Shown piece after piece: positions 1 to 64,000 of a stretch of DNA of 64,000 bases. The notes below the pieces were generated by a model. That model was not told the DNA's origin. It saw only the letters and a list, made by a program, of their open reading frames with translations, and ran no database searches. The DNA lies in assembly GCA_963555825.3 (NCBI GenBank), contig CAUVXB020000002.1, positions 1,536,001 to 1,600,000 on the forward strand. The letters are read 5' to 3'. Origin of the DNA: Alphaproteobacteria bacterium (GTDB lineage: Bacteria; Pseudomonadota; Alphaproteobacteria; JAAXGF01). The stretch's first letter is position 1. Every line of letters starts with the position of its first letter. Made by a program: the position numbers and the translations under genes.

Positions 1-92
1 ATTCCTATTGCGGCCAGACCCTTAGGTCTGTCGTTGACCTCTAAACCCCCGAATTCTAAGGTTTTTGGCCTCTCGAATTGGTATGGTGGGGC

Positions 93-647
93 ATGGCTGA
101 CGAACCCGGCAAAACGCGCCTGCGCGACGAATTTCTCGGCTGGCAGTGCCGCGTGCGTCAGCACGCCATGCGCCAGTACGGCGGGCGGCCGTCGCCCGGC
201 ATGCGCCCGCGCGTCACGCGCCTCGACGGCGCCGAGATCGCGCCGGCCATGACTGTGCTGCTGATCGAGGCCGAGCCCGAAGAGACCACCGCCATGTGTC
301 GCCACATCGTCAAGCGGACGCACGAGCCGGAACGCCGCTACCAGGACGCGCTCGATCTGCTCTCGGCCGCGCATTTCCAGAACGCGGGGCATTTCTCGGA
401 GGTCTTGACGGCGCTCGTCGCGGCCGGCGCGCCGATCGCCGCCGAGCGCGCTTGCATCCTCGAGTTCGAGCAGTTCAGCCAGCGCTGGCGTTTCGCCTGC
501 GCGGTCGCCGCGCTCGACGCCGACGACCCGGCCTACCAGGCGACCTATTGGCACAACCACATGTTCAACCCGGCCATACCGGCCGCCATCCGCGTGCTCG
601 CCTTGACGCCGGATTGGGACGAAGTGTCAGCCACGCCGCCTGTCTAG
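93..647 (+). CDS. Hypothetical protein
   Basis: ORF 78..647, likely ATG at 93 (MADEPGKTRLRDEFLGWQC); protein-like composition; stop TAG supplied by repeat family A. Confidence 0.75.
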   Translation: MADEPGKTRLRDEFLGWQCRVRQHAMRQYGGRPSPGMRPRVTRLDGAEIAPAMTVLLIEAEPEETTAMCRHIVKRTHEPERRYQDALDLLSAAHFQNAGHFSEVLTALVAAGAPIAAERACILEFEQFSQRWRFACAVAALDADDPAYQATYWHNHMFNPAIPAAIRVLALTPDWDEVSATPPV

Positions 648-812
648 AGCACAATCCGATCAATCGGATTGTGCCAGCCCGCGCCAATTTAATTGGGACA
701 AGAGGAGGGCCGCCGACCGTTCGGCCAGTCCTTGTGGGATAAAGATTGGCCTGCGCGGCGATTGAGCGCAGGTGATCTTTGCGCAGCAAAGATGACCGGA
801 TCAAAAACTCTA
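645..812 (+). repeat. Dispersed structured repeat family A, copy 1 (MITE/RPE-like)
   Basis: TAGAG...CTCTA ends; cores GGGCCGCCGACCGTTCGGC and TGCGCGGCGATTGAGCGC recur (reverse complement) near 41.0, 48.2 and 60.8 kb; internal hairpins. Confidence 0.85.
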
Positions 813-821
813 ACCGCCGGC

Positions 822-2381
822 TCAGAAATAGTCGCGGTCGGGCTGGCTCGCCTTGCGTTTGGCGATGAATTCCCGCAGCGCCTCGTCGATCGCCGGGTCG
901 AGCCCCGGGTCCTGGTAGGTCTCGAGCAGACGCTTCCATTCCCGGTTGGCGCGCTCGGCCGCGTCGAGCCCGCCTTCGGCGTGCCACTGCTCATAGGAGT
1001 TGCTGTCGGCGCTGGCCGATTGATAGAAGGCGGTCTCGAAATTGGCCTGGGTGTGCGCCGAGCCCAGGAAGTGGCTGGCCGGACCGACCGCCTGGATGGC
1101 GTCGAGCGCGAGCGCGTTCTCCGACAAATCGATGCCTTCGAAGAAGTTCTGCACCTTGCCGCAGACGTCGGCATCGATGATCGTCTTCTCATAGCCCGTG
1201 CACAGACCGCCCTCGAGCCAGCCGGTCGCGTGGTTGATGACGTTGGCGCCGGCGAACATCGCCATCAACAGACCCCAGGTGCCCTCCTGCTCGGCCTGGC
1301 CGTCGGGCAGCTTCGAGGCCGATAGCGAACCGACCGTGTGCAGCGGCACGCCGAGGCGGCGCGCCAACTGGCCCGACGCGAGCACCATCTTTGCGGCCTC
1401 CGGCGTGCCGAAGGTCGGCGCGCCCGACTGCATCGAGATCGTGCTCGCGAAGCTGCCCATCAGGCACGGCGCGCCGGGGTTGATCAGCTGGACCAGCGCC
1501 AGGCTCGCCAACGCCTCGGCGAGCACCTGGGTCAGCGTGCCGGCGACCGTGCAGGGGCTCATCGCGCCGGCCAGCGTCCACGGCGTGCAGGCGACCGCCT
1601 GGTTGTTGCGCGCGTATACCTTGAGCGCGCCAGACATGTTCACGTCGAGCACCAGCGGCGCGTTGGTGTTGCTGACCGCATACAGGCAGACGTTGTCGCG
1701 GACGAAGTCCTCGCCGAACAGGAGCTTCGCCATGTCGACCGAATCCTGGGCGCGCTCCGCGCCGATCAGCGCGCCGTAGAAGGCGCGGTCCGAATAGCGG
1801 ATGTGGGCGTAGAGCATGTCGAAATGCCGCTTGTTGGCCGGCAGGTCGACCGGCTCGCAGACGACGCCGCCCGAGTGGTGGAGCCAGGGGATCATCTGGT
1901 GGATCTTGACCAGCTTGCGGAAGTCCTCGTGCGTCGCGTAGCGCCGCCCGTCATCGAGGTTGTGCACGAAGGGCGGCCCCCAGGACGGGCACAGCACCGT
2001 ATTGGCGCCGCCGATCGCGACGTTGTTCGCCGGGTTGCGCGCGTGCTGGACGAATTCCGCGGGCGCGGTCGCCTGTATCAGCTGGCGGCACATGCCCGGC
2101 TCGAAGCGCACCCGCTCGCCTTTGACATCGGCCCCGGCGCTCCGGAAGATGTCGAGGATCTCGGGGTCGCCGGTGAACTCCATGCCGGTCTCCTTCAAGA
2201 GGACATCGGCGTTGTGTTCGATCAGACCCAAGCCCTCTTCGTCGAGCACGTCATAGGTGCCGAGCTTGCGCGTGATGTAGGGCGCCCGCACCGCGCTCCG
2301 GTCCGCGCGCGCCGCGATCCGGCTGGCCCGGCCCCGCCGGCCGCTCGTCTTGGTGCGCTTCCCTGAATCGGTCATGGCCAA
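822..2381 (-). CDS. mttB: Trimethylamine methyltransferase (MttB) superfamily protein, non-pyrrolysine
   Basis: 519 aa; GGVVCEPVDLP, SMQSGAPTFGTPE, HATGWLEGGL motifs; no in-frame amber codon. Confidence 0.9.
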   Translation of the reverse strand: MAMTDSGKRTKTSGRRGRASRIAARADRSAVRAPYITRKLGTYDVLDEEGLGLIEHNADVLLKETGMEFTGDPEILDIFRSAGADVKGERVRFEPGMCRQLIQATAPAEFVQHARNPANNVAIGGANTVLCPSWGPPFVHNLDDGRRYATHEDFRKLVKIHQMIPWLHHSGGVVCEPVDLPANKRHFDMLYAHIRYSDRAFYGALIGAERAQDSVDMAKLLFGEDFVRDNVCLYAVSNTNAPLVLDVNMSGALKVYARNNQAVACTPWTLAGAMSPCTVAGTLTQVLAEALASLALVQLINPGAPCLMGSFASTISMQSGAPTFGTPEAAKMVLASGQLARRLGVPLHTVGSLSASKLPDGQAEQEGTWGLLMAMFAGANVINHATGWLEGGLCTGYEKTIIDADVCGKVQNFFEGIDLSENALALDAIQAVGPASHFLGSAHTQANFETAFYQSASADSNSYEQWHAEGGLDAAERANREWKRLLETYQDPGLDPAIDEALREFIAKRKASQPDRDYF

Positions 2382-2394
2382 TCTCCCGGCGTCA

Positions 2395-4833
2395 TCATGC
2401 GCCCGGCGCGTCGCGCGGCAAATCGTTATCGGGGTCGTAGGGCGCGACCTCGAGCACCCGCGCCGCGATCTCCCGGCCGAGAACCAGCACCGACAGGTCG
2501 GCTGTCTCGGTGCCCGGCGTCAGATAGGCGAGCGCGAGCGAGACGCCCGTGCGGTGCCCGATCGCCGCCGAGGTCACCATGCCGACCGGCTCGCCGCCTT
2601 GCAGCACGGTATGGTTGGCGAAAGGATAGGCACCGGCGTTCAGCTCGAGCAGCGCCATGCGCCAGGCGTCGCCCGACGCAGCGCGCGCCAGCATGGCGTC
2701 GCGGCCGACGAAGTCGCGGCCGTCGGGCTTGACCAGGTAGCCGAGACCCGCCTCGAGCGGCGTCCGCTCGGTGGTCAGGTCGCTGCCCCAACCGCCATAA
2801 CCCTTCTCCAATCGCATGGCATTGAGAGCATAGACACCGAACGGGCGGATGCCCATTGGCCCGCCCGCCGCCATCAGCGCGTCGTAAAGCCTCGCAAGCT
2901 CGCCGAGCCCGGCGTGCAGCTCCCAGCCCAGCTCGCCGGCGTAGGAGATGCGCAGCGCGCGCAGCGCAACGCCGGCAACCGCAATCTCCCGCGCCGACAG
3001 CCAGGGGAAGGCGGCGTTGCCGAAATCGGCGTCGGCGAGACCGGCGAGGACCGCGCGGGATTTCGGCCCGACCACCGCGAGGATGCCGACATCCTCGGTC
3101 CGGTTGGCGATCTCGACGCCGTCGAAGTCGCCGGACCGGGCGCGCAACAGGTCCTCGTCGTGCCGTTCGGCGGCCGCCGCGCTGGTCAGATAGAAGCGGT
3201 CCTCGGCGAGCCGCGTGACGGTGAACTCCGAGGCGACGCCGCCGGCCGGCGTCAGCGCGTGAGTCAGGCCGATGCGGCCGGGCCTCGAGGGCGGCCGGTT
3301 GGCGCCGAGCGTCTCGAGAAAGGCGGCGGCGTCGGGCCCGGAGACGTCGAACTTGGCGAACGCCGAGAGATCGGCGATGCCGACCGCGTCGCGCACCGCC
3401 AGGCACTCCTCGGCCACCGCGTCGAGCCAGGCGGGCCGGTCGAAGGTGAGCGGCGCCGCGGCATCGTCGCCGGCGCGGGCGAACCAGTTGGGCCGCTCCC
3501 AGCCATAGGCGCAGCCGAACACCGCGCCGGCCATGGCCTGGGCGTCGTAGACCGGCGTCACGCGCTTGGGGCGTCCGGCCTCGCGCTCCTCGTAGGGGTA
3601 GTGGACGGCGAACTGCAGGCCGAAACACTCGACCGCCTTGTCGAGGCGGTAGGCGCGGTCGGCGTAGTTGCCGAAGCGGCGCGCATCGATCGCCAGCGCG
3701 TCGCTCGGCGGCCCTCCGCCCGCCATCCATTCGGCGAGGAACTTGCCGGCGCCGCCGCCTTCCATCACGCCCATGCTCGAGCCGGTCAGCAGCCAGGCGT
3801 TGGTCAGCCCGAAGGCCGGGCCGATCAGCGGGTTGGCGTCGGGCGTGAAGGTGATCGGGCCGTTGACGATGGTCTTGATACCGGCCTCGGCGAGCGCCGG
3901 CACGCGGTCCATGGCCTTGGCGACGATGTGCTCGATGCGGTCCAGGTCGGGCGGCAGCAGCTCCTTGCCGAAACCGGCCGGCACGCCGTCGACCGACCAC
4001 GGCTGGGCGGCCTTCTCGTATGGGCCGACGATATAGCCGTCGCGCTCCTGACGCAGGTACCAGCTCTCCTCGGGGTCGCGGATGATCGGCAACTCGGCGG
4101 CGCCGGCGGCGATGCGCTCGGCGATCGGCGCGACGCGATCGGTCACGACGTATTGGTGCAGCATCGGCACGACCGGCAGATCGATACCCATCATGGCGCC
4201 GATCTCGCGGCACCAGGTGCCCGCCGCGTTGACGACGTGCTCGGTGCGGATGGTTCCGCCGCGCGTCGCGACGAGCCACTCGCCCGATGGCGCGCGGCCG
4301 ATCGCCTCGACCGGGTTGTTACGGTAGATCTCGGCGCCGGCCGCGCGCGCGCCGGCGGCCATCGCGTTGGTCGCGAGCGACGGATCGACATGGCCGTCAT
4401 CGGGCTCCCAGATCGCGCCCACAAGGCCCTCGGTCCGGCACAGCGGATAGATCTCGGCGAGTTCGCCGGGCGAGAGGATATGGAAATCGTGGCCGACGAA
4501 CCGGCCGAGGCCCTGGACCTGGCGGAACTCGGCCAAGCGGTCCGCCGAACGCGTCACGCGCAACGCGCCCGAGGCGTGGAAGCCGGTTGCGAGGCCTGTT
4601 TCCCCGGGCAAAATATCGCGGTAAAGGCGCGCCGAGTGCGCGCGCATCGCCATGATCGTCGGGTCGTGGGCGAAATGCGTGCACAGGCCGGCGGCGTGCC
4701 AGGTCGAACCCGAGGTCAGCTCGTCCTTGTCGACCAGCACGACGTCGCGCCAGCCGAGCTTGGTCAGGTGATAGAGAGCCGAGACACCCATCACGCCGCC
4801 GCCGACGATGACCACCCGTGCCTCGGTCTTCAT
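2395..4833 (-). CDS. GcvT-family FAD-dependent oxidoreductase (dimethylglycine dehydrogenase-like)
   Basis: Start MKTEARVVIVGGG at 4833; ELTSGSTWHAAG; GWERPNWF; C-terminal GcvT domain (SYAGELGWELH, MRLEKGY). Confidence 0.92.
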   Translation of the reverse strand: MKTEARVVIVGGGVMGVSALYHLTKLGWRDVVLVDKDELTSGSTWHAAGLCTHFAHDPTIMAMRAHSARLYRDILPGETGLATGFHASGALRVTRSADRLAEFRQVQGLGRFVGHDFHILSPGELAEIYPLCRTEGLVGAIWEPDDGHVDPSLATNAMAAGARAAGAEIYRNNPVEAIGRAPSGEWLVATRGGTIRTEHVVNAAGTWCREIGAMMGIDLPVVPMLHQYVVTDRVAPIAERIAAGAAELPIIRDPEESWYLRQERDGYIVGPYEKAAQPWSVDGVPAGFGKELLPPDLDRIEHIVAKAMDRVPALAEAGIKTIVNGPITFTPDANPLIGPAFGLTNAWLLTGSSMGVMEGGGAGKFLAEWMAGGGPPSDALAIDARRFGNYADRAYRLDKAVECFGLQFAVHYPYEEREAGRPKRVTPVYDAQAMAGAVFGCAYGWERPNWFARAGDDAAAPLTFDRPAWLDAVAEECLAVRDAVGIADLSAFAKFDVSGPDAAAFLETLGANRPPSRPGRIGLTHALTPAGGVASEFTVTRLAEDRFYLTSAAAAERHDEDLLRARSGDFDGVEIANRTEDVGILAVVGPKSRAVLAGLADADFGNAAFPWLSAREIAVAGVALRALRISYAGELGWELHAGLGELARLYDALMAAGGPMGIRPFGVYALNAMRLEKGYGGWGSDLTTERTPLEAGLGYLVKPDGRDFVGRDAMLARAASGDAWRMALLELNAGAYPFANHTVLQGGEPVGMVTSAAIGHRTGVSLALAYLTPGTETADLSVLVLGREIAARVLEVAPYDPDNDLPRDAPGA

Positions 4834-7289
4834 GGCGTCGCTCCGCGCGTGCGGATGCCATCGGGATCGTAGGGCGGGCGCGGCAAGGGCGACAAGGCGA
4901 AGCGTTCGCCCGCGACGCCGATCTCGTAACGCCCCTCGAAGGCCACCGCCCGGTCGTCGCCGGGCCGCGTCTCGACATAGCCGAGGCACAGCGCGAGATC
5001 GGTGCGCAAGCCACGGGCGCCCGACGTCGTCCGCCCGACCAGGCGGCCGTCGCGGTAGATCGGCTCGTCGTGCAGCAGCAGCGGATGGGCGCCCGCGACC
5101 GCGAGCAGCAGCAGGCGGCGCGCGAGGCCCGCGTCGCGCCGCGCGCTGAGCGCCTCGCGGCCGAGGAAACCGCCCGGCTTGTCCCAGGCGACGGCGAAGC
5201 CGAGACCGGCCTCGAGCGGCGTGTCATCGGGGCCGATGTCGTGGCCCCAGTGGCGGAAGCCTTTCTCTATGCGGCAGGCGTCGAGGCAGTAATGGCCAGC
5301 ATGCGCCAGGCCGTGCGGCGCGCCGGCCCCGGCCAGCGCGGCGTGGACACGCTCGGCGTGTTCGACCGGCATCGAGAGCTCCCAGCCGAGTTCACCGACG
5401 AAACTGACACGCGTCGCCCAGACCGGTGCGGTGGCGATCTCGAGGTCTTGCGCGGTCGAGAACGGGAAGGCGGCGTTCGACAGATCGGCGCCCGTGAGCG
5501 CCTCGAGCAGCGCCCGCGCCGCGGGGCCCATGACGCCGATGACGGCCTCGGCCTCGGTCGCGTCGACGATTGCCGTGTCGTCACCGCGCTGGTCGCGCGA
5601 GCGCGTCATCCAGGCCAGGTCCTTCCAGCGCGTCGCGGCGCCGCTGATGACCCGGAAGTCGGTCTCGCCGCGGCGCGTGACGGTCACGTCGGCCTCGATG
5701 CCGCCGTGGCGGTTGAGCATCTGCGAGTAGACCACGTGTCCCGCTTCGACGTCGACGTCGTTGGCCGAGAGATGCTGCAGCAGCGCGAGCGCGTCCCGCC
5801 CGGTCACGTCGATCTTGGTGAACGGCGTCAGTTCGAGAAGCGCGACGCGGTCGCGCAGCGCCTCGGCCTCGCGCCGCGCCGGTCGCCACCAGCCCTGATC
5901 GCCGTAGCTGTAGGCGATATCGCGCTCGGCCGGCGTCGCGGCGAACCACAGCGGCCGTTCCCAGCCGCCGGCCGGCGCGCCGAACACGGCGCCGGCCTCG
6001 GCGAATACCTGGTGCAGCGGCGAGCGCCGGATGTCCCGCCCGGTCTGGTACCGCTTGTAGGGCCAGTGCATGGCGAACTGGTCGCCGACCGCCTCCTGAA
6101 CCCGCGCGGACAAAAAAGTATCGTCCACCGACTGGTGGTCGAAGCGCGCGACGTCGACTTCCCACAGATCCATCGGCGGCTCGCCGCCAGCGATCCATTC
6201 GGCCATCGCCTTGCCGACGCCGGCCGACGACATCATGCCGATCGAGTTGAACCCGGCGGCGACGTAGAAGCCCTTGAGGAACGGCGATTCGCCCATCGCC
6301 TGACGGGTGTCGGGCGTGAAGCCCTCGGGGCCGTTCATCAGGCGCTGAATTCCGGCGTGCTCGAGCGCCGGGACGCGGTGCAGCCCGGCGCTCATGAACG
6401 GCTCGAACTGGTCCCAGTCCTCGGCGAACTCGATAAACGGCCGCTCTCCGCCGGGACCGTCGGCATCCCACGGCTTGGCGTTGGGCTCGAAGCCGCCGAG
6501 CACCAGCTTGCCGGCATCGGCCTTGAGGTAGATGCCGGCGTCGAGGTCGCGGACGATCGGGAAGGGTTCGGCGAGATCGGCGATCGGCTCGGTCACGACG
6601 TACATGTGCTCGACCGCCTGGACCGGCACCGGCACGCCGGCCATGGCGCCGACCGCGCGGCTCCACACGCCGGCGCAGTTGACGACCGCCGCGCAGCGCA
6701 CCGTCTCGCCGCTGGTCAGGCGCACCGCGCGCACCGCGCCGTTCTCGACCTCGATGCTGGCGCATCCGACGCCCTCGCGGATGCGCACGCCGCCCGCCCG
6801 CGCACCCTTGGCGTAAGCCATGCAGATGTCGACCGGGTTGGCCTGGCCATCGGCCGCGACCCAGAGCGCGCCAGCGAGGTCGTCGATGCGCAGCCCGGGC
6901 AGCTTCGACGCGATCTCATGGGCGTCCAAGACGCCGACCTCGAGCCCGGTCATCTCGCCCATCGCGGCGATGCGCCGGATCTCGGTCAGGCGCGCCGCGC
7001 TCTGGGCGAGCCACAGGCCGCCGGTCTGGACATAGCCGGTGCCCTGGCCGGTTTCCGCCTCGAGCCGGCCGAACAGCTCGGTCGCGTAGATCGCCAGCTT
7101 CGTCAGGTTCATGCTCGCCCTTAGCGGACCGACGATGCCCGCGGCGTGCCACGAGGTGCCGCTGGTCAGCCCGTTGCGCTCGATCAGCAGGACGTCGTCG
7201 ATGCCCAGCTTGGCCAGGTGATAGGCCGTGCCGAGTCCGATGACGCCGCCACCGATGATGACGACCTTCGCCGCGCCAGCCGAAACCAT
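4830..7289 (-). CDS. GcvT-family FAD-dependent oxidoreductase (sarcosine/dimethylglycine dehydrogenase-like)
   Basis: GGGVIG, TSGTSWHAAG, NGPEGFTPD, SFVGELGWE, CRIEKGFRHWG; 4-nt overlap with downstream paralog. Confidence 0.92.
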   Translation of the reverse strand: MVSAGAAKVVIIGGGVIGLGTAYHLAKLGIDDVLLIERNGLTSGTSWHAAGIVGPLRASMNLTKLAIYATELFGRLEAETGQGTGYVQTGGLWLAQSAARLTEIRRIAAMGEMTGLEVGVLDAHEIASKLPGLRIDDLAGALWVAADGQANPVDICMAYAKGARAGGVRIREGVGCASIEVENGAVRAVRLTSGETVRCAAVVNCAGVWSRAVGAMAGVPVPVQAVEHMYVVTEPIADLAEPFPIVRDLDAGIYLKADAGKLVLGGFEPNAKPWDADGPGGERPFIEFAEDWDQFEPFMSAGLHRVPALEHAGIQRLMNGPEGFTPDTRQAMGESPFLKGFYVAAGFNSIGMMSSAGVGKAMAEWIAGGEPPMDLWEVDVARFDHQSVDDTFLSARVQEAVGDQFAMHWPYKRYQTGRDIRRSPLHQVFAEAGAVFGAPAGGWERPLWFAATPAERDIAYSYGDQGWWRPARREAEALRDRVALLELTPFTKIDVTGRDALALLQHLSANDVDVEAGHVVYSQMLNRHGGIEADVTVTRRGETDFRVISGAATRWKDLAWMTRSRDQRGDDTAIVDATEAEAVIGVMGPAARALLEALTGADLSNAAFPFSTAQDLEIATAPVWATRVSFVGELGWELSMPVEHAERVHAALAGAGAPHGLAHAGHYCLDACRIEKGFRHWGHDIGPDDTPLEAGLGFAVAWDKPGGFLGREALSARRDAGLARRLLLLAVAGAHPLLLHDEPIYRDGRLVGRTTSGARGLRTDLALCLGYVETRPGDDRAVAFEGRYEIGVAGERFALSPLPRPPYDPDGIRTRGATP

Positions 7290-7423
7290 GTCGTGCCATC
7301 CGCCCCCAGACTCGTCACGAAACGCGCGTTATCCCGAGCGCGACGGCACATTATTAGATAAACTCGCGCTCGAGAGTCGATATCGCCAAAACGGGGCCGC
7401 CCGGCGAGACGAGGACACCCGCC

Positions 7424-8734
7424 ATGAACGAAACGTCATCCGCCGTCGACTGGTCGACCGAGGCCATCGTCGCGCGCCGCGAGCGGTTCTACGCGGCGAC
7501 GCAGCGCAAGTTCGTGCCCTACCAGACGCCGCAGATCTTCCGGCGCGGCGAGGGCCAGTACCTGTGGGACGAGGACGACAGGCGCTACATCGACCTGTTG
7601 GGCATGAACGTCTGCATCTCGGTCGGCCACGCCCACCCCGAGGTGGTGCGCGCCGCGGCCGAGCAGATGGCCGAGCTGACCCACTGCACGACGATGTTCT
7701 ACCACCCGGTGCCGGCGCATTTCGCCGAGGAGCTGGCGGCGACCATGCCGGCGGGCCACGACTGGGTCGTCCATTTCACCAACAGCGGTACCGAGGCGAT
7801 CGATCTCGCGCTTCTGATGGCGCGCAGCCACACCGGCAACGTCGACATGCTGTCGCTGCGCACGAGCTATCACGGCGCGACCTTCGGCGCCCAATCGCTG
7901 ACCGGCATCTCAGGCTTCCGCCACAACGTGCCGCAGCTTGGCGGCGTCGCCTTCGTCGCCGAGCCGAACCAGTACCGCGGCGCCTTCGGCGAGGGCATCC
8001 AGCCCTATCTCGACGACATCGAGCGGGCGATCCATTTCGAGACCAGCGGCCGGCTCGCCGGCATGATCATCGAGCCGGTGCAGGGCTACGGCGGCATCGT
8101 ACCGATGCCTGACGGCTATATCGCCGGCGCGTTCGAGCGCGTGCGCGCGGCGGGCGGCGTCGGCATCGTCGACGAGGTGCAATCGGGCTTCGGGCGCACC
8201 GGCGATCACTTCTGGGCGTTCGGGGCCGACGGCGTGGTGCCCGACATCGTCGTCATGGCCAAGGGAATCGGCAACGGTTTCCCGCTCGGCGCCGTCGTCG
8301 CCAAGCGCGCGATCGCCGAGGCGATGGCCGACAAGTTCCTGTTCCACACCTATGGCGCCAACCCGGTCGCCTGCGCCGCCGGGCGCGCCGTCTTGCGCGT
8401 CATCGCCGGCGAGAAGCTGCAGGACAACGCGCGCGTCGTCGGCGCCGCCTTGCTCGCCGAACTCGGCAAGCTCGCCGAGCGTCACCCGGTGATCGGCGAC
8501 GTCCGGGGCAAGGGGCTGATGATGGCGATCGAGCTGGTCAAGGACCGCGGCACCAAGGAGCCCGACCCCGAAACCACCGCCAGGGTCTTCGAGGCGACCC
8601 GGCGCGAGGGGCTGGTGGCCAGCAAGTCGGGCCCGCACCGCAGCGTCATCCGCATGGTGCCGCCGCTCTGTCTCTCGATGGCCGACGTCGCGGCGGTCTC
8701 CGACAAGATGGAACGCTGCTTCACGGCGGTCTGA
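7424..8734 (+). CDS. Class III PLP aminotransferase (alanine-glyoxylate aminotransferase 2-like)
   Basis: FTNSGTEA, SYHG, DEVQSGFGRTG, AKGIGNGFP motifs; RBS GAGGA. Confidence 0.92.
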   Translation: MNETSSAVDWSTEAIVARRERFYAATQRKFVPYQTPQIFRRGEGQYLWDEDDRRYIDLLGMNVCISVGHAHPEVVRAAAEQMAELTHCTTMFYHPVPAHFAEELAATMPAGHDWVVHFTNSGTEAIDLALLMARSHTGNVDMLSLRTSYHGATFGAQSLTGISGFRHNVPQLGGVAFVAEPNQYRGAFGEGIQPYLDDIERAIHFETSGRLAGMIIEPVQGYGGIVPMPDGYIAGAFERVRAAGGVGIVDEVQSGFGRTGDHFWAFGADGVVPDIVVMAKGIGNGFPLGAVVAKRAIAEAMADKFLFHTYGANPVACAAGRAVLRVIAGEKLQDNARVVGAALLAELGKLAERHPVIGDVRGKGLMMAIELVKDRGTKEPDPETTARVFEATRREGLVASKSGPHRSVIRMVPPLCLSMADVAAVSDKMERCFTAV

Positions 8735-8766
8735 ACGGCGCATACCGCACGTACCGCGCCACTATT

Positions 8767-8961
8767 AAACGTAAGCAGTATACATTTAACTACCGCGCGC
8801 CGCCAGTAAACGTAAGCAGTATATATTTATTCGTGGTGTTCAGACCGAGCCGAGTGTCGCGGCACTGACGAATGTGTTTCGCCGCCAGGTCGGCCACACG
8901 AGGGCCCGCAAGCCGGCGATCCGCCCCGCCGGCCGGCATAAAATGTATACTGCTTACGTTT
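8767..8961. repeat. REP-like repeat family B cluster (two direct copies plus one inverted copy)
   Basis: AAACGTAAGCAGTATACATTT 8767-8787, AAACGTAAGCAGTATATATTT 8808-8828, AAAATGTATACTGCTTACGTTT 8940-8961; same motif at 21.9 kb. Confidence 0.85.
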
Positions 8962-8983
8962 AACACGCGCCGGCCGTGGCGCG

Positions 8984-9379
8984 CTAGAACTTCTTGTAGG
9001 CTTTCTTGAGCGCGATCAGCGGGTGGTTGGGCGACATCTGGAACTTTACCAGGAGTTCGCGCGCGATCATGTCGCGGTCCTGCTGGTTGTCGGGCAGTTC
9101 CATGTCCTCGGGCACCGTGACCCAGCCGTTGATGTTGCGGTCGAACACCGCCGAGCGGCCCTCTTCGTAGCCCATGTGGACGTCCTCGAGCCAGTTGAGG
9201 TCCTGCCAGCCCATGTGCTCCATGTAGCGCGCCAGGAACGGCGTCAACTTCGAGTAATCGGGCAGCAGGTTGATGTCGTAGCGGTAACCGATGTGCTGGC
9301 CGATTTCCTGCTCGCGCGCGGTGTCGATGCCCGACTGCTTGAGGAAGTAGTCGACGTCGGTCGTCTTGTTTTCGGCCAT
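8984..9379 (-). CDS. Hypothetical protein, last gene of the glx/N-methylglutamate operon
   Basis: 131 aa; GGAGG RBS; starts 9 nt after the glxD stop; host-like codon usage. Confidence 0.85.
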   Translation of the reverse strand: MAENKTTDVDYFLKQSGIDTAREQEIGQHIGYRYDINLLPDYSKLTPFLARYMEHMGWQDLNWLEDVHMGYEEGRSAVFDRNINGWVTVPEDMELPDNQQDRDMIARELLVKFQMSPNHPLIALKKAYKKF

Positions 9380-9388
9380 GGCTGCCTC

Positions 9389-10744
9389 CTAGTAGCGCGT
9401 CATGTCGGGCCGGCCGACCGTGTGCTGCGTGCCGGCGAGCGGCACCATGGCCATCGCCGAGGCCTCCATGGTCAAGGCCGCGAGGTCCTCGGGCTCGAGC
9501 GAATGAACGTCGGTCTTGCCGCAGGCGCGCGCCATCATCTGGCACTCGATGGTGAGCGTGTGCAGGAAGTTGTAGACCCGCTCGGAGGCCTCGTCGGGGT
9601 CGAGCCGGGCGCGCAATTTCGGGTCCTGCGTCGCCACGCCGACCGGGCAGCGCCCGGTGTGGCAGTGATAGCAATAGCCCGCCGGCACGCCGATCTCGTT
9701 CTCGAAGTCGGCTTCCGGGATGTCCTTGTTGCAATTCAGCGCGACCATCGCCGAGGTGCCGATGGCGACCGCGTCGGCGCCCAGCGCCAGCGCCTTGGCG
9801 AGATCGCCGCCGTTGCGGATGCCGCCGGCATAGATCAGCGTGATATCGCCCGACTTGCCGAGATCGTCGAGCGCCTTGCGCGCCTGGCGGATCGCCGCGA
9901 TACCGGGCACGCCGGTCTCCTCGGTCGCCAGATGCGGCCCGGCGCCGGTCGAACCCTCCATGCCGTCCAGGTAGATCGAGTCCGGGTCGCATTTGATCGC
10001 CATGCGGACGTCGTCGAAGACGCGCGCCGAGCCCAGCTTTAGCTGGATCGGGATTTCCCAGTTGGTCGCCTCGCGGATCTCCTGGATCTTGAGCGCCAGG
10101 TCGTCGGGGCCGAGCCAGTCGGGATGGCGGGCCGGCGAGCGTTGGTCGATGCCGGCCGGCAGCGAGCGCATTTCGGCGACCTGATCGGTCACCTTCTGGC
10201 CCATCAGATGGCCGCCGAGGCCGACCTTGCAGCCCTGGCCGATGAAGAACTCGCAACCGTCGGCGAGCTGCAGGTGATGCGGGTTGAAGCCGTAGCGCGA
10301 CTGGATGTTCTGGTAGAACCACTTCGACGAATAGCGCCGCTCGTCGGGGATCATGCCGCCTTCGCCCGAGCACGTCGCGGTGCCCGCCATGGTCGCGCCG
10401 CGCGCCAGCGCCATCTTGGCCTCGTACGACAGCGCGCCGAAGCTCATGCCGGTGATGTAGACCGGGATGTCGAGCTCCAACGGCCGCTTGGCGCGCGGGC
10501 CGATGACCGTCTTTGTCAGGCACTTCTCGCGGTAGCCTTCGATGACGAAACGCGTCAGCGTGCCGGGCAGGAAGGTCAAATCGTCCCAGGTCGGGATCGT
10601 TTTGAACAGCGCCATACCGCGCATGCGGTAGCGGCCGAGCTGCGCCTTGATGTGGATGTCGTCGATGACCCGGGGCGTGAACAGAAAGTTCTGCCCGAGG
10701 ACGTCTTTGTTGCGGCCTTCGCCGTTGCCGTTCGTCATTGTCAC
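9389..10744 (-). CDS. glxD: FMN-binding glutamate synthase family protein (N-methylglutamate synthase subunit C-like)
   Basis: GMSFGALS, SGEGGM, GQGCKVGLGG, CYHCHTGRCPVGVATQDP; follows GATase and GXGXG subunits. Confidence 0.9.
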   Translation of the reverse strand: MTMTNGNGEGRNKDVLGQNFLFTPRVIDDIHIKAQLGRYRMRGMALFKTIPTWDDLTFLPGTLTRFVIEGYREKCLTKTVIGPRAKRPLELDIPVYITGMSFGALSYEAKMALARGATMAGTATCSGEGGMIPDERRYSSKWFYQNIQSRYGFNPHHLQLADGCEFFIGQGCKVGLGGHLMGQKVTDQVAEMRSLPAGIDQRSPARHPDWLGPDDLALKIQEIREATNWEIPIQLKLGSARVFDDVRMAIKCDPDSIYLDGMEGSTGAGPHLATEETGVPGIAAIRQARKALDDLGKSGDITLIYAGGIRNGGDLAKALALGADAVAIGTSAMVALNCNKDIPEADFENEIGVPAGYCYHCHTGRCPVGVATQDPKLRARLDPDEASERVYNFLHTLTIECQMMARACGKTDVHSLEPEDLAALTMEASAMAMVPLAGTQHTVGRPDMTRY

Positions 10745-10770
10745 TTTCCCTTCGCGTCTCGGCAGCCGTC

Positions 10771-10799
10771 GTAGCGGCGGGTTTGAAACCCGCCCCTAC
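10771..10799. repeat. GTAG-type REP palindrome
   Basis: GTAGCGGCGGGTTTGAAACCCGCCCCTAC hairpin overlapping the glxC stop codon. Confidence 0.7.
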
Positions 10800-11638
10800 A
10801 GCACCAGTTTCTTTTCATGCGGCTCGAGATTGTCGTAGTTCCAGAGCTGCTTGCCGGCGACGATCTTCTGCAGGTTCTCGACACCATTGGGCGCCGTGAG
10901 CCCGTACTGCTTGAGTTTGGCGTCGAGCCAGGCGGCGTCGACGTCGGTCATCTCGCCGGGCACCGCGTCGACGCCGAGCGATGCGATCGCGCCGCCGACG
11001 TAGATCGTGCCGTCGTACATCGAATCGCCCAGGTTCTTTCCGGCGTCGCCGAGCACGACCATGCGGCCGCGCTGCATCATGAAGCCCGAGAACGCCCCGG
11101 TGCGACCGCCGACGATGATCGTGCCGCCCTTCTGGTCGATGCCGGTGCGCGCGCCGACGTCGCCCATGCAGATCAGGTCGCCGCCGCGGATCGCCGCGCC
11201 GAAGCACGAGCCGGCGTTCTTCTCGATGACCACCGTGCCGGCCATCATGTTCTCGGCGCAGGACCAGCCGACGCGACCCGAGATATGCACGTTGGGACCG
11301 TCGATCAGACCGACGCCGAAATAGCCCAGGCTGCCCTCGAAACGGAGCTGAAGGCGGTTCAGGATGCCGACGCCGAGCGAATGCTTGGCGAGCGGGTTCT
11401 TGATCACGATGGTGCCGTAACCCTCGGCCATCAGCTCGCGGATCTTGAGATTGATCGCCTTGATGTCGATCTCGCCGGCGTCGAATTCGGCACGCTTGTT
11501 GAAGTCGACGTCGAAGCTGTCCGGCTGGACGAAATTTTCCTCCTCGGCCGGCGAGAAGAAGACCTGCTGGGTGCGCCCACCGAGCTGTTCGGTGTGCAAG
11601 CCCATTTCGTAGGATTTGTCGTCGCTTACGTGCGCCAT
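10796..11638 (-). CDS. glxC: GXGXG-domain glutamate synthase subunit (N-methylglutamate synthase subunit B-like)
   Basis: Repeated GxxGxxMxGG beta-helix motifs (AENMMAGT, GIDQKGGT, GDSMYDGT). Confidence 0.88.
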   Translation of the reverse strand: MAHVSDDKSYEMGLHTEQLGGRTQQVFFSPAEEENFVQPDSFDVDFNKRAEFDAGEIDIKAINLKIRELMAEGYGTIVIKNPLAKHSLGVGILNRLQLRFEGSLGYFGVGLIDGPNVHISGRVGWSCAENMMAGTVVIEKNAGSCFGAAIRGGDLICMGDVGARTGIDQKGGTIIVGGRTGAFSGFMMQRGRMVVLGDAGKNLGDSMYDGTIYVGGAIASLGVDAVPGEMTDVDAAWLDAKLKQYGLTAPNGVENLQKIVAGKQLWNYDNLEPHEKKLVL

Positions 11639-12561
11639 ACCCGGACCTCCCCTTCGTAAGGGTCGGAGGTGTCGATTTCGGCGGGGAAGATGCTGCGGAT
11701 CGCGACCTCCTCCGACGCCAACGCGATGAAGTCGTCCGACTCGTAGAGCACCATCGGCTTGGCCGCCATGACGTCCTTGGCCATGCCCAGGCTGTCCGAG
11801 GTCGCGACCACATAGGTGAACACGCCGTCGAGTTCGTCGATCGAGTTGGTCATCGCCTCCTCGAGGCCCTGGCCCTTCTCCTGGCGGTCGGCGAGGTAGA
11901 CGGCGATGAGTTCCGAATCGCAGTTCGACATGAAGCGGTGGCCGCGGTGCTCGAGCTCGCGCCGGTTCTTCCAGTAGTTGGTCAGCTGACCGTTGTGGAC
12001 CACCGAGATATCGCGGAACGGATAGGCCCAGTAGGGGTGCGCCGAGCGGATGTCGACGTCCGATTCGGTCGCCATGCGAGTGTGGCCGATGGCGTGGGTG
12101 CCGACGAAGCCCTTGAGGTCGTACTGCTCGGCGACCCGCGTCGCGTCGCCGAGGTCCTTGATCAGTTCAAGGCCGTCGCCGATCGACAGGATCTCGACGC
12201 CCTCGATGTCCTCGAGGTAGTCGGCGAGGCGTCTGAGATCGCCGTCGAAGCTGATGAGGTAGCGAAGCGCGTACTCGGTCGCCTTATGGGCCTCGACGAT
12301 CTCGCCGCCGAGCGACACGATGCGCCGGTCGACCTCGGCCTGGCGCTCTTCGACCTGGCCGTGGATGTCGAAACCCTTCGACATGTCTTCTTGCTCGGCG
12401 ACCTTGAAGCGCATCACGAGCTGGCCGTCGGTCGGCAGGCCGTAGACGGCGAACCCGGTCGAATCGGGGCCGCGGTGCCTCAACGACTGCAGCATCGAGG
12501 TCATCTCGCTGCCGATGTCGCCGCTGGCGCCGCGATGGATGATTCCGGCAATACCACACAT
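11626..12561 (-). CDS. glxB: Class II glutamine amidotransferase (N-methylglutamate synthase subunit A-like)
   Basis: N-terminal MCGIAG, HRGPDS, GHTRMATES, HNGQLTN. Confidence 0.9.
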   Translation of the reverse strand: MCGIAGIIHRGASGDIGSEMTSMLQSLRHRGPDSTGFAVYGLPTDGQLVMRFKVAEQEDMSKGFDIHGQVEERQAEVDRRIVSLGGEIVEAHKATEYALRYLISFDGDLRRLADYLEDIEGVEILSIGDGLELIKDLGDATRVAEQYDLKGFVGTHAIGHTRMATESDVDIRSAHPYWAYPFRDISVVHNGQLTNYWKNRRELEHRGHRFMSNCDSELIAVYLADRQEKGQGLEEAMTNSIDELDGVFTYVVATSDSLGMAKDVMAAKPMVLYESDDFIALASEEVAIRSIFPAEIDTSDPYEGEVRVWRT

Positions 12562-12657
12562 GGCAGTTTTGCTCCTTTGCGTTTGGCGTGGCGCCGCCCG
12601 TCGCCAATAAATTCAGAGGCGGGCGGCGCCGATCGATTCAGATGCGGGCTAGCCGGC

Positions 12658-14133
12658 CTATGGCAGGCAGTCCCAATAGGTCTGCAAGTCCCATTCCGTG
12701 ACGGTGGCGTTGTACTTCTCCCATTCGTCGCGCTTGTAGTGGGTGAACACCCGGTACATATCGCCGGGCAGCCCGGCCTTGACGATCTCGTCGGCCTCCA
12801 GCCGCTCGAGCGCCTCGCCGAGCGACATCGGCAGCTTGGTGACCTGCTTGCCGGCCTCCATGGCCTCGTAAATGTTGCGCTCCTCGGGCTCGCCCGGGTC
12901 GAGGTCGCGGGCGATGCCGTCGTCGAACACCGTGAGCAGGGAGGCGGCCAGCAGGTAGGGGTTGACCATCGAATCGACCGAGCGGTACTCGAAGCGACCG
13001 GGCGCCGAGATGCGCAGCGCGCAGGTGCGGTTCTGGTAGCCCCAATCGGCGAAGACCGGCGCCCAGAAGCCGGTGTCCCACAGGCGGCGGTAGGAATTCA
13101 CCGTCGAGGAACCCAGCGCGGTCAGGGCGCCGACATGTTCCATGACGCCGCCGATGCATTGCAGGCCGATCGGGCCCGGTTTGCGGGCATCGAGTTCGGG
13201 CACCGGCATGAAGGTGTTCTCGCCGCCCTTGAGATGCATATAGACGCCGTCGACGCCCGGCCGCTGATCGACATGCGCGGTGTTGACGAGCTGCTCCTCG
13301 CCGCCGCGCCAGAGCGACATGTTGTGGTGGCAGCCGTTGGCCGAGACGCCCATGAAGGGCTTCGACATGAAGCAGGCGATGAGGTTGTTCTCGCGCGCCA
13401 CCTGAGCGCAAATCTGGCGGTAGGTGGCCAGTCGGTCGCTGTTGCGCATCGGCTCGTCGAACATCCAGTTGAGCTCGAGCTGGCCGGGGGCGTCCTCGTG
13501 GTCGCCCTGGATCATATCGAGGCCCATCGCCTGGCTGTACTCGATGACTTGCATGAACACCGGGCGTAAGCTCTCGAACTGGTCGATGTGATAGCAGTTG
13601 GGTTTCGAGAAGCCGCCGTCGGGCAGGCCGTCCTCGCCCTTCTTCAGCCACATCATCTCGGGCTCGGTGCCGATGCGCAGGTGAAGGCCGTCGTGCTTTG
13701 CCTTGAACTCGTCGTGGATGATGCGCAGGTTGCCGCGGCAGTCCGAAGTCAGATGGCCGCCGGGGTTGACTTGCTCCTCGCGATTGCGGAAGCAGGTGAC
13801 GAACACGCGGGCGACCCGCTTGTCCCAGGGCAGCTGGCAGAATGTCTCCGGATCGGGAATGCCGACCAACTCGGAAGACTCGGGACCATAGCCGATGTAC
13901 TGGCCGTGGCGGTCGACGAACAGGTTCGCGGTCGAGCCGTAGACCAGCTGGAAACCGCGCCCGGCGATCGCCTCCCAGTGGTCGGCCGGGATGCCCTTGC
14001 CGACGATGCGCCCGGTTACCGAGATGAACTGATAGTAAATATAGGTGATGCCGAGCTCGTCGATCTTGGCCCGAACTTCCCTGACCAGTTCGTCGCGACC
14101 CTCTTGTGCGACATGTGCCTCGAGATACGTCAT
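12658..14133 (-). CDS. Glutamine synthetase family protein (gamma-glutamylmethylamide synthetase-like by context)
   Basis: GTEPE, HEDAPGQLE, FMSKPF, NGCHHN, NSYRRL, NRTCALR, FEYRSVD; upstream of glxBCD. Confidence 0.88.
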   Translation of the reverse strand: MTYLEAHVAQEGRDELVREVRAKIDELGITYIYYQFISVTGRIVGKGIPADHWEAIAGRGFQLVYGSTANLFVDRHGQYIGYGPESSELVGIPDPETFCQLPWDKRVARVFVTCFRNREEQVNPGGHLTSDCRGNLRIIHDEFKAKHDGLHLRIGTEPEMMWLKKGEDGLPDGGFSKPNCYHIDQFESLRPVFMQVIEYSQAMGLDMIQGDHEDAPGQLELNWMFDEPMRNSDRLATYRQICAQVARENNLIACFMSKPFMGVSANGCHHNMSLWRGGEEQLVNTAHVDQRPGVDGVYMHLKGGENTFMPVPELDARKPGPIGLQCIGGVMEHVGALTALGSSTVNSYRRLWDTGFWAPVFADWGYQNRTCALRISAPGRFEYRSVDSMVNPYLLAASLLTVFDDGIARDLDPGEPEERNIYEAMEAGKQVTKLPMSLGEALERLEADEIVKAGLPGDMYRVFTHYKRDEWEKYNATVTEWDLQTYWDCLP

Positions 14134-14254
14134 GATGTGTCTCCCCAATCGTCACCAAATTGAAATTGCCCGCATCTTGCGTGCGTAACGGCTCGGCCGG
14201 CGCGGCCGGAACCCGCGATTATGTCGTCTCAATCTCCCTCTGCCACCGCCACTC

Positions 14255-15592
14255 CTAGCTCCACGGGAACGGGCTGTTCGACACCGGGTGCAACTTGCCC
14301 TCGGCGTAGCGTGAGAAGCGGAACGGCGCCAACAATCCGCTGCGCTCACCGACGATCTCGCCGGCGACCAGCTTGCCGATGCCGATCATCTTGTAGCCGT
14401 GGTTCGAGTCGGCGATGATGTGGCAGTTCTGGTGGAAGATATCGATCACCGGGAAGCTGTCCGGCGTGAAGCAGCCGATGCCGCCCGACGGTTCCTTCTT
14501 CCACTTGCCGATCTGACCCGAGAAGCGCTCCTGGCAGAACGCCAGCGCCGAGCACCACATGTGGGCGAACTGGTCGTCGACGATGAACTCGGGCGACTCG
14601 GGGCCGTAGGGATCGACCTGGACCTCGTCGACCGGCGTCTCGACCTTGTAGGGCATGGCGCCGCCCTGGATGCCGCCGAAGTTGAAGTCGGGCTTGTAGT
14701 AGATGCCCCACATCCGGTCGGTGATCAGCGAGCCGTCGACGTCGGAATAGAGCGGCGCGTCGGTGTCGACGTGGATGACCGGCGGCATCTGGCCGTCGTT
14801 GGTCTTCTGCAGGTCGGGATCGACGCCCAGCGTGCCCTCCTCGAGGCACCAGTAGCGCCACATGTCGATGCCCTGGTGCATCGTGCCGTCGCCGCCCTTG
14901 ATGTCGACCGTGCGCGGCAGGTCGAGCATCTTCCAGATCGCATTGACCCACGGTCCGACGCCGACGATGACGTGGTCGCACTCGATCGCGCCGCGGTCGG
15001 TCTCGACCGCCGCGACGGCGCCGCCGGTCAGCTTGAAGCCGGTGACCTCGACGCCGCTCAGGATTCGCACGCCCTCGTTCTCGGCCTTGGTCGCCAGGCC
15101 GTACATCGAGGCGGTATTGTTGGCGTAGCCACCCTTCTTCTCGTGCAGCACCGTGGTGATGCCCTTGGCGCGCCAGTCACTGAACATCGCCTTCATATAG
15201 GCGGTGCAATCGGCGTCGCCCTCGATGAACGCCGATGAGTAGCCGATCGCCTGCTGCTGCTGGTAGATCGTCGCGATGTCGGCGTGCATCGATTCCGGGC
15301 TGATCTGCATATAGCCGACCGGGTGGTAGCTGAAGGCTTCCGCGTCGCTCTCCCAGACCGCGACGCATTCGGCCATCAGTTCGCGCATCGCCGGCTGGAA
15401 ATAATTGTTGCGCACGACGCCGCAGGCGATGCCGCTGGCGCCGCTGCCGATGCCCGACTTGTCGACGACCACGATATCGGTGCCGTCGCCCCGGCCCTTG
15501 GCCTTCAGCTCGAGCGCGAGATGATACGCGCTGCTCAGGCCGTGGATGCCGGCGCCGATGACCACGTGTTTCGCGTGGCTGGGAAACGCCAT
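14255..15592 (-). CDS. FAD-dependent oxidoreductase, sarcosine oxidase beta / N-methylglutamate dehydrogenase subunit-like
   Basis: Start MAFPSHAKHVVIGAGIHG; GASGIACGVVR; FTPDSFP; SNHGYKM. Confidence 0.85.
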   Translation of the reverse strand: MAFPSHAKHVVIGAGIHGLSSAYHLALELKAKGRGDGTDIVVVDKSGIGSGASGIACGVVRNNYFQPAMRELMAECVAVWESDAEAFSYHPVGYMQISPESMHADIATIYQQQQAIGYSSAFIEGDADCTAYMKAMFSDWRAKGITTVLHEKKGGYANNTASMYGLATKAENEGVRILSGVEVTGFKLTGGAVAAVETDRGAIECDHVIVGVGPWVNAIWKMLDLPRTVDIKGGDGTMHQGIDMWRYWCLEEGTLGVDPDLQKTNDGQMPPVIHVDTDAPLYSDVDGSLITDRMWGIYYKPDFNFGGIQGGAMPYKVETPVDEVQVDPYGPESPEFIVDDQFAHMWCSALAFCQERFSGQIGKWKKEPSGGIGCFTPDSFPVIDIFHQNCHIIADSNHGYKMIGIGKLVAGEIVGERSGLLAPFRFSRYAEGKLHPVSNSPFPWS

Positions 15593-15633
15593 TGTCGTGC
15601 CTCTCGAATCATCGGACTTGACGGGAGCTTGTT

Positions 15634-15659
15634 TTGGTCCGACCATATGCTAGACCAAA
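15634..15659. promoter_or_regulatory. FadR/GntR-type operator in divergent promoter
   Basis: TTGGTCCGACCA palindrome (15634-15645) plus adjacent GACCAAA half-site, between the divergent oxidoreductase operon and the GntR gene. Confidence 0.65.
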
Positions 15660-15738
15660 TAAACACCAATTCAACCAATTCGTCGACTATAAAAAACGCC
15701 GAATGCAGAAACTGTCAAGCGGCATCCACAACGGAACG

Positions 15739-16449
15739 ATGACCCGCCCCACGGCAGCCGCCGACGGCGCGGCGCCCGACTATCCGTCGGCGCGCGGCGC
15801 GGCGGGCATCGCCGCCTATCTTCGGCGCGCCATCCTCGACGGGGTCTACCTCTACGGCGAGCGCCTGCCGGCCGAGCGCCAGCTCGCCGAGACGTTGTCG
15901 AGCTCGCGCTCGACGGTGCGCGAGGCGCTTGGCATTCTCGAGCAGAACAACTTCATTACGCGCCGTGTCGGCAGCGGCACCTTCGTCACCTACATGCCCG
16001 AGACGGTGGGCGACGACGTCGCCGAGATCACCAGCCCGCTCGAGCTGATCGAGGTGCGCCTCGGCGTCGAGCCCTCCATGATGCGGCTCGCCGCGATCAA
16101 CGCCACCGCCAAGGACATCGACCGCGTGCGCGACGCGCTCTCCCGGCTCGACAAGCCGGGCATCGACGCCAACAGCTTCACCAAGTGGGACCGTCAGTTC
16201 CACCAGCTGCTCGCCGACGCGACGCATAACCCGCTGATGATATCGATCTACCAGCACGTCAATCACGTGCGTGGGCACGCCCAGTGGAGCGAGATGAAGG
16301 ACAAGATACTGACCGCCGAGCGCATCGCCGGTTACAACCGACAGCATGTCGCCCTCTATCAGGCGTTGCGCAGCCGCGACGCCGACGCCGCGGCGCGTAT
16401 CGTCACCGAACACCTCGACGACGCCCGGCGCGATCTACTGGCGACCTGA
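15739..16449 (+). CDS. GntR (FadR subfamily) transcriptional regulator
   Basis: GERLPAERQLA...SRSTVREAL...GSGTFV HTH; FCD domain (DRQFH, THNP). Confidence 0.93.
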   Translation: MTRPTAAADGAAPDYPSARGAAGIAAYLRRAILDGVYLYGERLPAERQLAETLSSSRSTVREALGILEQNNFITRRVGSGTFVTYMPETVGDDVAEITSPLELIEVRLGVEPSMMRLAAINATAKDIDRVRDALSRLDKPGIDANSFTKWDRQFHQLLADATHNPLMISIYQHVNHVRGHAQWSEMKDKILTAERIAGYNRQHVALYQALRSRDADAAARIVTEHLDDARRDLLAT

Positions 16450-16494
16450 GGCGCGAGCGGGCGCCGCGCCGGGCCCGCCTCCCGGCGCCGCCGA

Positions 16495-16766
16495 CTATCC
16501 ACGAAAGCTGTGGATAACCCCGTTGACTAGTGAACGGTAAATCCCCCGAAGCCGCGTCAGGCTTCACTCCAGACATCATTGCCCAAAAATTGGGCAGGAA
16601 TTTTCAAGCGCTTGAAAATAAATACATAATCTGAAGTCAACTGAAAAGCGGACGGAGACCGAATTGAGTTGCCTGGTGGCCTATGGCGATGGCAGGAGCG
16701 TGTCATGGTGCTGTGCACAAATTCGGCCGTTCCGAGCCTTTTCACATGTTTGTTATCAAAGTGTTA
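16495..16766. promoter_or_regulatory. DnaA-box / IHF-site cluster in a convergent intergenic region
   Basis: Perfect DnaA box TGTGGATAA 16509-16517; near matches 16495-16503, 16712-16720, 16738-16746; IHF consensus TATCAAAGTGTTA 16754-16766; AT-rich palindromes 16580-16618. Confidence 0.55.
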
Positions 16767-17930
16767 AAGCCGTGTGTTAAGGCGTTCGATCTCCACGCCG
16801 ACGCTCGTCGTATCGGCGATCGCATCGAGTTTTTCGACCCGCACCCGCGCCGCCGCGACACGGCGATCGGCCATGCAGAAATCGCCGATCCGATCGGCCA
16901 GCGTCTCGACCAGCTTGACGTGGCCGGCGTCGACGATAGCCTTCACCCCGACGACGATGTCGTCGTAGGAGACGGTGTTGGCGATCTTCTCGCCGGTCGG
17001 CCCGGCATCGACGAGCGTCAGGTCGACGTTGACGCGCAGTCGCTGCGTCGTGTCCTGCTCGTGGCGGTGGATGCCGATCCGGCCCTCGAGCATCAGATCG
17101 CGAACGAAAATGCGCCGCGTGCCGGTCGGCCGCGTCGGCTCGGCGCCGGCGCCGGCCGGCAGGGCCGCGGTCAGGCTCGCGGGCTCGCGCGGATCGGGGC
17201 CGTCGAGATGCTCGCCGCCGTCGAGCGCGATCATCTGTCCGGTCATCGCCGGCGCCGCGAGGATGAAACGCAGCGCGTCGCAGACCTCGGCCGGCGTCGT
17301 GCCGCGGCCGAGCGGCAGGCTCGTGACATGCGCGGCGAATTGTGCGTCGGTTTGGCGCCGGCTGGGCAGGGCGGGGCCGGGCCCGATGCCGTTGACCCGG
17401 ATGCGCGGCGCCAGCGCCAGCGCCAGCGACCGGGTCAGCGACCACAGTCCGGACTTGCTTACCGTATAGGAGATGAAGCTGGCGCCGAGGTTCCAGACGC
17501 GCTGGTCGAGCAGGTTGACGACATTGCCTTCGACGCCGTCGGGAAGCTGCCGCGCGAAGCCCTGGGTCAAAACCAATGGCGCGCGCAAATTGACATCGAT
17601 ATGGCAGTCCCATGACGCGCGCGTGACGCTGTCGACGCGGTCGTTCTCGAACAGCGCGGCGTTGTTGACCAGCAGGTTGAGTGGGCCGATCGTGGCCACG
17701 GTGCGCGCCACCAGCTCGGCGGTCGCGGCCTCGTCGGCGAGGTCGGCGTCGATGGCGACCGCCGTACCGCCGGCGCCGGTAATCTCGTCGACCACCGCGC
17801 GCGCGGTCTCGGCCGATCGGTGGTAGTGGACGGCGACCGCCCAGCCGTGGCGCGCCAGGTCGAGCGCGATGGCGCGGCCGATGCGCCGGCCGGCGCCGGT
17901 GACCAGTGCGCTGCCGGGCGCGTTGGTCAT
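16764..17930 (-). CDS. folB: SDR (pteridine reductase/FolM-like) fused to dihydroneopterin aldolase
   Basis: TGAGRRIG, NNAALF, YTVSK SDR motifs, then in-frame IFVRDL..IGIH..E...QRLRVNVDL, SYD, LVETLA, VRVEK FolB motifs. Confidence 0.85.
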   Translation of the reverse strand: MTNAPGSALVTGAGRRIGRAIALDLARHGWAVAVHYHRSAETARAVVDEITGAGGTAVAIDADLADEAATAELVARTVATIGPLNLLVNNAALFENDRVDSVTRASWDCHIDVNLRAPLVLTQGFARQLPDGVEGNVVNLLDQRVWNLGASFISYTVSKSGLWSLTRSLALALAPRIRVNGIGPGPALPSRRQTDAQFAAHVTSLPLGRGTTPAEVCDALRFILAAPAMTGQMIALDGGEHLDGPDPREPASLTAALPAGAGAEPTRPTGTRRIFVRDLMLEGRIGIHRHEQDTTQRLRVNVDLTLVDAGPTGEKIANTVSYDDIVVGVKAIVDAGHVKLVETLADRIGDFCMADRRVAAARVRVEKLDAIADTTSVGVEIERLNTRL

Positions 17931-17950
17931 GACCGCGCCGATCCCGGCGT

Positions 17951-18531
17951 TAGCCCGGAATTCCCGCCATGGACAGGTGCGGCACGGCGGATATCGGACG
18001 ACAGTCTAGGAAAAGCGTGCGGCGCGATGCCAGTACTCCCTTGCACGATTCCACGGCACGTAGGATCGCGTTTCCCGTTTCCTCGGCAGTCGGGGGCGTG
18101 ACGGCGATGCCGTGGCATCGCAGAGCGTTCCCGACGCCCCGAGGGGACGGGAAACGCGACCCGCAGGGCGGCCTTGCGCGGCCGCCGGCGGCGTTGCCCG
18201 GCGCTTGTGATGCGCCCAGCATCACAGCGCGCCGGGCGCCTTGCCGGACGACCACGCAAGGCCGTCCTACGTACCGTGGAATCGTGCAAGTGAGTACTCG
18301 CGCATCCTGCCTTCGCCGAAGCGAAGCTCCGGCTTCGCGCAGGCAGGCGGGCAAGCGCTTTGACGCCGCCTGTCGTCCGATATCCGCCGCCCTTCGGGTC
18401 GCGCCGGGCGGGCCGCCCGCGGCGTCGAAAGCCTTGCGCGTAGCCCAGGCTACGCGCGGCGGCCTTCTCCTGGCGGATCGAGCTCCGCCCGGCGCGATGA
18501 CGCGCCTGTCCATGGCGGGAAATCTGGGCTA
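17951..18531. mobile_element. Non-autonomous element (MITE) with 31-bp TIRs
   Basis: TAGCCCGGAATTCCCGCCATGGACAGGTGCG vs CGCGCCTGTCCATGGCGGGAAATCTGGGCTA (28/31); TA at both ends; nested internal inverted repeats; no credible ORF. Confidence 0.85.
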
Positions 18532-18536
18532 GCGCG

Positions 18537-18941
18537 TCAGAGCGTGGCATGGCGCGCCCGCGCCGCGCGCTCGATGGCCGCCGCGACGAGGCGGTCGAGG
18601 TCGAGCTTGTAGCGGATGTACTCGAGCAGCCTGAGCTCTTCCTGGTCGGCCTCGAGGTCGGCGGCGGCGACGTCGCAGGCGAGCGCATAGGCGGTCTCAC
18701 GCAACGGCTCGTTGAGCGCCCCGGCGATCGTGTCGAGCACGGCCTCGAGTCCGTCGTCGGCGCCGAGCATCCCGGCGCAGGCCTCGGCGTCCGTGGTCAG
18801 CTGGGTCATGTCGACGCCCTTGAAGGCGGGCCAGGTGCCGACGATCTCGCCGATCGTCGCCAGCTCGGCATCGCTCATGTCGCCATCGGCGGCCGACATC
18901 AGGACCATGGTGTAAATCAACGCGGTATGGGGAGTGACCAT
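18537..18941 (-). CDS. Tellurite resistance TerB family protein
   Basis: MSAADGDMSDAE and DVAAADLEADQEELRLL TerB-like motifs. Confidence 0.85.
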   Translation of the reverse strand: MVTPHTALIYTMVLMSAADGDMSDAELATIGEIVGTWPAFKGVDMTQLTTDAEACAGMLGADDGLEAVLDTIAGALNEPLRETAYALACDVAAADLEADQEELRLLEYIRYKLDLDRLVAAAIERAARARHATL

Positions 18942-19070
18942 CGGGGCCTCAATAAATGACAAATGAAGGGGATCGAGCGGACGAAGCGTCGCGCCGCCGT
19001 ATATTTAGGAAGCATTGCGGGCTTTGTACACCCCCCGCCCGACGTGCGGAAGAGATGGCTTCGACCCGCC

Positions 19071-21842
19071 TCACTCGGCCATCCTCGGTATCAGGAAGTC
19101 GCGTGTCGCGGCGATCGCCTCGGCGAGGCCGAGACGCTCGATCTCGATGCCTTCGGGGAAGGCGCCCAGCAGGCGTGACGGGATCGCCCGGTCGAGCAGC
19201 ACGAAGACGCCGCGGTCGTCGGCGCGGCGCACCAGCCGGCCGTACGCCTGCTTGAGCTTGAGGCGCACCAGCATGTCGTCGTAGCCGGCGCCGAAGGCTT
19301 GGCGCCGCGCGCGGTGCGCCAGGTCGGGCCGCGGCCAAGGCACGCGGTCGAAGACGATCAGCCGCAGACTCGGCCCCGGCACGTCGACGCCGTCGCGCAC
19401 CGCATCGGTGCCCAACAGGCAGGCGTCGCGCTCGGCGCGGAAGATGTCGACCAGCGTCGCGGTGTCGAGCGGATCGACGTGCTGGGCATAGAGCGTCAGG
19501 CCGGCGGCCTCGAGCGGCGCGGCGATGCGCCCGTGCACGGCGCGCAGCCGGGCGATCGCGGTGAACAGGCCGAGCGCGCCGCCGCCCGAGGCCGCGAACA
19601 GCTCGCGGTACGCCGCGGCGACCTGGTCGGCGGCGTCGCGGCGCACGTCGGTGACCACCAGGACCCGCGTCTGGCCGGCGTAGTCGAAGGGCGAGGGCAC
19701 CTGGGCGCGCAACGCCGGCGTCGCGAGGTGGCCGGCACCGGTGCGCGCTTCCGCCGCGCGCCAATCGGCCTCGCCGTCGCCGGTGCCGTCGCGCAGGCTG
19801 GCCGAGGTGATCAGCACGCCATGCGCCGGCCGCGCGACATGCTCGATGAAGGGCCGGGTCGGGTCGACCCAGTGGCGGTGCATGCCGACGTCGACCTCGC
19901 GGCCGTCGGCGCGCGTCAGCGAGAACCAGTCGACGAACTCGGCCGGCGTTTCGCCCGCCAGCTCGGCCAGCATGCGGCGCCAGCCGGCGACCTCGATGCT
20001 GCCGCGCCGGGCGAGACCGCGGCACATCGCCTCGATGCGCAGCCGGGTCGACGAATCGAGATCGGCCGCTTCGTCGTCGAGCAGCGCGGCGAGCCGCTTG
20101 GCGAGCGCCATCAGCGGCCGGCCCAGTTGGTCGAGCGCCGCGGCGAGCGCCGCCGCCGCGGCGAGCAGCCCGTCGACCGGCGGCCGTGTCTCGACCTCCA
20201 GGCTGTAGGCGCCGTCCTTGCCGCGGGCGCGCGCCAGCACTTGGCCGCGAACCGCGGCGAGGAAGGCCTCGGCCGGGCCGCGCGGCGCGCCCTCGGTGAT
20301 GCGTTGCGACCAGCCCGGGCCGGGCAGCACGCGCGCAGCCTTGAGAACCGCCTCGAGGTCCGCGGCGCCATCCTCGTCGTCGATCAGGTCGCCGACCCGG
20401 TTCTCCAGGCCGCGTGCGCGGCCGCGCCCGCCGCCCTCGGCGCCGAGCACCCAGCGCCGCAGCTCGGCGGCCTCGTAGCCCGACAGTTCGGCGGCGAAGG
20501 CCGCATCGGCGGCATTGAAGACGTGGTGCCCCTCGTCGAAGACGTAGCGCGTCGGCAGGAACGGGTCGTCGCCGCCGAGCGCCGCGTGCAGCGCCGCCTG
20601 GGTCATCACCAGCGCGTGGTTGGCGATCACGATGTCGGCGCGTCTGGCGCGCCGCACGCCGCGCTCGATGAAGCATTTGCGGTAGTGCGGGCAGGCCGAA
20701 TAGACACACTCGCCACGGTGGTCGGTGAGGCCGAGCGTGCGGCGCCGGCCGACGAGGTCGGTGAGCCACGCCGGGAAATCGCCGCCGACCATGTCGCCGT
20801 CGCGGCTGCGCCTGGCCCAGCGCGCCATCAGGCCGACCGCGACCGCGTCCTCGCGCCGCCCGGCGACGCCGCGCGCCGCCTCTTCCATGTTCAGCAGGCA
20901 CAGGTAATTCTCGCGCCCTTTGCGCAGCACGACCTTCTGCGCCTTGACGCGGGCGTCGGGATAGAGCCGGTCGAGCTCCTGGTCAATCTGGCGCTGCAGG
21001 TTCTTGGTGTAGGTCGAGAGCCAGACGGCGCCCTGGTTGGCCTCGGCCCAGAGGCTCGCCGGCGCGATGTAGCCGAGCGTCTTGCCGACGCCGGTGCCGG
21101 CCTCGGCGATGACGACGCAGCTGTCGTCGGCGTCGTCGCGCGGCTGGAACGCGGCGGTCACGGCGGACGCGTAATCGGCCTGCTCGGGCCTGGCCTCGGC
21201 GCCCGAGCCGAGCAGTGCCGCGAGCCGGGCGCGCGCGTCGGCCGGCGCGACGCCATGTGCCGCTGGTTGGCCGGGCGGCGCCTGCTCGCTCCACTCGGGC
21301 AAGCGCGTCCAGACGTCGAGCCCGCCGCCGCCGGCGGCGCGCACCGCGGCCGGGCCGAGCGCGGCGATCACCGCCGGCCCCCAGGACCACCCCGCGCGCG
21401 CCATGGTGACGGCGATCGGCGCCGCCTCGTCCTTGGCCTCGTCGTCGGCCCGTCCGAGCTCGGCGAGCAGCGCCCCGGCGGCATCCAGCAACGCCGCCGC
21501 CTCGGCCTCGTGGCCGTGCGGCGCTGCGAGGCCGAGCGCGTCGGCGAGGCCGCGCGGCGTCGGCCGGCAGAACTGCGCCGGGCGCGTGAAGGCGAACAGC
21601 TCGAGCAGGTCCAATGCAGCAAACGGCGCGCCGCCGAGGCGCCGCCGGACGGCCGGCGCATGGCAGACGATCGGCGCCGGCCCGGCCGTGGCTCGCGCCG
21701 CCGCCGCGGCGTGGTCGAGCGCCTCGATCTCGCCATCGACGCTGAGCCACACCGCGCCCCGCGCGCCGGCGACCAGCGCGGCGGCGCCAACATCGTTGGG
21801 GGGAGTTGTGTCGTCGGGCGATGAGGTCGAGCGGGCGGCCAT
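19071..21842 (-). CDS. dinG: ATP-dependent DNA helicase, DinG family
   Basis: EAGTGVGKT, KGRENYLC, ANHAL, FDEGHH, SPFDY, DGVDVPG, QAYGRLVR. Confidence 0.92.
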   Translation of the reverse strand: MAARSTSSPDDTTPPNDVGAAALVAGARGAVWLSVDGEIEALDHAAAAARATAGPAPIVCHAPAVRRRLGGAPFAALDLLELFAFTRPAQFCRPTPRGLADALGLAAPHGHEAEAAALLDAAGALLAELGRADDEAKDEAAPIAVTMARAGWSWGPAVIAALGPAAVRAAGGGGLDVWTRLPEWSEQAPPGQPAAHGVAPADARARLAALLGSGAEARPEQADYASAVTAAFQPRDDADDSCVVIAEAGTGVGKTLGYIAPASLWAEANQGAVWLSTYTKNLQRQIDQELDRLYPDARVKAQKVVLRKGRENYLCLLNMEEAARGVAGRREDAVAVGLMARWARRSRDGDMVGGDFPAWLTDLVGRRRTLGLTDHRGECVYSACPHYRKCFIERGVRRARRADIVIANHALVMTQAALHAALGGDDPFLPTRYVFDEGHHVFNAADAAFAAELSGYEAAELRRWVLGAEGGGRGRARGLENRVGDLIDDEDGAADLEAVLKAARVLPGPGWSQRITEGAPRGPAEAFLAAVRGQVLARARGKDGAYSLEVETRPPVDGLLAAAAALAAALDQLGRPLMALAKRLAALLDDEAADLDSSTRLRIEAMCRGLARRGSIEVAGWRRMLAELAGETPAEFVDWFSLTRADGREVDVGMHRHWVDPTRPFIEHVARPAHGVLITSASLRDGTGDGEADWRAAEARTGAGHLATPALRAQVPSPFDYAGQTRVLVVTDVRRDAADQVAAAYRELFAASGGGALGLFTAIARLRAVHGRIAAPLEAAGLTLYAQHVDPLDTATLVDIFRAERDACLLGTDAVRDGVDVPGPSLRLIVFDRVPWPRPDLAHRARRQAFGAGYDDMLVRLKLKQAYGRLVRRADDRGVFVLLDRAIPSRLLGAFPEGIEIERLGLAEAIAATRDFLIPRMAE

Positions 21843-21880
21843 GCGGGCGACTATACCCCCCGGGCCGCGCGAATGCGTAC

Positions 21881-21973
21881 ACGTAAGCAGATGAATAAAC
21901 GTAAGCAGTATACATTTTCTCCGATCGCCTCGTGACGACTCGGGATGCGATAAAATGTATACTGCTTACGTTT
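21881..21973. repeat. REP-like repeat family B cluster, copy 2
   Basis: Partial ACGTAAGCAG 21881-21890; perfect 22-bp inverted pair AAACGTAAGCAGTATACATTTT 21897-21918 / AAAATGTATACTGCTTACGTTT 21952-21973. Confidence 0.88.
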
Positions 21974-22014
21974 TATGATTGGTCCGCCCGGTGCCTTGCG
22001 CCACCGCGCCCGGT

Positions 22015-23418
22015 TCAGCCGAGCCGGTTGATGCCGTCCAGCGCGGCGGTCTTGTAGCACTCGGCGAGCGTCGGGTAGTTGAACACGGTGTTGACGAAAT
22101 AATCGATCGGCCCGTCGTGGGCGAGCACCGCCTGGCCGATGTGAACCAGCTCGCTGGCGCCCATGCCGAGCACGTTGACGCCCAAGAGCTTGCGCGTCTC
22201 CATGTGGAAGACGAGCTTTAAGAGGCCGCTCGAATCGCCGATGATCTGGCCGCGCGCAATCTCGCGGTAGGTCGCCTTGCCGACCTCGTAAGGCACGCCC
22301 GCCTCGGTCAGCTCCTCCTCGGTCTTGCCGACCGAGGAGATTTCCGGGATCGTGTAGATGCCGAAGGGAAACAGCTCGGGCACGCTCTTCACTTCGACGC
22401 CGAAGGCGTGGCAGGCGGCCAACCGGCCCTGCTCCATCGAGGTCGAGGCGAGCGCCGGGAAGCCGATGATGTCGCCGACCGCGTAGATATGCGGCACTTC
22501 GGTCTGATAGTACTCGTTGACCTTGATGCGGCCGCGGTCGTCGGCGGTGATGCCGGCGGCCTCGATGTCGAGCCCGTCGGTCGCGCCGGTCCGGCCGACG
22601 CTGTAGATCACTTTCTGGGTGACCACCTGCTTGCCGCTCTTGAGCGTGATGCGGACGTGCTCGCCGCGCTCGTCGTCGTAGGCCTCGATGCCGGCGACCT
22701 CCTCGCCGAGCCTGAGCGTCATGCGGTTCTGGCGCATCTGATAGACCAGCGCGTCGGTGATCTCTTCGTCGATGAAGGGCAACAGCTGGTGGCGCATGTC
22801 GATCAGCGTGACGCGCACGCCGAGCGCCGCGAAGATGGTCGCGTACTCGCAGCCGATGACGCCGCCGCCGACCACGGTGAGCGTCTTGGGCAGGTCCTTG
22901 AGATGCAGGATCTGGTCGCTCGTCAGGATGCGCTGCTGGTCGAACTCGATGTTGCCAGAGGTTGTCGCCGAGGTGCCGACCGAGACGACGATGCGCTCGA
23001 CGGCGACGTCGCGCTGGCCGCGCCCGTCGTTGTAGGTCAGGCGCACCGTGTTCGGGCCGACGAAGGAACCGGCCGCCGGCAGCAGGTCGATGCCGTTGCG
23101 CTGCAGCTGGTGGCAGGTCACGTCGATCTCGTTGCGGATGACTATATCGGCGCGGTAGAGCAGGTCGGACATGGTGATGTCGCGCTTGACCGAATAGGAG
23201 GCGCCGTAGATGGCGCGCTCGTGATAGCCCGACAGATGCAGCACCGCCTCGCGCAGCGTCTTGCTCGGAATCGTGCCGGTATTGATGCACACGCCGCCGA
23301 CCACCGCCTTCTTCTCTGCGATGGCGACGCGCTTGCCCAGCTTGGCGGCCTGGATCGCCGCCTTCTGCCCGGCCGGTCCCGATCCGATGACCAGGATATC
23401 GTAGTCGTCGTCTTCCAT
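22015..23418 (-). CDS. sthA: Soluble pyridine nucleotide transhydrogenase
   Basis: GSGPAG, GGVCINTGTIPSK (single Cys), GIYTIPEIS, FNYPTLAECYK. Confidence 0.93.
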   Translation of the reverse strand: MEDDDYDILVIGSGPAGQKAAIQAAKLGKRVAIAEKKAVVGGVCINTGTIPSKTLREAVLHLSGYHERAIYGASYSVKRDITMSDLLYRADIVIRNEIDVTCHQLQRNGIDLLPAAGSFVGPNTVRLTYNDGRGQRDVAVERIVVSVGTSATTSGNIEFDQQRILTSDQILHLKDLPKTLTVVGGGVIGCEYATIFAALGVRVTLIDMRHQLLPFIDEEITDALVYQMRQNRMTLRLGEEVAGIEAYDDERGEHVRITLKSGKQVVTQKVIYSVGRTGATDGLDIEAAGITADDRGRIKVNEYYQTEVPHIYAVGDIIGFPALASTSMEQGRLAACHAFGVEVKSVPELFPFGIYTIPEISSVGKTEEELTEAGVPYEVGKATYREIARGQIIGDSSGLLKLVFHMETRKLLGVNVLGMGASELVHIGQAVLAHDGPIDYFVNTVFNYPTLAECYKTAALDGINRLG

Positions 23419-23572
23419 CTGCCCTCACCCCCGTTCTCGGCCCCGGCGCGTCTCTGCGCGCTTGGCCGAACCACTCAGTGTGACCGCTTTGTCCGCGCGA
23501 CGCAATGCACGCGCCATTGACGGCCGCGCGCGATTTCCGCATGGTCCGCTCCGCTTGGAGTAGGATAGTGCG

Positions 23573-25153
23573 ATGACCAACGAACGCGACCTCGCCCTCG
23601 ACGGCGCCGCCTGGCCGTTCCGCGAAGCGCGCAAACTGCTGGAACGGACCGGCGGGGTGACGCCCGACAAGGGCTATGTGCTGTTCGAGACCGGCTATGG
23701 GCCGTCGGGCCTGCCGCATATCGGCACCTTCGGCGAGGTCGCGCGCACCTCGATGCTGCGCCACGCCTTCGGCGTCATGTGCGACATCCCGACCCGGCTG
23801 GTCGCCTTCTCCGACGACATGGACGGGCTGCGCGGCGTGCCCGGCAACCTGCCCGAGCAGGACATGCTGCGCGCGCATCTCGGCAAGCCGCTGACCGCGA
23901 TCCCCGATCCGTTCGGCAGCCACGAGAGCTTCGGTCACCACAACAACGCGCGGCTCTGCGCCTTCCTCGACAGCTTCGGCTTCGACTACGAGTTCATGAG
24001 CTCGACCGCGTGCTACACGAGCGGCAAATTCGACGCGATGCTGGTCAACGTGTTGCGCCACTACGACGCGATCATGGCGTTCATGCTGCCGACGCTCCGC
24101 GACGAGCGGCGCGCGACGTTCAGCCCGGTGCTGCCGATCAGCCCGCAGACCGGCAACGTGCTGCAGGTGCCGATTATCGCCGTCGACGCCGACGCCGGCA
24201 CGGTCGCCTTCACCGACGAGGACGGCGCCGAGGCCGAGGTGCCGGTCACCGGCGGCCATTGCAAGCTCGGCTGGAAGACCGACTGGGCGATGCGCTGGGC
24301 GGCGCTCGGCGTCGATTACGAGATGGCCGGCAAGGACCTGATCGACTCGATCAAGCATTCGAGCGAAATCTGCCGCATCCTCGGCGCGACGCCGCCCGAG
24401 GGCTTCAACTACGAGCTGTTCCTCGACGAAAACGGCCAGAAGATCTCGAAGTCCAAGGGCAACGGCATGACGATCGACGAATGGCTGCGCTACGGCAGCA
24501 GAGAGAGCCTGTCGCTGTTCATGTATCAGTCGCCCAGGAAGGCCAAGCGGCTCTACTTCGACGTCATCCCGCGCCACGTCGACGACTATGCGAGCCACCT
24601 CGAGAAATACGCCGAGCAGACGCCCGAGAAGCGCCTGAGCAACCCGGTCTGGCACATCCACGACGGCGATCCGCCGGCGCCGAGCCAGCCGATCACCTTT
24701 GGCGTGCTGCTCAACCTGGCGAGTGTCGCCAACGCCGAGGACACGAGCGTGCTGTGGGGCTTCATCGCGCGCTACGTGCCCGACGCGAGACCCGAAAGCG
24801 CCGCGATGCTCGACGAGCTCGCCGGCTACGCGGTCAACTACTACCTCGACTTCGTCAAGCCGAACAAAAGCTTCCGCGCGCCCGATCCGCGCGAACGCAC
24901 GGCGCTCGAGGAACTGGCGATGGCCTTGGCCGACCTGCCCGACGACGCCGAGGCGATCCAGTACGAGGTCTACGAGATCGGCAAGCGCCACGGCTTCGAG
25001 CCGCTGCGCGCTTGGTTCCAGGCGCTCTACGAGACGCTGCTGGGCCAGACCCAGGGCCCACGCATGGGCTCGTTCATCGCGCTCTACGGCCGCGCCGAGA
25101 CGATCGCCCTGATCGAACGCGTCCTCGCCGGCGAGGACCTCAGCGCGGCGTAA
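23573..25153 (+). CDS. lysS: Lysine--tRNA ligase, class I
   Basis: [37 protein letters not shown]. Confidence 0.96.
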
Positions 25154-25241
25154 GCGAACGCCGGGGACGCGCCCGGCGACTGCCCCTGGCATCCCGACGA
25201 ACTTGGATTTTATAACGGTGCGATCTTCATGGTGAGTTAAT

Positions 25242-25290
25242 ATTCTTATAATATTCTTATAATGTTCTCTTTATGTTCTCTGGGTATAAT
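25242..25290 (+). promoter_or_regulatory. Alphaproteobacterial LexA (SOS) box array and -10 element
   Basis: GTTC-TCTTTAT-GTTC at 25264-25278, preceded by ATTC half-sites at 25242 and 25253 (11-bp period); TATAAT at 25285. Confidence 0.7.
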
Positions 25291-25312
25291 CACCCATCGA
25301 TAGGAGATCGCC

Positions 25313-26341
25313 ATGGTCAAGGTCTATTTCGGCACCAACAGGAAACCCAACCGGAAGAAGGCGCCCGACGATTTCGGGTGGGGCTTTAGCGAGGCGGGTC
25401 TCGCCAGCCTGCGGTTCGGCATGGCCGAGGTCACCGGGGGAAATCTGGATAACTACGATCTCTATCTTGCGCCCGAGCGGCTGCGCAAGGACGTCGAGCG
25501 CAAGATCAAGGGCGGCAAAGGCTCGGTTCTGGGCAGTCTCAACGTCTTCGAACGCGTCCGCGACAAGATGATCGGGCATGCGCGCGACACGGTGGTCTTC
25601 ATCCATGGCTACAACGTCAGCTTCAAGCAGGCACTGACCAGCGCCGCCGAGTTGAAGCGCAACTTCTCGACCGCACGGGGTGGGCCGGGCGTCAACGTCG
25701 TGCTGTTCTCGTGGCCGTCGGACGGCTCGATGATGCCCTTCATCGCCTATGCCAACGACCGCCAGGACGCGGCGGCCTCGGGGCCCGCCTTCGCGCGCGG
25801 CTTGCTGAAACTCGCCGATTTTCTGCGCGGTTCCAGGCCCGTCGAGGCCTGCGACCAGCGTGTCCACCTGGTCGCGCATTCGATGGGCAATTATGTCCTG
25901 CGCCATGCCGTCCAGGAGATCGTGGCGCATTCGCCCGGACGACCGGTGCGCATCTTCGATCAGGTGTTCCTGATGGCCGCCGACGAGGACGACGACGCCT
26001 TCGAATACGCCCACAAGCTGAAACCGCTGCCGCGACTCGCCAAGCGCGTCAACGTCTACTTCAACAACGAGGACGCCGGGATGGCGATCTCGGACAAGAC
26101 CAAGGGCAACCCGGACCGCCTCGGCGACGATGGCCCGCGCGTGCCGCGCGGCATCCCGGGCAAGGTCACGTTGGTCGACTGCACGCCGGTCGTCGAGGGC
26201 CTCGTCGAGCACTCGTATTATCTCGATACACCGACCGTCGTCGGCGATATGCAGAAGGTGCTCGTCGGCACGCCGTCCGACGGATTCGCCGATCGCCACT
26301 ACGTGCAGGAATCCAATCGTTACCGGCTGAAGGCGGGTTAG
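25313..26341 (+). CDS. Alpha/beta hydrolase, DUF900 family
   Basis: VYFGTNR, FIHGYNVSF, FSWPS, AHSMG nucleophile motif, HSYY. Confidence 0.88.
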   Translation: MVKVYFGTNRKPNRKKAPDDFGWGFSEAGLASLRFGMAEVTGGNLDNYDLYLAPERLRKDVERKIKGGKGSVLGSLNVFERVRDKMIGHARDTVVFIHGYNVSFKQALTSAAELKRNFSTARGGPGVNVVLFSWPSDGSMMPFIAYANDRQDAAASGPAFARGLLKLADFLRGSRPVEACDQRVHLVAHSMGNYVLRHAVQEIVAHSPGRPVRIFDQVFLMAADEDDDAFEYAHKLKPLPRLAKRVNVYFNNEDAGMAISDKTKGNPDRLGDDGPRVPRGIPGKVTLVDCTPVVEGLVEHSYYLDTPTVVGDMQKVLVGTPSDGFADRHYVQESNRYRLKAG

Positions 26342-27195
26342 CCCTTGGGCACCTTGATGTCGGACTGGCGGGCGTATTCGAAGTAGGTATCGCGGGCCTG
26401 GCGGTAGATCGGGCCGGGCTGCAATTCGCGGTCCTCGATGCGCGTCACCGGAATGACCTTGGCGAAGTTGCCGGTCGAGAAGATCTCGTCGGCCGCCTTG
26501 ACCTCGTCGTAGCCGATCGTGCGCTCGACGACCTCGACGCCGGTCTCCCGCAAGAGCTTGATGACGCGCTGGCGCGTGATGCCGTTGAGGAACGCGCCGT
26601 TCCACGCCGGCGTGTGGGCGACGCCGTCCTTGGCGATCCACAGGTTCGAGGTGGCGAACTCGGCGACGTTGTTCTCGTGGTCGAGCATGACCGCGTTGTC
26701 GAAGCCCTTGTCCTGGGCCTCCTTGATCGCGAACCCGCTCATCGGATAGAGACAGGCGGCCTTGGCCATGGTCGGCGCCGTGTCGGGCGCCGGACGGCGC
26801 ATGCTCGACAACAGCACCTTCGAGCCGGTCGGCTCGGGGATCGGTTCCTCGAGCACCGTCATGACGAAGCGCGTGCTCGCCGGCTCGGCGACCAGGAAGC
26901 CCTTCTGGGGATAGAAATAGGGCCGGATGTAGAGCTCGGTCCCGGCGGCGAAGCGGGCGCAGCCGTCGAGCGCGACTTCGACCAGGTCGTCGACCGTCAT
27001 CTCGGTGGCCAGGCCGAAATGCCAGATCGAGCGCAGCATCCGCTCGCAATGCATATCGAGGTCGGGCGCGACGCCGTCGAAGGCGCGGGCGCCGTCGAAC
27101 ACGCCGGTGGCGAACCAGAAGGCCTGGTCCATCGGCCCCATGAGCGGCGGGTTGCCCTCGATCCACTTGCCGTCGATGAAATGTATCGCGGTCAT
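26338..27195 (-). CDS. Class IV (branched-chain amino acid-type) aminotransferase
   Basis: VFDGAR, LYIRP, AKAACLY, EFATSN, LNGITR. Confidence 0.9.
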   Translation of the reverse strand: MTAIHFIDGKWIEGNPPLMGPMDQAFWFATGVFDGARAFDGVAPDLDMHCERMLRSIWHFGLATEMTVDDLVEVALDGCARFAAGTELYIRPYFYPQKGFLVAEPASTRFVMTVLEEPIPEPTGSKVLLSSMRRPAPDTAPTMAKAACLYPMSGFAIKEAQDKGFDNAVMLDHENNVAEFATSNLWIAKDGVAHTPAWNGAFLNGITRQRVIKLLRETGVEVVERTIGYDEVKAADEIFSTGNFAKVIPVTRIEDRELQPGPIYRQARDTYFEYARQSDIKVPKG

Positions 27196-27405
27196 CGTTC
27201 CTCCCCAGTCGAAACAGTACCGACAGTCAACACGACAGAGTTGACTGTCGGAGCCCGCGACCGCGGGCCGTCGCCACTAAGGCCAATCTTGATTCGAAAA
27301 GAATGGCCAGCGTGGCGCTTGAACGCAGCAAAGTCACGAGAATCGTGGCTTTGCGTATAAGAGGTCAAACTATGCCGCCGGTAAACTTTTTCCAAGCAAC
27401 GCTTG

Positions 27406-28407
27406 TCAGGCGCCAGCGATCTCGCCCGAGGTGAAGAAGGGTGCGGTGTCGAGCGCCCGGCCCAGCGCCTCGACCGTGATGTTGGCGCCGGTCAGCATGA
27501 AGACGACGCGCTTGCCCCGAAACGCCTCGCGGCGCTGCCAGGCCGCGGCGAAGCCCGCGGCGGCGCCCGGCTCGACCAGAATATGAGCGCTTTCGACCAA
27601 CGTATGGACCGCCGCCAGGATGACCGCGTCGTCGACCAGCCAGGCGTCGTCGACCAGCGTGCGGATCGAATTGAGCGCGCGCGCCGCCGGCACCCGACAA
27701 GCGAGCCCGTCGGCGATCGTGTCGATCGGCCGCTCGACCGGCGCCCCGGCGTGATAGCTCTCGACCATGGCCGGCGAGCCCGACGACTGCACGGCGTAGA
27801 GCTTGGCGTCCGGCTGCAGGCCCTTGATGCCGGCGGCGCAGCCCGAGATCGCCGTGCCGCTGCCCATCGGCACGACCACCGCGTCGATGCCGTCGAGCGC
27901 CTCGGCCGCCTCGAGCCCCATGGGGCCGGCGCCCTCCATGACCTCGAGGCTCTCGCCGTCGTCCGGGAAGACGTGGCCGTTGGCAGCGGCGAACACCTTC
28001 GCGCGGACCTTGGCGTCGTCGAGGTCGTAGCCCTCCTCGTGCACCGTCGCGCCGAAGGCGGCGATCATCGCGCGCTTCACCGGGTTGGCCGGCTCGGCCA
28101 GGAAGATATGCGCCTCGAGGCCGGCGAGGCGGGCGGCGTAGGCGACGCCCTGGCCGTGGTTGCCGGTCGACGAGGTCACCACGCCAGTGGCCCCCTGGTC
28201 CTGCTTGGCGCGCAGCACGCCGTTGAGTCCGCCGCGCAGCTTGAACGAGGCGACCGGGCTGACCGTCTCGTTCTTGAGCCAGACCTCGGCGTCGAAGGCG
28301 CGCGAAAGGATCTCGGCGCGCACCAGCGGCGTCGGCGTAAGGTACGGCGCGAGCGTGGCGGCGGCGGCGCTGACGCCGGCGTGGCTCGGCGGTGCAATGT
28401 CGGTCAT
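27406..28407 (-). CDS. PLP-dependent threonine/serine dehydratase family protein
   Basis: Start MTDIAPP; LKNE...SFKLRG, SSTGNHG, PMGSG, EPGAA. Confidence 0.9.
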   Translation of the reverse strand: MTDIAPPSHAGVSAAAATLAPYLTPTPLVRAEILSRAFDAEVWLKNETVSPVASFKLRGGLNGVLRAKQDQGATGVVTSSTGNHGQGVAYAARLAGLEAHIFLAEPANPVKRAMIAAFGATVHEEGYDLDDAKVRAKVFAAANGHVFPDDGESLEVMEGAGPMGLEAAEALDGIDAVVVPMGSGTAISGCAAGIKGLQPDAKLYAVQSSGSPAMVESYHAGAPVERPIDTIADGLACRVPAARALNSIRTLVDDAWLVDDAVILAAVHTLVESAHILVEPGAAAGFAAAWQRREAFRGKRVVFMLTGANITVEALGRALDTAPFFTSGEIAGA

Positions 28408-29687
28408 GGGTCGCTCCGGTAATTGTCGGGGTCGAGCAGGCCGTAGCGCGAGGTCAGCGGCCCGGCGCCGTCGATCATGCGCGCGCGAGCGATCAGCGCC
28501 GCCTTGAGTTCGGCGGCGCGCCAGTCGGGATGGGCGGCGGCGAGCCGGGCGGCCAGCGCGGTGACGCGCGGCACCGCGAAGCTCGAACCCGAGCCGGTCG
28601 TCGCCCGGCCGTGGAAATCGGTGACGGGGACGCGCTCGCCGGGCGCCAGGATGTCGACGGTGCCCTTGCCCCAGTTCGAGCCGGGCGCCGGTTGGCCGAA
28701 GCCGTCGGCCGAGCCGACCACGATCATGTTGTCGATCGTGAACGCCGCCGGATAAACCGGTTTGCGGTCGAGGTCGCGGCCGTTGTTGCCGGCCGAGACG
28801 ACGAACAGGATGTCGCCGTTGGCCCGCGCGGCCTGGGCGAAGACGTCCCAGTCGCTGGTCCGGTTGCTGCCCATCGCCAGGTTGACGATGCGCGTGCCCG
28901 CGGCCGCGGCGTCGGCGACCAGGTCGGCCCAGCGTGCCGGGTCGGGTCGGGGATAGCGGTAGACGACGAGGCGCACGCCGGGCGCTTCGCCCAGGATCGC
29001 GCTGGCGACCCGCGTGCCGTGGCGCTGCGGGAAGAACGGCGAGCGCGCCGGATTGGCGTCGAACGGTCGGTCGTCGAGGTCCCAATAGTCGTAGCCGAGC
29101 GCCCGGCCCGACGCGTCGCGCGCCAGCGCGACGGCTATCGCGGGCAGCAGGTAGTTGACGCCTGAATCGACCAGCGCGACGGTCACGCCGCCTGGATCGG
29201 TGCCCTCGGGCACGGCCGGGTTGAGCGGCTCGCGCGCGCCGGTCGGCGCCAACGCGGCGTCGAGAATCTCGATCGCCTCGGCGGTTCCCACCGCGTCGTA
29301 AATCAGCCGTCGCGCGTCGCGAACCCGGCAGTCGGGGCCGGCGATGACCGCCGCTTCGGGGCGCCGCGCGCCGCCGGTAACGCTGGCGTAGTCGGCCTCG
29401 ATGCGGCGCAGCTTGCCCCATGGCGCGAGGCGCGTGACGCGCAGTATGGCGACGTCGCCGAGCGCGAAGTCGCGGCGCCAACCGAAGACCTCCTCGCCCA
29501 TGGTCATCGGCTCGTCGGCGAGCGCGGTGGCGCCGCCGGGCAGTGCCGCGGCCATCGCGGCGGCATCCCCGGCGTCCTCGACGCAGGCCAGCGCGACGGC
29601 GGCGATCAGCGCGTCCTCGACCTCGCCGGCCTTGACGGCGAGGGGCGTGGTCAACATGAGGAATGCGGCGACAAGAGAGCGCGACAT
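28404..29687 (-). CDS. Secreted S8 (subtilase) serine peptidase
   Basis: Signal peptide; triad motifs LVDSG, HGTRVA, SAGN, SGSSFAVP. Confidence 0.88.
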   Translation of the reverse strand: MSRSLVAAFLMLTTPLAVKAGEVEDALIAAVALACVEDAGDAAAMAAALPGGATALADEPMTMGEEVFGWRRDFALGDVAILRVTRLAPWGKLRRIEADYASVTGGARRPEAAVIAGPDCRVRDARRLIYDAVGTAEAIEILDAALAPTGAREPLNPAVPEGTDPGGVTVALVDSGVNYLLPAIAVALARDASGRALGYDYWDLDDRPFDANPARSPFFPQRHGTRVASAILGEAPGVRLVVYRYPRPDPARWADLVADAAAAGTRIVNLAMGSNRTSDWDVFAQAARANGDILFVVSAGNNGRDLDRKPVYPAAFTIDNMIVVGSADGFGQPAPGSNWGKGTVDILAPGERVPVTDFHGRATTGSGSSFAVPRVTALAARLAAAHPDWRAAELKAALIARARMIDGAGPLTSRYGLLDPDNYRSDP

Positions 29688-29791
29688 CGCACGATTATGA
29701 CCCAGCGCGCGCGTCGCGCCTAGCCATGGTGAGGAATGTCACCGCGTGGCACGGCGGGTTCCAATAGATAAGAATAGATAAGGGGACGTGA

Positions 29792-31260
29792 GAGGTCATT
29801 GCAAATCTCTGTTGATCAGCGGGCTGTTTGTCTGTCGGTTTCTGATTTTGGGTTTCCGCACTTGTCTACCGGCTTCGAATGGCGCCGATTGTTATCCGTT
29901 GGGTGATATTGGCCCGCGTTGGCGTGTTCTTCCGCGCCCGGCGGGAGCTCGATCGAGCCGTTGGAGGTAGTCGTTCGCCGTCTATTCCAGCAGCCGCACG
30001 ATCTGGATGGCGGCGATGGCGGTGAGCGCCAGAAGACAGTGGCACTCGATCTTGTCGGCGCCGCGCAAGCGGATCAGGCGGCCGGCGAAGTTGTCCTTGA
30101 AGTTGGCGTTGACGCGTTCGGCGGCACCGCGCTGCTGGTAGCGGAGATCTTCGGGCGGGTGCCAGCCGGTCGAGCGCCGCCGCTTGGCCTCGGCGAGCTG
30201 TTCGGCCTTGCGGACGGTTCCCCTCGGGTGCGGCGCGATGATCGGCACGTGGCCGAGGCTTCGGCTGTGGGCCTTGATCTCGCCCGCGTCGTAGGCGTTG
30301 TCCATCAGATCGTAGAGCGAGGTCACGCGCATCGCCGTCATGGTGGCGAGCGGGATCGCGGCCTGGCTGTCGTGCGTGTTGGCCGAGGTCAGGATGGCGG
30401 AGAGCGGGATGTCGCCGTCGGCCGTGTCGATGTGCAGCTTGTAGCCGGTCCAATGGATGCGGTAGCCCTGGGCGTTCTGCTTGACCCCCCGCGCGCAGTC
30501 GCGGGGGAGTTCGGCCGTCATCTACGCCAGGCTCTGGCCGCCCTGGCGTTGCAGGCGGCGCTCGGGCGGCGGCGTCTTCCGTTCCTTGCCCTTGCGCGGC
30601 CGGCCGCGCTTGCGCTTGGGCTCAGCTGGTGCCCGGGGCCGGCGGGCGGGGCGCTCGCGCGCCTCAATGGCGGTACTGTCGCGGGCGACGTGGCCGACCA
30701 GATGCTCGCCGTGGTGCGCCACGACCACCGCCTCCAGCAGCCGGGGGCCCAGGCGCGCGGCCGCGAACTCGGCGAAGGCACGGCTGAAGGTCGCCTCGCT
30801 CGGCAGCGTGCCCGCTCCGCCCCAGCCGCAAAGCCGCCGCAAGATCTTGTCCAGGCGCAGGCGCTCGATCAGGCCGAGCGTGTCGTCGATGTTGAAGATC
30901 GTCTTGGCGAGAAAGGCGCGAGAGAGCGCCGCGCGATCGGCACGCGGCCGGCCGGGCCGGCCATGCACATGGGGCAGGAAGCGTTCGGGCGCGCCATCTC
31001 CAGCACGGTGACGAGCTGGCGGTGGCGTTCACCGAGCGGCCCGAGTTCTTCTTGCAGGCTGGGAAACAACTCGGCTTGGATTTTTCGCCAATAGTCTGAT
31101 AGTCTCTCATCCAGAAGCATCACCCGGGGTTCCTTGTATTTTGGTCTTTCACTCAGAAGAACCATAACACAAGTCAGCCCCGGGCGCCTCGACAACCCCG
31201 CGAAAATCAGCTAAATCAAACGGATAAAATACCGTGATCAAAGGAATTTGAAATCAGCTC
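29792..31260 (-). mobile_element. IS5/IS1182-like insertion sequence
   Basis: Imperfect TIRs GAGGTCATTGCAAAT / ATTTGAAATCAGCTC; GTGA direct repeat at 29788-29791 and 31261-31264. Confidence 0.85.
29982..31120 (-). pseudogene. DDE transposase pseudogene (frameshift plus nonsense codon)
   Basis: Three pieces: MLLDERL...; PSEATFSRAF...RDSTAIE; WTGYKLHID...HDSQ...MDNAYD...AERVN. Frameshift near 30985, in-frame TAG at 30522-30524. Confidence 0.85.
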
Positions 31261-31326
31261 GTGATACTTAATTATACGGTGACAGTATATTCAACTGGTT
31301 TGAATGAAGTATCACGTCCCCTTAAT
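31261..31326. repeat. REP-like palindrome interrupted by the IS (family C)
   Basis: Reconstructed empty site AAGGGGACGTGATACTT is the exact reverse complement of AAGTATCACGTCCCCTT at 31307-31323. Confidence 0.8.
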
Positions 31327-31335
31327 TATCGACGT

Positions 31336-31411
31336 TGCAGCACGCGCTCTTCCGAGCCTATCCGCCGATATCCGCCGTGCCGCACCTGTCCATGGTGAGA
31401 ATTCCGGGCTA
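31336..31411 (-). repeat. Solo arm of the 17951-18531 MITE family
   Basis: Reverse complement TAGCCCGGAATTCTCACCATGGACAGGTGCGGCACGGCGGATATCGG matches 17951-17997. Confidence 0.85.
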
Positions 31412-31442
31412 TGGTCGCGCGCGACATGACGACGGATCATCC

Positions 31443-32504
31443 ATGACCGATTGGTACCGACTGGCCGGGCCGCTTTTGCGCGCGCTGCCGCCCGAAACCG
31501 CCCATCGCCTGGCCGTCCGCGCCCTGGCGGCGGGCCTCGTGCCGGCATCGCGCGGGCCCGACGATGAGGCGCTCGCGACGCGCGTTTGGGGCCTCGACTT
31601 CGCCAACCCGGTCGGCATCGCCGCCGGCTTCGACAAGGACGCCGAGGCGGTCGACGGCCTGTTCACCGCCGGCTTCGGTTCCGTCGAGGCCGGCACGGTT
31701 ACGCCCCGACCGCAGGCGGGCAACCCGAAGCCCCGATTGTTCCGCCTGACGGACGACCGCGCGTTGATCAACCGGCTCGGCTTCAACAGCCAGGGTCTCG
31801 CGCGGGTCGTGCCGCGGCTCGGTGGCGTGCGCGCCGGAATCCTCGGCATCAACATCGGCGCCAACCGCGACAGCGACGATCCGGTCGCCGATTACGTCGC
31901 CGGCTTCCAGGCGGTGTGCGACCGGGTCGACTATGTCGCGGTCAATATCTCGTCACCCAACACGCCGGGCCTGCGCGACCTGCAAACGCGCGGCAATTTC
32001 GAGCGCCTGGTCGGTGCGCTGGACGCAACGCGCGAGGCGTTGGTTTCGGGCGGCGCGCGGCGCGTGCCGATCGCGGTCAAGGTGGCGCCCGATCTCGACG
32101 AGCGCGACGCCGAGGACATCGCCGCCGTGGCGCTCGAGACCGGGCTCGACGGGCTGATCGTCGGCAACACGACGCTGGCGCGCGACGGCGTCACCGGCCG
32201 CCACCAGGGCGAGGCCGGCGGCCTGAGCGGCCCGCCGCTGTTCGCGCGCTCGACCGAGCTGCTGGCGCGCTTCCACCGGCTCACCCGGGGCCGCGTGCCG
32301 CTGATCGGCGTCGGCGGCATCGCCTCGGGCGCCGACGCCTATGCCAAGATCCGCGCCGGCGCGTCGCTGGTCCAGCTCTACACCGCGCTGGTCTATCAGG
32401 GGCCGGGCTTGGTCGCGCGCATCAAGGCCGACCTCGCGGAACGGCTCGCCGCCGACGGTTTCGCTCGTGTCGCCGACGCGATCGGCGTCGACGCCGCGCC
32501 ATGA
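31443..32504 (+). CDS. pyrD: Quinone-dependent dihydroorotate dehydrogenase
   Basis: AAGFDK, NRLGFNS, NISSPNTPGLR, KVAPDL, GGLSG, LVQLYT. Confidence 0.96.
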   Translation: MTDWYRLAGPLLRALPPETAHRLAVRALAAGLVPASRGPDDEALATRVWGLDFANPVGIAAGFDKDAEAVDGLFTAGFGSVEAGTVTPRPQAGNPKPRLFRLTDDRALINRLGFNSQGLARVVPRLGGVRAGILGINIGANRDSDDPVADYVAGFQAVCDRVDYVAVNISSPNTPGLRDLQTRGNFERLVGALDATREALVSGGARRVPIAVKVAPDLDERDAEDIAAVALETGLDGLIVGNTTLARDGVTGRHQGEAGGLSGPPLFARSTELLARFHRLTRGRVPLIGVGGIASGADAYAKIRAGASLVQLYTALVYQGPGLVARIKADLAERLAADGFARVADAIGVDAAP

Positions 32505-33373
32505 CGATCCCGGTGCATGCGGGCGTCGCCGCGCTGGTCGCGCCCTACGACGCGCTGCTGGTCGATCTCTGGGGCGTCATCCACGACGGCGTCGCGCCCT
32601 ATCCCGGCGTCGTCGATTGCCTGGCCCGGCTGCGCGACGCCGGCAAGTCCGTCGTCATCCTGTCGAACGCGCCGCGCTTGGCCAAACACGCGGTCGCGCG
32701 GCTGCGCGCCATCGGCGTCGAGGACGGGCTGTATGCGCACCTCGTCACCTCGGGCGACGCGACTCGCCAGGCACTCGCCGCGCGAACCGAGCCGTTCTAC
32801 ACCGCACTCGGGCGCGGCTTTTACATGCTCGGCAAGCAGGCCGATGCCGACCTGATCGACGGCCTCGACTACCGCTCGGTCGCGGCGCTCTCGGACGCCG
32901 AATTCCTGCTCGTCACCGGGCCGACCGAGCAATCGACGCGGCTCGAGGACTACCAGGGCCTGTTGGCCGAGGCGGCCGGTCTCGGTCTGCCGATGATCTG
33001 CGCCAACCCCGACCTCGTCGTCATCCGGGGCGGCGTGCGCGAGCCCTGCGCCGGCGCCTTCGCGGCGCGCTACGCCGAACTCGGCGGGGCGGTGCGCTAC
33101 GAAGGCAAGCCGCACCCGCTGGTCTATGACCTGTGCGACACGGCGCTCGGCGGCCTCGAGCGCAGCCGCGTGCTGGCGGTCGGCGACGGCCTCGCGACCG
33201 ATATTCTGGGCGCCCAACGCGCCGGCATCGACGCGCTGGTCGTGACCGGCGGCCTGCTCGCCGACGCCTGGGGCACGCCGCGCGAGGCGGCGCCCGACCC
33301 CGAACGCCTGGCCGCCGCCTGCGCCGAGGCCGGCGTCACGCCGGTCGCCGCGGTGCCGTCGTTCGTCTGGTAG
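32501..33373 (+). CDS. HAD-IIA family hydrolase (TIGR01459-like)
   Basis: DLWGVIHDG, LSNAPR, CANPD, GKP, GDGLATDI. Confidence 0.92.
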   Translation: MTIPVHAGVAALVAPYDALLVDLWGVIHDGVAPYPGVVDCLARLRDAGKSVVILSNAPRLAKHAVARLRAIGVEDGLYAHLVTSGDATRQALAARTEPFYTALGRGFYMLGKQADADLIDGLDYRSVAALSDAEFLLVTGPTEQSTRLEDYQGLLAEAAGLGLPMICANPDLVVIRGGVREPCAGAFAARYAELGGAVRYEGKPHPLVYDLCDTALGGLERSRVLAVGDGLATDILGAQRAGIDALVVTGGLLADAWGTPREAAPDPERLAAACAEAGVTPVAAVPSFVW

Positions 33374-33385
33374 CGCCGTTGGGCG

Positions 33386-33862
33386 CTAACCGGCGTCGCT
33401 CGTTTGCTCCTCGGCGTGTTTGTACATTTGCTCGAGCACCCTGGCGCGCGCCTCGACATTTCTGCGCGTGGCGGTCCTGTATGCGCTGATCACGGAGGCG
33501 AAATAGATGATCGCGCCAATGAACGAGCTGAGCCAGGAGGCGAGCAGGGCTTCTCCGTGCACGCCGCTCGTGTGAATCGAATAGACGTGGCTGAGGGCGA
33601 AGGGGATGGCGCCGCTGAACCCCAGCACCAGACACAGCACAAGCGCGAGTCCGCCGGCAATGAATTGCCGCAGGTCGAGCTGTCCGGCGCCCGCGACCAT
33701 AATCGCGAGCAGCAGCGCCATGGTCGGCGAGGCGGCCACGGCGCTTTCGAGCCGGACCAACAGCTCGGCGGCGCGCAGCGCCGTCTTCTCCTGCGCGCGG
33801 TCGAGCCCGCGCGCGGAAAGCCCCGACGCCATCGAAGATCGTCCCATACCCGAAGCAGTCAT
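33386..33862 (-). CDS. Hypothetical membrane protein
   Basis: GGAGG RBS; about three hydrophobic segments. Confidence 0.7.
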   Translation of the reverse strand: MTASGMGRSSMASGLSARGLDRAQEKTALRAAELLVRLESAVAASPTMALLLAIMVAGAGQLDLRQFIAGGLALVLCLVLGFSGAIPFALSHVYSIHTSGVHGEALLASWLSSFIGAIIYFASVISAYRTATRRNVEARARVLEQMYKHAEEQTSDAG

Positions 33863-33889
33863 CGCATCCTCCCTGTACGCGTATCGCCG

Positions 33890-35239
33890 TCAGTGCAACG
33901 TGGCCGCCGCCTCCGTGTAGCCGATGCGGGACGCGGGGTCGGCGAAGCCGGCGGCGGCGATGTCGGCGAGCACGATGGCCAGCACGTCGGCGCGGCCGAG
34001 CGCGCGGGCCGAATTGGCGAGCAACAGGAAGAACAGGTCGCGCTGGGCATGGCTGCCACCCATCTGCCACAGCATGCGCCGGACCGGCATCAGGAGATCG
34101 ACGACGCGCGCGTGATCGCCCTTGCGGTGGGCGATCGCCGCCTCGGCCGCGGGGATCGCGGCGACCGTGTAGCGCGGCCCCAGCGTACCTGAATCGGCGG
34201 CGGCGAAGTCGCGCATCGAGGCGAGCAGCGTCTCGGCCTCGTCGAAGCGGCCGGCGGCGGTCAGGATGGCGGCGTAATGCGGGCTGGTGAACGGGCTGGT
34301 GTGGTCGTCGAGGCGCTTGAGCGTGAGTTCGGCGAGCTCGTCCCAACGATCGCCGACTCGCGTGCCGCGCAGCTCGAGCCGGAGCAGCATCGAGGCCCCG
34401 TTCTGCATGTCGATGTAGAGGTCGGGCAACGATTGCGTCAGCGGCAGCTCGCGGTTGCGCACCCAGTTGTCGTAGCAGTCCAGGACGGCGTCGTGCTCGC
34501 CGAGTTCGAGGTGGAACAGGCAGCGGTGCCACCACAGGTGAAAGCTCATCTGGTTGGCGTCGGCCCAGTGGTCCTTGAGGCCGTCGAGCCAGGCGATGCC
34601 CTCGGCGTGGCGGCCCTCCATGATCAAGACATGGGCCACGGCATGGGCGCCCCAGACGTCTTCCGGATCGATCTCGACGGCGCGGCGGGCGAGCCGTTCG
34701 GCCTCGCCGAAACGGTGCGTCTCCTCGAGGTCGAAGGCGCGGCACGAGAGCTGGATGCCGTAGCTCGGGACGGCGTCGCTCCATGCGTCGGCCACGCGGT
34801 TCGAAATATCCGCCGACCAGGCCATCTCGCCGATCCAGAACAGCTCCATCTGGGCGAGCCGCTGGGCCAAGAGGTCGGTCGGATGGAGCCCGAGGATCGC
34901 CTCGTAGCGGGTGACCGATTGGGTGATGCGCCCGGCCGCGGCGTCGTCCAACGCGGCGACGTAGAGCCGCTCGCGTTCGGTCGCGCCGTCCCCGGCGGCG
35001 TGTGCCGCGGCGAGCGAACCCTCGATCATCGGCCGGAACGCGGTCGCCCGTGCGCCGTGCAGCACCAAGCCGTTGACCGCATGGGCCAGCGCGAAGCCCG
35101 CATCGGCCTCGAGCGCCCCCTTGAGGCCCGGCATGACCGCCGCCTTCCAGTGCACGAAGTTGTGGATCGCGCCATCGAGCGCGGCCGCCGCCTCGGCGCT
35201 CCCGGTGGTCATCGCGTACCCGCGCTTGTCGTGGTGCAT
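33890..35239 (-). CDS. Tetratricopeptide repeat protein (TTC38-like)
   Basis: WGAHAVAHV, HLWWH, GGSHAQRD motifs. Confidence 0.88.
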   Translation of the reverse strand: MHHDKRGYAMTTGSAEAAAALDGAIHNFVHWKAAVMPGLKGALEADAGFALAHAVNGLVLHGARATAFRPMIEGSLAAAHAAGDGATERERLYVAALDDAAAGRITQSVTRYEAILGLHPTDLLAQRLAQMELFWIGEMAWSADISNRVADAWSDAVPSYGIQLSCRAFDLEETHRFGEAERLARRAVEIDPEDVWGAHAVAHVLIMEGRHAEGIAWLDGLKDHWADANQMSFHLWWHRCLFHLELGEHDAVLDCYDNWVRNRELPLTQSLPDLYIDMQNGASMLLRLELRGTRVGDRWDELAELTLKRLDDHTSPFTSPHYAAILTAAGRFDEAETLLASMRDFAAADSGTLGPRYTVAAIPAAEAAIAHRKGDHARVVDLLMPVRRMLWQMGGSHAQRDLFFLLLANSARALGRADVLAIVLADIAAAGFADPASRIGYTEAAATLH

Positions 35240-35369
35240 GCTCAAGCCTCGTCCTCGACGTTCGGTCGCCGGACGATAGCACAGCCGCGTGCGCACTGGC
35301 GTGTTTGGGCTGCGCGGCCCCGACACGGCCGCCTTCGCTAGATCATCGAGCGAGGCTTGGATAGCGTCC

Positions 35370-35505
35370 CGGTTTGAAATTCTGCCGAAACGACACCCGA
35401 AACGTCGGCTCATCAGCGGATCATGTCTGCGTTGCACCCAACGGCGGACCCCGTCGCACGGTCCTCGGTACAGTCGCTCCTGACCCGAAGGAAACATTCG
35501 GGGCT
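35370..35505 (+). repeat. ATGTCTGC-type palindromic repeat (family D), left island border
   Basis: Homologous in inverted orientation to 39865-40005 (GCCGAA.CGACACCC, TCATGTCTGCGTTGC.CCCAACGGC.GACC, GACCCGA). Confidence 0.75.
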
Positions 35506-35520
35506 CAACCTAACGCGTGG

Positions 35521-36951
35521 TCAGTTGGCGGCGATCAACTTGTAATAGGTATCCCAGGCCTGAGCCGAATCGAACTCGGCGTAGGCAGCATCGAGCCGTT
35601 GCCGCGAGTCTTCAAGCCGTTGTGCGAGCGCCTTCCGGTCGACGTCCAGCAGACACCCCGCGCGCTTGAGCGGACGGCCGGCGACGAAGACGCTGTCGAC
35701 GTCGCCGCCGTTGGCCTGAAGCACGGCGATCTGCTCGGGCTCGGCGCCCGACATCATGCCAATGCGGTCCGTCGATAACAGTACTACGTCGGCTTGCTTG
35801 CCAGGCGTCAGGCTGCCGATGCGGTCGTCCAGGCGGAGTGCCCGGGCGCCGCCCATGGTGGCGATCTCGAGCATGTCGCGGGCGGTCAGCGCGACGTCGG
35901 TCGGCCCGACGCCCTGGGCGTCCATCGTGCGGGCGCGCGAGCCGCGGCCGACCTTCAGTGTGAACTGCATGTGGCGGAATATGTCGCCCGACAGGCTGCC
36001 GACCGAATCGGCGCCGAGGCCGATCGTCACGCCGTGCTGGATCGCCCGCCAGGTCACTGGATCGGCGCCCTGGCCAAGTTCGCTTTCGGCCGAGACGGCG
36101 ATGCTGACGCCGGTCGCGGCCAGGCGGTCGAGTTCGGTATCGGTGAAGCACTGGCCATGCGAAATCACCAAGTCGGGACCAAGCATGCCATGACGGTCGA
36201 GGCGATCGATGAACCAGGACCCACCGTTAGGCGCCTCCATGCCGGCATGGGTCGTGATCGTCCGGACGCCCAGCTCGCGCGCCAGCCCCAGGTCGTGCTC
36301 TGTGCACGACCAGGGCAGATACTCCAGGTTGCGCGCCGTAACGCCCATGGTGACCAGACCGTCATCGTCCGAGAGCCGGCCGGCGCGAAGCCGCGTGGCT
36401 TCGGTGCGGTGCCAGTCCGTGGTCGGCGACAGGGCTTCCGACAGGGCTTCAGCGGCGATCGCGGTGCCATTTCCGAATTGCGGCGGGCCTCCCAGTCCGT
36501 AGCCAAACACCACCCTGACGCCCGTGGCATCGAGCGCGTCGAGGGCGGCGTCGGCGTGTCCCTCGGCGACGCTGCAGTCAGCGAAGTCGAGCACCGTCGT
36601 CACGCCGGCGTCGAGCGCGTCCAGCGCGCCGGCCAGGGTTGCGATGTGGCGGTCCTCGGCGCTATAGAGCTGGCGTCGGCCCCAGAACGTCTCGACCAGA
36701 TAGCTCGACCAAGTGCCGTCGGAGACGAAACCGCGCAACAGCGTCAACCAGAGGTGCCGGTGGGTGTCGATCAGTCCCGGCATGGCGATCATGCCCTCGC
36801 CATCGATGACCTCGGCGCCGTCCGCGGCAAGCTCAGGGCCGACCGCGGCGATGCGGTCGTCCTCGATCAGGATGTCGGCGCGCGGCAGCGTGCCGAGCGC
36901 GGGATCGACGGTGATGACACAAGCGTCACGGATTAGCATACGTGTCGTCAT
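35521..36951 (-). CDS. Amidohydrolase family protein (deaminase-like)
   Basis: PGLIDTHRH, GVTT, SHG, GLGAD, GSLTPGKQADVV. Confidence 0.92.
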   Translation of the reverse strand: MTTRMLIRDACVITVDPALGTLPRADILIEDDRIAAVGPELAADGAEVIDGEGMIAMPGLIDTHRHLWLTLLRGFVSDGTWSSYLVETFWGRRQLYSAEDRHIATLAGALDALDAGVTTVLDFADCSVAEGHADAALDALDATGVRVVFGYGLGGPPQFGNGTAIAAEALSEALSPTTDWHRTEATRLRAGRLSDDDGLVTMGVTARNLEYLPWSCTEHDLGLARELGVRTITTHAGMEAPNGGSWFIDRLDRHGMLGPDLVISHGQCFTDTELDRLAATGVSIAVSAESELGQGADPVTWRAIQHGVTIGLGADSVGSLSGDIFRHMQFTLKVGRGSRARTMDAQGVGPTDVALTARDMLEIATMGGARALRLDDRIGSLTPGKQADVVLLSTDRIGMMSGAEPEQIAVLQANGGDVDSVFVAGRPLKRAGCLLDVDRKALAQRLEDSRQRLDAAYAEFDSAQAWDTYYKLIAAN

Positions 36952-37134
36952 GGTTCAGCCCACTTGAGTACGGCAGCAAATCTCCAAACCGACATTCCCC
37001 TGCCGACTCCTCAGAATGCGCACGTCGGCAGCCGAAGATGGCGTCTTGGGGAGTATTGAAACGAGTTTCTGCCCACAGGGTAGAGGATTTGCAGCGAGAC
37101 TTGAATGTCCTGTGTGGATGGCTCCCGCGTTGCA

Positions 37135-37370
37135 AGGACTTTTTTCGGCGTAGCGACCTAGTCAGGTACAGTCTTGTGTCCGGCCTGTTGATGCAGTTTT
37201 GTTGAACCGCTGGCCCTGATGGTATCCGTGGATCGGGTCCCTATCTGCTTAGCGGGCTCGAACACCCAGGACATTGGTCGGGTTGTCCCGATCCCCGGTC
37301 TGACCGGTTCGCCATCACGTCTCGTCGTCCTTGCAATCGTCGAAAGGCGTTGTGCCTTCGAGAGATCAAT
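37135..37370 (-). ncRNA. Putative bridge RNA / seekRNA of the IS1111 element (ends approximate)
   Basis: Non-coding region 3' of the recombinase with AATGTC, AAGCAGA, CCATC and ACACAAGA segments matching target and donor halves. Confidence 0.7.
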
Positions 37371-37373
37371 TCG

Positions 37374-38408
37374 TCATGCGGTCCCCTCAGTTGCGGGTCG
37401 GTGAGCGCGGTAGGCCTCGCCACGAGTCATGATGACCCAGGCGATCCGCGCGGCCTTGTTGGCCATGGCCACGGCGACCAGCTTGTTGGGCTTGCTTACC
37501 AGCAAGTTGGTGATCCAGGGGTGAACCTCGGGCTTGCGCCGTGCCGATTGAAGCTGTGATGTCATGCCGATCACCAGCAGACGGCGAAGATAGCGGTCCG
37601 CCATCTTGGAGATGCGTCCCATGCGATCCTTGCCGGCGCTGGAATCGGCCTTGGGCGTTAGCCCGAGCGAGGCGGCAAACTGGCGAGCCGATGTGAACCG
37701 GTGCGGATCGGTGACCGAGGCTGCCAGCGCCGAGGCGGTGATGTAACCAATCCCCGGAATGGTCGCGAGCCGTTTGGCCAGGTCGTTGCCGCGGAACCAG
37801 GTCTTGATCTCGCCCTCGATCATGGCGACCCGGGCTTGCAACTCGCGGATCTGCTCGGCCAGGGCAATGACGATCTTGCATGCCAGCGGGGGAATGTCCG
37901 GCACCACTCCTTCGACAAGCTGATCGACGAGCCTCAGCGCGTGATGAATGCCTTTGGCCAGCACGATGCCCAACTCGGCCAGCTGGGACCGGATCATGTT
38001 GACCAGCTGGGTGCGCTGGCCGACCAGCAGATCCCGTGTTCGGTGGAGCGCCAGGACCGATTGCTGCTCGGCCGACTTGATCGCGACGAACCGCATCGTG
38101 GGGCGCGTCACCGCCTCGCAGATCGCCTCCGCATCGGCGGCGTCGGTCTTGCCGCGCTTGACGTATGGTTTGACGTAGATCGGTGGCATCAATTTCACCT
38201 CGTGCCCCAATGCCTGGAGCTCGCGGGACCAGAAGTGGCTCGTGCCGCACGCCTCGATACCGATCAGACACGGTTCCAGCTTGCCGAAGAACGGCATCAT
38301 CTGGCGCCGGCGCAACGATCGGCGGACGATGACCTTGCCGGTGCTGTCAATGCCGTGGACTTGGAAAACGTTCTTGGCCAGATCGAGGCCGACAGTGGTT
38401 ACTTTCAT
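37374..38408 (-). CDS. IS110 family DEDD recombinase/transposase
   Basis: GLDLAK, IEAC, KTDAADAEA, IPGIG, SSAGK; intact ORF. Confidence 0.96.
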   Translation of the reverse strand: MKVTTVGLDLAKNVFQVHGIDSTGKVIVRRSLRRRQMMPFFGKLEPCLIGIEACGTSHFWSRELQALGHEVKLMPPIYVKPYVKRGKTDAADAEAICEAVTRPTMRFVAIKSAEQQSVLALHRTRDLLVGQRTQLVNMIRSQLAELGIVLAKGIHHALRLVDQLVEGVVPDIPPLACKIVIALAEQIRELQARVAMIEGEIKTWFRGNDLAKRLATIPGIGYITASALAASVTDPHRFTSARQFAASLGLTPKADSSAGKDRMGRISKMADRYLRRLLVIGMTSQLQSARRKPEVHPWITNLLVSKPNKLVAVAMANKAARIAWVIMTRGEAYRAHRPATEGTA

Positions 38409-38656
38409 GGCGGATAGCTCCTCTTGCTCGTGGTTGATAACAACCACCACTTTGGCATCTCGGTGCCGGGAGCGGGAGCCATCCACCCCATCTGCTAGTG
38501 GGGGCAAAGTGAAAGGTGTTTGGCGGCGGCCCCGACTCCTGGTGTCAGCCAATTCTGGACCTTCACGTCTGGTCGTTAGACTCGCCTAGCCACGTTCCAT
38601 ATACTGCAGCCCACAACCAAAACGTTTCGGGGGAGGTTCTGGTGCCGCGACCGGGC

Positions 38657-39247
38657 ATGCTGGTCCATCTCGTTGACGTGGCCAATCTGATCACTCTTGG
38701 CGGCCTCGCGCTTGCTTTCTTCGCCTGCTGGGCGGTCTTGTCGGGACGGCCCTCCTTGGCCATGGCCCTGGCCGCGTCGGCCGTCGTCATCGATAATGTG
38801 GACGGCTGGATGGCGCGGCGGGCAGTGGGGCGAAACCCGGCGCATGAGCATTTCGGGCGGCACTTGGATTGTTATGCGGACTACATCACCAAAGGCTTAT
38901 TTCCCGTCCTGTATCTTTTGACCGCGACCGATTTGCAGCTCGTGTCTGTCCCGGTGGCGCTGATCTACCTGATGGCGATTGCCGTCCGATATAGTTATGA
39001 GTTCGTGCCGGACCGCGCCCATATCGGTCTTTCGCCCGACTACATGATCGCCTTCCTCTGTCTGTTGCAGTTGGCGGCGCCACGAATCGGTTCGGCCTTC
39101 ATTCCCACGCTCATGGCGGGCCTGGTGGGTTTTGCGGCTCTCGCCGTCGCGCCTTTTCCGTCACCGAAGTTGCAGGGCGGGCCCCTCGTCGGTTTTTGCC
39201 TCTTTCTTCTGGTCCTGGCGGCGGTCCTTTTGACCGGCGATCGATAG
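38657..39247 (+). CDS. CDP-alcohol phosphatidyltransferase family protein
   Basis: ANLIT, DNVDGWMAR...G..LD..AD signature; multiple TM helices. Confidence 0.88.
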   Translation: MLVHLVDVANLITLGGLALAFFACWAVLSGRPSLAMALAASAVVIDNVDGWMARRAVGRNPAHEHFGRHLDCYADYITKGLFPVLYLLTATDLQLVSVPVALIYLMAIAVRYSYEFVPDRAHIGLSPDYMIAFLCLLQLAAPRIGSAFIPTLMAGLVGFAALAVAPFPSPKLQGGPLVGFCLFLLVLAAVLLTGDR

Positions 39248-39404
39248 CCTGCAAGCAGGGTTCGTTCTTTGTCACAGCTCCTTGGTCTTACTTGGAAAAG
39301 GCATCGGTCGGCCGCGTGGACCGACGCTGTAGCATCCGGGGCGTTAGATCGGCGAGCCACGCCGAAGGCACTCGACAGGCGATCATGGCCGCCCATCGAC
39401 TCTG

Positions 39405-39587
39405 CTACGCTTCGGTAAGCCAGCTTCCCCCGTTGCGCCAGGCCTCTTTGGCCTTGCAATGCGGGCAAATGCGCTCACCCGGCCAGTCGCTCATAAACAG
39501 CTCGCGGCACTTCAGGCACCGACGCCGCTCGATCTCGTGCTCGCGTTCGGGCTCTGGCTTCAGTTTGCTTTGACGTCGTGCGAACAT
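39405..39587 (-). CDS. Small Zn-ribbon-like protein
   Basis: 60 aa with CLKC...F.S.WPGERICPHC. Confidence 0.7.
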   Translation of the reverse strand: MFARRQSKLKPEPEREHEIERRRCLKCRELFMSDWPGERICPHCKAKEAWRNGGSWLTEA

Positions 39588-39616
39588 GCTTATGGAAAGC
39601 GGCTTTCAAATCAGTC

Positions 39617-39784
39617 TCATCCCGAGCGCGTGGTGGCGGTTCCGCAGCGGCGACATTCCACCTTCTGCACTTGGCCACTTGCGCCAAAGGCGCCGACCAC
39701 CTCGATGAGACGGTAGTCGTGGAAGCCCAACCGGCAGAGAAGACGGCCAATCCAGTCGGGCAGCTTGTCGCGGCTTCCTGCCAC
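39617..39784 (-). CDS. Small Cys/His protein (putative Zn-binding)
   Basis: LLCRLGFHDY...ECRRCG; AAGGA RBS before GTG at 39784. Confidence 0.65.
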   Translation of the reverse strand: MAGSRDKLPDWIGRLLCRLGFHDYRLIEVVGAFGASGQVQKVECRRCGTATTRSG

Positions 39785-39864
39785 GATCCGATTCCTTGAA
39801 CACAACCACTGTTAGGGTCCGACGCCCGCGCCGCCCATCCGGTTATCTTAGCACATCGCGCGGC

Positions 39865-40005
39865 AGGTTTCGCCAATGGCCGCCTCGGGTCGACAGCCGG
39901 AGTGCCGACGGCCCCGCGCCAAGGTCTGCCGTTGGGCGCAACGCAGACATGACCCGGCGAAAAGCGGACGTCCTGGGTGTCGGTTCGGCGGGATGCCAAA
40001 CCAGG
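39865..40005 (-). repeat. ATGTCTGC-type repeat (family D), right island border
   Basis: Inverted homologue of 35370-35505; GCAGACAT at 39943-39950. Confidence 0.75.
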
Positions 40006-40081
40006 ACTCCGGCCGAATTCGGTTGCATTCGCCGGCGTTGGTCGCGAGGATTCGGCCAGTGCAGTTTGCGGGGGTCGGCCC

Positions 40082-40933
40082 ATGACACCGGACGCCGCCG
40101 ATATCGTCGATACCGAGACCTACCCGGTCGATCGGCCGGGCACGCCGCGTTACGCGGCGATGATCGCCGACGTCCGCGCCGAACTCGGCGAGGTCGGCTG
40201 CGCGCCGCTCGCCGGCTTCGTGCGCGCGGACAGGGTCGGCGCGCTCATTGCCGAGGCCGACCGGGTGGCGCCACTGGCGCACCGCTCGTTCAACCGCACC
40301 AATGCCTATTTTTCCGAAGACGACCCGACGCTGCCCGCCAGCCACCCGCTGCGCCGCTTCTATGACCGCTCGAACGCCTTCGTGCCGGCCGACAACTTCG
40401 GCGCCGCGAGCCCCTTGCGCGCGATCTATCAGTGGGCGCCGTTCATGCCGTTCATCCGCGACGCGCTGGGCGGGGCGGAAATCCACCGCTACGCCGATCC
40501 GCTGGCCGATGTCATCATCAACGCGGTCGAGCCGGGCGGCGGCTTCCCCTGGCACTTCGACACTAACGACTACACGGTGACGCTGGCGATCCAGAACGCC
40601 GAGCGCGGCGGCCTGTTCGAATACCGCCCTAACTTGCGGACCGCCGAGGACGAGAACTACGACGGCGTCCAGGCGATCCTCGACGGCGGTCGCGACGGCG
40701 TCCGCTCGCTGGCGCTTCGGCCCGGCGATCTGCAGATCTTCAAGGGGCGCTTCTCGCTGCATCGGGTGTCGCCGACCGAGGGCGCGCGGCCGCGCTACGT
40801 CGGCATCTATTCCTTCGTCGACGCGCCCGGCATGGTCGGCCGCGTCGAGCGCACCCGCCAACTCTACGGCCGCGTCCTGCCGATCCACCGCGACCGCGAT
40901 GCGGCGGCACGCGCCGACGGGCTGCGGGACTGA
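40082..40933 (+). CDS. Fe(II)/2-oxoglutarate oxygenase (HalD/BesD-like fold, HxD hydroxylase type)
   Basis: FPWHFD, GGLFEY, PGDLQIFKG..SLHRV, R motif. Confidence 0.8.
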   Translation: MTPDAADIVDTETYPVDRPGTPRYAAMIADVRAELGEVGCAPLAGFVRADRVGALIAEADRVAPLAHRSFNRTNAYFSEDDPTLPASHPLRRFYDRSNAFVPADNFGAASPLRAIYQWAPFMPFIRDALGGAEIHRYADPLADVIINAVEPGGGFPWHFDTNDYTVTLAIQNAERGGLFEYRPNLRTAEDENYDGVQAILDGGRDGVRSLALRPGDLQIFKGRFSLHRVSPTEGARPRYVGIYSFVDAPGMVGRVERTRQLYGRVLPIHRDRDAAARADGLRD

Positions 40934-40943
40934 TTGGTTACGG

Positions 40944-41068
40944 CCACCTTTACTGCGTAAAGGTGGCCTGCGCTCAATCGCCGCGCATGCTTCCGCCGAA
41001 CGGTCGGCGGCCCGCAGTCGCGGGCTGGAAGGTTTCAATTAGTACGAATCGACTCGATTATGCGCTCA
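40944..41068 (-). repeat. Repeat family A, copy 2 (internally shortened)
   Basis: GCGCTCAATCGCCGCGCA and GCCGAACGGTCGGCGGCCC cores; end overlaps the Lrp stop codon. Confidence 0.8.
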
Positions 41069-41539
41069 CAACGCATAATCGACCGGCAGCGCCGTCGTGT
41101 GCTTGATGCGCTCCATGGCGAAGGTCGAGCTGACGTCCGACAGCTCGACGGTGGCGATGAGGCGCTGGTAGATCGCGTCGTAGCCGGCGATGTCGGGCAC
41201 CACGACGCGCATCAGGTAGTCGATGTCGCCGCTCATGCGGTAGAGCTCGACGATCTCGGGGATGGCGGCGACCGCGGCGGCGAACTTCTCGAGCCAGGCG
41301 GCGTTGTGCTGGGCGGTTCTGATGTGGACGAAGACGGTGACGCCGAGGTTGAGCTTGTCGGGGTCCAAGAGCGCGACGCGGCCGGCGATGACGCCCTCGC
41401 GCTCGAGCCGCTGGATGCGCCGCCAACACGGCGTCGTCGACAAGCCGACCCGCTCGGCGATCTCGGCGACCGGCATCGTCGCGTCGCGTTGCAGGCATAT
41501 GAGAATCTTGCGGTCGATCGTATCGAGAGAGGTTTTCAT
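41066..41539 (-). CDS. Lrp/AsnC family transcriptional regulator (DecR-like)
   Basis: LDTIDRKIL...GLSTTPCWRRIQRLE; YRMSGDIDY. Confidence 0.93.
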   Translation of the reverse strand: MKTSLDTIDRKILICLQRDATMPVAEIAERVGLSTTPCWRRIQRLEREGVIAGRVALLDPDKLNLGVTVFVHIRTAQHNAAWLEKFAAAVAAIPEIVELYRMSGDIDYLMRVVVPDIAGYDAIYQRLIATVELSDVSSTFAMERIKHTTALPVDYAL

Positions 41540-41632
41540 ATCTTTATTTCAGATATATTGAGAATTAATTTCTAAATATAGTCCATTCAGAGGTAAATTC
41601 GCAATAAGATTCCGCCGCATCCGGTATATCTT

Positions 41633-41899
41633 GTGGCCATGATGAAACGCCTGTTCACCGACCACCCCGCCGCCGTCGGCGAGAGCTACACCGAGCATCT
41701 GGGCATGGCCGGCCGCTTCGCCGGCCGCATGCTGCTCGGCGCCGCCGCCTGTCTAGTTCACGCGCTGTTGCCGTTCCTGTTCGTCAAGACCGGCAGCGCG
41801 ATCATCACCGAGCTTCACGGCCGCATGGTGACCAACCGCGACCGCCTAGAGACGGCGCCGGCGGCCGACCGCGACCTGGCGCCCCAGGGCTCCGACTGA
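41633..41899 (+). CDS. DUF6356-like small protein
   Basis: FTDHP..VGESY.EH...ACLVHA..PFLF..TGS; divergent from Lrp. Confidence 0.8.
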   Translation: MAMMKRLFTDHPAAVGESYTEHLGMAGRFAGRMLLGAAACLVHALLPFLFVKTGSAIITELHGRMVTNRDRLETAPAADRDLAPQGSD

Positions 41900-42000
41900 G
41901 CCGGCGGCCAGTGCTTAACCCCTCGGCACACGACATGCTACGGTAGCGCGCCGGGCCCGTATGCCCGGCGTATCGCGTTCACGGTTGCGTGGAGGGTTCC

Positions 42001-43364
42001 GTGTCGTTGCGTTTGCCGGTGTGGCTTCGGCTGGCCTTGTTGCCGGCGTTTTATTTCGTGCTTGGCGGTGTCGGTTCCGCGCAGGCGGCCGCCGACGGCG
42101 AGCCAATCTTCAAGGTCCTGCAGTTCTACGGTCTCGGCGCCAAGGAAATCGATGCCAAGACCGAGAGTGTCGACGACGGACTGGCCTTGCCGGGACTCGA
42201 CGACATCAGCGACGCCGACATTCTCGCCAGCGAAGCGTTGCGCAAGGCGATCCGAAAATTTCACGACGACAAGGGGATCAACCGCGGCAAGTGGTCGGTC
42301 ATCAAGGCCGAGATCGAGCGGATCAGGGATATGCGGATTCTCGCGCGCACCGGCAACCGCGTGAACCTGAGGGTCGACTATCGATGGCGGCTGACCGAGT
42401 GGAGCTCACAGGGCGGCCACGACAGCGCCGAAGTCCTGGTCGAGGTGATCCCGAGCTTCTCGAACGAGACCTACGACCGCGAGCGCTATGGCGAGGCGCT
42501 GGCGGTCGAGGATTCCTACTTCGCCGACGTCGCCCGCGAGATCGCCGATCTCGGACTGGCGGCGGGCCACGACGACCGCGAATGCTTCCACAACTATCAT
42601 TCGCCCAATCCCTGCATCGAATCGATCCCGTTGTTCGAGCGCTTCGCCGCGCGACACGGGTTCGAGTTGAGCGTCGATGCCGCCTACATGTTCCAGGCCT
42701 TCGTGCGCGGCGAGTACGGCCGCTCCGACCGGCTCTACGCCCGCGCCAAGGGCTACACGCTGCCAACATATGAGGGCGTCGGCACCGAGGTCGCCGCGCT
42801 TGGCCTGCGCGACCACATGAACGGGGGCGGGGAATTCCCGAATTGCGACTACAACTACTACTCGCCCAATCCCTGTGCCGGCGTTATCCGGCTGTGGCAG
42901 GACTTCGCCGAGCGCCATGGCCTCGGCCTGTCGCGCACCAGCGCCGACATGTTCGAGGCCTATGTCGAGGGCGCTTATCGCCGGGGTGACCGCCTGTACC
43001 GCGCCGCCAAAGGCATCGCCGAGAACGATTACATCGGCCCCGGCGTGGCGGTCATGGGCTCGGCCTCGATCCCTCATTCGACCTCGACCGCGAATGCCGG
43101 CACGACCCGACCTCGCCGAATCGCTGCGTCACCTCGATCGTCGAGCTCGAGGAATTCGCCGCCGAACACGGCCTGCCGCTCGACCGCGACACCGCCGAGA
43201 TCTTCCAGGCCTATATCCGCCACCAGATCCGCAAGGGCGATGAAATGTACGCGCGCGCCAAGGGCATCCCGCTCGAGGCTGTCGGCGACCCGGACTACCA
43301 GCCGTTCGAGCCGCCCGAGCTGATCATCGACATCGTGCCGAGGCGCCGATCACCGGCGCCCTAA
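42001..43364 (+). pseudogene. Secreted Cys-pair repeat protein, paralog 1 (1-bp frameshift near 43057, real or sequencing error)
   Basis: GGAGG RBS, signal peptide ending AQA; ATGGGCTC vs ATGGCGCTC in paralog 2; shifted frame matches paralog 2 to TAA 43364. Confidence 0.8.
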
Positions 43365-43481
43365 GCGAGACAGATAGCGCCTCTCAGTCTTTGCTAATAT
43401 GGCGTTTCGGATGTCGCTATCCGGCGGTCATGACGTGAGAACGATTGGAATCAACCCGTGTCGATACGGCGATCTCGAGGG

Positions 43482-44843
43482 GTGTGGCGTGTGGCTCGAG
43501 TGGTTCGCCTTGGGGCGTTTTGGCTCGCGCTTGCCTGTCCGCCGGCGGTCGCCGGCATGGACGACGAAGCGGTTTACAAGGTCCTGCAGTTTTACGGCCT
43601 CGGCGGTACGGAGATTGATCCGAAGACGCAAGGCGTCGAAGGTGGCGTGTTCCTACCGGGGATCGACGCGATCAGCGACGAAGAAATCCTCGACAGCAAG
43701 GTTCTTCGCACGGCTATCCGCCGCCATTTCAGGAGCAAGGGCATTGCTCATCGCAAACATCTATACTCGATTAGCGTGATCGAGAAAATTACCGGCGCGA
43801 AGGTGCTCGCGCGCTCGGGGAACCGCGCAAATTTGAAAATCGACTATTATTGGATTGCGATCGATCAGCCTAACGTCAGTGGCCATGACCGCGCCGAGGT
43901 GCTGATCGAGATCATCGCCAACTTCTCGAATGAAGTCTACGAGCGCGAGCGTTACGGCCAGCCGCTGGTGATCGAGGATTCATACTTCCCGGACATCGCC
44001 CGCGAAATCGCGGACCTCGGGCTCGCGGTGGGTCGCGACGATCGCGAATGCGTGCACAACTATCATTCGCCCAACCCCTGCGTCGAATCGATCCCGTTGT
44101 TCGAGCGCTTCGCCGCGCAACACGGTCTGCCGTTGGATGTCGACGCGGCGTACATGTTTCAGGCCTTCGTGCGTGGCGAGTACGGCCGCGCCGACCGGCT
44201 CTACGCCCGCGCCAAGGGCTACACGCTGCCAACATACGAGGGCATCGGCACCGAGGTCGCCGCGCTCGTCCTCGAGGTGTATGCGACACACTCGCAAGAG
44301 AGCGCGCACAAGGAGGGCGGCTGCCAGTTCAACTACTATGACGCCAACCCGTGTCGCGGCGTGATCCCGGTATGGCGGGCGTTCGCCGCGCGCCACGGGC
44401 TCGGCCTCTCGCGCCTCAGCGCCGACTTGTTCCAGGCCTACGCCGACGGCGCCTATCGCCGCGGCGATCGCCTGTACCGCATCGCCAAGGGCATCGCCGC
44501 GCCTGACTACACCGGTCCCGGCGTCGCGGTCATGGCGCTCGGCCTCGACCCGTCCTTCGATCTCGACCGCGAATGCCGGCACGACCCGACCTCGCCCAAT
44601 CGCTGCGTCACCTCGATCGTCGAGCTCGAGGAATTCGCCGCCCAACACGGCCTGCCGCTCGACTTCAATACCGCCCGGGTGTTCCAGGCCTATGTGCGCC
44701 ACGACACGGTCAGGGGCGACAGGCTGTATGCGCGCGCCAAGGGCATCCCGCTCGAGGCTGTCGGCGACCCGGACTACCAACCGTTCGAGCCACCGGAGCT
44801 GATCATCGACATCGTACCGGGCGACGCGAGCACGACACCGTGA
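43482..44843 (+). CDS. Secreted Cys-pair repeat protein, paralog 2 (unknown family)
   Basis: Signal peptide; N-domain plus three ~85-aa repeats CxxxxxxxNxC...FAAxHGL...FQA[FY]...DRLYxxAKG. Confidence 0.88.
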
Positions 44844-45043
44844 GCGTCGCCGACCACGATCGCCGTCCGGGTGGTTTCGGCGTCCCGGCCAGCCGGTGGC
44901 GCGGCCTGAGCGTGGCCGCCTTTCTGTCGTTCGCGATGCACGCCGCGGCGATCCTGCTGGTTTGGCAATTCGTTCCCTTGCTGAGGGAATTCGAGCCCTA
45001 CGAACCCACGCCGATCCCGGTCGAGATCGTCGTCGCCCAGACC

Positions 45044-45379
<336 letters not shown>

Positions 45380-45689
45380 GTACCAGAGCCCGAATCGGAA
45401 CCTCAGCCGGTCGTCCTGCTCGAGCCGGTGCTGCTCCCCGATCTGGATCCGGTGCTCGATCTGGCGCCCGTGACGGAACCGGCGCTGGTTCCCGAACCGG
45501 AACCCGAGCCCGAACCCGAGCCGCTACCCGAGCCGCCGCCGCCCGAGCCGGAGATCGTCGCGGTGCCGCCACCACCGCCGGGGCCGAAACCGCTGCCGCC
45601 GGCGCCGCCGATCGTCGAGCAACCGGCGCCGCTGCCCGAGCAGCCGCCCGAGCCTCCTGCGCCCGAGCCCGTGGCCGAGGAGCCGCCGC

Positions 45690-47140
45690 GGCGATGTCCC
45701 GCCCAATGTTGAAAAGTGCGAGATAGGCATCGTCTGATCGAGAGGCTACGCGGCCACCTCGATGTCTTCAATGACGGACTTTGCTCCGGCCTTTCTCACC
45801 GCCTCCCGCAGGGCGGCGTCAAGGACGGGGAGCTGGCGGTAGGCCTTGAGGCGGCGGAAGGTCTTTTGCGCCTCCAAGAGGCCGGCGGCGGTCCAACGCA
45901 GCGCCATCTCGGCGTTGCGCCAGCGCTTGACGTTCCGCTGCACCGTCCGGACGGTGCCGATCGCGTTCTCGATGGCGTTGGTGCAAGCCAGCGAGTGTCG
46001 AAGTTGCGGCGGGAGGCCGAGCCGGATCACGGTCAGGATATCGTCCAGGCCCTCCAGGATCGAGCCCGAGACGCCGGGTGCGTCATGCTCCAGACGGCGG
46101 GCGAGGTTGCGCAAGAGCCGTTCGGCCTTGGCCGCGTCGTCCTGCTGCCAGGCCTGCCGCAAGACCTTCCTGACGCCGGCATGGAGGCTCTCGTCCAGCC
46201 GGTCCGTGATGTTGCGCCCCTTGTGCACCTGGCAGCGCTGGAGGGCCGCCGCCCGCCCGAAGGTCCGCCGGATCGCCTTCGAGAGCGCCTTGGCGCCGTC
46301 GACGATGTAGAGCCGAGGCCGTTCGGGATCGAGACCGCGCTCGATCAGGTTGTCGAGCATGGCTTGCACCGTGGCCGCGTTCTCCGTCGCGCCCTCGGCC
46401 AGGCCCAGCACGTGCTTCGCGCCGCCGGTGTCGATGCCGATCGCCGCCACCATCAGGTGATCGCCGACATGGAGCCCGTCGATCTGGAGCACCACGAGAT
46501 CGAGATCGTCGAGCGGGCTCGCCAGCCAGGCCTTCAGCTTGCTTCGCGTCAACGCCACGAAACGGCGCGAGACCGCCGACTTCGAGGTTGCGTCACCCGA
46601 TGCCGCCGGCAGATCGCCGCCCGCATCGTCCGGCAGGCGCACCGCGCGGGCATACTTGCGGGTCGAGACGTTGATCACCATCAGATTCATCGCCCAGGCT
46701 TGCAAGAGTTCGGGTTCCGACAGCAGCTCCCAACTCGGCAGGCTCATCTCCCGACCCGCGAAGTCCCGCACCCGAGGGCGCTCGACCTTCACTTTGCCGC
46801 CGTGGTAGGCGATCTCGCTCCGGGTCGTGCCCCATCGATGGCCCTTGCGCTCGCCCGAGCGGGCGTGGCGCGAACCGCACAAGGCTTCCGCGTCCGCCGA
46901 CATCATCTCGTTCAAAGACTCGAGGCCCGCCAAAAGGCAGAAGCGATCGACGCTCATGCGCAGATCGTCGAAGGCCTCCGGCATCGATGGCAAGAGCCGA
47001 CAGGATGGTTCCGAGGAACGGTCGTTGCGTGTAGTCTTGGTCATGGCGTCGTTCTCCTTGATGGAATCAGCACCCAGAGCCTAGCGGCTCCAGGCGGACG
47101 ACGCCTACTTCAGCTTTTCAACAGAGCCCGGGACATCCCC
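45690..47140 (-). mobile_element. IS256 family element
   Basis: TIRs GGCGATGTCCCG..TGTTGAAAAG / CTTTTCAACA..CGGGACATCCCC; 8-bp TSD GCCGCCGC at 45682-45689 and 47141-47148. Confidence 0.95.
45746..47044 (-). CDS. IS256 family transposase
   Basis: QIDG, IVDGAKAL, QRCQVHK, TNAIE; intact. Confidence 0.95.
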   Translation of the reverse strand: MTKTTRNDRSSEPSCRLLPSMPEAFDDLRMSVDRFCLLAGLESLNEMMSADAEALCGSRHARSGERKGHRWGTTRSEIAYHGGKVKVERPRVRDFAGREMSLPSWELLSEPELLQAWAMNLMVINVSTRKYARAVRLPDDAGGDLPAASGDATSKSAVSRRFVALTRSKLKAWLASPLDDLDLVVLQIDGLHVGDHLMVAAIGIDTGGAKHVLGLAEGATENAATVQAMLDNLIERGLDPERPRLYIVDGAKALSKAIRRTFGRAAALQRCQVHKGRNITDRLDESLHAGVRKVLRQAWQQDDAAKAERLLRNLARRLEHDAPGVSGSILEGLDDILTVIRLGLPPQLRHSLACTNAIENAIGTVRTVQRNVKRWRNAEMALRWTAAGLLEAQKTFRRLKAYRQLPVLDAALREAVRKAGAKSVIEDIEVAA

Positions 47141-47709
47141 GCCGCCGCCGCCCGAGCCTGTGACCGAGGAACCGCCACCCGAGGTCGTCGCGGTCGAGCC
47201 CGAGGAGTCCGAAGACGAGATGTCGCCCGCGCTCGCCGCCATCATGGCCGCCGTTCAGGCGCAGATGCTGCCGTGCTGGCAGGACGACCCATCGCGCCGC
47301 GCCACGACGCCGCCGGTGCTGATCGACGTGACGCTCAACCGCAACGGCTCGGTGCGTCGGGCGCAAATCCAGGACCTCGAGAAGCTGCGCGCCGACCCGG
47401 CGATGGGTGGCGTTGCGGAGGCGGCGCGCGGCGCGGTCCTCGCCTGCAGCCCTTTCGACCTGCCGCGCCGCGACTATCGGCTGTGGCAGCAGATGACGTT
47501 GCGCTTTTACCCGCCGTAACGGCGGCGCGCCGGCACGGGATGGCGGCAGTGCCGCGGCGTAACCGCGGCGTGACTTGGGCGCCGCGCCCGCGGGCAGCGC
47601 CATGTCGATCGCGTCGCGCCTCAGCCGACCGTAACGCGTCGGCCGTCGACCGCGACGTCAATAATTTCGTGCCGTCCCTCTGCGTCGGCGGCCGCCATGG
47701 CGGTGGATC

Positions 47710-48129
<420 letters not shown>

Positions 48130-48156
48130 GGTGTTTTCCTTCCCTTATTAATCTTT

Positions 48157-48302
48157 CGGTCATCTTTACTACGTAAAGCTGACCCGCGCTCAATCGCCGC
48201 GCATGCCAATCTTTATCCCACAACGACTGGCCGAACGGTCGGCGGCCCGCGGTCGCGGGCTGGAAGAAGCCGACTGAGATCAATCGGCCGGATTGCACTC
48301 TA
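48157..48302 (-). repeat. Repeat family A, copy 3
   Basis: Both cores present; CTCTA end supplies the TAG stop of the Rieske gene. Confidence 0.85.
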
Positions 48303-49442
48303 TCCAGCCCTCGCGTCTTCAAGCGCCGCGCCGAGCAGCTTGTGGAACCGGTTGACGCTGGTCTCCCAGGCCGGCGACAGCAGCCCGCCGTCGTCCATCA
48401 CCGGCGAGGCGCGGCCGGCCTGCAGGCGCTCGACGATGCCATGATCCTCGCCATGCACGCGGCGCCACAGCGTGGCCAGCTTGTCGATCTCGTCGGCGCC
48501 GGGCGGGTCGTCGCCGAGGTGATAGATGACGCGCCACTGGCGCGTGCGGTCGGGCGCCTCCGGCACGTTCAGGTGCACGCCGATCTGGTCGGGCGCATAG
48601 TGGCCGAAGACGAAATTGGGGTAGAGCGTGAGGTAGAGCGAGCTCATGTCGAGCGCGTTGGCGAGCGGCGGCCGGTGGTTCTCGGCGCGCTCGGCGTTGA
48701 CATCGATGGCGCAACCGAAACAGGTCCCGCCGTCGATCATGTAATGCTCGCGCAGGGGCTGGCCGGCCGCCGATTGCGCATGCACGACGGGCACGTGGTA
48801 GGGCTCGACGAAGTTCTCGACCAGGAACTTCCAGTTCGCATTGACCGTGCCGAGGTCGAGCTTGACCAGCGGCGTCATCGCCCCTAGGTCGATGCCGCCG
48901 AGCCGGGCGACCAACGGCGCGAGGTGGTCTTCGATCGGCGGCGCCGTGCCGTCCAGGTTGACGAATATCCAGTCATGCCAGACGGCGCAGCGGACCGGCA
49001 CGAGGCCATGGGCGGCGCGATCGAGACCCTCGACATGCGGCACGCGGTAGCCGCCGAAGTGGGGCGTCGCCTTGAGCCGGCCGTCGAGGTCGTAGGTCCA
49101 GGCATGGTAAGGGCAGATCAATGCGGTGAGACCCCGGCACGGCGCGCCGACCACGATGTGGCCGCGGTGGCGGCAGACGTTGTGGAATGCGCGGATGTCG
49201 CCAGCCGCGTTGCGCAGCAGCACGATTGGCTGGCCAGCGGCCGTGACCGGCCGCGCGTCGCCGGTGTCGGCGAGTTCGTGGGCGAAGCCGACGAAGCACC
49301 AGGACGGCGCGAAGACGCGCGCGTACTCGGCGGCAAGCACCGCGCGCTCGGTGTAGGCGCCGCGCGGCAGACCGTGCATCACGCCCCCCGCGTTCTGCTC
49401 GATTCGCGCCGCCGCCGTCATCGTGTCCGCCAATTCCGACAT
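48300..49442 (-). CDS. Rieske non-heme iron oxygenase alpha subunit (choline monooxygenase-like)
   Basis: NVCRHRG...CPYHAW; NWK..VENFVEPYHVPVVH; ED. Confidence 0.92.
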   Translation of the reverse strand: MSELADTMTAAARIEQNAGGVMHGLPRGAYTERAVLAAEYARVFAPSWCFVGFAHELADTGDARPVTAAGQPIVLLRNAAGDIRAFHNVCRHRGHIVVGAPCRGLTALICPYHAWTYDLDGRLKATPHFGGYRVPHVEGLDRAAHGLVPVRCAVWHDWIFVNLDGTAPPIEDHLAPLVARLGGIDLGAMTPLVKLDLGTVNANWKFLVENFVEPYHVPVVHAQSAAGQPLREHYMIDGGTCFGCAIDVNAERAENHRPPLANALDMSSLYLTLYPNFVFGHYAPDQIGVHLNVPEAPDRTRQWRVIYHLGDDPPGADEIDKLATLWRRVHGEDHGIVERLQAGRASPVMDDGGLLSPAWETSVNRFHKLLGAALEDARAG

Positions 49443-49668
49443 CGCCGATCCCCCGCGCAACTGTGCCACCGTGGGGCGTCGCGCGCAAAGCGATTCCGCA
49501 CCGCCGCCCGCGGCCCGAGCAACGGACCCGCGTTACGCGATCAGCCGTACTATAGCGAAAAATCTATTGCAAACGTAGTTTTCTTGCCATATTTTACGAA
49601 TAACACAATAATAATATGGTCGTGATACGTAGTTCGTATTTCTGGCGTGATCTCGGAAATCGCAGGGG

Positions 49669-50217
49669 GTGGCGGTGATCAAGCAGCAGAGGGTCGATCT
49701 GGCCGCGCGGCCGACGGCGGGCGGCGGTGAGGGCGCGCCGCGCTCGGCCGCGCTGGCGTCGCCCTCGGACCACCTCAACCGCGCCATCATCGGCCTCCTG
49801 CAAGAGGACGGCCGGCTGCCCTTCAAGACCATCGCCGAGCGACTCGACGTCTCGGAGGGCACGGTGCGCAACCGGGTCGGCTGGATGAAGCGGGCCGGCA
49901 TGCTGCGCATCGTCGCGGTCGCCGACCCGGCGGCGTTGGACTACCGCGCCGACGCCATGCTGGGCGTCACGGTGGCGCCCGGCGCGACGCCGGCGCGCGT
50001 CGCCGAGCGCCTCGCGGTGCACGGCGAGGTGGTCTACATCCTGTGGGTCGCGGGGCGCTTCGACCTGCTTGTCGAGATCGTCTGCGAATCCGAAGACGAA
50101 TTCCTGAACTTCCTGGCGAACCATTGTTTCGACCAGACCGACATCGGGCGGCTCGAGGTCATGACCGGGCTCGCCATGTACAAGAACCAGTTCCTGCTCA
50201 AGCAGGCGGTTCGCTGA
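49669..50217 (+). CDS. Lrp/AsnC family transcriptional regulator
   Basis: LQEDGR.PF..IA..L.VSEGTVRNRV; GRFDL. Confidence 0.9.
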   Translation: MAVIKQQRVDLAARPTAGGGEGAPRSAALASPSDHLNRAIIGLLQEDGRLPFKTIAERLDVSEGTVRNRVGWMKRAGMLRIVAVADPAALDYRADAMLGVTVAPGATPARVAERLAVHGEVVYILWVAGRFDLLVEIVCESEDEFLNFLANHCFDQTDIGRLEVMTGLAMYKNQFLLKQAVR

Positions 50218-50261
50218 GCACGGCACGGCCGGCCACCGGACATCGATAGGAGGGGACCAAG

Positions 50262-51680
50262 ATGAGCACGATCTATCACGAGACCATGGCAGCGGCGATT
50301 CCCGCCGCCGAGCGCGTCGCCGAGGCCAAGGCGATGCTCGTCGAGGCCGGTGTCAAATACGTCATGTCCTGCTGGATCGACCTGCTGGGCATGCCCAAGA
50401 CCAAACCGGTGCCGATCCGCGAGTTCGAGGCGGTCTGCGCCGGCAAGGGGCCGCAGTTCGCCGTCCATTCGATCTCGATGGTGCCCGAATTGGGGCCCGC
50501 CGATTCGGACCAGATCCCGATCCCCGACCTGGACAGTCTGGTGATCTGCCCGTGGGACCGCGCGACCGCCTGGGTGTTCGCCGATCTCTACTGGGAGGGG
50601 GCGCCCTACAACCTGTGCCCGCGGCTCGCGCTCAAGCGCCAGCTCGCCAAGGCGGTGGATTTGGGTTACCGGCCGATGGCCGGCGTCGAGCCCGAGTTCA
50701 TCGCGATGTGCTACGAGGACGGCAACCCGGTCAAGGCGTTCGACGACGATCCGACGATGCCGAACGGCACGACGGCGCGCCGCCAGGCGTGGGGCTACGA
50801 CGTCGAGGCGTCGATCGATTCGATGGACTTCCTCGGCGAGCTGATCGACATTCTCGAGGAACTCGAATGGGACATCCACGACGTCGTCGCCGAGGGTGCC
50901 TATTCGCAGTTCGAGCTCGATTTCGGCTACACCGACATCCTCACCATGGCCGACCGCTTCACCTTCCTGCGCGTGCTGTTGAAGGAGGTCGCCAAGCGCC
51001 ACGGCATGTTCATCACCTACATGCCCAAACCGACGCTGGGCGACTGGCGCTCGGGCGCGCATATCAACTTCAGCATGGAAGACGTGAAGACTGGCGCCAA
51101 TATCTTCGGGGACAACGAGGGCGGTTGGGCGAAAATCGTCGACAATGTGCTCGGCGGGCTGCTGCGCCACGGCGGCGCGCTCGCCGCGATCACCTGCTCG
51201 ACGGTGAATTCGTACAAGGGGCTGGTGTCCAAGGTGCCGGGCTTCGAGGGCGGCGTCTACACCTGGGCGCCGACCCATGTCACCTATGGCTCGAACAACC
51301 GATCCGCCATGCTGCGCCTGCCGCAGAACCGCTACTGCGTCGAGAACCGCGCGGCCGACATGTGCATGAATGCCTATTTCGGCATGGCGATGACGACCGG
51401 CGCCGCGCTCAAGGGCATCGCCGAGAGCCTCGATCCCGGGCCGCCGTTGAACAAGGACCTCTACAGCGTCACGCCCGAAGAGTTCGACGAGCGCGGCATC
51501 CAGCGCCTGCCACGCAACCTGCTCGAGGCGATCGAGATTTTCGACAAGGACGATCTCGCCAAGGATGTGCTCGGCCCGGTCATGCACAACTCCTACAGTC
51601 TCTACAAGCACGACGAATGGCAGCGTTTCGCGGTGGCGATCACCGAGTGGGAGCGCGAGGAGTATCTGCGCTTCTACTAG
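50262..51680 (+). CDS. Glutamine synthetase family (gamma-glutamyl-amine ligase-like) protein
   Basis: GVEPEF, QFE, YMPKP, SGAHIN, NSYKGL, NNRSAMLR, ENRAAD. Confidence 0.9.
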   Translation: MSTIYHETMAAAIPAAERVAEAKAMLVEAGVKYVMSCWIDLLGMPKTKPVPIREFEAVCAGKGPQFAVHSISMVPELGPADSDQIPIPDLDSLVICPWDRATAWVFADLYWEGAPYNLCPRLALKRQLAKAVDLGYRPMAGVEPEFIAMCYEDGNPVKAFDDDPTMPNGTTARRQAWGYDVEASIDSMDFLGELIDILEELEWDIHDVVAEGAYSQFELDFGYTDILTMADRFTFLRVLLKEVAKRHGMFITYMPKPTLGDWRSGAHINFSMEDVKTGANIFGDNEGGWAKIVDNVLGGLLRHGGALAAITCSTVNSYKGLVSKVPGFEGGVYTWAPTHVTYGSNNRSAMLRLPQNRYCVENRAADMCMNAYFGMAMTTGAALKGIAESLDPGPPLNKDLYSVTPEEFDERGIQRLPRNLLEAIEIFDKDDLAKDVLGPVMHNSYSLYKHDEWQRFAVAITEWEREEYLRFY

Positions 51681-51719
51681 GAGGCCATTCGAGTCGGGTC
51701 GATCGAGACGGGGCACGCC

Positions 51720-52730
51720 ATGACCGATTATACCATCTTCGAGGCGGGCGACATCGAGCTGCAATCGGGCGCGCGGCTGTCCGGCGCGAGACTGGTCTAT
51801 GCGACCTACGGCGCGTTGTCGGCGGCGAAGGACAACGCCGTCCTCATGCCGACGTACTACACCGGCGACCACGAGAGCAACGAGGCCTTCTTCGGCGCCG
51901 GCCGGGCGCTCGACCCGGCGCGCCATTTCATCATCTCGATCAACCTGATGGGCAACGGCCTGTCGTCGTCGCCCAGCAACACGCCGGCGCCCGACGACGG
52001 GCCACGGTTCCCCAAGGTCACGCTGTGGGACAACGTGGCGTGCCAGCGCCGCTTGCTGGCCGAGGTCTTCGGCGTCGCGCGCCTCAGGCTGGTCACCGGC
52101 TGGTCGATGGGCGGCTGCCAGTCCTATCAATGGGCCGCCCAGTACCCGGATATGGTCGACGCGATCCTGCCGTTCTGCGCCTCGGCCAAGACTTCGCCGC
52201 ACAACATCGTCTTTTTGGAAGGCGTCAAGGCGGCGCTCTGCGCCGACGGCGACTGGAACGGCGGCGACTACACGGCGCCGCCGCGGGGTGGCCTCAAGGC
52301 CTTCGGCCGGGTCTACGCCGGCTGGGCCTACTCGCAGACCTTCTATCGCGAACGGCTCCACCGGACGCTGGGCTTCGAGACCTTCGAGGACCTGCTGTGT
52401 GACTGGGAGGCCGGCCACCTGACGTGGGACGCCAACGATCTGCTCGCCATGCTGTGGACCTGGCAACACGGCGACATCAGCGCGAACGATCTCTATGGCG
52501 GCGATTTCCCCCGGGCGCTCGGCGCGATCCGAGCCCGCGCCATCGTCATGCCCTGCACCCATGACCTCTATTTCCCGCCCGAGGACAACGCCTACGAGGT
52601 CAGCCGCATGACCAACGCCGAGCTGCGGCCCTTCGATTCGGCATGGGGCCACTTGGTCCCCCGATCGGGCAGCGCCACGGCATTCGACCAGTCCTACGAC
52701 CACGCCGTCGCGGAACTGTTGTCGGCCTGA
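51720..52730 (+). CDS. Alpha/beta hydrolase, homoserine O-acetyltransferase-like
   Basis: YATYG.L, GNGLSSSPSN, GWSMG, DLYFPP, WGH. Confidence 0.88.
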   Translation: MTDYTIFEAGDIELQSGARLSGARLVYATYGALSAAKDNAVLMPTYYTGDHESNEAFFGAGRALDPARHFIISINLMGNGLSSSPSNTPAPDDGPRFPKVTLWDNVACQRRLLAEVFGVARLRLVTGWSMGGCQSYQWAAQYPDMVDAILPFCASAKTSPHNIVFLEGVKAALCADGDWNGGDYTAPPRGGLKAFGRVYAGWAYSQTFYRERLHRTLGFETFEDLLCDWEAGHLTWDANDLLAMLWTWQHGDISANDLYGGDFPRALGAIRARAIVMPCTHDLYFPPEDNAYEVSRMTNAELRPFDSAWGHLVPRSGSATAFDQSYDHAVAELLSA

Positions 52731-53311
52731 TGGTCAACGCCCGACCGCGACGCGGCGAAACGGTTTGGATGGTTAACGCCACGTATTCAGACGCTTAACC
52801 CGATTGGGCTAAGGGAAATCCCTAATCTTCATAGGGGGGCGGTGCTAGGTTGTCCGAACATGCCACAGGCGATATAGATCAAAGCCTTCCCGGGCTGGTT
52901 TCCGGGTCTGTGTGTCGGCAACCCGCAATCACGTCGATTGCACTGCAGAAAACGGCTATTCGGGGGAATTCGAACGCAAGAGGTCGTTGGTTTAGGCGAA
53001 GATAACAACTATCACCGTCCGTCATGAGATCGTGGCATCGTCTGCCGCAACCGGCATCGATAAGAGTTAAACAACAAATCGGATTGGCAGCATGGCACGC
53101 GACGCAAACGGACCGGACGAGCCTACGCCAAGCGAGATGACCCCGACGGACATGGATATCGCGGAGAAGACCGTGCAAGCGGTCGGCGAACTCCAGGATG
53201 CCATGGATGCGGCGCTGCTAGCCGGCCTCATCGTTGAGCCGAGCTTTACGCAGGTCGAAAACCGCCTAACACGTTATGGCACGAGGATCAGTTCGTTCAT
53301 ATGTAGTCTAA

Positions 53312-54486
53312 TACCAGTGAGCCTATGAAATCACCTTCATGATCCATGGATAGGCGCAGAGGGTTCGCATACGATCCGGTTCTGCGATGAGGTCGATCCA
53401 TGCTTGGCAACAGGCGTCGATGATGGCCTCGGTGTCGTCGAGGACGCGGAGCGATAGGAAGCGTTCGCGTAGGTAGAGCCAAACCCGCTCGACGGGGTTG
53501 AGTTCGGGACTGTAAGGCGGCAACAGCGCCAAGGTGACGTTGTCGGGGACGGTGAGGGCGCGCTCGTCGTGCCAACCGGCGCCGTCGCACATCATGACGG
53601 CGTGCGCATCCTGGTCCAGGGTATCGGCGAAGTGTGCGAGAAACAGGTCCATGACCTTGGCGTTGACGCTCGGCATCACCAGGGTGACGTCGTCGCCGGT
53701 GTCCGGGCGCACGGCGGAGAAGATGTAGGCCCACTGGTAGCCGATTTGACGCGTCCCGGGGGCACGCTCGCCCCTGCGCCACCACCGGTGACACACCCGG
53801 CCCTTGTTGCCGACGCGCGCTTCATCCTGAAACCACAGCTGTAGGCGCTTGTCGGGATGCGCCGCGGCGGTCGCCTTCAGGATGTCGCGAAGCCCCCTTT
53901 TTTGAAGCGCTCCTGCGCTTCGGCGTCCCTTCGCGGGTGGCTCGGGCGCGCCTTCTGGCGGGAAAATCCCATCCGCCGTAGAACCCGGGTCATGCTCGAG
54001 GGGTGGTAGGTCTTGGCGAAGCGCTCCTCCAGCCAGCGGCACAGATCGGCCCGGGTCCAGGCGCAAACCCCGTCGCGCTCAGGCTCCGGCCCGGCGATGA
54101 TGACCGCCGCCAGCGCCGCTTCCTCGTCTGCCGTCAGCCGCCGCGGCGAGTAGCCCTTTGGACGGTCGTGAAGCCCCTCCAATCCCTTTGCATTGTAACG
54201 AACAACCGCGTCGCGAAGCGTTTGGCGATCCATCCCCGCAAGCCGCGCGGCATCAGCCCGGGGCATCTCCTCCAAAGCATTCGCGATCCCATAGGCCCGC
54301 GCCGCCGCTCGACCGTACGATTCCACGCGAGCCCAGCGCCGAAGCTCCAAAGGCGTCAAATCATCCCGTATCTTGAGTGCTGATCCCATGACATCCCCCA
54401 CATCTGGTGGGAGACCATAGAATCACAATCCGCCATCATCCGCCATCAATGAATATCCCGAGAGTCAATTCAGGCGCTCACTGGTA
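53312..54486 (-). mobile_element. IS630 family element
   Basis: TIRs (A)TACCAGTGAGC / GCTCACTGGTA(T); flanked by TAA and TCA. Confidence 0.92.
53323..54389 (-). CDS. IS630 transposase in two frames (HTH orfA plus DDE orfB), probable programmed frameshift
   Basis: orfA 53877-54389; orfB FQDEAR, DGAGWH, PPYSPELNPVERVW; AAAAAAGGGGG slippery site at 53893-53903. Confidence 0.9.
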
Positions 54487-54573
54487 TCAGGGTCTACAGA
54501 AAACTCACCTGATCCCGGTCGCGGCGTTTTCAGGAAATTCCATTGTCCCATGGTCTGGGAAGAGGAATTTGCG

Positions 54574-54741
54574 ATGCTAGGCCAGATGCTCATTGTTTAT
54601 TTCACCAACCGGTCGGGTGCTACCGCGATCGAGTACGGGTTGCTCGCCGCAGCCATGGCGCTGGCGCTCATCGCCTCGGTCTTCGCGCTCGGCGACGAGG
54701 TCGCGGCGCTGTACAACACGATCAAGATCGAGATCGAATAG
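54574..54741 (+). CDS. flp: Flp family type IVb pilin
   Basis: SGATAIEYGLLAA prepilin motif followed by a hydrophobic helix. Confidence 0.9.
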   Translation: MLGQMLIVYFTNRSGATAIEYGLLAAAMALALIASVFALGDEVAALYNTIKIEIE

Positions 54742-54865
54742 CGCCCCGTTGACCGATGATGCCGGTGTGGCGCGGGACCACCCGCCACGCGCTCAACCTG
54801 GTTCACGGCGCGCGGCCGGTGCCGCCAATCGCTGCCCACGACCGCCCGCATCAGCGCGGCGGTTT

Positions 54866-57175
54866 TTATTTTGACGTCATCGTCCAGATGCCGTCCCAGT
54901 CGTCGCCTGGCGGCGTCTCGCGAAGCTGCGCGCACCGCTCGACGTACATCTTGGATGGGAGGTCGTTCTCGTTGAGGCGCAGCGCGGTCTCGAAGATTGT
55001 GATCGCGTCGTCCCAGCGCTGGGCGCGATACTGTGCCAGCCCCTCACGGAAATGGCCGAGCACTTCGGCCAGATTGGGGAATGTCTCGGCGGTATGGAAG
55101 TCGAGCACTTCGTATACGCCGACCGGCTGCGTCTTGCCCTTGACGACGACGCGGTCGACCTCGCGGCTGCGATAGGTGCCGCGCAGGTTGTCGAATGTGT
55201 TCTCGCTGATCAGGATCTGGGCGCCGTATTGCTTGCACGCGCTCTCGAGCCGCGCCGCGAGGTTAACGCCGTCGCCGATCACCGTGTAGTCCATGCGCTT
55301 GGGCGAACCGATGTTGCCGGACACCACCTCGTCGGTGTTGATGCCGATGCCGATGCCGATCGGCCGCTTGCCGTCGCTGACGCGCCCGCGATTGTACGTA
55401 TTGAGCTCGGACATCATGGCGCAGGCGGTGCGCACCGCGCGGTCGTCGTCGTCGTCGTCGTCGTCGTGGGCGAAGGGGATGCCGAACGCCGCCATGATGG
55501 CGTCGCCGATGAACTTGTCCAGCATGCCGCCCTCTTGCTGGATGCAGTCGACCATGATGGTGAAATATTCGTTGAGCAGGGTGACCGTACCCTGCGCGCC
55601 GAGTTCCTCGGTCAGCGTCGTGAAGCCGCGCACGTCCGAGAAAAGCACTGTGACCGTGCTGCTCAGGCCGCCCAGGAGTTCCTCGCCGCCTTCCAGCAGC
55701 TTGGCCGCGATCGACGGGTCCATGTAGCGCGCCATGGTCGACTTCATGCGCTTTTCGGAGGAGATGTCCTCGATCATGATCATCGAGCCGAGCGTCTCCT
55801 CGTTGACGCTGCGCAGCGGCAGGACGTTCAGGTTGACCGACAGGGTCTCGTCGTCCACGACCATCTCGGCGTCCATGGCGAGGTCGCCCTCGCGGCTCTC
55901 CCGGACACGCTTGACGGTATCGAGGATCCAGGCGTTCGGGCCGGTGAAAAACGCTTCGGCCGGCTGGCCGACGACGTCGGCGGCGAGCACCTTCAACAGA
56001 CGCAAACCGGGGCGGTTGCAGGTGACGATCTTGCCACCCTCGTCCAGGGTAATGACGGTGTTCGACATGCTTTCCAGAATGCTCTCGTTGTAGTTCTTCA
56101 TGTTCTGCACATCGTCGAACAGTTTGGCGTTCTCGAGCGCGATCGAAACCTGGGCGGTGAACGCCTTGAGGCGCGATTCGTCCTCATCGGTGAACGGCCC
56201 GCCGCGCTTGTTCAGCACCTGCGTCACGCCGATCGACTTGCCGTTCTTGTTGACCAGCGGAACGCACAGGATCGAGCGCGTGAAGTAGCCGGTCTGCTTG
56301 TCGAGCGCCGGGTTGAACCGAAGGTCGGCGTATGCGTGTGGGATGTTGATCGTCTTGCCGGTGGTGAACGCGGTGCCGGCGATGCCCATGTGGTTGGGGA
56401 TGCGGATCTGCGTCGTGCCGAGGCCGCCGCCGACCTCCGACCACAGCTCATCGGTCTTTTCGTCGTTGAGGAACAGCGTCGAACGCTCGGCGTCGAGCAT
56501 GCGCGAGACCTCGCCCATGATCTTCTGCAACAGCGCGCCGAGCTGAATTTCCGACGACACCTCCGAGACGACATCGAGGAACTGCAGCTCCTGCGCCCGC
56601 GAACGCTCCATGCGCTCGATCGCCTGGCGACTCTGTAGGGCGCCGGCCGCCTGCGTGGCCATCACCTCGAGCAGTTCTCGATCATTTTCGGTGAATTTAC
56701 CCTTCGTCTTGTTCAGCGTCTGGGCGACGCCAATGATCTCGCCGGCCACGGTCTTTACCGGCACGCATAGAATGCTCTTGGTGACGAAACCGGTCTGTTC
56801 GTCGATCGAGGCGTCGAAATGCTCGTCCTTGTGGGCGTTCTGAACGATGGTGCTCTCGCCGGTCGTGAATACGTGGCCGGCGACGCCACGGGTGTTGAGG
56901 ATGCGGATTTCGCGTTTGAGATGGCCCTGGGCGACGCGCGAGTAAAGCTCGGCCGTCAGGCCGTCGTTGAGGAACAGGCTGGCGCGTTCTGCCCCCGTCG
57001 CTCCGGCGGCGAGGCCGACGAAGGTATTGAGCACGCCATCGAGCGTGCGGTCGGCGGCCACCTTGTGCGACACGTCGAGCAACAGCTCGGCGACGCGCAA
57101 CCGGCCCATGGCGTCGTCCGACGATTGAGCGCGCTTCCCCTTGCCCTCGACCGTTCGCCCGCTGTCATTCGGCAT
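54866..57175 (-). CDS. GAF-GAF-PAS class III adenylate cyclase with C-terminal TPR-like tail
   Basis: Two GAF domains with NK...F...D motif; FSDVRGFT, DKFIGDAIM, DYTVIGDGVNLAARLE; start ATG 57175. Confidence 0.92.
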   Translation of the reverse strand: MPNDSGRTVEGKGKRAQSSDDAMGRLRVAELLLDVSHKVAADRTLDGVLNTFVGLAAGATGAERASLFLNDGLTAELYSRVAQGHLKREIRILNTRGVAGHVFTTGESTIVQNAHKDEHFDASIDEQTGFVTKSILCVPVKTVAGEIIGVAQTLNKTKGKFTENDRELLEVMATQAAGALQSRQAIERMERSRAQELQFLDVVSEVSSEIQLGALLQKIMGEVSRMLDAERSTLFLNDEKTDELWSEVGGGLGTTQIRIPNHMGIAGTAFTTGKTINIPHAYADLRFNPALDKQTGYFTRSILCVPLVNKNGKSIGVTQVLNKRGGPFTDEDESRLKAFTAQVSIALENAKLFDDVQNMKNYNESILESMSNTVITLDEGGKIVTCNRPGLRLLKVLAADVVGQPAEAFFTGPNAWILDTVKRVRESREGDLAMDAEMVVDDETLSVNLNVLPLRSVNEETLGSMIMIEDISSEKRMKSTMARYMDPSIAAKLLEGGEELLGGLSSTVTVLFSDVRGFTTLTEELGAQGTVTLLNEYFTIMVDCIQQEGGMLDKFIGDAIMAAFGIPFAHDDDDDDDDRAVRTACAMMSELNTYNRGRVSDGKRPIGIGIGINTDEVVSGNIGSPKRMDYTVIGDGVNLAARLESACKQYGAQILISENTFDNLRGTYRSREVDRVVVKGKTQPVGVYEVLDFHTAETFPNLAEVLGHFREGLAQYRAQRWDDAITIFETALRLNENDLPSKMYVERCAQLRETPPGDDWDGIWTMTSK

Positions 57176-57523
57176 CGTCCGTCTCCAACTGAGCGCGCAG
57201 CATCGCGATCGTCTGCTGCTGCTGGTTACTTTCATCACGGAAGCCGCGGCGGAGCTGCTGCACGGTGTCGTCGTGCGCAATCTTGCCGCGCTCGATCTCA
57301 TCGCGCAGCGCGCCGATCGCTCCCTTGAGTTGACCGATTTCGTCGTTCGCCTCGGCGACCGAGGTCTGCACGGCCTCGGCGCCGTCATGGCGCATTTGCT
57401 CGAGCTCATCACGCAATGCGTTGATGGCGGCCTTGAGCTGGAGGATTTCACCGTTGGCGTCGGCGACCGTCGCCTGGACGTTCTCGTCGTTCTCGGCGTG
57501 CAACGCCTCGAGCGTGTCGCGTA

Positions 57524-59177
57524 GGGTGTGGGTCTGTTATGGAAAATCTCAGTCATTGATTTAGTGCGTTTTTTGTGTCGAGACGAACGGCCGAAATCGG
57601 CTATTCGTGACAATGGGCCGCTCCAAGGCAGGATTTTGTTACGACGGCAGGGTCGAGCAGGGGAAGGTGGGAACGCTCCGCACCGCCAGAAGCGGTACGA
57701 TGCCGTGTCTCGAAACCCAACATCGGGAGCATTCCCATGGCAGTATCCCCGCCTCCGGCGCCTTCGTCCATCGATCTTTCCGGCCTGCCTCCTCGGGTCG
57801 TCGAGGCGGCCGCCCGGGTGCTCGCACTGTGTCGCGAGGAGCTTCGTTCCGAGCCGCGCCCCGAGGCGCCCGAGGAGGTCGAGTTGCGGGTGCGTGAGGC
57901 CACGAACGAGTTCGCTCGCGATGTCATGGGCGCCGTCATCGAGAACCGGGACGATGGCGCTTCCCGGATCGAGCGGGACGGGCAGAGCTGGTTCCGGGTC
58001 GCGGTGACGCCGAAGACGATCATGACCTCGCTCGGTCCGGTGACCTACCGGCGAGCGCGTTACCGCAGCGGCGCGAGCGGGGCATCGCCGGTGCCGGTCG
58101 ACGAGAGCCTGGGCCTCGTCGACGATTACCTGACGCGGCCGGCGGCCGAGCTCGGTCTGCTGATGATGGGTCACTGCACGGCCCGGGAAGCGGCGGCGTT
58201 CTTTGCGAAGACCGGCGCCATGACGCCGTCGGTGAGCACCCTGCAGCGCCTGACCCTGAGCATGCACGAATGCTGGGAGAGCCTCGGCCCGGAGACGCTG
58301 GGCAGCATCCGTGAGGCCGAGGGCATACCGCAGGACGCGACCACCGCCTCGGTCTCCCTCGACGGCGTCATGGTGCCGCTGAGACCCGGCGAGGACGGTC
58401 GCGCCAAGGCCTCCTGGCGCGAGGCTGCCTGCGGCACGGTCTCCTTCCACGACGCCGAGGGCAAGCGCCTGAAGACCCTCTATCTCGGCCGCATGCCGGA
58501 GAGCGGCAAGCTCACGCTGAAGGCGCAGCTTGCAAGCGAAGTCGCACACATCAGGCGAGCACGCCCCGAGATCGGGATCGTCGCTATCGCCGATGGCGCC
58601 GCCGACAACTGGACCTTCCTGGAGACCCTGTCGCCCGAAACCGAGGTGATCGACTTCTGGCATGCTTGCGAACATCTGCAAACCGCGTCCGACCATGCCG
58701 TGGCGCCCGGCTGGTTCGAGAAGTACCGCGAGATCCTCCGTCACGATCCCCGTGGCGTCGCCAAGGTGATCCGGGCGCTGCGCCACCTTCGCGATGCCGC
58801 CGCTGCGCCGGACCGGGCCGAGACCGAGCGGGAACTCGCCTTCTTCCGCAAGCATCGCCATCGCATGCGCTACCACGCCCTGAAGGAAGAGGGCATCGCC
58901 ATCGGCTCAGGCGTGGTCGAAGCTGCCAACAAGACCCTGGTGACACAGCGCATGAAGCGCTCCGGCATGCGCTGGCGGATCGTCGGCGGACAGGCTGTTC
59001 TGACCTTCCGCGCCCTGATCAAATCCGGCCGCTTCGAGCGGGCATGGAAGGCCCTGATCAGCGCAACCGACACACCGGCCAACGACAACATCAGTCCACG
59101 TGCAGCAGCCATGGCAATCGCTGCCTGAACTCAACGAACCAAGCCGCAGACATCACTGCCATGCGAGACTCGCACCC
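57524..59177 (+). mobile_element. ISKra4-like element
   Basis: TIRs GGGTGTGGGTCT / AGACTCGCACCC; 8-bp TSD GTCGCGTA at 57516-57523 and 59178-59185. Confidence 0.92.
57737..59128 (+). CDS. ISKra4-like (UPF0236-type) transposase
   Basis: SLDGVMV, ADGAADNW, DFWHACEHL, IGSGVVEAANK, RMKRSGMRW. Confidence 0.9.
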   Translation: MAVSPPPAPSSIDLSGLPPRVVEAAARVLALCREELRSEPRPEAPEEVELRVREATNEFARDVMGAVIENRDDGASRIERDGQSWFRVAVTPKTIMTSLGPVTYRRARYRSGASGASPVPVDESLGLVDDYLTRPAAELGLLMMGHCTAREAAAFFAKTGAMTPSVSTLQRLTLSMHECWESLGPETLGSIREAEGIPQDATTASVSLDGVMVPLRPGEDGRAKASWREAACGTVSFHDAEGKRLKTLYLGRMPESGKLTLKAQLASEVAHIRRARPEIGIVAIADGAADNWTFLETLSPETEVIDFWHACEHLQTASDHAVAPGWFEKYREILRHDPRGVAKVIRALRHLRDAAAAPDRAETERELAFFRKHRHRMRYHALKEEGIAIGSGVVEAANKTLVTQRMKRSGMRWRIVGGQAVLTFRALIKSGRFERAWKALISATDTPANDNISPRAAAMAIAA

Positions 59178-59397
59178 GTCGCGTAGCTCACCGATCGTCG
59201 TCTTGAGATGCTGGTTTTCGCTGTTCGCCTCGGCGGTCACCGCCTGAATGCTTCGGTCCTTCTCGAGGCGAAGCTGCTCGAGCGAGTCGCGCAATGCACC
59301 GACGGTGTCCGTCATCTGACGCAGCTCGGTCTGCGCGGCGCGCAGTCCATCTTTGCTGCCGTTCTCCCCCACAGACGTCTGCTCGATCCGCGCCATG

Positions 59398-60591
59398 TCA
59401 ATCGAACCACTGCATGGGCGAAGTGGTGACCAGCTCGGTGCCTTGGTCGGTCACGATGAGGTTCTGTTCGAAGCCCGCGCTGCCGACGCCCGTGCGGGCG
59501 AAGAACGCCTCGATGCCGATCACCATGCCGGCCTCGTAGATATCGTTCTCACTGCCCATTTGCACCGAAACGTAGGGCGGTTCGAAGAACAATCCGTTGC
59601 CGTGCCCGAACAGCGGGAACTTCTCGGCCGCCTGGTCCTTCTCGCCGCCGGCCTCGGCGGTTAGGCGCTCGCCGAGGCGCGCCGTGTCCATGACCGCGAC
59701 GCCGGGGCGGATCGCCTCGATCACCTGTTCGACGATCGACGCCGTCGTCTCGATCAGCTCGCGTTGCGAATTCGACGGCCGCCGGCCGACCACCGCGGTG
59801 CGGCCCGGGTCGAGCCAATAGCCTTGAAACATCGGTCCATAGGCCCAGCCGCGCACCAGCTCGCCGTCCTTCGGCGTCTCGTGGTTGAAGCCGGCCAGCG
59901 GGTCGGCGGTGAAATACCCGATCAACTCGCCGTGGCTGACCGGAATCATGTGGACGTGACCGCCGCCGCGGTACACCTCTCGCGCCGCCTCGCCAGCCGC
60001 CTCGGCCTCCGACTTGCCGGTCAGCAGGCCCTCGATCAGCGCGTCGAGGGCGCGCGTTGCGACGACGCCCGCCTGGCGGACGCAATCGAGTTCGCGCGGG
60101 CTCTTGACCCTGCGCGGCTCGAGCACGAGGTCATCGAGCGGTAGCCATTCGATACCCGGCGTTGCGCTCTCCAACTGGCGCCAGTACTTGAGCGGCAGGA
60201 AATCGGTGCCGACCAAGGCGACGCGGCCCGTCACATTTCGCTCGCGCAGGCTGTCGGCGACCGCCTTGATGGCGTTGCGGCTCCACGCCACCCGGTCGGT
60301 CGCGATCAGATCGGTGCGCGGCCAGGGTTCGTCGGCTTGCAGTTCGGGCGTCTCGCCGGTGCGCAGGATGACGGCCGAGAACGCGCGTGCGTTTGACAGC
60401 GGCGTGTCGTAGCCCTGCCCCGAACTGGTGCCGTAGAAATTGGTCAAATAGAGCACATCGCCGCAACGCTCGTAGCTGCCCCCCGAACGGCCCCAGACCA
60501 CGGCGGTCTCGAAACCCGCCTCGGTCATGCGCCGGTGAACACGCGCCCAGCGATCGTGGTATTCCTCGTCCGGAAAATAGGCCGCGACCAT
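59398..60591 (-). CDS. M24 family (Xaa-Pro peptidase/creatinase-like) protein
   Basis: VLYLTNF, RRVKSPRE, GYWLDPGRT, GHGNGL..E, GFEQNLIVT; some metal ligands substituted. Confidence 0.85.
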   Translation of the reverse strand: MVAAYFPDEEYHDRWARVHRRMTEAGFETAVVWGRSGGSYERCGDVLYLTNFYGTSSGQGYDTPLSNARAFSAVILRTGETPELQADEPWPRTDLIATDRVAWSRNAIKAVADSLRERNVTGRVALVGTDFLPLKYWRQLESATPGIEWLPLDDLVLEPRRVKSPRELDCVRQAGVVATRALDALIEGLLTGKSEAEAAGEAAREVYRGGGHVHMIPVSHGELIGYFTADPLAGFNHETPKDGELVRGWAYGPMFQGYWLDPGRTAVVGRRPSNSQRELIETTASIVEQVIEAIRPGVAVMDTARLGERLTAEAGGEKDQAAEKFPLFGHGNGLFFEPPYVSVQMGSENDIYEAGMVIGIEAFFARTGVGSAGFEQNLIVTDQGTELVTTSPMQWFD

Positions 60592-60711
60592 GCTCGTCCT
60601 CCCTCGCCGGCGTCGTTCGCAGCGCCGCTTTCGCCGATGCTACCACGCATCGACGGCGAGTTCAGCCCGCGCGCGTCACGACGCGGGTGGTGGCCGTGCC
60701 ATTCCTTTGTG

Positions 60712-60894
60712 CGGTCATCTTTGACTCGCGTAAAGCCGACCTGCGCTCAATCGCCGCGCATGCCGATCTTATGGTCTCAAGCCGATTTTATGGGATCAAG
60801 GTTGGCCGAACGGTCGGCGGCCCGCTTCTTGTCCCAATGAGACTGGCGCGGGTTGGTAAGTCCCAACCGATTCCATTGGTCGGATTAAATTCTA
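60712..60894 (-). repeat. Repeat family A, copy 4 (translated as the C-terminus of DUF1194)
   Basis: Both cores plus CTTGTCCCAAT and TGGCGCGGG shared with copy 1. Confidence 0.85.
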
Positions 60895-61582
60895 GCCGGC
60901 CGATGACCGGCCGGTATTCGATCTCGCGCAGCAGTTTCTCGCGGATCGCCCTGCCGAAGTCGTCGATCGTCTCGGCCACCATGACGAAGGCGCCGAAGCC
61001 GCCGATCACCTCGCTTCGGTAATAGGCCGCGAGGTCGGGCTCCTCGCTGAGGATCGCCAAGCCGTTGACCGTGATGCCCTGGGCCGTCGCGGCATGACGC
61101 GCCTGACTGGGCGGCACGCTATGGTATCTGAAGGTCGTCTCGCGGCCGTCGCCCGAAACGTCGATGACCTGGCGCGGGCTGGTCAGGTCGTTGTACTCGA
61201 TCAGGCGCACGCTATAGAGCACGCCGCGGCCGATCCCGGTGCTGCCCTCGATGCGGCGCGGGAACGCCTCGACCAGGCGGGCGAAGGTCTCGGCGGCGGC
61301 CGGGCCGTCCAGCACGTGCCACGGCGTGGCGTCCTTGTAGCCCTCGGATTCGGCCCAGATCGCCACGCTGACGCCGATGCTGGCGGTTGGGCCCGAGCGG
61401 ATCGCCTCGAGCACCTCGGCGTCGCGGAAGGCGGCGGCGATGCCGGCCATCTGAAGCGCGAATTCCTGATCGCTGATCGAGCCCGAGGCGTCGACCGCCA
61501 GCACCAGCTCCAAATCGACCTGCGTTGCCGCGCGCACCGGCGCAACCGGCATCACCGCCGTGACGAGCAGCGCGGCGAGCAG
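60788..61582 (-). CDS. DUF1194 (vWA-like) protein; start codon uncertain
   Basis: VDLELVLAVDASGS, IDVSGDG, VNGLAI, VIGG.GAF, KLLREI. Confidence 0.88.
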   Translation of the reverse strand: MLAALLVTAVMPVAPVRAATQVDLELVLAVDASGSISDQEFALQMAGIAAAFRDAEVLEAIRSGPTASIGVSVAIWAESEGYKDATPWHVLDGPAAAETFARLVEAFPRRIEGSTGIGRGVLYSVRLIEYNDLTSPRQVIDVSGDGRETTFRYHSVPPSQARHAATAQGITVNGLAILSEEPDLAAYYRSEVIGGFGAFVMVAETIDDFGRAIREKLLREIEYRPVIGRLEFNPTNGIGWDLPTRASLIGTRSGPPTVRPTLIP

Positions 61583-61635
61583 CGCGGTCTCCGCTGTAAG
61601 CCGTCGCGCGTGCCGGGAGGCGCGCCGCCCTGGCG

Positions 61636-61950
61636 TTATGACGAACTGCGGGTATATTGACGCGCCGTCATGCAGTTGGTGAAGGCTTCCTGCCGTTCGC
61701 CGAAACGCGCCGGATCGGAGCCGGGCGCCTGCACGCCGAGCGATGAGCTCGTCGTACTGCCGGTGAGCCGGCTGCTGTCGCTGGCCGCCGCCGACATGGT
61801 CATCGCGTCGGCCTGCATGGTGCATTCCGAGACGTCGTTGTCGATCTGCGCCTGGCTGGTGTTCGGCCGGGTCCAGCCGCCGCCCGTCGCGCAAGACGCG
61901 AGAAGCGCCAGGGCGGCGACGGCGGCGAGGTATTGTCGGCATCGGTCCAT
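61636..61950 (-). CDS. Putative lipoprotein
   Basis: Lipobox LASC; paired Cys (EC...NCM). Confidence 0.8.
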   Translation of the reverse strand: MDRCRQYLAAVAALALLASCATGGGWTRPNTSQAQIDNDVSECTMQADAMTMSAAASDSSRLTGSTTSSSLGVQAPGSDPARFGERQEAFTNCMTARQYTRSSS

Positions 61951-62041
61951 GGGTACCCTTGGTGTTCGGGGTGAGTCTTCGTGGCGCGCCACATCGCCGC
62001 GAATGGTAGACGAAGCCGCCGGTTCTTGGCAAGGCGGCCGC

Positions 62042-62734
62042 CTATCCCGGCTTGTCGAACAGCGGCATGTCCTTGCGGCGCATCGGCACGATCAGAGCGG
62101 CGCCGACGGCGAAGCCGCCGACGTGGGCCCACAACGCGATCTGGCCGGCCTCGTTCGACAACACGAAGAGCTCGAACAGCTGGAGCGCGATCCAGCCGCC
62201 GAGCACGATGTAGGCGGACAGGCGCAGCGGGATCCACTTGATCACCAGGACCAGCACCTTGACCTTGGGATGGAGCATGAGATAGGCGCCGAGCACGCCC
62301 GAGACCGCGCCTGACGCGCCGATCACCGGCGATGCCGAGTCGCCGTTGGCGATGGCGTGCGCGAGGCCGCCGGCGACGCCGCAGACGAGGAAGAAGGCGG
62401 CGAACTTCACATGGCCCATCGAGTCCTCGATGTTGTCGCCGAAGACCCAGAGATAGAGCATATTGCCGATCAGGTGCAGCCAGCCCGAGTGCAGGAACAT
62501 CGAGGTGATCAGCGTCAGCTCGGCCGGCACCATGACCAGCGCCGGCTCGAGTTCGCGGCCGTCGAACAGCACCGCCGGGATCATGCCGAGACCGTAGACC
62601 AATTCGCCGGTCTCGGTCTGGCCCTCGGCAAGCTGCCACAGAAAGGCGACGACGCAGGCCGCGATGATGGTGACCGTGACGAATTGAAACGGGATGATCT
62701 TCAGCGGGTTGGCATCGTGCAGCGGAAGAAACAT
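62042..62734 (-). CDS. Rhomboid family intramembrane serine protease
   Basis: TSMFLH...HLIGNM, GASG, AHVGGF. Confidence 0.95.
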   Translation of the reverse strand: MFLPLHDANPLKIIPFQFVTVTIIAACVVAFLWQLAEGQTETGELVYGLGMIPAVLFDGRELEPALVMVPAELTLITSMFLHSGWLHLIGNMLYLWVFGDNIEDSMGHVKFAAFFLVCGVAGGLAHAIANGDSASPVIGASGAVSGVLGAYLMLHPKVKVLVLVIKWIPLRLSAYIVLGGWIALQLFELFVLSNEAGQIALWAHVGGFAVGAALIVPMRRKDMPLFDKPG

Positions 62735-62902
62735 CGCTCTGGTCCGGTTGCCGGCGTGCCGCCAAATGATCGGCGCTTTCGGCGCGCCTGTCCAGCGACG
62801 CCCCCCGGGGCGCGATTCCGGTGCTTACGCCGGCCCGCATCGGTCTTATGATGAGCGGCACGGACGGCGCGCATTCGCGCCCGGCCCAGGGAGTGACGCG
62901 CC

Positions 62903-64000
62903 ATGGCCTGCTGCCACTATTACGCGCCGACCGAGGGCGGCGACACAGCGTTCATGGTCGATACCTCGACGATCGTCTTCGGCCCCGGCGTGCTGGCCGA
63001 GGTCGGCGACCATGCCCGCGCGCTCGGTATGCGCCGCGCCGCGCTGTTCACCGACGCGGGCCTCGCCGGGCTCGGCCATGTCGCGATCGTGCGCCGCGCG
63101 CTCGAAGACGCCGGTGTCGACGTCGCGCTCTACGATGCGGTGCGCGTCGAGCCGACCGACGAATCCTTCCTCGCCGCAGCGCGCTTCGCATCGCAAGCCG
63201 GTGTCGACGGCTTCGTCTCGGTCGGCGGCGGCTCGGTCATCGATACCGCAAAGGCGGCCAACCTCTACGCCAGCCACCCGGCCGACTTCCTGACTTACGT
63301 CAACGCGCCGATCGGCGGCGGCCAGCCGGTGCCGGGCCCGCTCAAACCCCATATCGCCTGCCCGACGACCTGCGGCACGGGCAGCGAATGCACCGGCATC
63401 GCGATCTTCGATCTGCTGGCGATGAAGGCCAAGACGGGCATCGTCTCGCGCAGCCTGCGCCCGACGCTCGCGCTGATCGACCCGACGACGACCTATACGC
63501 TGCCGACCGCCGTGGTCGCCGCCAGCGGCTTCGACGTGCTGAGCCACGCGCTCGAATCCTATACCGCGCGGCCCTACACGGCGCGCCCGGTCGATGCCCG
63601 CCCGAGCCTTCGGCCGCAGAGCCAAGGCGCCAACCCGTGGAGCGATAGCGGCTGTCTTGAGGCGCTGCGGCTGACCGGCGAATACCTGGTCCGCGCGGTG
63701 AGCGACGCGGCCGACCGCGAGGCGCGCGACAAGATGATGTACGCCGCGACGCTCGCGGGGCTGGCCTTCGGCAACGCCGGCTGCCACCTGCCGCACGGCA
63801 TGTCGTACTCGGTCTCCGGCCTGGTGCGCGACTTCCGGCCCGACGGCTACCCGCAAGGTGAGCCGATCGTGCCCCACGGCATGTCGGTCATCGTCAACGC
63901 GCCCGCCGTGTTCCGCTTCACGGCGCAAGCCTGCCCCGAGCGTCACCTCGAGGGCGCCGCATGCCTCGGCGCGGACGCGCGCGGCGCCGGTGCGGAAGAC
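62903..64000 (+). CDS. Iron-containing alcohol dehydrogenase family, hydroxyacid-oxoacid transhydrogenase-like (runs off window)
   Basis: Manual translation MACCHYYAP...; [41 protein letters not shown]. Confidence 0.9.

Follow-up and report, generated by a model that had tools for sequence, protein, structure and literature searches.

An IS1111-type insertion sequence with a predicted bridge RNA in its right end and guide segments that match its insertion sites

The DNA analysed here, a stretch of 64,000 nt that we refer to as the window, contains a transposase gene followed by a long non-coding region, which raises the question whether the guides of an insertion sequence, and the site they specify, can be read from the raw sequence. 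Bridge or seek RNAs of IS1111 elements were already published in 2024 (PMC11187229, PMC11208160), and for 93% of IS1111 elements a bridge RNA was predicted in the right end (Durrant et al., PMC11208160). An earlier note on this locus had read four short motifs downstream of the gene as guide segments of such an RNA and had named a host repeat, family D, as the target for which they are programmed. The first proposal is borne out by the position of the motifs in two internal loops, by their match to other insertions and by their covariation with the flanks of relatives; the second has to be modified. Very probably, the IS1111-type transposase takes its guidance from an RNA that the long right end encodes with the polarity of the gene; the preferred target is probably one arm of a REP-like palindrome.

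The element, its copies and its transposase

Positions 37110-38492 of the window (minus strand) hold a complete element, an IS110-family insertion sequence of the IS1111 group (Table 1). In the sense of the gene, it consists of the core GA, the six nucleotides TGGGGT, a subterminal inverted repeat, an 84-nt leader, an open reading frame of 344 codons and a non-coding right end of 264 nt, which includes the second inverted repeat and ACACAG and is followed by GA. The subterminal repeats are perfect over 15 bp, within the range of 7-17 bp of the IS1111 group, and lie 6 nt plus the core inside each element end, and the non-coding stretch downstream of the gene is much longer than the upstream one (264 vs 84 nt). 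Subterminal repeats, protein length and a long downstream non-coding region are the features reported to separate IS1111 from IS110 proper (PMC11187229, PMC11208160). The junctions given in the earlier note, AATGTC-CTGTGT at 37104-37115 and CCCCA-TC-TGCTAG at 38486-38498, were both found; of the span that it proposed (37108-38492) the end holds, and the start moves to 37110, since 37108 takes in the second copy of the core.

The host genome (6.04 Mb in two contigs) carries five full copies of the element, 99.2-100% identical and differing from one another at 8-12 bases, at four independent sites. In gene orientation, the window copy is flanked as ..ctAGCA-GA[IS]GA-CATTcaag, the second copy as ..gaAGCA-GA[IS]GA-CATTgggg, the third as ..taAGCA-GA[IS]GA-CATTcgag, and the fourth and fifth (c4 and c5) as ..ttACA-GA[IS]GA-CATTcggg; as the last two have long flanks in common, they were counted as one insertion event. 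The sequence AGCA-GA-CATT is thus common to three of the four independent sites. A search of the plasmid collection yielded no close named relative, the best full-length match being 70.1% identical and annotated only as 'IS110 family transposase'.

Table 1. Features of the element in the window, with all positions counted from the first nucleotide of the window.
Feature	Position	Strand	Basis or remarks
Whole insertion sequence	37110..38492	-	1383 bp (2-bp core counted once); all five copies end exactly here
Core dinucleotide GA (TC on + strand), left-end junction	38491..38492	-	At both junctions in 5/5 copies
Core dinucleotide GA (TC on + strand), repeat beyond right end	37108..37109	-	Junction sequence, copies
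Core and left terminal extension GA-TGGGGT	38485..38492	-	Copies and relatives' ends
Left subterminal inverted repeat GTGGATGGCTCCCGC	38472..38486	-	Perfect 15-nt inverted repeat with 37114-37128
Transposase gene	37374..38408	-	344 aa and stop; PF01548, PF02371; NF033542; PDB IS621/ISCro4 C-terminal domain
Non-coding right end, encoding the predicted bridge/seek RNA	37110..37373	-	264 nt; folds and comparative structure
Conserved hairpin CCGGUCAGACCGG, directly 5' of the target-binding stem-loop	37295..37307	-	Alignment A1 columns 33-46, 99% of cells paired, no compensatory change
Predicted target-binding stem-loop	37230..37294	-	Basal stem GGAUCGGG/CCCGAUCC, inner CCC/GGG, internal loop, distal hairpin GGGU..GCCC
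5' target guide AAUGUC	37270..37275	-	Reverse complement of core and right flank GACATT
3' target guide UAAGCAGA	37244..37251	-	Same sense as left flank and core
Predicted donor-binding stem-loop	37168..37229	-	Basal stem ACGG/CUGU, internal loop, inner stems GGCC/GGCC and GCGG/CUGC; helices 6-8
5' donor guide CCAUC	37218..37222	-	Reverse complement of left-end start GATGG; invariant among relatives
3' donor guide ACACAAGA	37172..37179	-	Same sense as right end and core; fourth base (C/G) follows the right end in 67/68 elements, none discordant there
Right subterminal inverted repeat GCGGGAGCCATCCAC	37114..37128	-	Kept in most relatives
Right terminal extension and core ACACAG-GA	37110..37117	-	Copies and relatives' ends

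The protein matches the N-terminal DEDD (RuvC-like) domain PF01548 with 61.4 bits over residues 6-145, the C-terminal domain PF02371 with 81.2 bits, and the NCBIfam model NF033542, 'IS110 family RNA-guided transposase', with 325 bits against a cut-off of 140. The putative DEDD residues fall in GLDLAK (aa 7-12), GIEACG (aa 50-55) and KTDAADA (aa 87-93). The C-terminal domain, the only part in which likeness to IS621 was detectable, matches the solved IS621 and ISCro4 recombinases in the PDB (E 1.5e-9). In the motif GL-P----S/T-G of this domain family the serine is present, and the following glycine is replaced by alanine (GLTPKADSSA; codons of Ser257-Ala258 at 37640-37635).

The replacement bears on whether the system is intact, as the earlier note had called it. 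The reading frame and both ends are indeed whole, but the catalytic motif reads Ser-Ala in the lineage of the window copy alone (1/81), with Ser-Gly in 80/80 relatives compared. The element could then be a recently inactivated relic, in which the anatomy and the RNA code are as described here and the change of Gly to Ala beside the catalytic Ser cripples the transposase and leaves the element immobile. This would agree with the reported requirement of the SG pair for inversion by Piv (PMC11187229), with the absence of any between-copy base difference in the two codons, and with four perfect AAGCAGACATT sites of the genome that are still unoccupied. On the other hand, all five copies, 8-12 differences apart and at four independent sites, have Ser-Ala, so that they spread most simply after the change; Thr-Ala is reported to occur occasionally in natural IS1111 transposases (PMC11187229); and the genome contains no other transposase of the same type to mobilise the copies, the next families being about 57% identical and having different inverted repeats. 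We therefore regard an immobile relic as rather unlikely. The four independent insertions suggest that the change is probably tolerated, whereas the restriction of Ser-Ala to these five copies, against Ser-Gly in all 80 relatives compared, makes the present-day activity of the element uncertain.

Guide segments in two internal loops of the right end

On the minus strand, the four motifs were found in the order and at the positions that had been proposed: AATGTC at 37275-37270, AAGCAGA at 37250-37244, CCATC at 37222-37218 and ACACAAGA at 37179-37172. Each of them on its own is weak evidence, as shuffles of the 264-nt right end contain AATGTC, AAGCAGA, CCATC and ACACAAGA singly in 3.7%, 35%, 24% and 20% of cases, respectively. 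The ordered four-part pattern occurred in one of 100,000 right-end shuffles; among 100,000 segments drawn at random from the genome, with the element's own copies still included, it was seen in 14.

The structure of the right end was analyzed by RNAalifold on 58 distinct homologous right ends (alignment A1), followed by a count of pairs on a specified structure. Eight helices were obtained, in which 98.1% of the cells are paired; the corresponding values are 94.1% for shuffles and 21-44% for slid partners. Changes on both sides were seen in ten pairs (112 cells), and none of 500 shuffles reached the observed values. In the helices of the target-binding stem-loop, compensatory changes were seen in eight of 15 pairs. 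In a search against Rfam, the region 36900-38700 had no match with E values up to 1, and the window as a whole had none at the gathering score.

In this consensus all four guides lie in internal loops and none within a stem. The two target guides are on opposite strands of the first internal loop, between the basal stem and the distal hairpin, and the two donor guides are placed likewise in the second. The geometry of the loops is parallel: in both, the end of the 5' guide is 2 nt short of the distal stem, and that of the 3' guide is 0-1 nt short of the basal stem. For CCAUC, which has only 5 nt and is invariant, covariation is uninformative, and its role rests on this geometry. The fold of the single sequence is ambiguous taken by itself (z-score only -2.4): it pairs three bases of one target guide, GUC, with three of the other, as expected since both guides read the same core from opposite strands. 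We therefore relied on the comparative structure.

Pairs of G and U are frequent on the minus strand (for example, in 53 and 39 sequences at two pairs). Read from the opposite strand they would become A-C, in agreement with an RNA that has the polarity of the gene. The same observation bears on the proposal that the motifs act as DNA, either as internal copies of the ends and the target that the protein reads directly or as leftovers of past recombination at the right end. Guides of the same sense are by construction DNA copies of the ends, and modules of the right end are duplicated in tandem in a sister family and in three solo fragments; both points speak for this proposal. However, the helices on either side of the motifs are maintained by compensatory and G-U changes, which are sensible only for a single strand of this polarity, and in relatives of the element RNA from this region is reported to co-purify with the transposase and to be required (PMC11187229). 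A role of the motifs as DNA is, in our opinion, barely credible.

The predicted RNA would thus act as follows. It would be transcribed from the right end, with the polarity of the transposase gene, and would form the two internal loops. In the first loop, AAUGUC on the 5' strand would pair with the top strand of the core and the right target (GA-CATT), and UAAGCAGA on the 3' strand with the bottom strand of the left target and the core (TAAGCA-GA). In the second loop, the partner of CCAUC would be GA-TGG, with which the left end starts, and that of ACACAAGA would be the right end together with the core. The RNA would in this way bring the circle junction (right end-GA-left end), ACACA(A/G)-GA-TGGGGT, to the target AAGCA-GA-CATT, and the transposase would exchange strands at the GA core. 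By analogy with published work on IS621, ISEc11, ISPa11 and ISKpn4, this RNA is presumably made, bound by the transposase and required.

A scan of 37000-38600 for promoters and terminators revealed no sigma-70-like promoter and no intrinsic terminator. Contigs from four metatranscriptome runs (four studies) cover most of the element, including 37144-37326; these are assembled contigs with at least 90% likeness from mixed organisms, blind to strand, ends and level and possibly containing carried-over DNA, and they say nothing on transcription either way.

Covariation of the guides with flanks and ends

Relatives of the element were identified in a scan of one genome per species, which found 526, and the best 80 of these 526 (61-92% protein identity, mostly Alphaproteobacteria) were kept. 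The ends could be parsed in 70 of the 80 kept loci and in the window copy; two loci with irregular right junctions (L036 and L065), one with a left end without a target-like boundary (L083) and loci cut by contig ends were left out of the count. Nearly all parsed relatives are inserted at ..AAGCA-GA[IS]GA-C.., with variation, and most have GA at both junctions.

Each distinct pair of guide and flank was counted once, and both target guides, the covariation of which had been suggested as a check, change together with the flanks. For the left guide, there are 22 unique pairs, with 119 of 132 positions alike and 18 of the 22 pairs identical over 5 nt; shuffled pairs, a control that ignores the relatedness of the sequences, have 92 positions alike on average, and 0 of 10,000 shuffles reach 119. 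For the right guide, 83 of 108 positions are alike in 27 unique pairs, nine of which are identical over 4 nt, compared with a mean of 58 in shuffles of the same kind (0 of 10,000 reach 83); at least one mismatch is present in 18 of these 27 pairs. The left flanks TCAACA, TAACCA, ATAACA, AAAACA, TTAGCA, AGAGCA and TGAGTA all face identical letters in the RNA. The right flanks GACGTT, GACATC, GACATG and GACCTT are faced by AACGUC, GAUGUC, CAUGUC and AAGGUC, and GACTAG, GACTCT, GACAGG and GACGTA by CUAGUC, AGAGUC, CCUGUC and UACGUC, respectively. Examples of guides that change with the flank, written as DNA, are TCAACAGA, TAACCAGA, TGAGTAGA, CTAGTC and AGAGTC.

Within the host genome, the guides also match insertions other than that of the window. 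In the window copy, the left guide and the donor guide each contain a single mismatch, and neither persists throughout the sister copies: two of the five copies have AAGCAGA as their left flank, and in three of the five the right end equals ACACAAGA, while the RNA segment UAAGCAGA matches two left flanks of the five copies examined without mismatch. The earlier note had held that targets of other insertions unlike the guides would speak against its reading; three of the four independent sites have AGCA-GA-CATT, and at the fourth, that of c4 and c5 (ttACA-GA-CATT), the left guide matches only in CA-GA. The right guide of these two copies reads AACGUC instead of AAUGUC.

The donor guide follows the end of its own element. 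In 67 of 68 elements, its sequence, ACACA or ACAGA, is the one read at the right end; the remaining element differs at the second base of the guide. The sole variant of the core, GT in L102, is present in the RNA and the right end alike. The second core base differs between guides in L102 (GT and GA) and in sister family B of this genome (GA and GG).

These results help to judge a reading in which function is confined to the first stem-loop, a target-seeking RNA with a length of about 80-100 nt, and the apparent donor loop serves as a scaffold whose matches to the ends are fortuitous. Such a division could be argued from CCAUC, which is short and invariant, from the base beside the core, which is A in the donor guide and G in the right end in 43 of 68 elements, and from the seekRNA paper, which gives target matches in RNAs of 82-96 nt (PMC11187229). 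It would leave unexplained why the RNA follows the right end in nearly all elements, including the core variant, and why the spacing between guide and stem is the same in both loops; moreover, donor-binding loops are reported in IS1111 right ends (Durrant et al., PMC11208160). We consider this division very unlikely and retain the reading with two functional loops.

It is also conceivable, if clearly improbable, that the conserved imperfections of the RNA code and the Ser-Ala pair are functional settings, for example mismatches favouring insertion over excision, or a tolerated variant of the active site. If true, this would give a new insight into the control of direction and fidelity by IS1111-type bridge recombinases.

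In summary, the guide code of an IS1111-type element could be read from raw sequence and confirmed, with the known mechanism unchanged. The about 70 relatives, with 22 left and 27 right unique guide-flank pairs, form a natural series in which the choice of the target has drifted together with the RNA. This series can help in annotating such elements and in predicting where they insert (here, probably, one arm of a REP-like palindrome), and it offers natural variants for use in the engineering of bridge recombinases.

Target sites, host repeats and known systems

The 8-mer ATGTCTGC, on which the proposal of family D was based, is present at 35423 (+), 39943 (-) and 59146 (-), three matches vs 1.77 expected; at least three matches were found in 23 of 100 shuffles, so that the count alone is not above chance. 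Its occurrence in the border repeats (35423 and 39943) is real; the two sites correspond to each other in the arms (35366-35488 and 39885-40007) of an inverted repeat of 123 nt. Family D itself is a repeat of about 140 nt with 27 copies in the genome found by nhmmer; Rfam has nothing in the copy at 35300-35560. The central hairpin of the family holds only GCAGACAT, i.e. eight of 11 target bases, and none of the 27 copies abuts any copy of this element, the nearest being 84 nt away. Family D as the target was therefore rejected in the form in which it had been stated. What stands is that the guides spell one arm of a REP-like palindrome, a type of hairpin that family D contains.

This palindrome, GTCYGC-N13-GCRGAC, has 37 copies in the genome at exactly this spacing and at most five at any other spacing from 3 to 25, and family D contains two hairpins of this type. 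The target spelled by the guides is one of its arms, and AAGCAGACATT has four perfect unoccupied sites in the genome, compared with 0.6 expected. IS621 is said to insert in REP sequences, a finding ascribed to Choi et al. in 2003.

The flanks of the window copy are unique in the genome. In a search of 30 related genomes with positions 36500-39100, no contig spanned both flanks, and clear orthologues were identified for the right flank only. In one relative (G001, same family, other genus) an uninterrupted AATGTCTGCT hairpin is located beside the orthologous right flank; the site reads ..CCGAATGTCTGCTTTCGGGGTAATAGCGGGCG.., a hairpin with AATG-TC-TGCT exactly at the position of the element here. 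In another (G010), the orthologue of the right flank is not alignable at the insertion site. Among the distinct sites of the relatives, an exact GTCYGC arm was found 10-30 nt upstream in 8 of 53, compared with 5 of 53 at the corresponding distance in the right flank, which suggests an association with the palindrome that is probably real but loose. The view that one arm of a host REP-like palindrome is the preferred target is thus partly supported.

Like ISEc11, ISPa11, ISKpn4 and ISPst6, as these are described by Siddiquee et al. 2024 (PMC11187229), the element has inverted repeats in a subterminal position, a transposase within the range of 330-350 aa and an extended non-coding region behind the gene. 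In all of them, both target strands are also matched by a short segment, the RNA being predicted from sequence in our case. The match to the top strand precedes that to the bottom strand (AAUGUC before AAGCAGA, CCAUC before ACACAAGA), which is the order reported for IS1111 seekRNAs and the reverse of that in IS110 (PMC11187229). The differences lie in the target, here AAGCA-GA-CATT, and in Ser-Ala instead of their Ser/Thr-Gly. With IS621, as reported by Durrant et al. 2024 (PMC11208160; structures 8WT6 and others), the element has in common a target loop and a donor loop, each reading both strands around a 2-nt core, and a short guide on the other side of the core. Unlike in IS621, the predicted RNA is in the right end rather than in the left, the order of guides within the loops is reversed, and the inverted repeats are long.

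ISPpu9 and ISPpu10 of Pseudomonas putida, according to Pares-Guillen et al. 2025 (PMC12288879), are IS110-family elements inserted in repetitive extragenic palindromes, to which the element described here can be likened; additional solo copies of their downstream RNA module are present at other places in the genome. The downstream RNA of ISPpu9 is reported to be dispensable for transposition (PMC12288879); the solo right-end fragments in our genome, in contrast to those of ISPpu9 and ISPpu10, are truncated copies with a 42-bp duplication.

Sister family B carries tandem arrays of the right end with periods of 94, 134/138 and 296 nt. As these periods are unequal to the distance between guide and end (66 nt, counted by eye), the DNA of the same-sense donor guide was rejected as a pseudo right end generating the arrays.

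Full and partial copies of the window element

Two of the full copies, located on contig C2 of the genome containing the window (designated G000), have identical flanks on both sides and lie in opposite orientation; this indicates that they arose by segmental duplication. The right target guide of these two copies reads AACGUC, though the flank is GACATT. We also found partial copies: a left-end fragment and three right-end-only fragments. All three of the latter carry a 42-bp tandem duplication within the target-binding loop, due to which the 5' guide and the hairpin are present twice.

Coordinates of element copies, fragments, repeats and a conserved motif (C1 and C2, contigs of G000)
Feature	Location	Remark
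Full copy of the window element	G000:C2:2721582-2722963	
Full copy of the window element	G000:C2:3616755-3618136	
Right-end-only fragment	G000:C1:945995-946515	starts within transposase gene
Right-end-only fragment	G000:C1:1262874-1263401	starts within transposase gene
Right-end-only fragment	G000:C1:1714257-1714793	starts within transposase gene
Left-end fragment	C1:941229-941669	
Sister family B, copy L025	G000:C2:2096599-2099400	
Sister family B, copy L030	G000:C1:169786-171414	
Intergenic repeat of ~140 nt	window 35366-35488	inverted relative to the other copy
Intergenic repeat of ~140 nt	window 39885-40007	inverted relative to the other copy
Conserved TTGCAA	window 37124-37135	minus strand; homologous to columns 215-220 of the alignment of 58 distinct right ends (A1)

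Sister family B, the intergenic repeat and other IS110-family elements

IS110-family elements are abundant in this genome: TBLASTN with the transposase of the window element as the query identified at least six further groups with 28-57% identity, one of them with 13 copies. A second IS1111-type family, sister family B (approximately 57% protein identity, seven copies), has its own right-end modules repeated in tandem behind L025, L030 and other copies; the repeat period is 296 nt (3.3 copies), 134/138 nt (2-3 copies), 94 nt (3 copies) or 24-26 nt. The guides of this family were read by eye off an alignment: the left guide is GCUUAUGA, in agreement with the flank GCTTAT-GA, and the right guide is AUAGCC, in agreement with GG-CTAT. 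Sister family B therefore appears, from these readings, to target the other arm and the loop of the REP-like hairpin of which the window element prefers one arm.

REP-like hairpins in mosaic also make up the ~140-nt intergenic repeat, which has 27 copies in the genome and for which no Rfam match was found. Two copies, 4.4 kb apart, enclose the window element and neighbouring genes.

Variation at the core, the guides and the transposase

In 43 of 68 elements (the window element, at 37110, and relatives L031-L110) the right-end base adjoining the core is G, with A at that position of the RNA donor guide; among the copies of the window element in the genome, this base is G in two and A in three. 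The conserved motif GL-P----SG has Ser-Gly in all 80 relatives (the best 80 of 526), whereas the window element has Ser257-Ala258 (codons at window 37635-37640, minus strand), and base differences among its five copies leave these codons untouched.

Nearly all relatives have a conserved TTGCAA 17 nt ahead of the right-end core. At a circle junction, a junction promoter of the kind reportedly described for ISEc11 could use this sequence as its -35 box; the matching -10 box, CAGGAT, would be weak.

Of the four guides of the relative L102 (a Tardiphaga MAG), three have GT as the core, as does the right junction; the left-end guide has GA, as does the left junction. In another relative, L036, the right guide predicts GACGTAA, and this sequence is found 14 nt past the apparent right end.

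Follow-up and report, generated by a model that had tools for sequence, protein, structure and literature searches.

What do two tandem genes for secreted proteins with cysteine-pair repeats have to do with the TolA/TonB-like gene that follows them on an alphaproteobacterial chromosome, and which motor could serve that gene's product? An earlier note on this DNA, a window of 64,000 nucleotides, had proposed a new envelope system in which an ultra-long orphan energy transducer is dedicated to the repeat proteins and borrows its motor in trans, with uptake, export or host interaction as conceivable roles. Judged by sequence comparison, marine Alphaproteobacteria possess a conserved envelope module of two genes, and this locus is a degenerate copy of it. 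We lean, by a small degree, towards reading the module as a Tol-like pulling pair that would share the TolQR stator of the cell and that has been inactivated in this strain.

Architecture of the repeat proteins

Paralogue 2 (43458-44843, plus strand) is intact and encodes 461 amino acids from a GTG start. The putative leader, the N-domain and the three repeats that had been claimed for it are borne out by the ORF list and alignments. Its N-domain is of the alpha+beta kind (about residues 58-156), the Cys-pair repeats occupy 43983-44234, 44235-44507 and 44508-44768 on the plus strand, and a linker follows, with the tail ELIIDIVPG within 44769-44840 on the same strand. Paralogue 1 (42001-43364, plus strand; start at 41989 or 42001) has the same architecture, as had been suggested, but it is not intact. 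The ORF list, three-frame translation and DNA alignment place the leader, N-domain and repeats 1-2 in a first frame that extends to about 43057, and repeat 3 with the ELIIDIVP tail in the next one (43056-43361, stop at 43362-43364). The shift results from a deletion of one base at about 43057, seen as a 1-nt gap in the alignment with paralogue 2. The deletion is present in contigs of runs X15 and X18, the X1 contig has an extra C, and the protein collection contains an intact 454-aa counterpart of paralogue 1 (P0003). A third paralogue with leader, N-domain and three repeats is encoded elsewhere in the genome to which the window belongs (G000); it has kept the tail and has no TolA-like neighbour. 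Leader peptides were assigned by eye and from the N-terminal helix in the AF2 model.

The repeats, three per paralogue, are ~85-90 aa long. Across 21 aligned repeats, two cysteines (C-x9-C, the pair first described as C-x7-N-x-C) and one aspartate are invariant, within the consensus FAxRHGLP...MFxAY...GDRLYAxAKG. The repeat had been said to match no recognised family, and this was borne out: Pfam gave no families for either whole paralogue and only four one-off matches for the 21 single repeats (best E 0.054), the NCBIfam search of the repeat proteins returned nothing meaningful, and the best match among PDB sequences had an E of 1.2. The single repeat was modelled with a pLDDT of 88.9 and a pTM of 0.82; with the repeat model, Foldseek reached an E of 3.0 at best, and the best hit of a wide VIA-align search (Z 5.0, rmsd 3.5, 65 residues aligned) lies within the noise range stated for the tool. 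The best score in the ESM Atlas was 0.79. The family is very rare: a collection of 1.84 billion proteins contains 44 cluster representatives of it. On the strength of these searches and models, the Cys-pair repeat appears to be a new and very rare periplasmic repeat domain of ~85 aa, helical, with a predicted leader and a predicted closure of the loop by Cys-x9-Cys.

An insertion sequence splits the TolA-like gene

The GTG start of the TolA-like gene overlaps the stop of paralogue 2 (GTGA, 44840-44843), in line with the earlier observation. As seen in the ORF list and translation, the 5' part of the gene (44840-45689, plus strand) encodes a membrane anchor and a Glu-Pro linker. The product begins with VSVADHD, and the SxxxH motif reported for its hydrophobic anchor was found as SFAMH; the linker comprises 60 Glu-Pro repeats, encoded by a hexanucleotide tandem array (45042-45402, plus strand, period 6, 60.2 copies). 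The frame then enters an insertion sequence and ends at a stop (45710-45712).

This element of 1451 bp (45690-47140, minus strand) was delimited by its inverted repeats and by its copies in the genome. IS256-family elements are characterised by an IS256-type transposase, terminal inverted repeats and a target duplication of 8-9 bp. The element encodes on the minus strand a 432-aa IS256-family (Mutator-type) transposase (45746-47044; PF00872, E 1.4e-30), which scores 220.8 bits against NF033543 (cut-off 150). The inverted-repeat search found imperfect terminal repeats at 45690-45716 and 47114-47140, with arms of 35 nt that are 80% complementary when the target duplication is included. The printed sequence and flanks show an 8-bp target-site duplication, GCCGCCGC at 45682-45689 and GCCGCCGC again at 47141-47148. 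G000 harbours five full copies of the element (99.9-100% identity) and a partial one, with similarity that stops at the end bases. With its transposase above the curated cut-off, inverted repeats, 8-bp duplication and multiple identical copies, the element is an ordinary member of the family and departs from it in no respect.

The 3' part of the TolA-like gene (47149-47519, plus strand) encodes the last stretch of the linker together with the C-domain (CW...CSPFDLP...W...RF), whose ORF (47160-47519) is severed from its anchor. Excision of 1459 bases restores a single frame and a TolA-like product of about 406 aa. The gene appeared 'ultra-long' (44840-47519) because the reading runs through the insertion sequence. 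An intact product of about 890 aa could appeal to a long plus-strand open frame (45716-47740), which lies opposite the transposase in GC-rich DNA; but the stop at 45710-45712 and the subsequent change of frame to the C-domain ORF, together with the defined limits of the inserted element, its flanking duplication and its identical copies at other sites, refute it. In P0060, a relative with 81% identity, the linker continues straight into the C-domain, and homologous partners have open frames of 358-484 aa; the one exception, a frame of 865 aa measured from stop to stop, has its real start well inside the frame. The probability left to such a product is practically nil. The module is most likely inactive in this strain: the IS256-family element cuts the C-domain off from the anchor and linker, and paralogue 1 has lost one nucleotide ahead of repeat 3.

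The transducer resembles TolA more than TonB

TolA has a single N-terminal membrane anchor with a Ser-x3-His motif that couples it to TolQR. An SxxxH anchor occurs in all 11 foreign partners of three-repeat proteins, in both partners of two-repeat proteins and in the gene of the window. The C-domain of the latter is 44% identical to that of the housekeeping TolA of G000 (tblastn E 1.8e-7) and matches TIGR02794 (tolA_full) with E 7.9e-6 and 25.3 bits, below the cut-off of 59.45. A C-domain profile found in the PDB solely 6s3w and 1lr0, both TolA C-domains (E 0.16-0.18), and recovered the housekeeping TolA in 5/5 other carrier genomes (E 1e-14 to 1e-30); the window C-domain with three homologues recovered G000's own TolA (E 3e-16). 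No module C-domain reached a curated Pfam or NCBIfam threshold.

On the TonB side, residues 23-120 matched NF008084 (TonB) with 41.7 bits, far under the cut-off of 315. Of the models for the TonB C-terminal domain, PF03544 gave no match and TIGR01352 reached 19.3 bits, below the cut-off of 27.1. These comparisons place the transducer nearer to TolA than to TonB, and no TonB system was detected in the genome.

Conserved gene pairing, and a single stator in most of the carriers examined

Profiles of the repeat and of the C-domain were run against the foreign loci (hmmsearch). In all 11 that have downstream sequence (L019-L026, L029 (=L032), L030 and L031; L018 and L028 end too early to be counted) a TolA-like gene comes directly after the repeat gene on the same strand, and the two either overlap or are separated by up to about 50 nt. 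L019-L024 are 68-90% identical to one another, and about eight lineages are effectively independent. The same pairing was found in both loci with a divergent two-repeat form (G013 and G014), where a minimal protein ending in LIIRVYPG precedes a third TolA-like gene. Homologues of the repeat proteins do neighbour TolA-like genes, and no other ORFs around the module are common to the lineages. A tree of 20 C-domains separated six housekeeping TolA from 14 module-linked sequences with a split support of 97/95.

No ExbD/TolR, ExbB/TolQ or Plug-domain genes were found within the window, as the earlier note had observed. The sole ExbD-family match of G000 (C2:1423101-1423457), which precedes the window by about 113 kb, is TolR, with one adjacent TolQ, beside the housekeeping TolA. 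This tol cluster (C2:1417000-1427000) has its own 302-aa TolA and lies about 157 kb from the TolA-like gene of the window, which has no tol genes beside it. TonB_C and Plug domains had no matches in G000 (99.3% complete). The five other carriers have 1, 4, 1, 1 and 1 ExbD matches, so that G000 and four of these five possess one ExbD/TolR-family gene only, adjoining the housekeeping TolA. Since no other stator was detected, we infer that the module transducer uses the shared TolQR. The gene pairing, the separate group of C-domains and the single stator lend good support to an orphan transducer dedicated to Cys-pair repeat proteins and driven by a motor from elsewhere.

The C-terminal tail resembles a TolA box

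After a variable linker, the repeat proteins end with the motif [LF]-x-[IV]-[DEP]-[IV]-x-P, kept across proteins that are just about 30% identical. The tail is the only element present in every architecture, including the two-repeat form without N-domain. In G000 the mature N-terminus of TolB reads ELKIDITRG and the tail of the repeat protein ELIIDIVPG; in G013/G014 the corresponding sequences are ELFVDVT and ERFVVEI, and in two lineages the acidic position of the tail is a proline (PLYVPIHP, PLYVPIFP). The likeness is confined to four or five residues within a short motif of strand-like character. Six-frame translation of G000 gave 11383 ORFs of 200 aa or more, of which 19 have [LF]x[IV][DE][IV] in their last 16 residues; with the following xP, only the two intact paralogues are left. 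[quoted passage not shown]

The AF2 model of full-length paralogue 2 has a pLDDT of 69.5, which drops to about 44-55 in the 20 C-terminal residues. Complex prediction that paired the C-domain with a segment of repeat 3 and the tail, each with its own alignments, scored 0.48 (runs 0.46, 0.48 and 0.48) against 0.00 for the best of three controls, a value in a band where the tool is more often wrong than right. The runs share at least 76% of contacts, with a partner pLDDT of at least 66. In calibration, the pass mark was reached by 58/80 solved complexes and 2/110 mismatched pairs; seven of the 80 solved complexes and both passing mismatches passed at 0.60 or less. The score may echo the solved TolA-TolB complex, and the prediction gave no interface; with a verdict of weak support, it hints that the tail might bind its cognate C-domain. 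As the third paralogue keeps its tail without a TolA-like neighbour, the tail has another role too, or is served by a TolA from elsewhere.

Possible function of the module

The product of the first gene is a predicted secreted periplasmic protein with an optional NTF2/cystatin-like N-domain, two to four repeats, a flexible linker and a tail. The second gene, translationally coupled or closely spaced, provides an extra TolA paralogue consisting of an SxxxH anchor, an acidic or proline-rich linker that spans the periplasm, and a C-domain like TolA domain III. In the mechanism that we favour, its anchor would dock in the only TolQR stator of the cell, in common with the housekeeping TolA, and its C-domain would capture the tail by beta-strand augmentation, as TolA does with the N-terminal TolA box of TolB. 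The proton-motive force would then pull the repeat protein, and hence the envelope component held by the repeats. In this specific form, with a second Tol-like force line drawn from a single TolQR by a dedicated TolA paralogue that grips a C-terminal TolA box, in carriers that would lack a TonB system altogether, the proposal is tentative, and we put it somewhat below an even chance.

Rather unlikely, yet the strongest competitor, is a functional pair whose contact does not involve the tail: repeats or N-domain would bind the TolA paralogue instead, or the repeat protein would be its periplasmic regulator, chaperone or anchor, and the tail would serve for packing in cis, for recognition by a protease or PDZ domain, or for binding the housekeeping TolA. 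The conserved gene pairing supports this equally strongly, and the solitary third paralogue with its tail and the weak complex score agree with it. The persistence of the tail in every architecture, even in the smallest one, speaks against it, as do its position after a variable linker, the lack of confident packing and its resemblance to the local TolA box. That the adjacency is merely historical, with the two proteins acting independently (for instance, a redundant TolA and an unrelated secreted binding protein), seems improbable. Neither protein reaches a curated family threshold and one paralogue stands alone, which would suit such an accident of gene order; however, adjacency and order persist in two subfamilies at about 30% identity of the repeat proteins, nothing else is conserved around genes that overlap or lie very close, and the C-domains of the partners cluster apart from housekeeping TolA.

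The favoured Tol-like pair shares with TolA-TolB the SxxxH inner-membrane anchor, the long periplasmic linker, a small C-domain whose closest relatives appear to be TolA domain III, a partner with a short terminal hydrophobic strand motif that resembles the TolA box, and TolQR as the sole stator available. It differs in its location outside the tolQRA-tolB-pal cluster, its Glu-Pro or acidic linker, the absence of a Pal-like gene alongside and its separate group of C-domains; its partner is a helical Cys-pair repeat protein with a C-terminal motif, whereas TolB is a beta-propeller with an N-terminal one. With TonB and the TonB box the module has in common the SxxxH anchor and the (Glu-Pro)n spacer (the NF008084 match), and TonB also captures its partners through beta-strand augmentation, as PMC7066135 states. 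Unlike Ton systems, the module has no PF03544 domain, G000 has no TonB_C, Plug or ExbD beyond TolR, and the partner is soluble and not an outer-membrane barrel. The orphan TonB/TolA-like proteins GltG and GltJ of the Myxococcus gliding machine reportedly share the stator AglRQS, and would likewise be extra transducers with a special cargo and a TolQR-type motor encoded elsewhere; around the module there are no genes for a motility complex nor other shared genes, and the partner family is unrelated.

Two routes are known by which proton-motive force reaches the outer envelope of Gram-negative bacteria, namely Tol-Pal and Ton. If the proposed mechanism is true, the module would be the first natural example of one stator that drives two TolA-type transducers, its TolA box would be the first to lie at a C-terminus, and its repeat protein would represent a new class of cargo beside TolB-Pal. 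The window's own copy is probably dead. The module as such is a compact, testable case: the TolA paralogue has one obvious partner, whose short candidate docking motif mirrors the N-terminus of the host's TolB, and the genomes offer only one possible motor. It bears on how many cargoes one motor may serve and on whether a single stator can power several transducers.

Organisation of the locus

Three genes are arranged on the plus strand at 42001-47519 in the order paralogue 1, paralogue 2 and the TolA-like gene. Paralogue 2 is an intact open reading frame of 461 aa (43458-44843, plus strand), and its stop codon is overlapped by the GTG of the TolA-like gene (GTGA, 44840-44843). Inside an N-terminal hydrophobic anchor, the TolA-like product has the Ser-x3-His motif known from TolA/TonB anchors, here SFAMH; about 60 Glu-Pro dipeptides, encoded by a hexanucleotide array (45042-45402), follow the anchor. 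The description in the earlier note was thus accurate for the paralogues, the GTGA overlap and the SxxxH anchor of the third gene. Of the three, paralogue 1 and the TolA-like gene are both disrupted in this strain.

Upstream of the three genes, 39977-40933 encodes a protein resembling 2OG-Fe(II) oxygenases/halogenases (PF23169, E 3.8e-9), 41633-41899 a member of DUF6356 (E 2.6e-30) and, on the minus strand, 41066-41539 an Lrp/AsnC regulator. The flank comparison found none of these genes kept beside the module, i.e. the repeat-protein gene and its adjoining TolA-like gene, in other lineages.

An insertion sequence splits the TolA-like gene

The TolA-like reading frame ends at a stop (45710-45712), and the ORF for its C-terminal domain (C-domain; 47160-47519) lies in a different frame from the anchor part. 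Between the two we have identified, on the minus strand, a 432-aa transposase (PF00872, E 1.4e-30; NF033543, IS256 family, 220.8 bits vs a cut-off of 150) and an IS256-family element of 1451 bp (45690-47140) with imperfect terminal inverted repeats and a direct 8-bp duplication, GCCGCCGC, on either side. The genome of the window, G000, has five full copies of this element (99.9-100% identity) and one partial copy, and the likeness of the copy in the window to the others stops exactly at the end bases. Taking out the element together with one of the two duplicated 8-mers (1459 bases in all) leaves a single open frame of 1221 bases, or about 406 aa, which falls within the range of homologous TolA-like partners (358-484 aa, with one exception of 865 aa measured stop-to-stop, its true start being far inside). 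In a relative, P0060, the linker continues directly into a C-domain 81% identical to that of the window. The stop, the change of frame and the bounded element show that the 'ultra-long' TolA/TonB-like gene of the earlier note is an artefact of the insertion. Judged from its sequence, the disrupted gene could yield at most the anchor and linker, without the C-domain.

Matching 8-bp flanks surround the copy in the window and that at C2:2410520, and the flanks are unmatched at the remaining three of the five full copies (C2:866072, C2:2804658 and C1:1245373), which hints at rearrangements between copies. On the minus strand, 37374-38552 encodes an IS110-family transposase (PF02371, E 9e-23; PF01548, E 1e-16), some 3.4 kb before the module begins. 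Together, this gene and the IS256 copy show the stretch to be a target for mobile elements.

Frameshift and mosaic structure of the tandem paralogues

Aligned with paralogue 2, paralogue 1 is one base short at about 43057, and its repeat 3 and C-terminal tail are therefore found in the next frame (43056-43364); the protein collection contains an intact 454-aa counterpart, P0003. A sequencing error was considered as the cause and rejected, as contigs of two further runs also have the deletion. We compared contigs from four public sequencing runs over 41900-44990: the deletion is present in those of X15 (depth 12.3) and X18 (depth 90.9), whereas X1, labelled sponge metagenome (depth 9.75), has the extra C in a contig that is otherwise identical, and X5, a more distant relative, likewise continues with the C. 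The assembly may derive from X15 and X18 themselves, so these two runs establish that the deletion is no consensus slip and do not imply that it is widespread. Sequence near-identical to 42600-43500 (share of sampled words 0.78-0.92) was found in runs labelled sponge metagenome and, across several studies, in runs of three coded organisms, with more distant shares from marine sediment and marine metagenomes.

Identity between the tandem paralogues (42680-42920 and 43058-43340 vs 44140-44390 and 44530-44820) is a mosaic, in which long stretches of near-identity are interspersed with others of about 50-60%, a pattern that suggests gene conversion between the copies. P0007, a paralogue-2-like protein of a related organism that shares its 85.6-kb contig with P0005 and P0060, stops abruptly at the repeat-2/repeat-3 junction (..GPGVAV-), the point at which paralogue 1 of the window has its 1-nt deletion. 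A near-identical tract common to both paralogues (alignment columns 1190-1470) also begins there. This junction could be a hot spot of recombination or gene conversion, or else an assembly artefact.

The repeat protein belongs to a rare family

In an alignment of 21 repeats, nine from the three G000 paralogues and twelve taken one each from diverse homologues, two Cys, nine residues apart, and one Asp never vary, and the consensus reads FAxRHGLP...MFxAY...GDRLYAxAKG. Modelled by AlphaFold2 on this alignment, a single repeat forms a confident small domain (pLDDT 88.9, pTM 0.82) with one short helix, a loop that the two Cys positions close, and three further helices; the two Cys would form a disulfide. 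Pfam and NCBIfam gave no family for the repeat protein, and searches of PDB sequences with the repeat (best E 1.2) and of structures with the single-repeat model by Foldseek (best E 3.0, nothing above noise) gave no match, in line with the earlier note, which recognised no family for the repeat. VIA-align of the same model against 48,161 representative chains reached a best Z of 5.0, noise level by the tool's own rating; Foldseek with the full-length model found no credible match in the PDB (best E 0.053), and ESM Atlas gave no usable match.

Within the full model, the N-domain (about residues 58-156) has weak VIA-align matches (Z 4-4.9) to Tim44, ARC6, VirB8/DotI, cystatin and NTF2 folds, a hint that it may be an alpha+beta cone of NTF2/cystatin-like type. 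The family profile detects weak relatives of this domain in G000 (E 7e-7 to 5e-5; C1:145084-147480, C1:840433-843102, C2:800203-802872 and C2:1111168-1111698), single or doubled at the C-termini of open frames of 798-889 aa and in a 176-aa secreted protein. By eye, the longer frames look like caspase-type proteins with YxAYLxxFPxGxF repeats. We rejected LALAC of paralogue 2 as a lipoprotein signal, since it misfits the lipobox and its Cys is missing in homologues.

The family is very rare: 5.8 billion clustered proteins gave 16 matches, and a set of 1.84 billion gave 44 cluster representatives at E <= 0.001. Its architectures differ, with none, one or two N-domains and two to about four repeats. 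Searches of the twelve other genomes of the same taxonomic family, a set that was identical for the order, gave no member, one weak match being to the N-domain only, and a close-homologue alignment run against genome contigs gave 13 pattern matches and no relatives.

The repeat gene is consistently followed by a TolA-like gene

Loci from metagenome and genome collections were scanned with profiles of the repeat and of the C-domain. In all 11 foreign loci with downstream sequence (L019-L026; L029, identical to L032; L030, of which L027 is probably the 5' half; and L031), the repeat gene is directly followed on its own strand by a TolA-like gene, which either overlaps it or begins within about 50 nt. 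The products of these partner genes have an anchor with SxxxH, a linker that is acidic or rich in proline, and the same C-domain, of the form CW...C[SAG]P[YF]xLP...W...[RE]F. Two loci that end too early were left out of the count: L018, a short contig that contains Ns and appears chimeric past its second gene, and L028, which stops inside the repeat gene. L019-L024 are close kin, so that the loci amount to about eight effectively independent lineages. Record titles name MAGs of Rhodovibrionaceae, Rhodospirillales, Kiloniellales, Kiloniellaceae, Pseudomonadota and Alphaproteobacteria; L028 is labelled Acidimicrobiia.

Searching from the TolA-like side revealed a third C-domain gene in each of two other carrier genomes, G013 and G014, preceded by a gene whose small secreted product has two Cys-pair repeats and ends in the tail LIIRVYPG. 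No further gene was common to the flanks in an all-against-all comparison. Neighbourhood analysis, through the 11 foreign loci and this two-repeat form, thus supports the dedicated transducer that had been proposed. The exception is the third G000 paralogue (L005, 6544-7977), whose next gene encodes an unrelated secreted protein of 582 aa. This protein (L005, 8121-9869, on G000:C2) has an N-terminal hydrophobic leader, occupies the place of the TolA-like gene of other loci and matches nothing in Pfam or NCBIfam. Judging by titles and abstract openings, none of the papers listed on TolA paralogues and TolA-like proteins deals with such a module.

The partner is a TolA-like paralogue

The canonical cluster ybgC-tolQ-tolR-tolA-tolB-pal of G000 lies about 157 kb from the locus and has its own TolA of 302 aa. 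In this genome (6.0 Mb, 99.3% complete) we found no second ExbD-family gene and no match to TonB_C or the Plug domain; from its gene content, the organism appears to lack any TonB-dependent uptake. Five other carrier genomes have 1, 4, 1, 1 and 1 ExbD-family genes, and in each the best-scoring one adjoins the housekeeping TolA, away from the module. A maximum-likelihood tree of 20 C-domains separates six housekeeping TolA from 14 module-linked sequences by a branch with 97/95 support. The C-domain of the window is 44% identical to that of the G000 TolA, and the only PDB sequences touched by the C-domain profile are two TolA C-domains (E 0.16-0.18). Because the C-domain is nearest to TolA, yet falls short of the curated TolA and TonB models of Pfam and NCBIfam, the partner is called a TolA-like paralogue, neither TolA nor TonB proper. 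The orphan status of this gene is real, and the comparative evidence backs a dedicated transducer with its motor in trans, sharpened here to a TolA paralogue.

A TolA-box-like tail on the repeat protein

Every family member ends, after a variable linker, in a short motif, the tail (ELIIDIVP in G000), variants of which include [HF]P-ending forms and LIIRVYPG. The full-length model does not pack it confidently. Mature TolB N-termini from the same genomes (ELKIDITRG, ELFVDVTGP, QLTVDITKG, ELRIDVGQG and ELEIDITEG) follow one pattern with the tails, x-L-x-[IV]-[DE]-[IV], and the likeness is closest in G000 (ELKIDIT vs ELIIDIV) and in G013/G014 (ELFV vs ERFV). The 'TolA box' of Pseudomonas and E. 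coli is the N-terminal stretch of TolB; through three hydrophobic residues it engages the C-domain of TolA in parallel beta-strand augmentation (PMC7066135). Chance rarely places the pattern at a C-terminus: among the 11383 six-frame ORFs that reach 200 aa in G000, 19 have it in their last 16 residues, and with a following x-Pro it is confined, in the same set, to the two intact paralogues. The alternative of an outer-membrane beta-signal was rejected, the protein being helical and the last residue of the tail Pro, not aromatic.

Complex prediction paired the C-domain with repeat 3 plus tail, using a separate alignment for either partner, alongside three controls. The pair scored 0.48 (0.46, 0.48, 0.48) vs 0.00 for the best control, 'weak support' in the verdict of the tool, with agreement between runs in at least 76% of contacts and a partner pLDDT of at least 66; the output named no interface. 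In calibration, 58 of the 80 solved complexes reached the pass mark of the tool, as did 2 of the 110 mismatched pairs, and passes at 0.60 or under comprised only 7 of the 80 solved complexes plus both passing mismatches. Since the TolA-TolB peptide complex has already been solved, the pass may reflect likeness to a known complex instead of binding by the pair itself. In the mechanism that we propose, the TolA paralogue, which could use only TolQR as its motor, would grip the repeat protein by its C-terminus, where it probably holds a tail resembling the TolA box.
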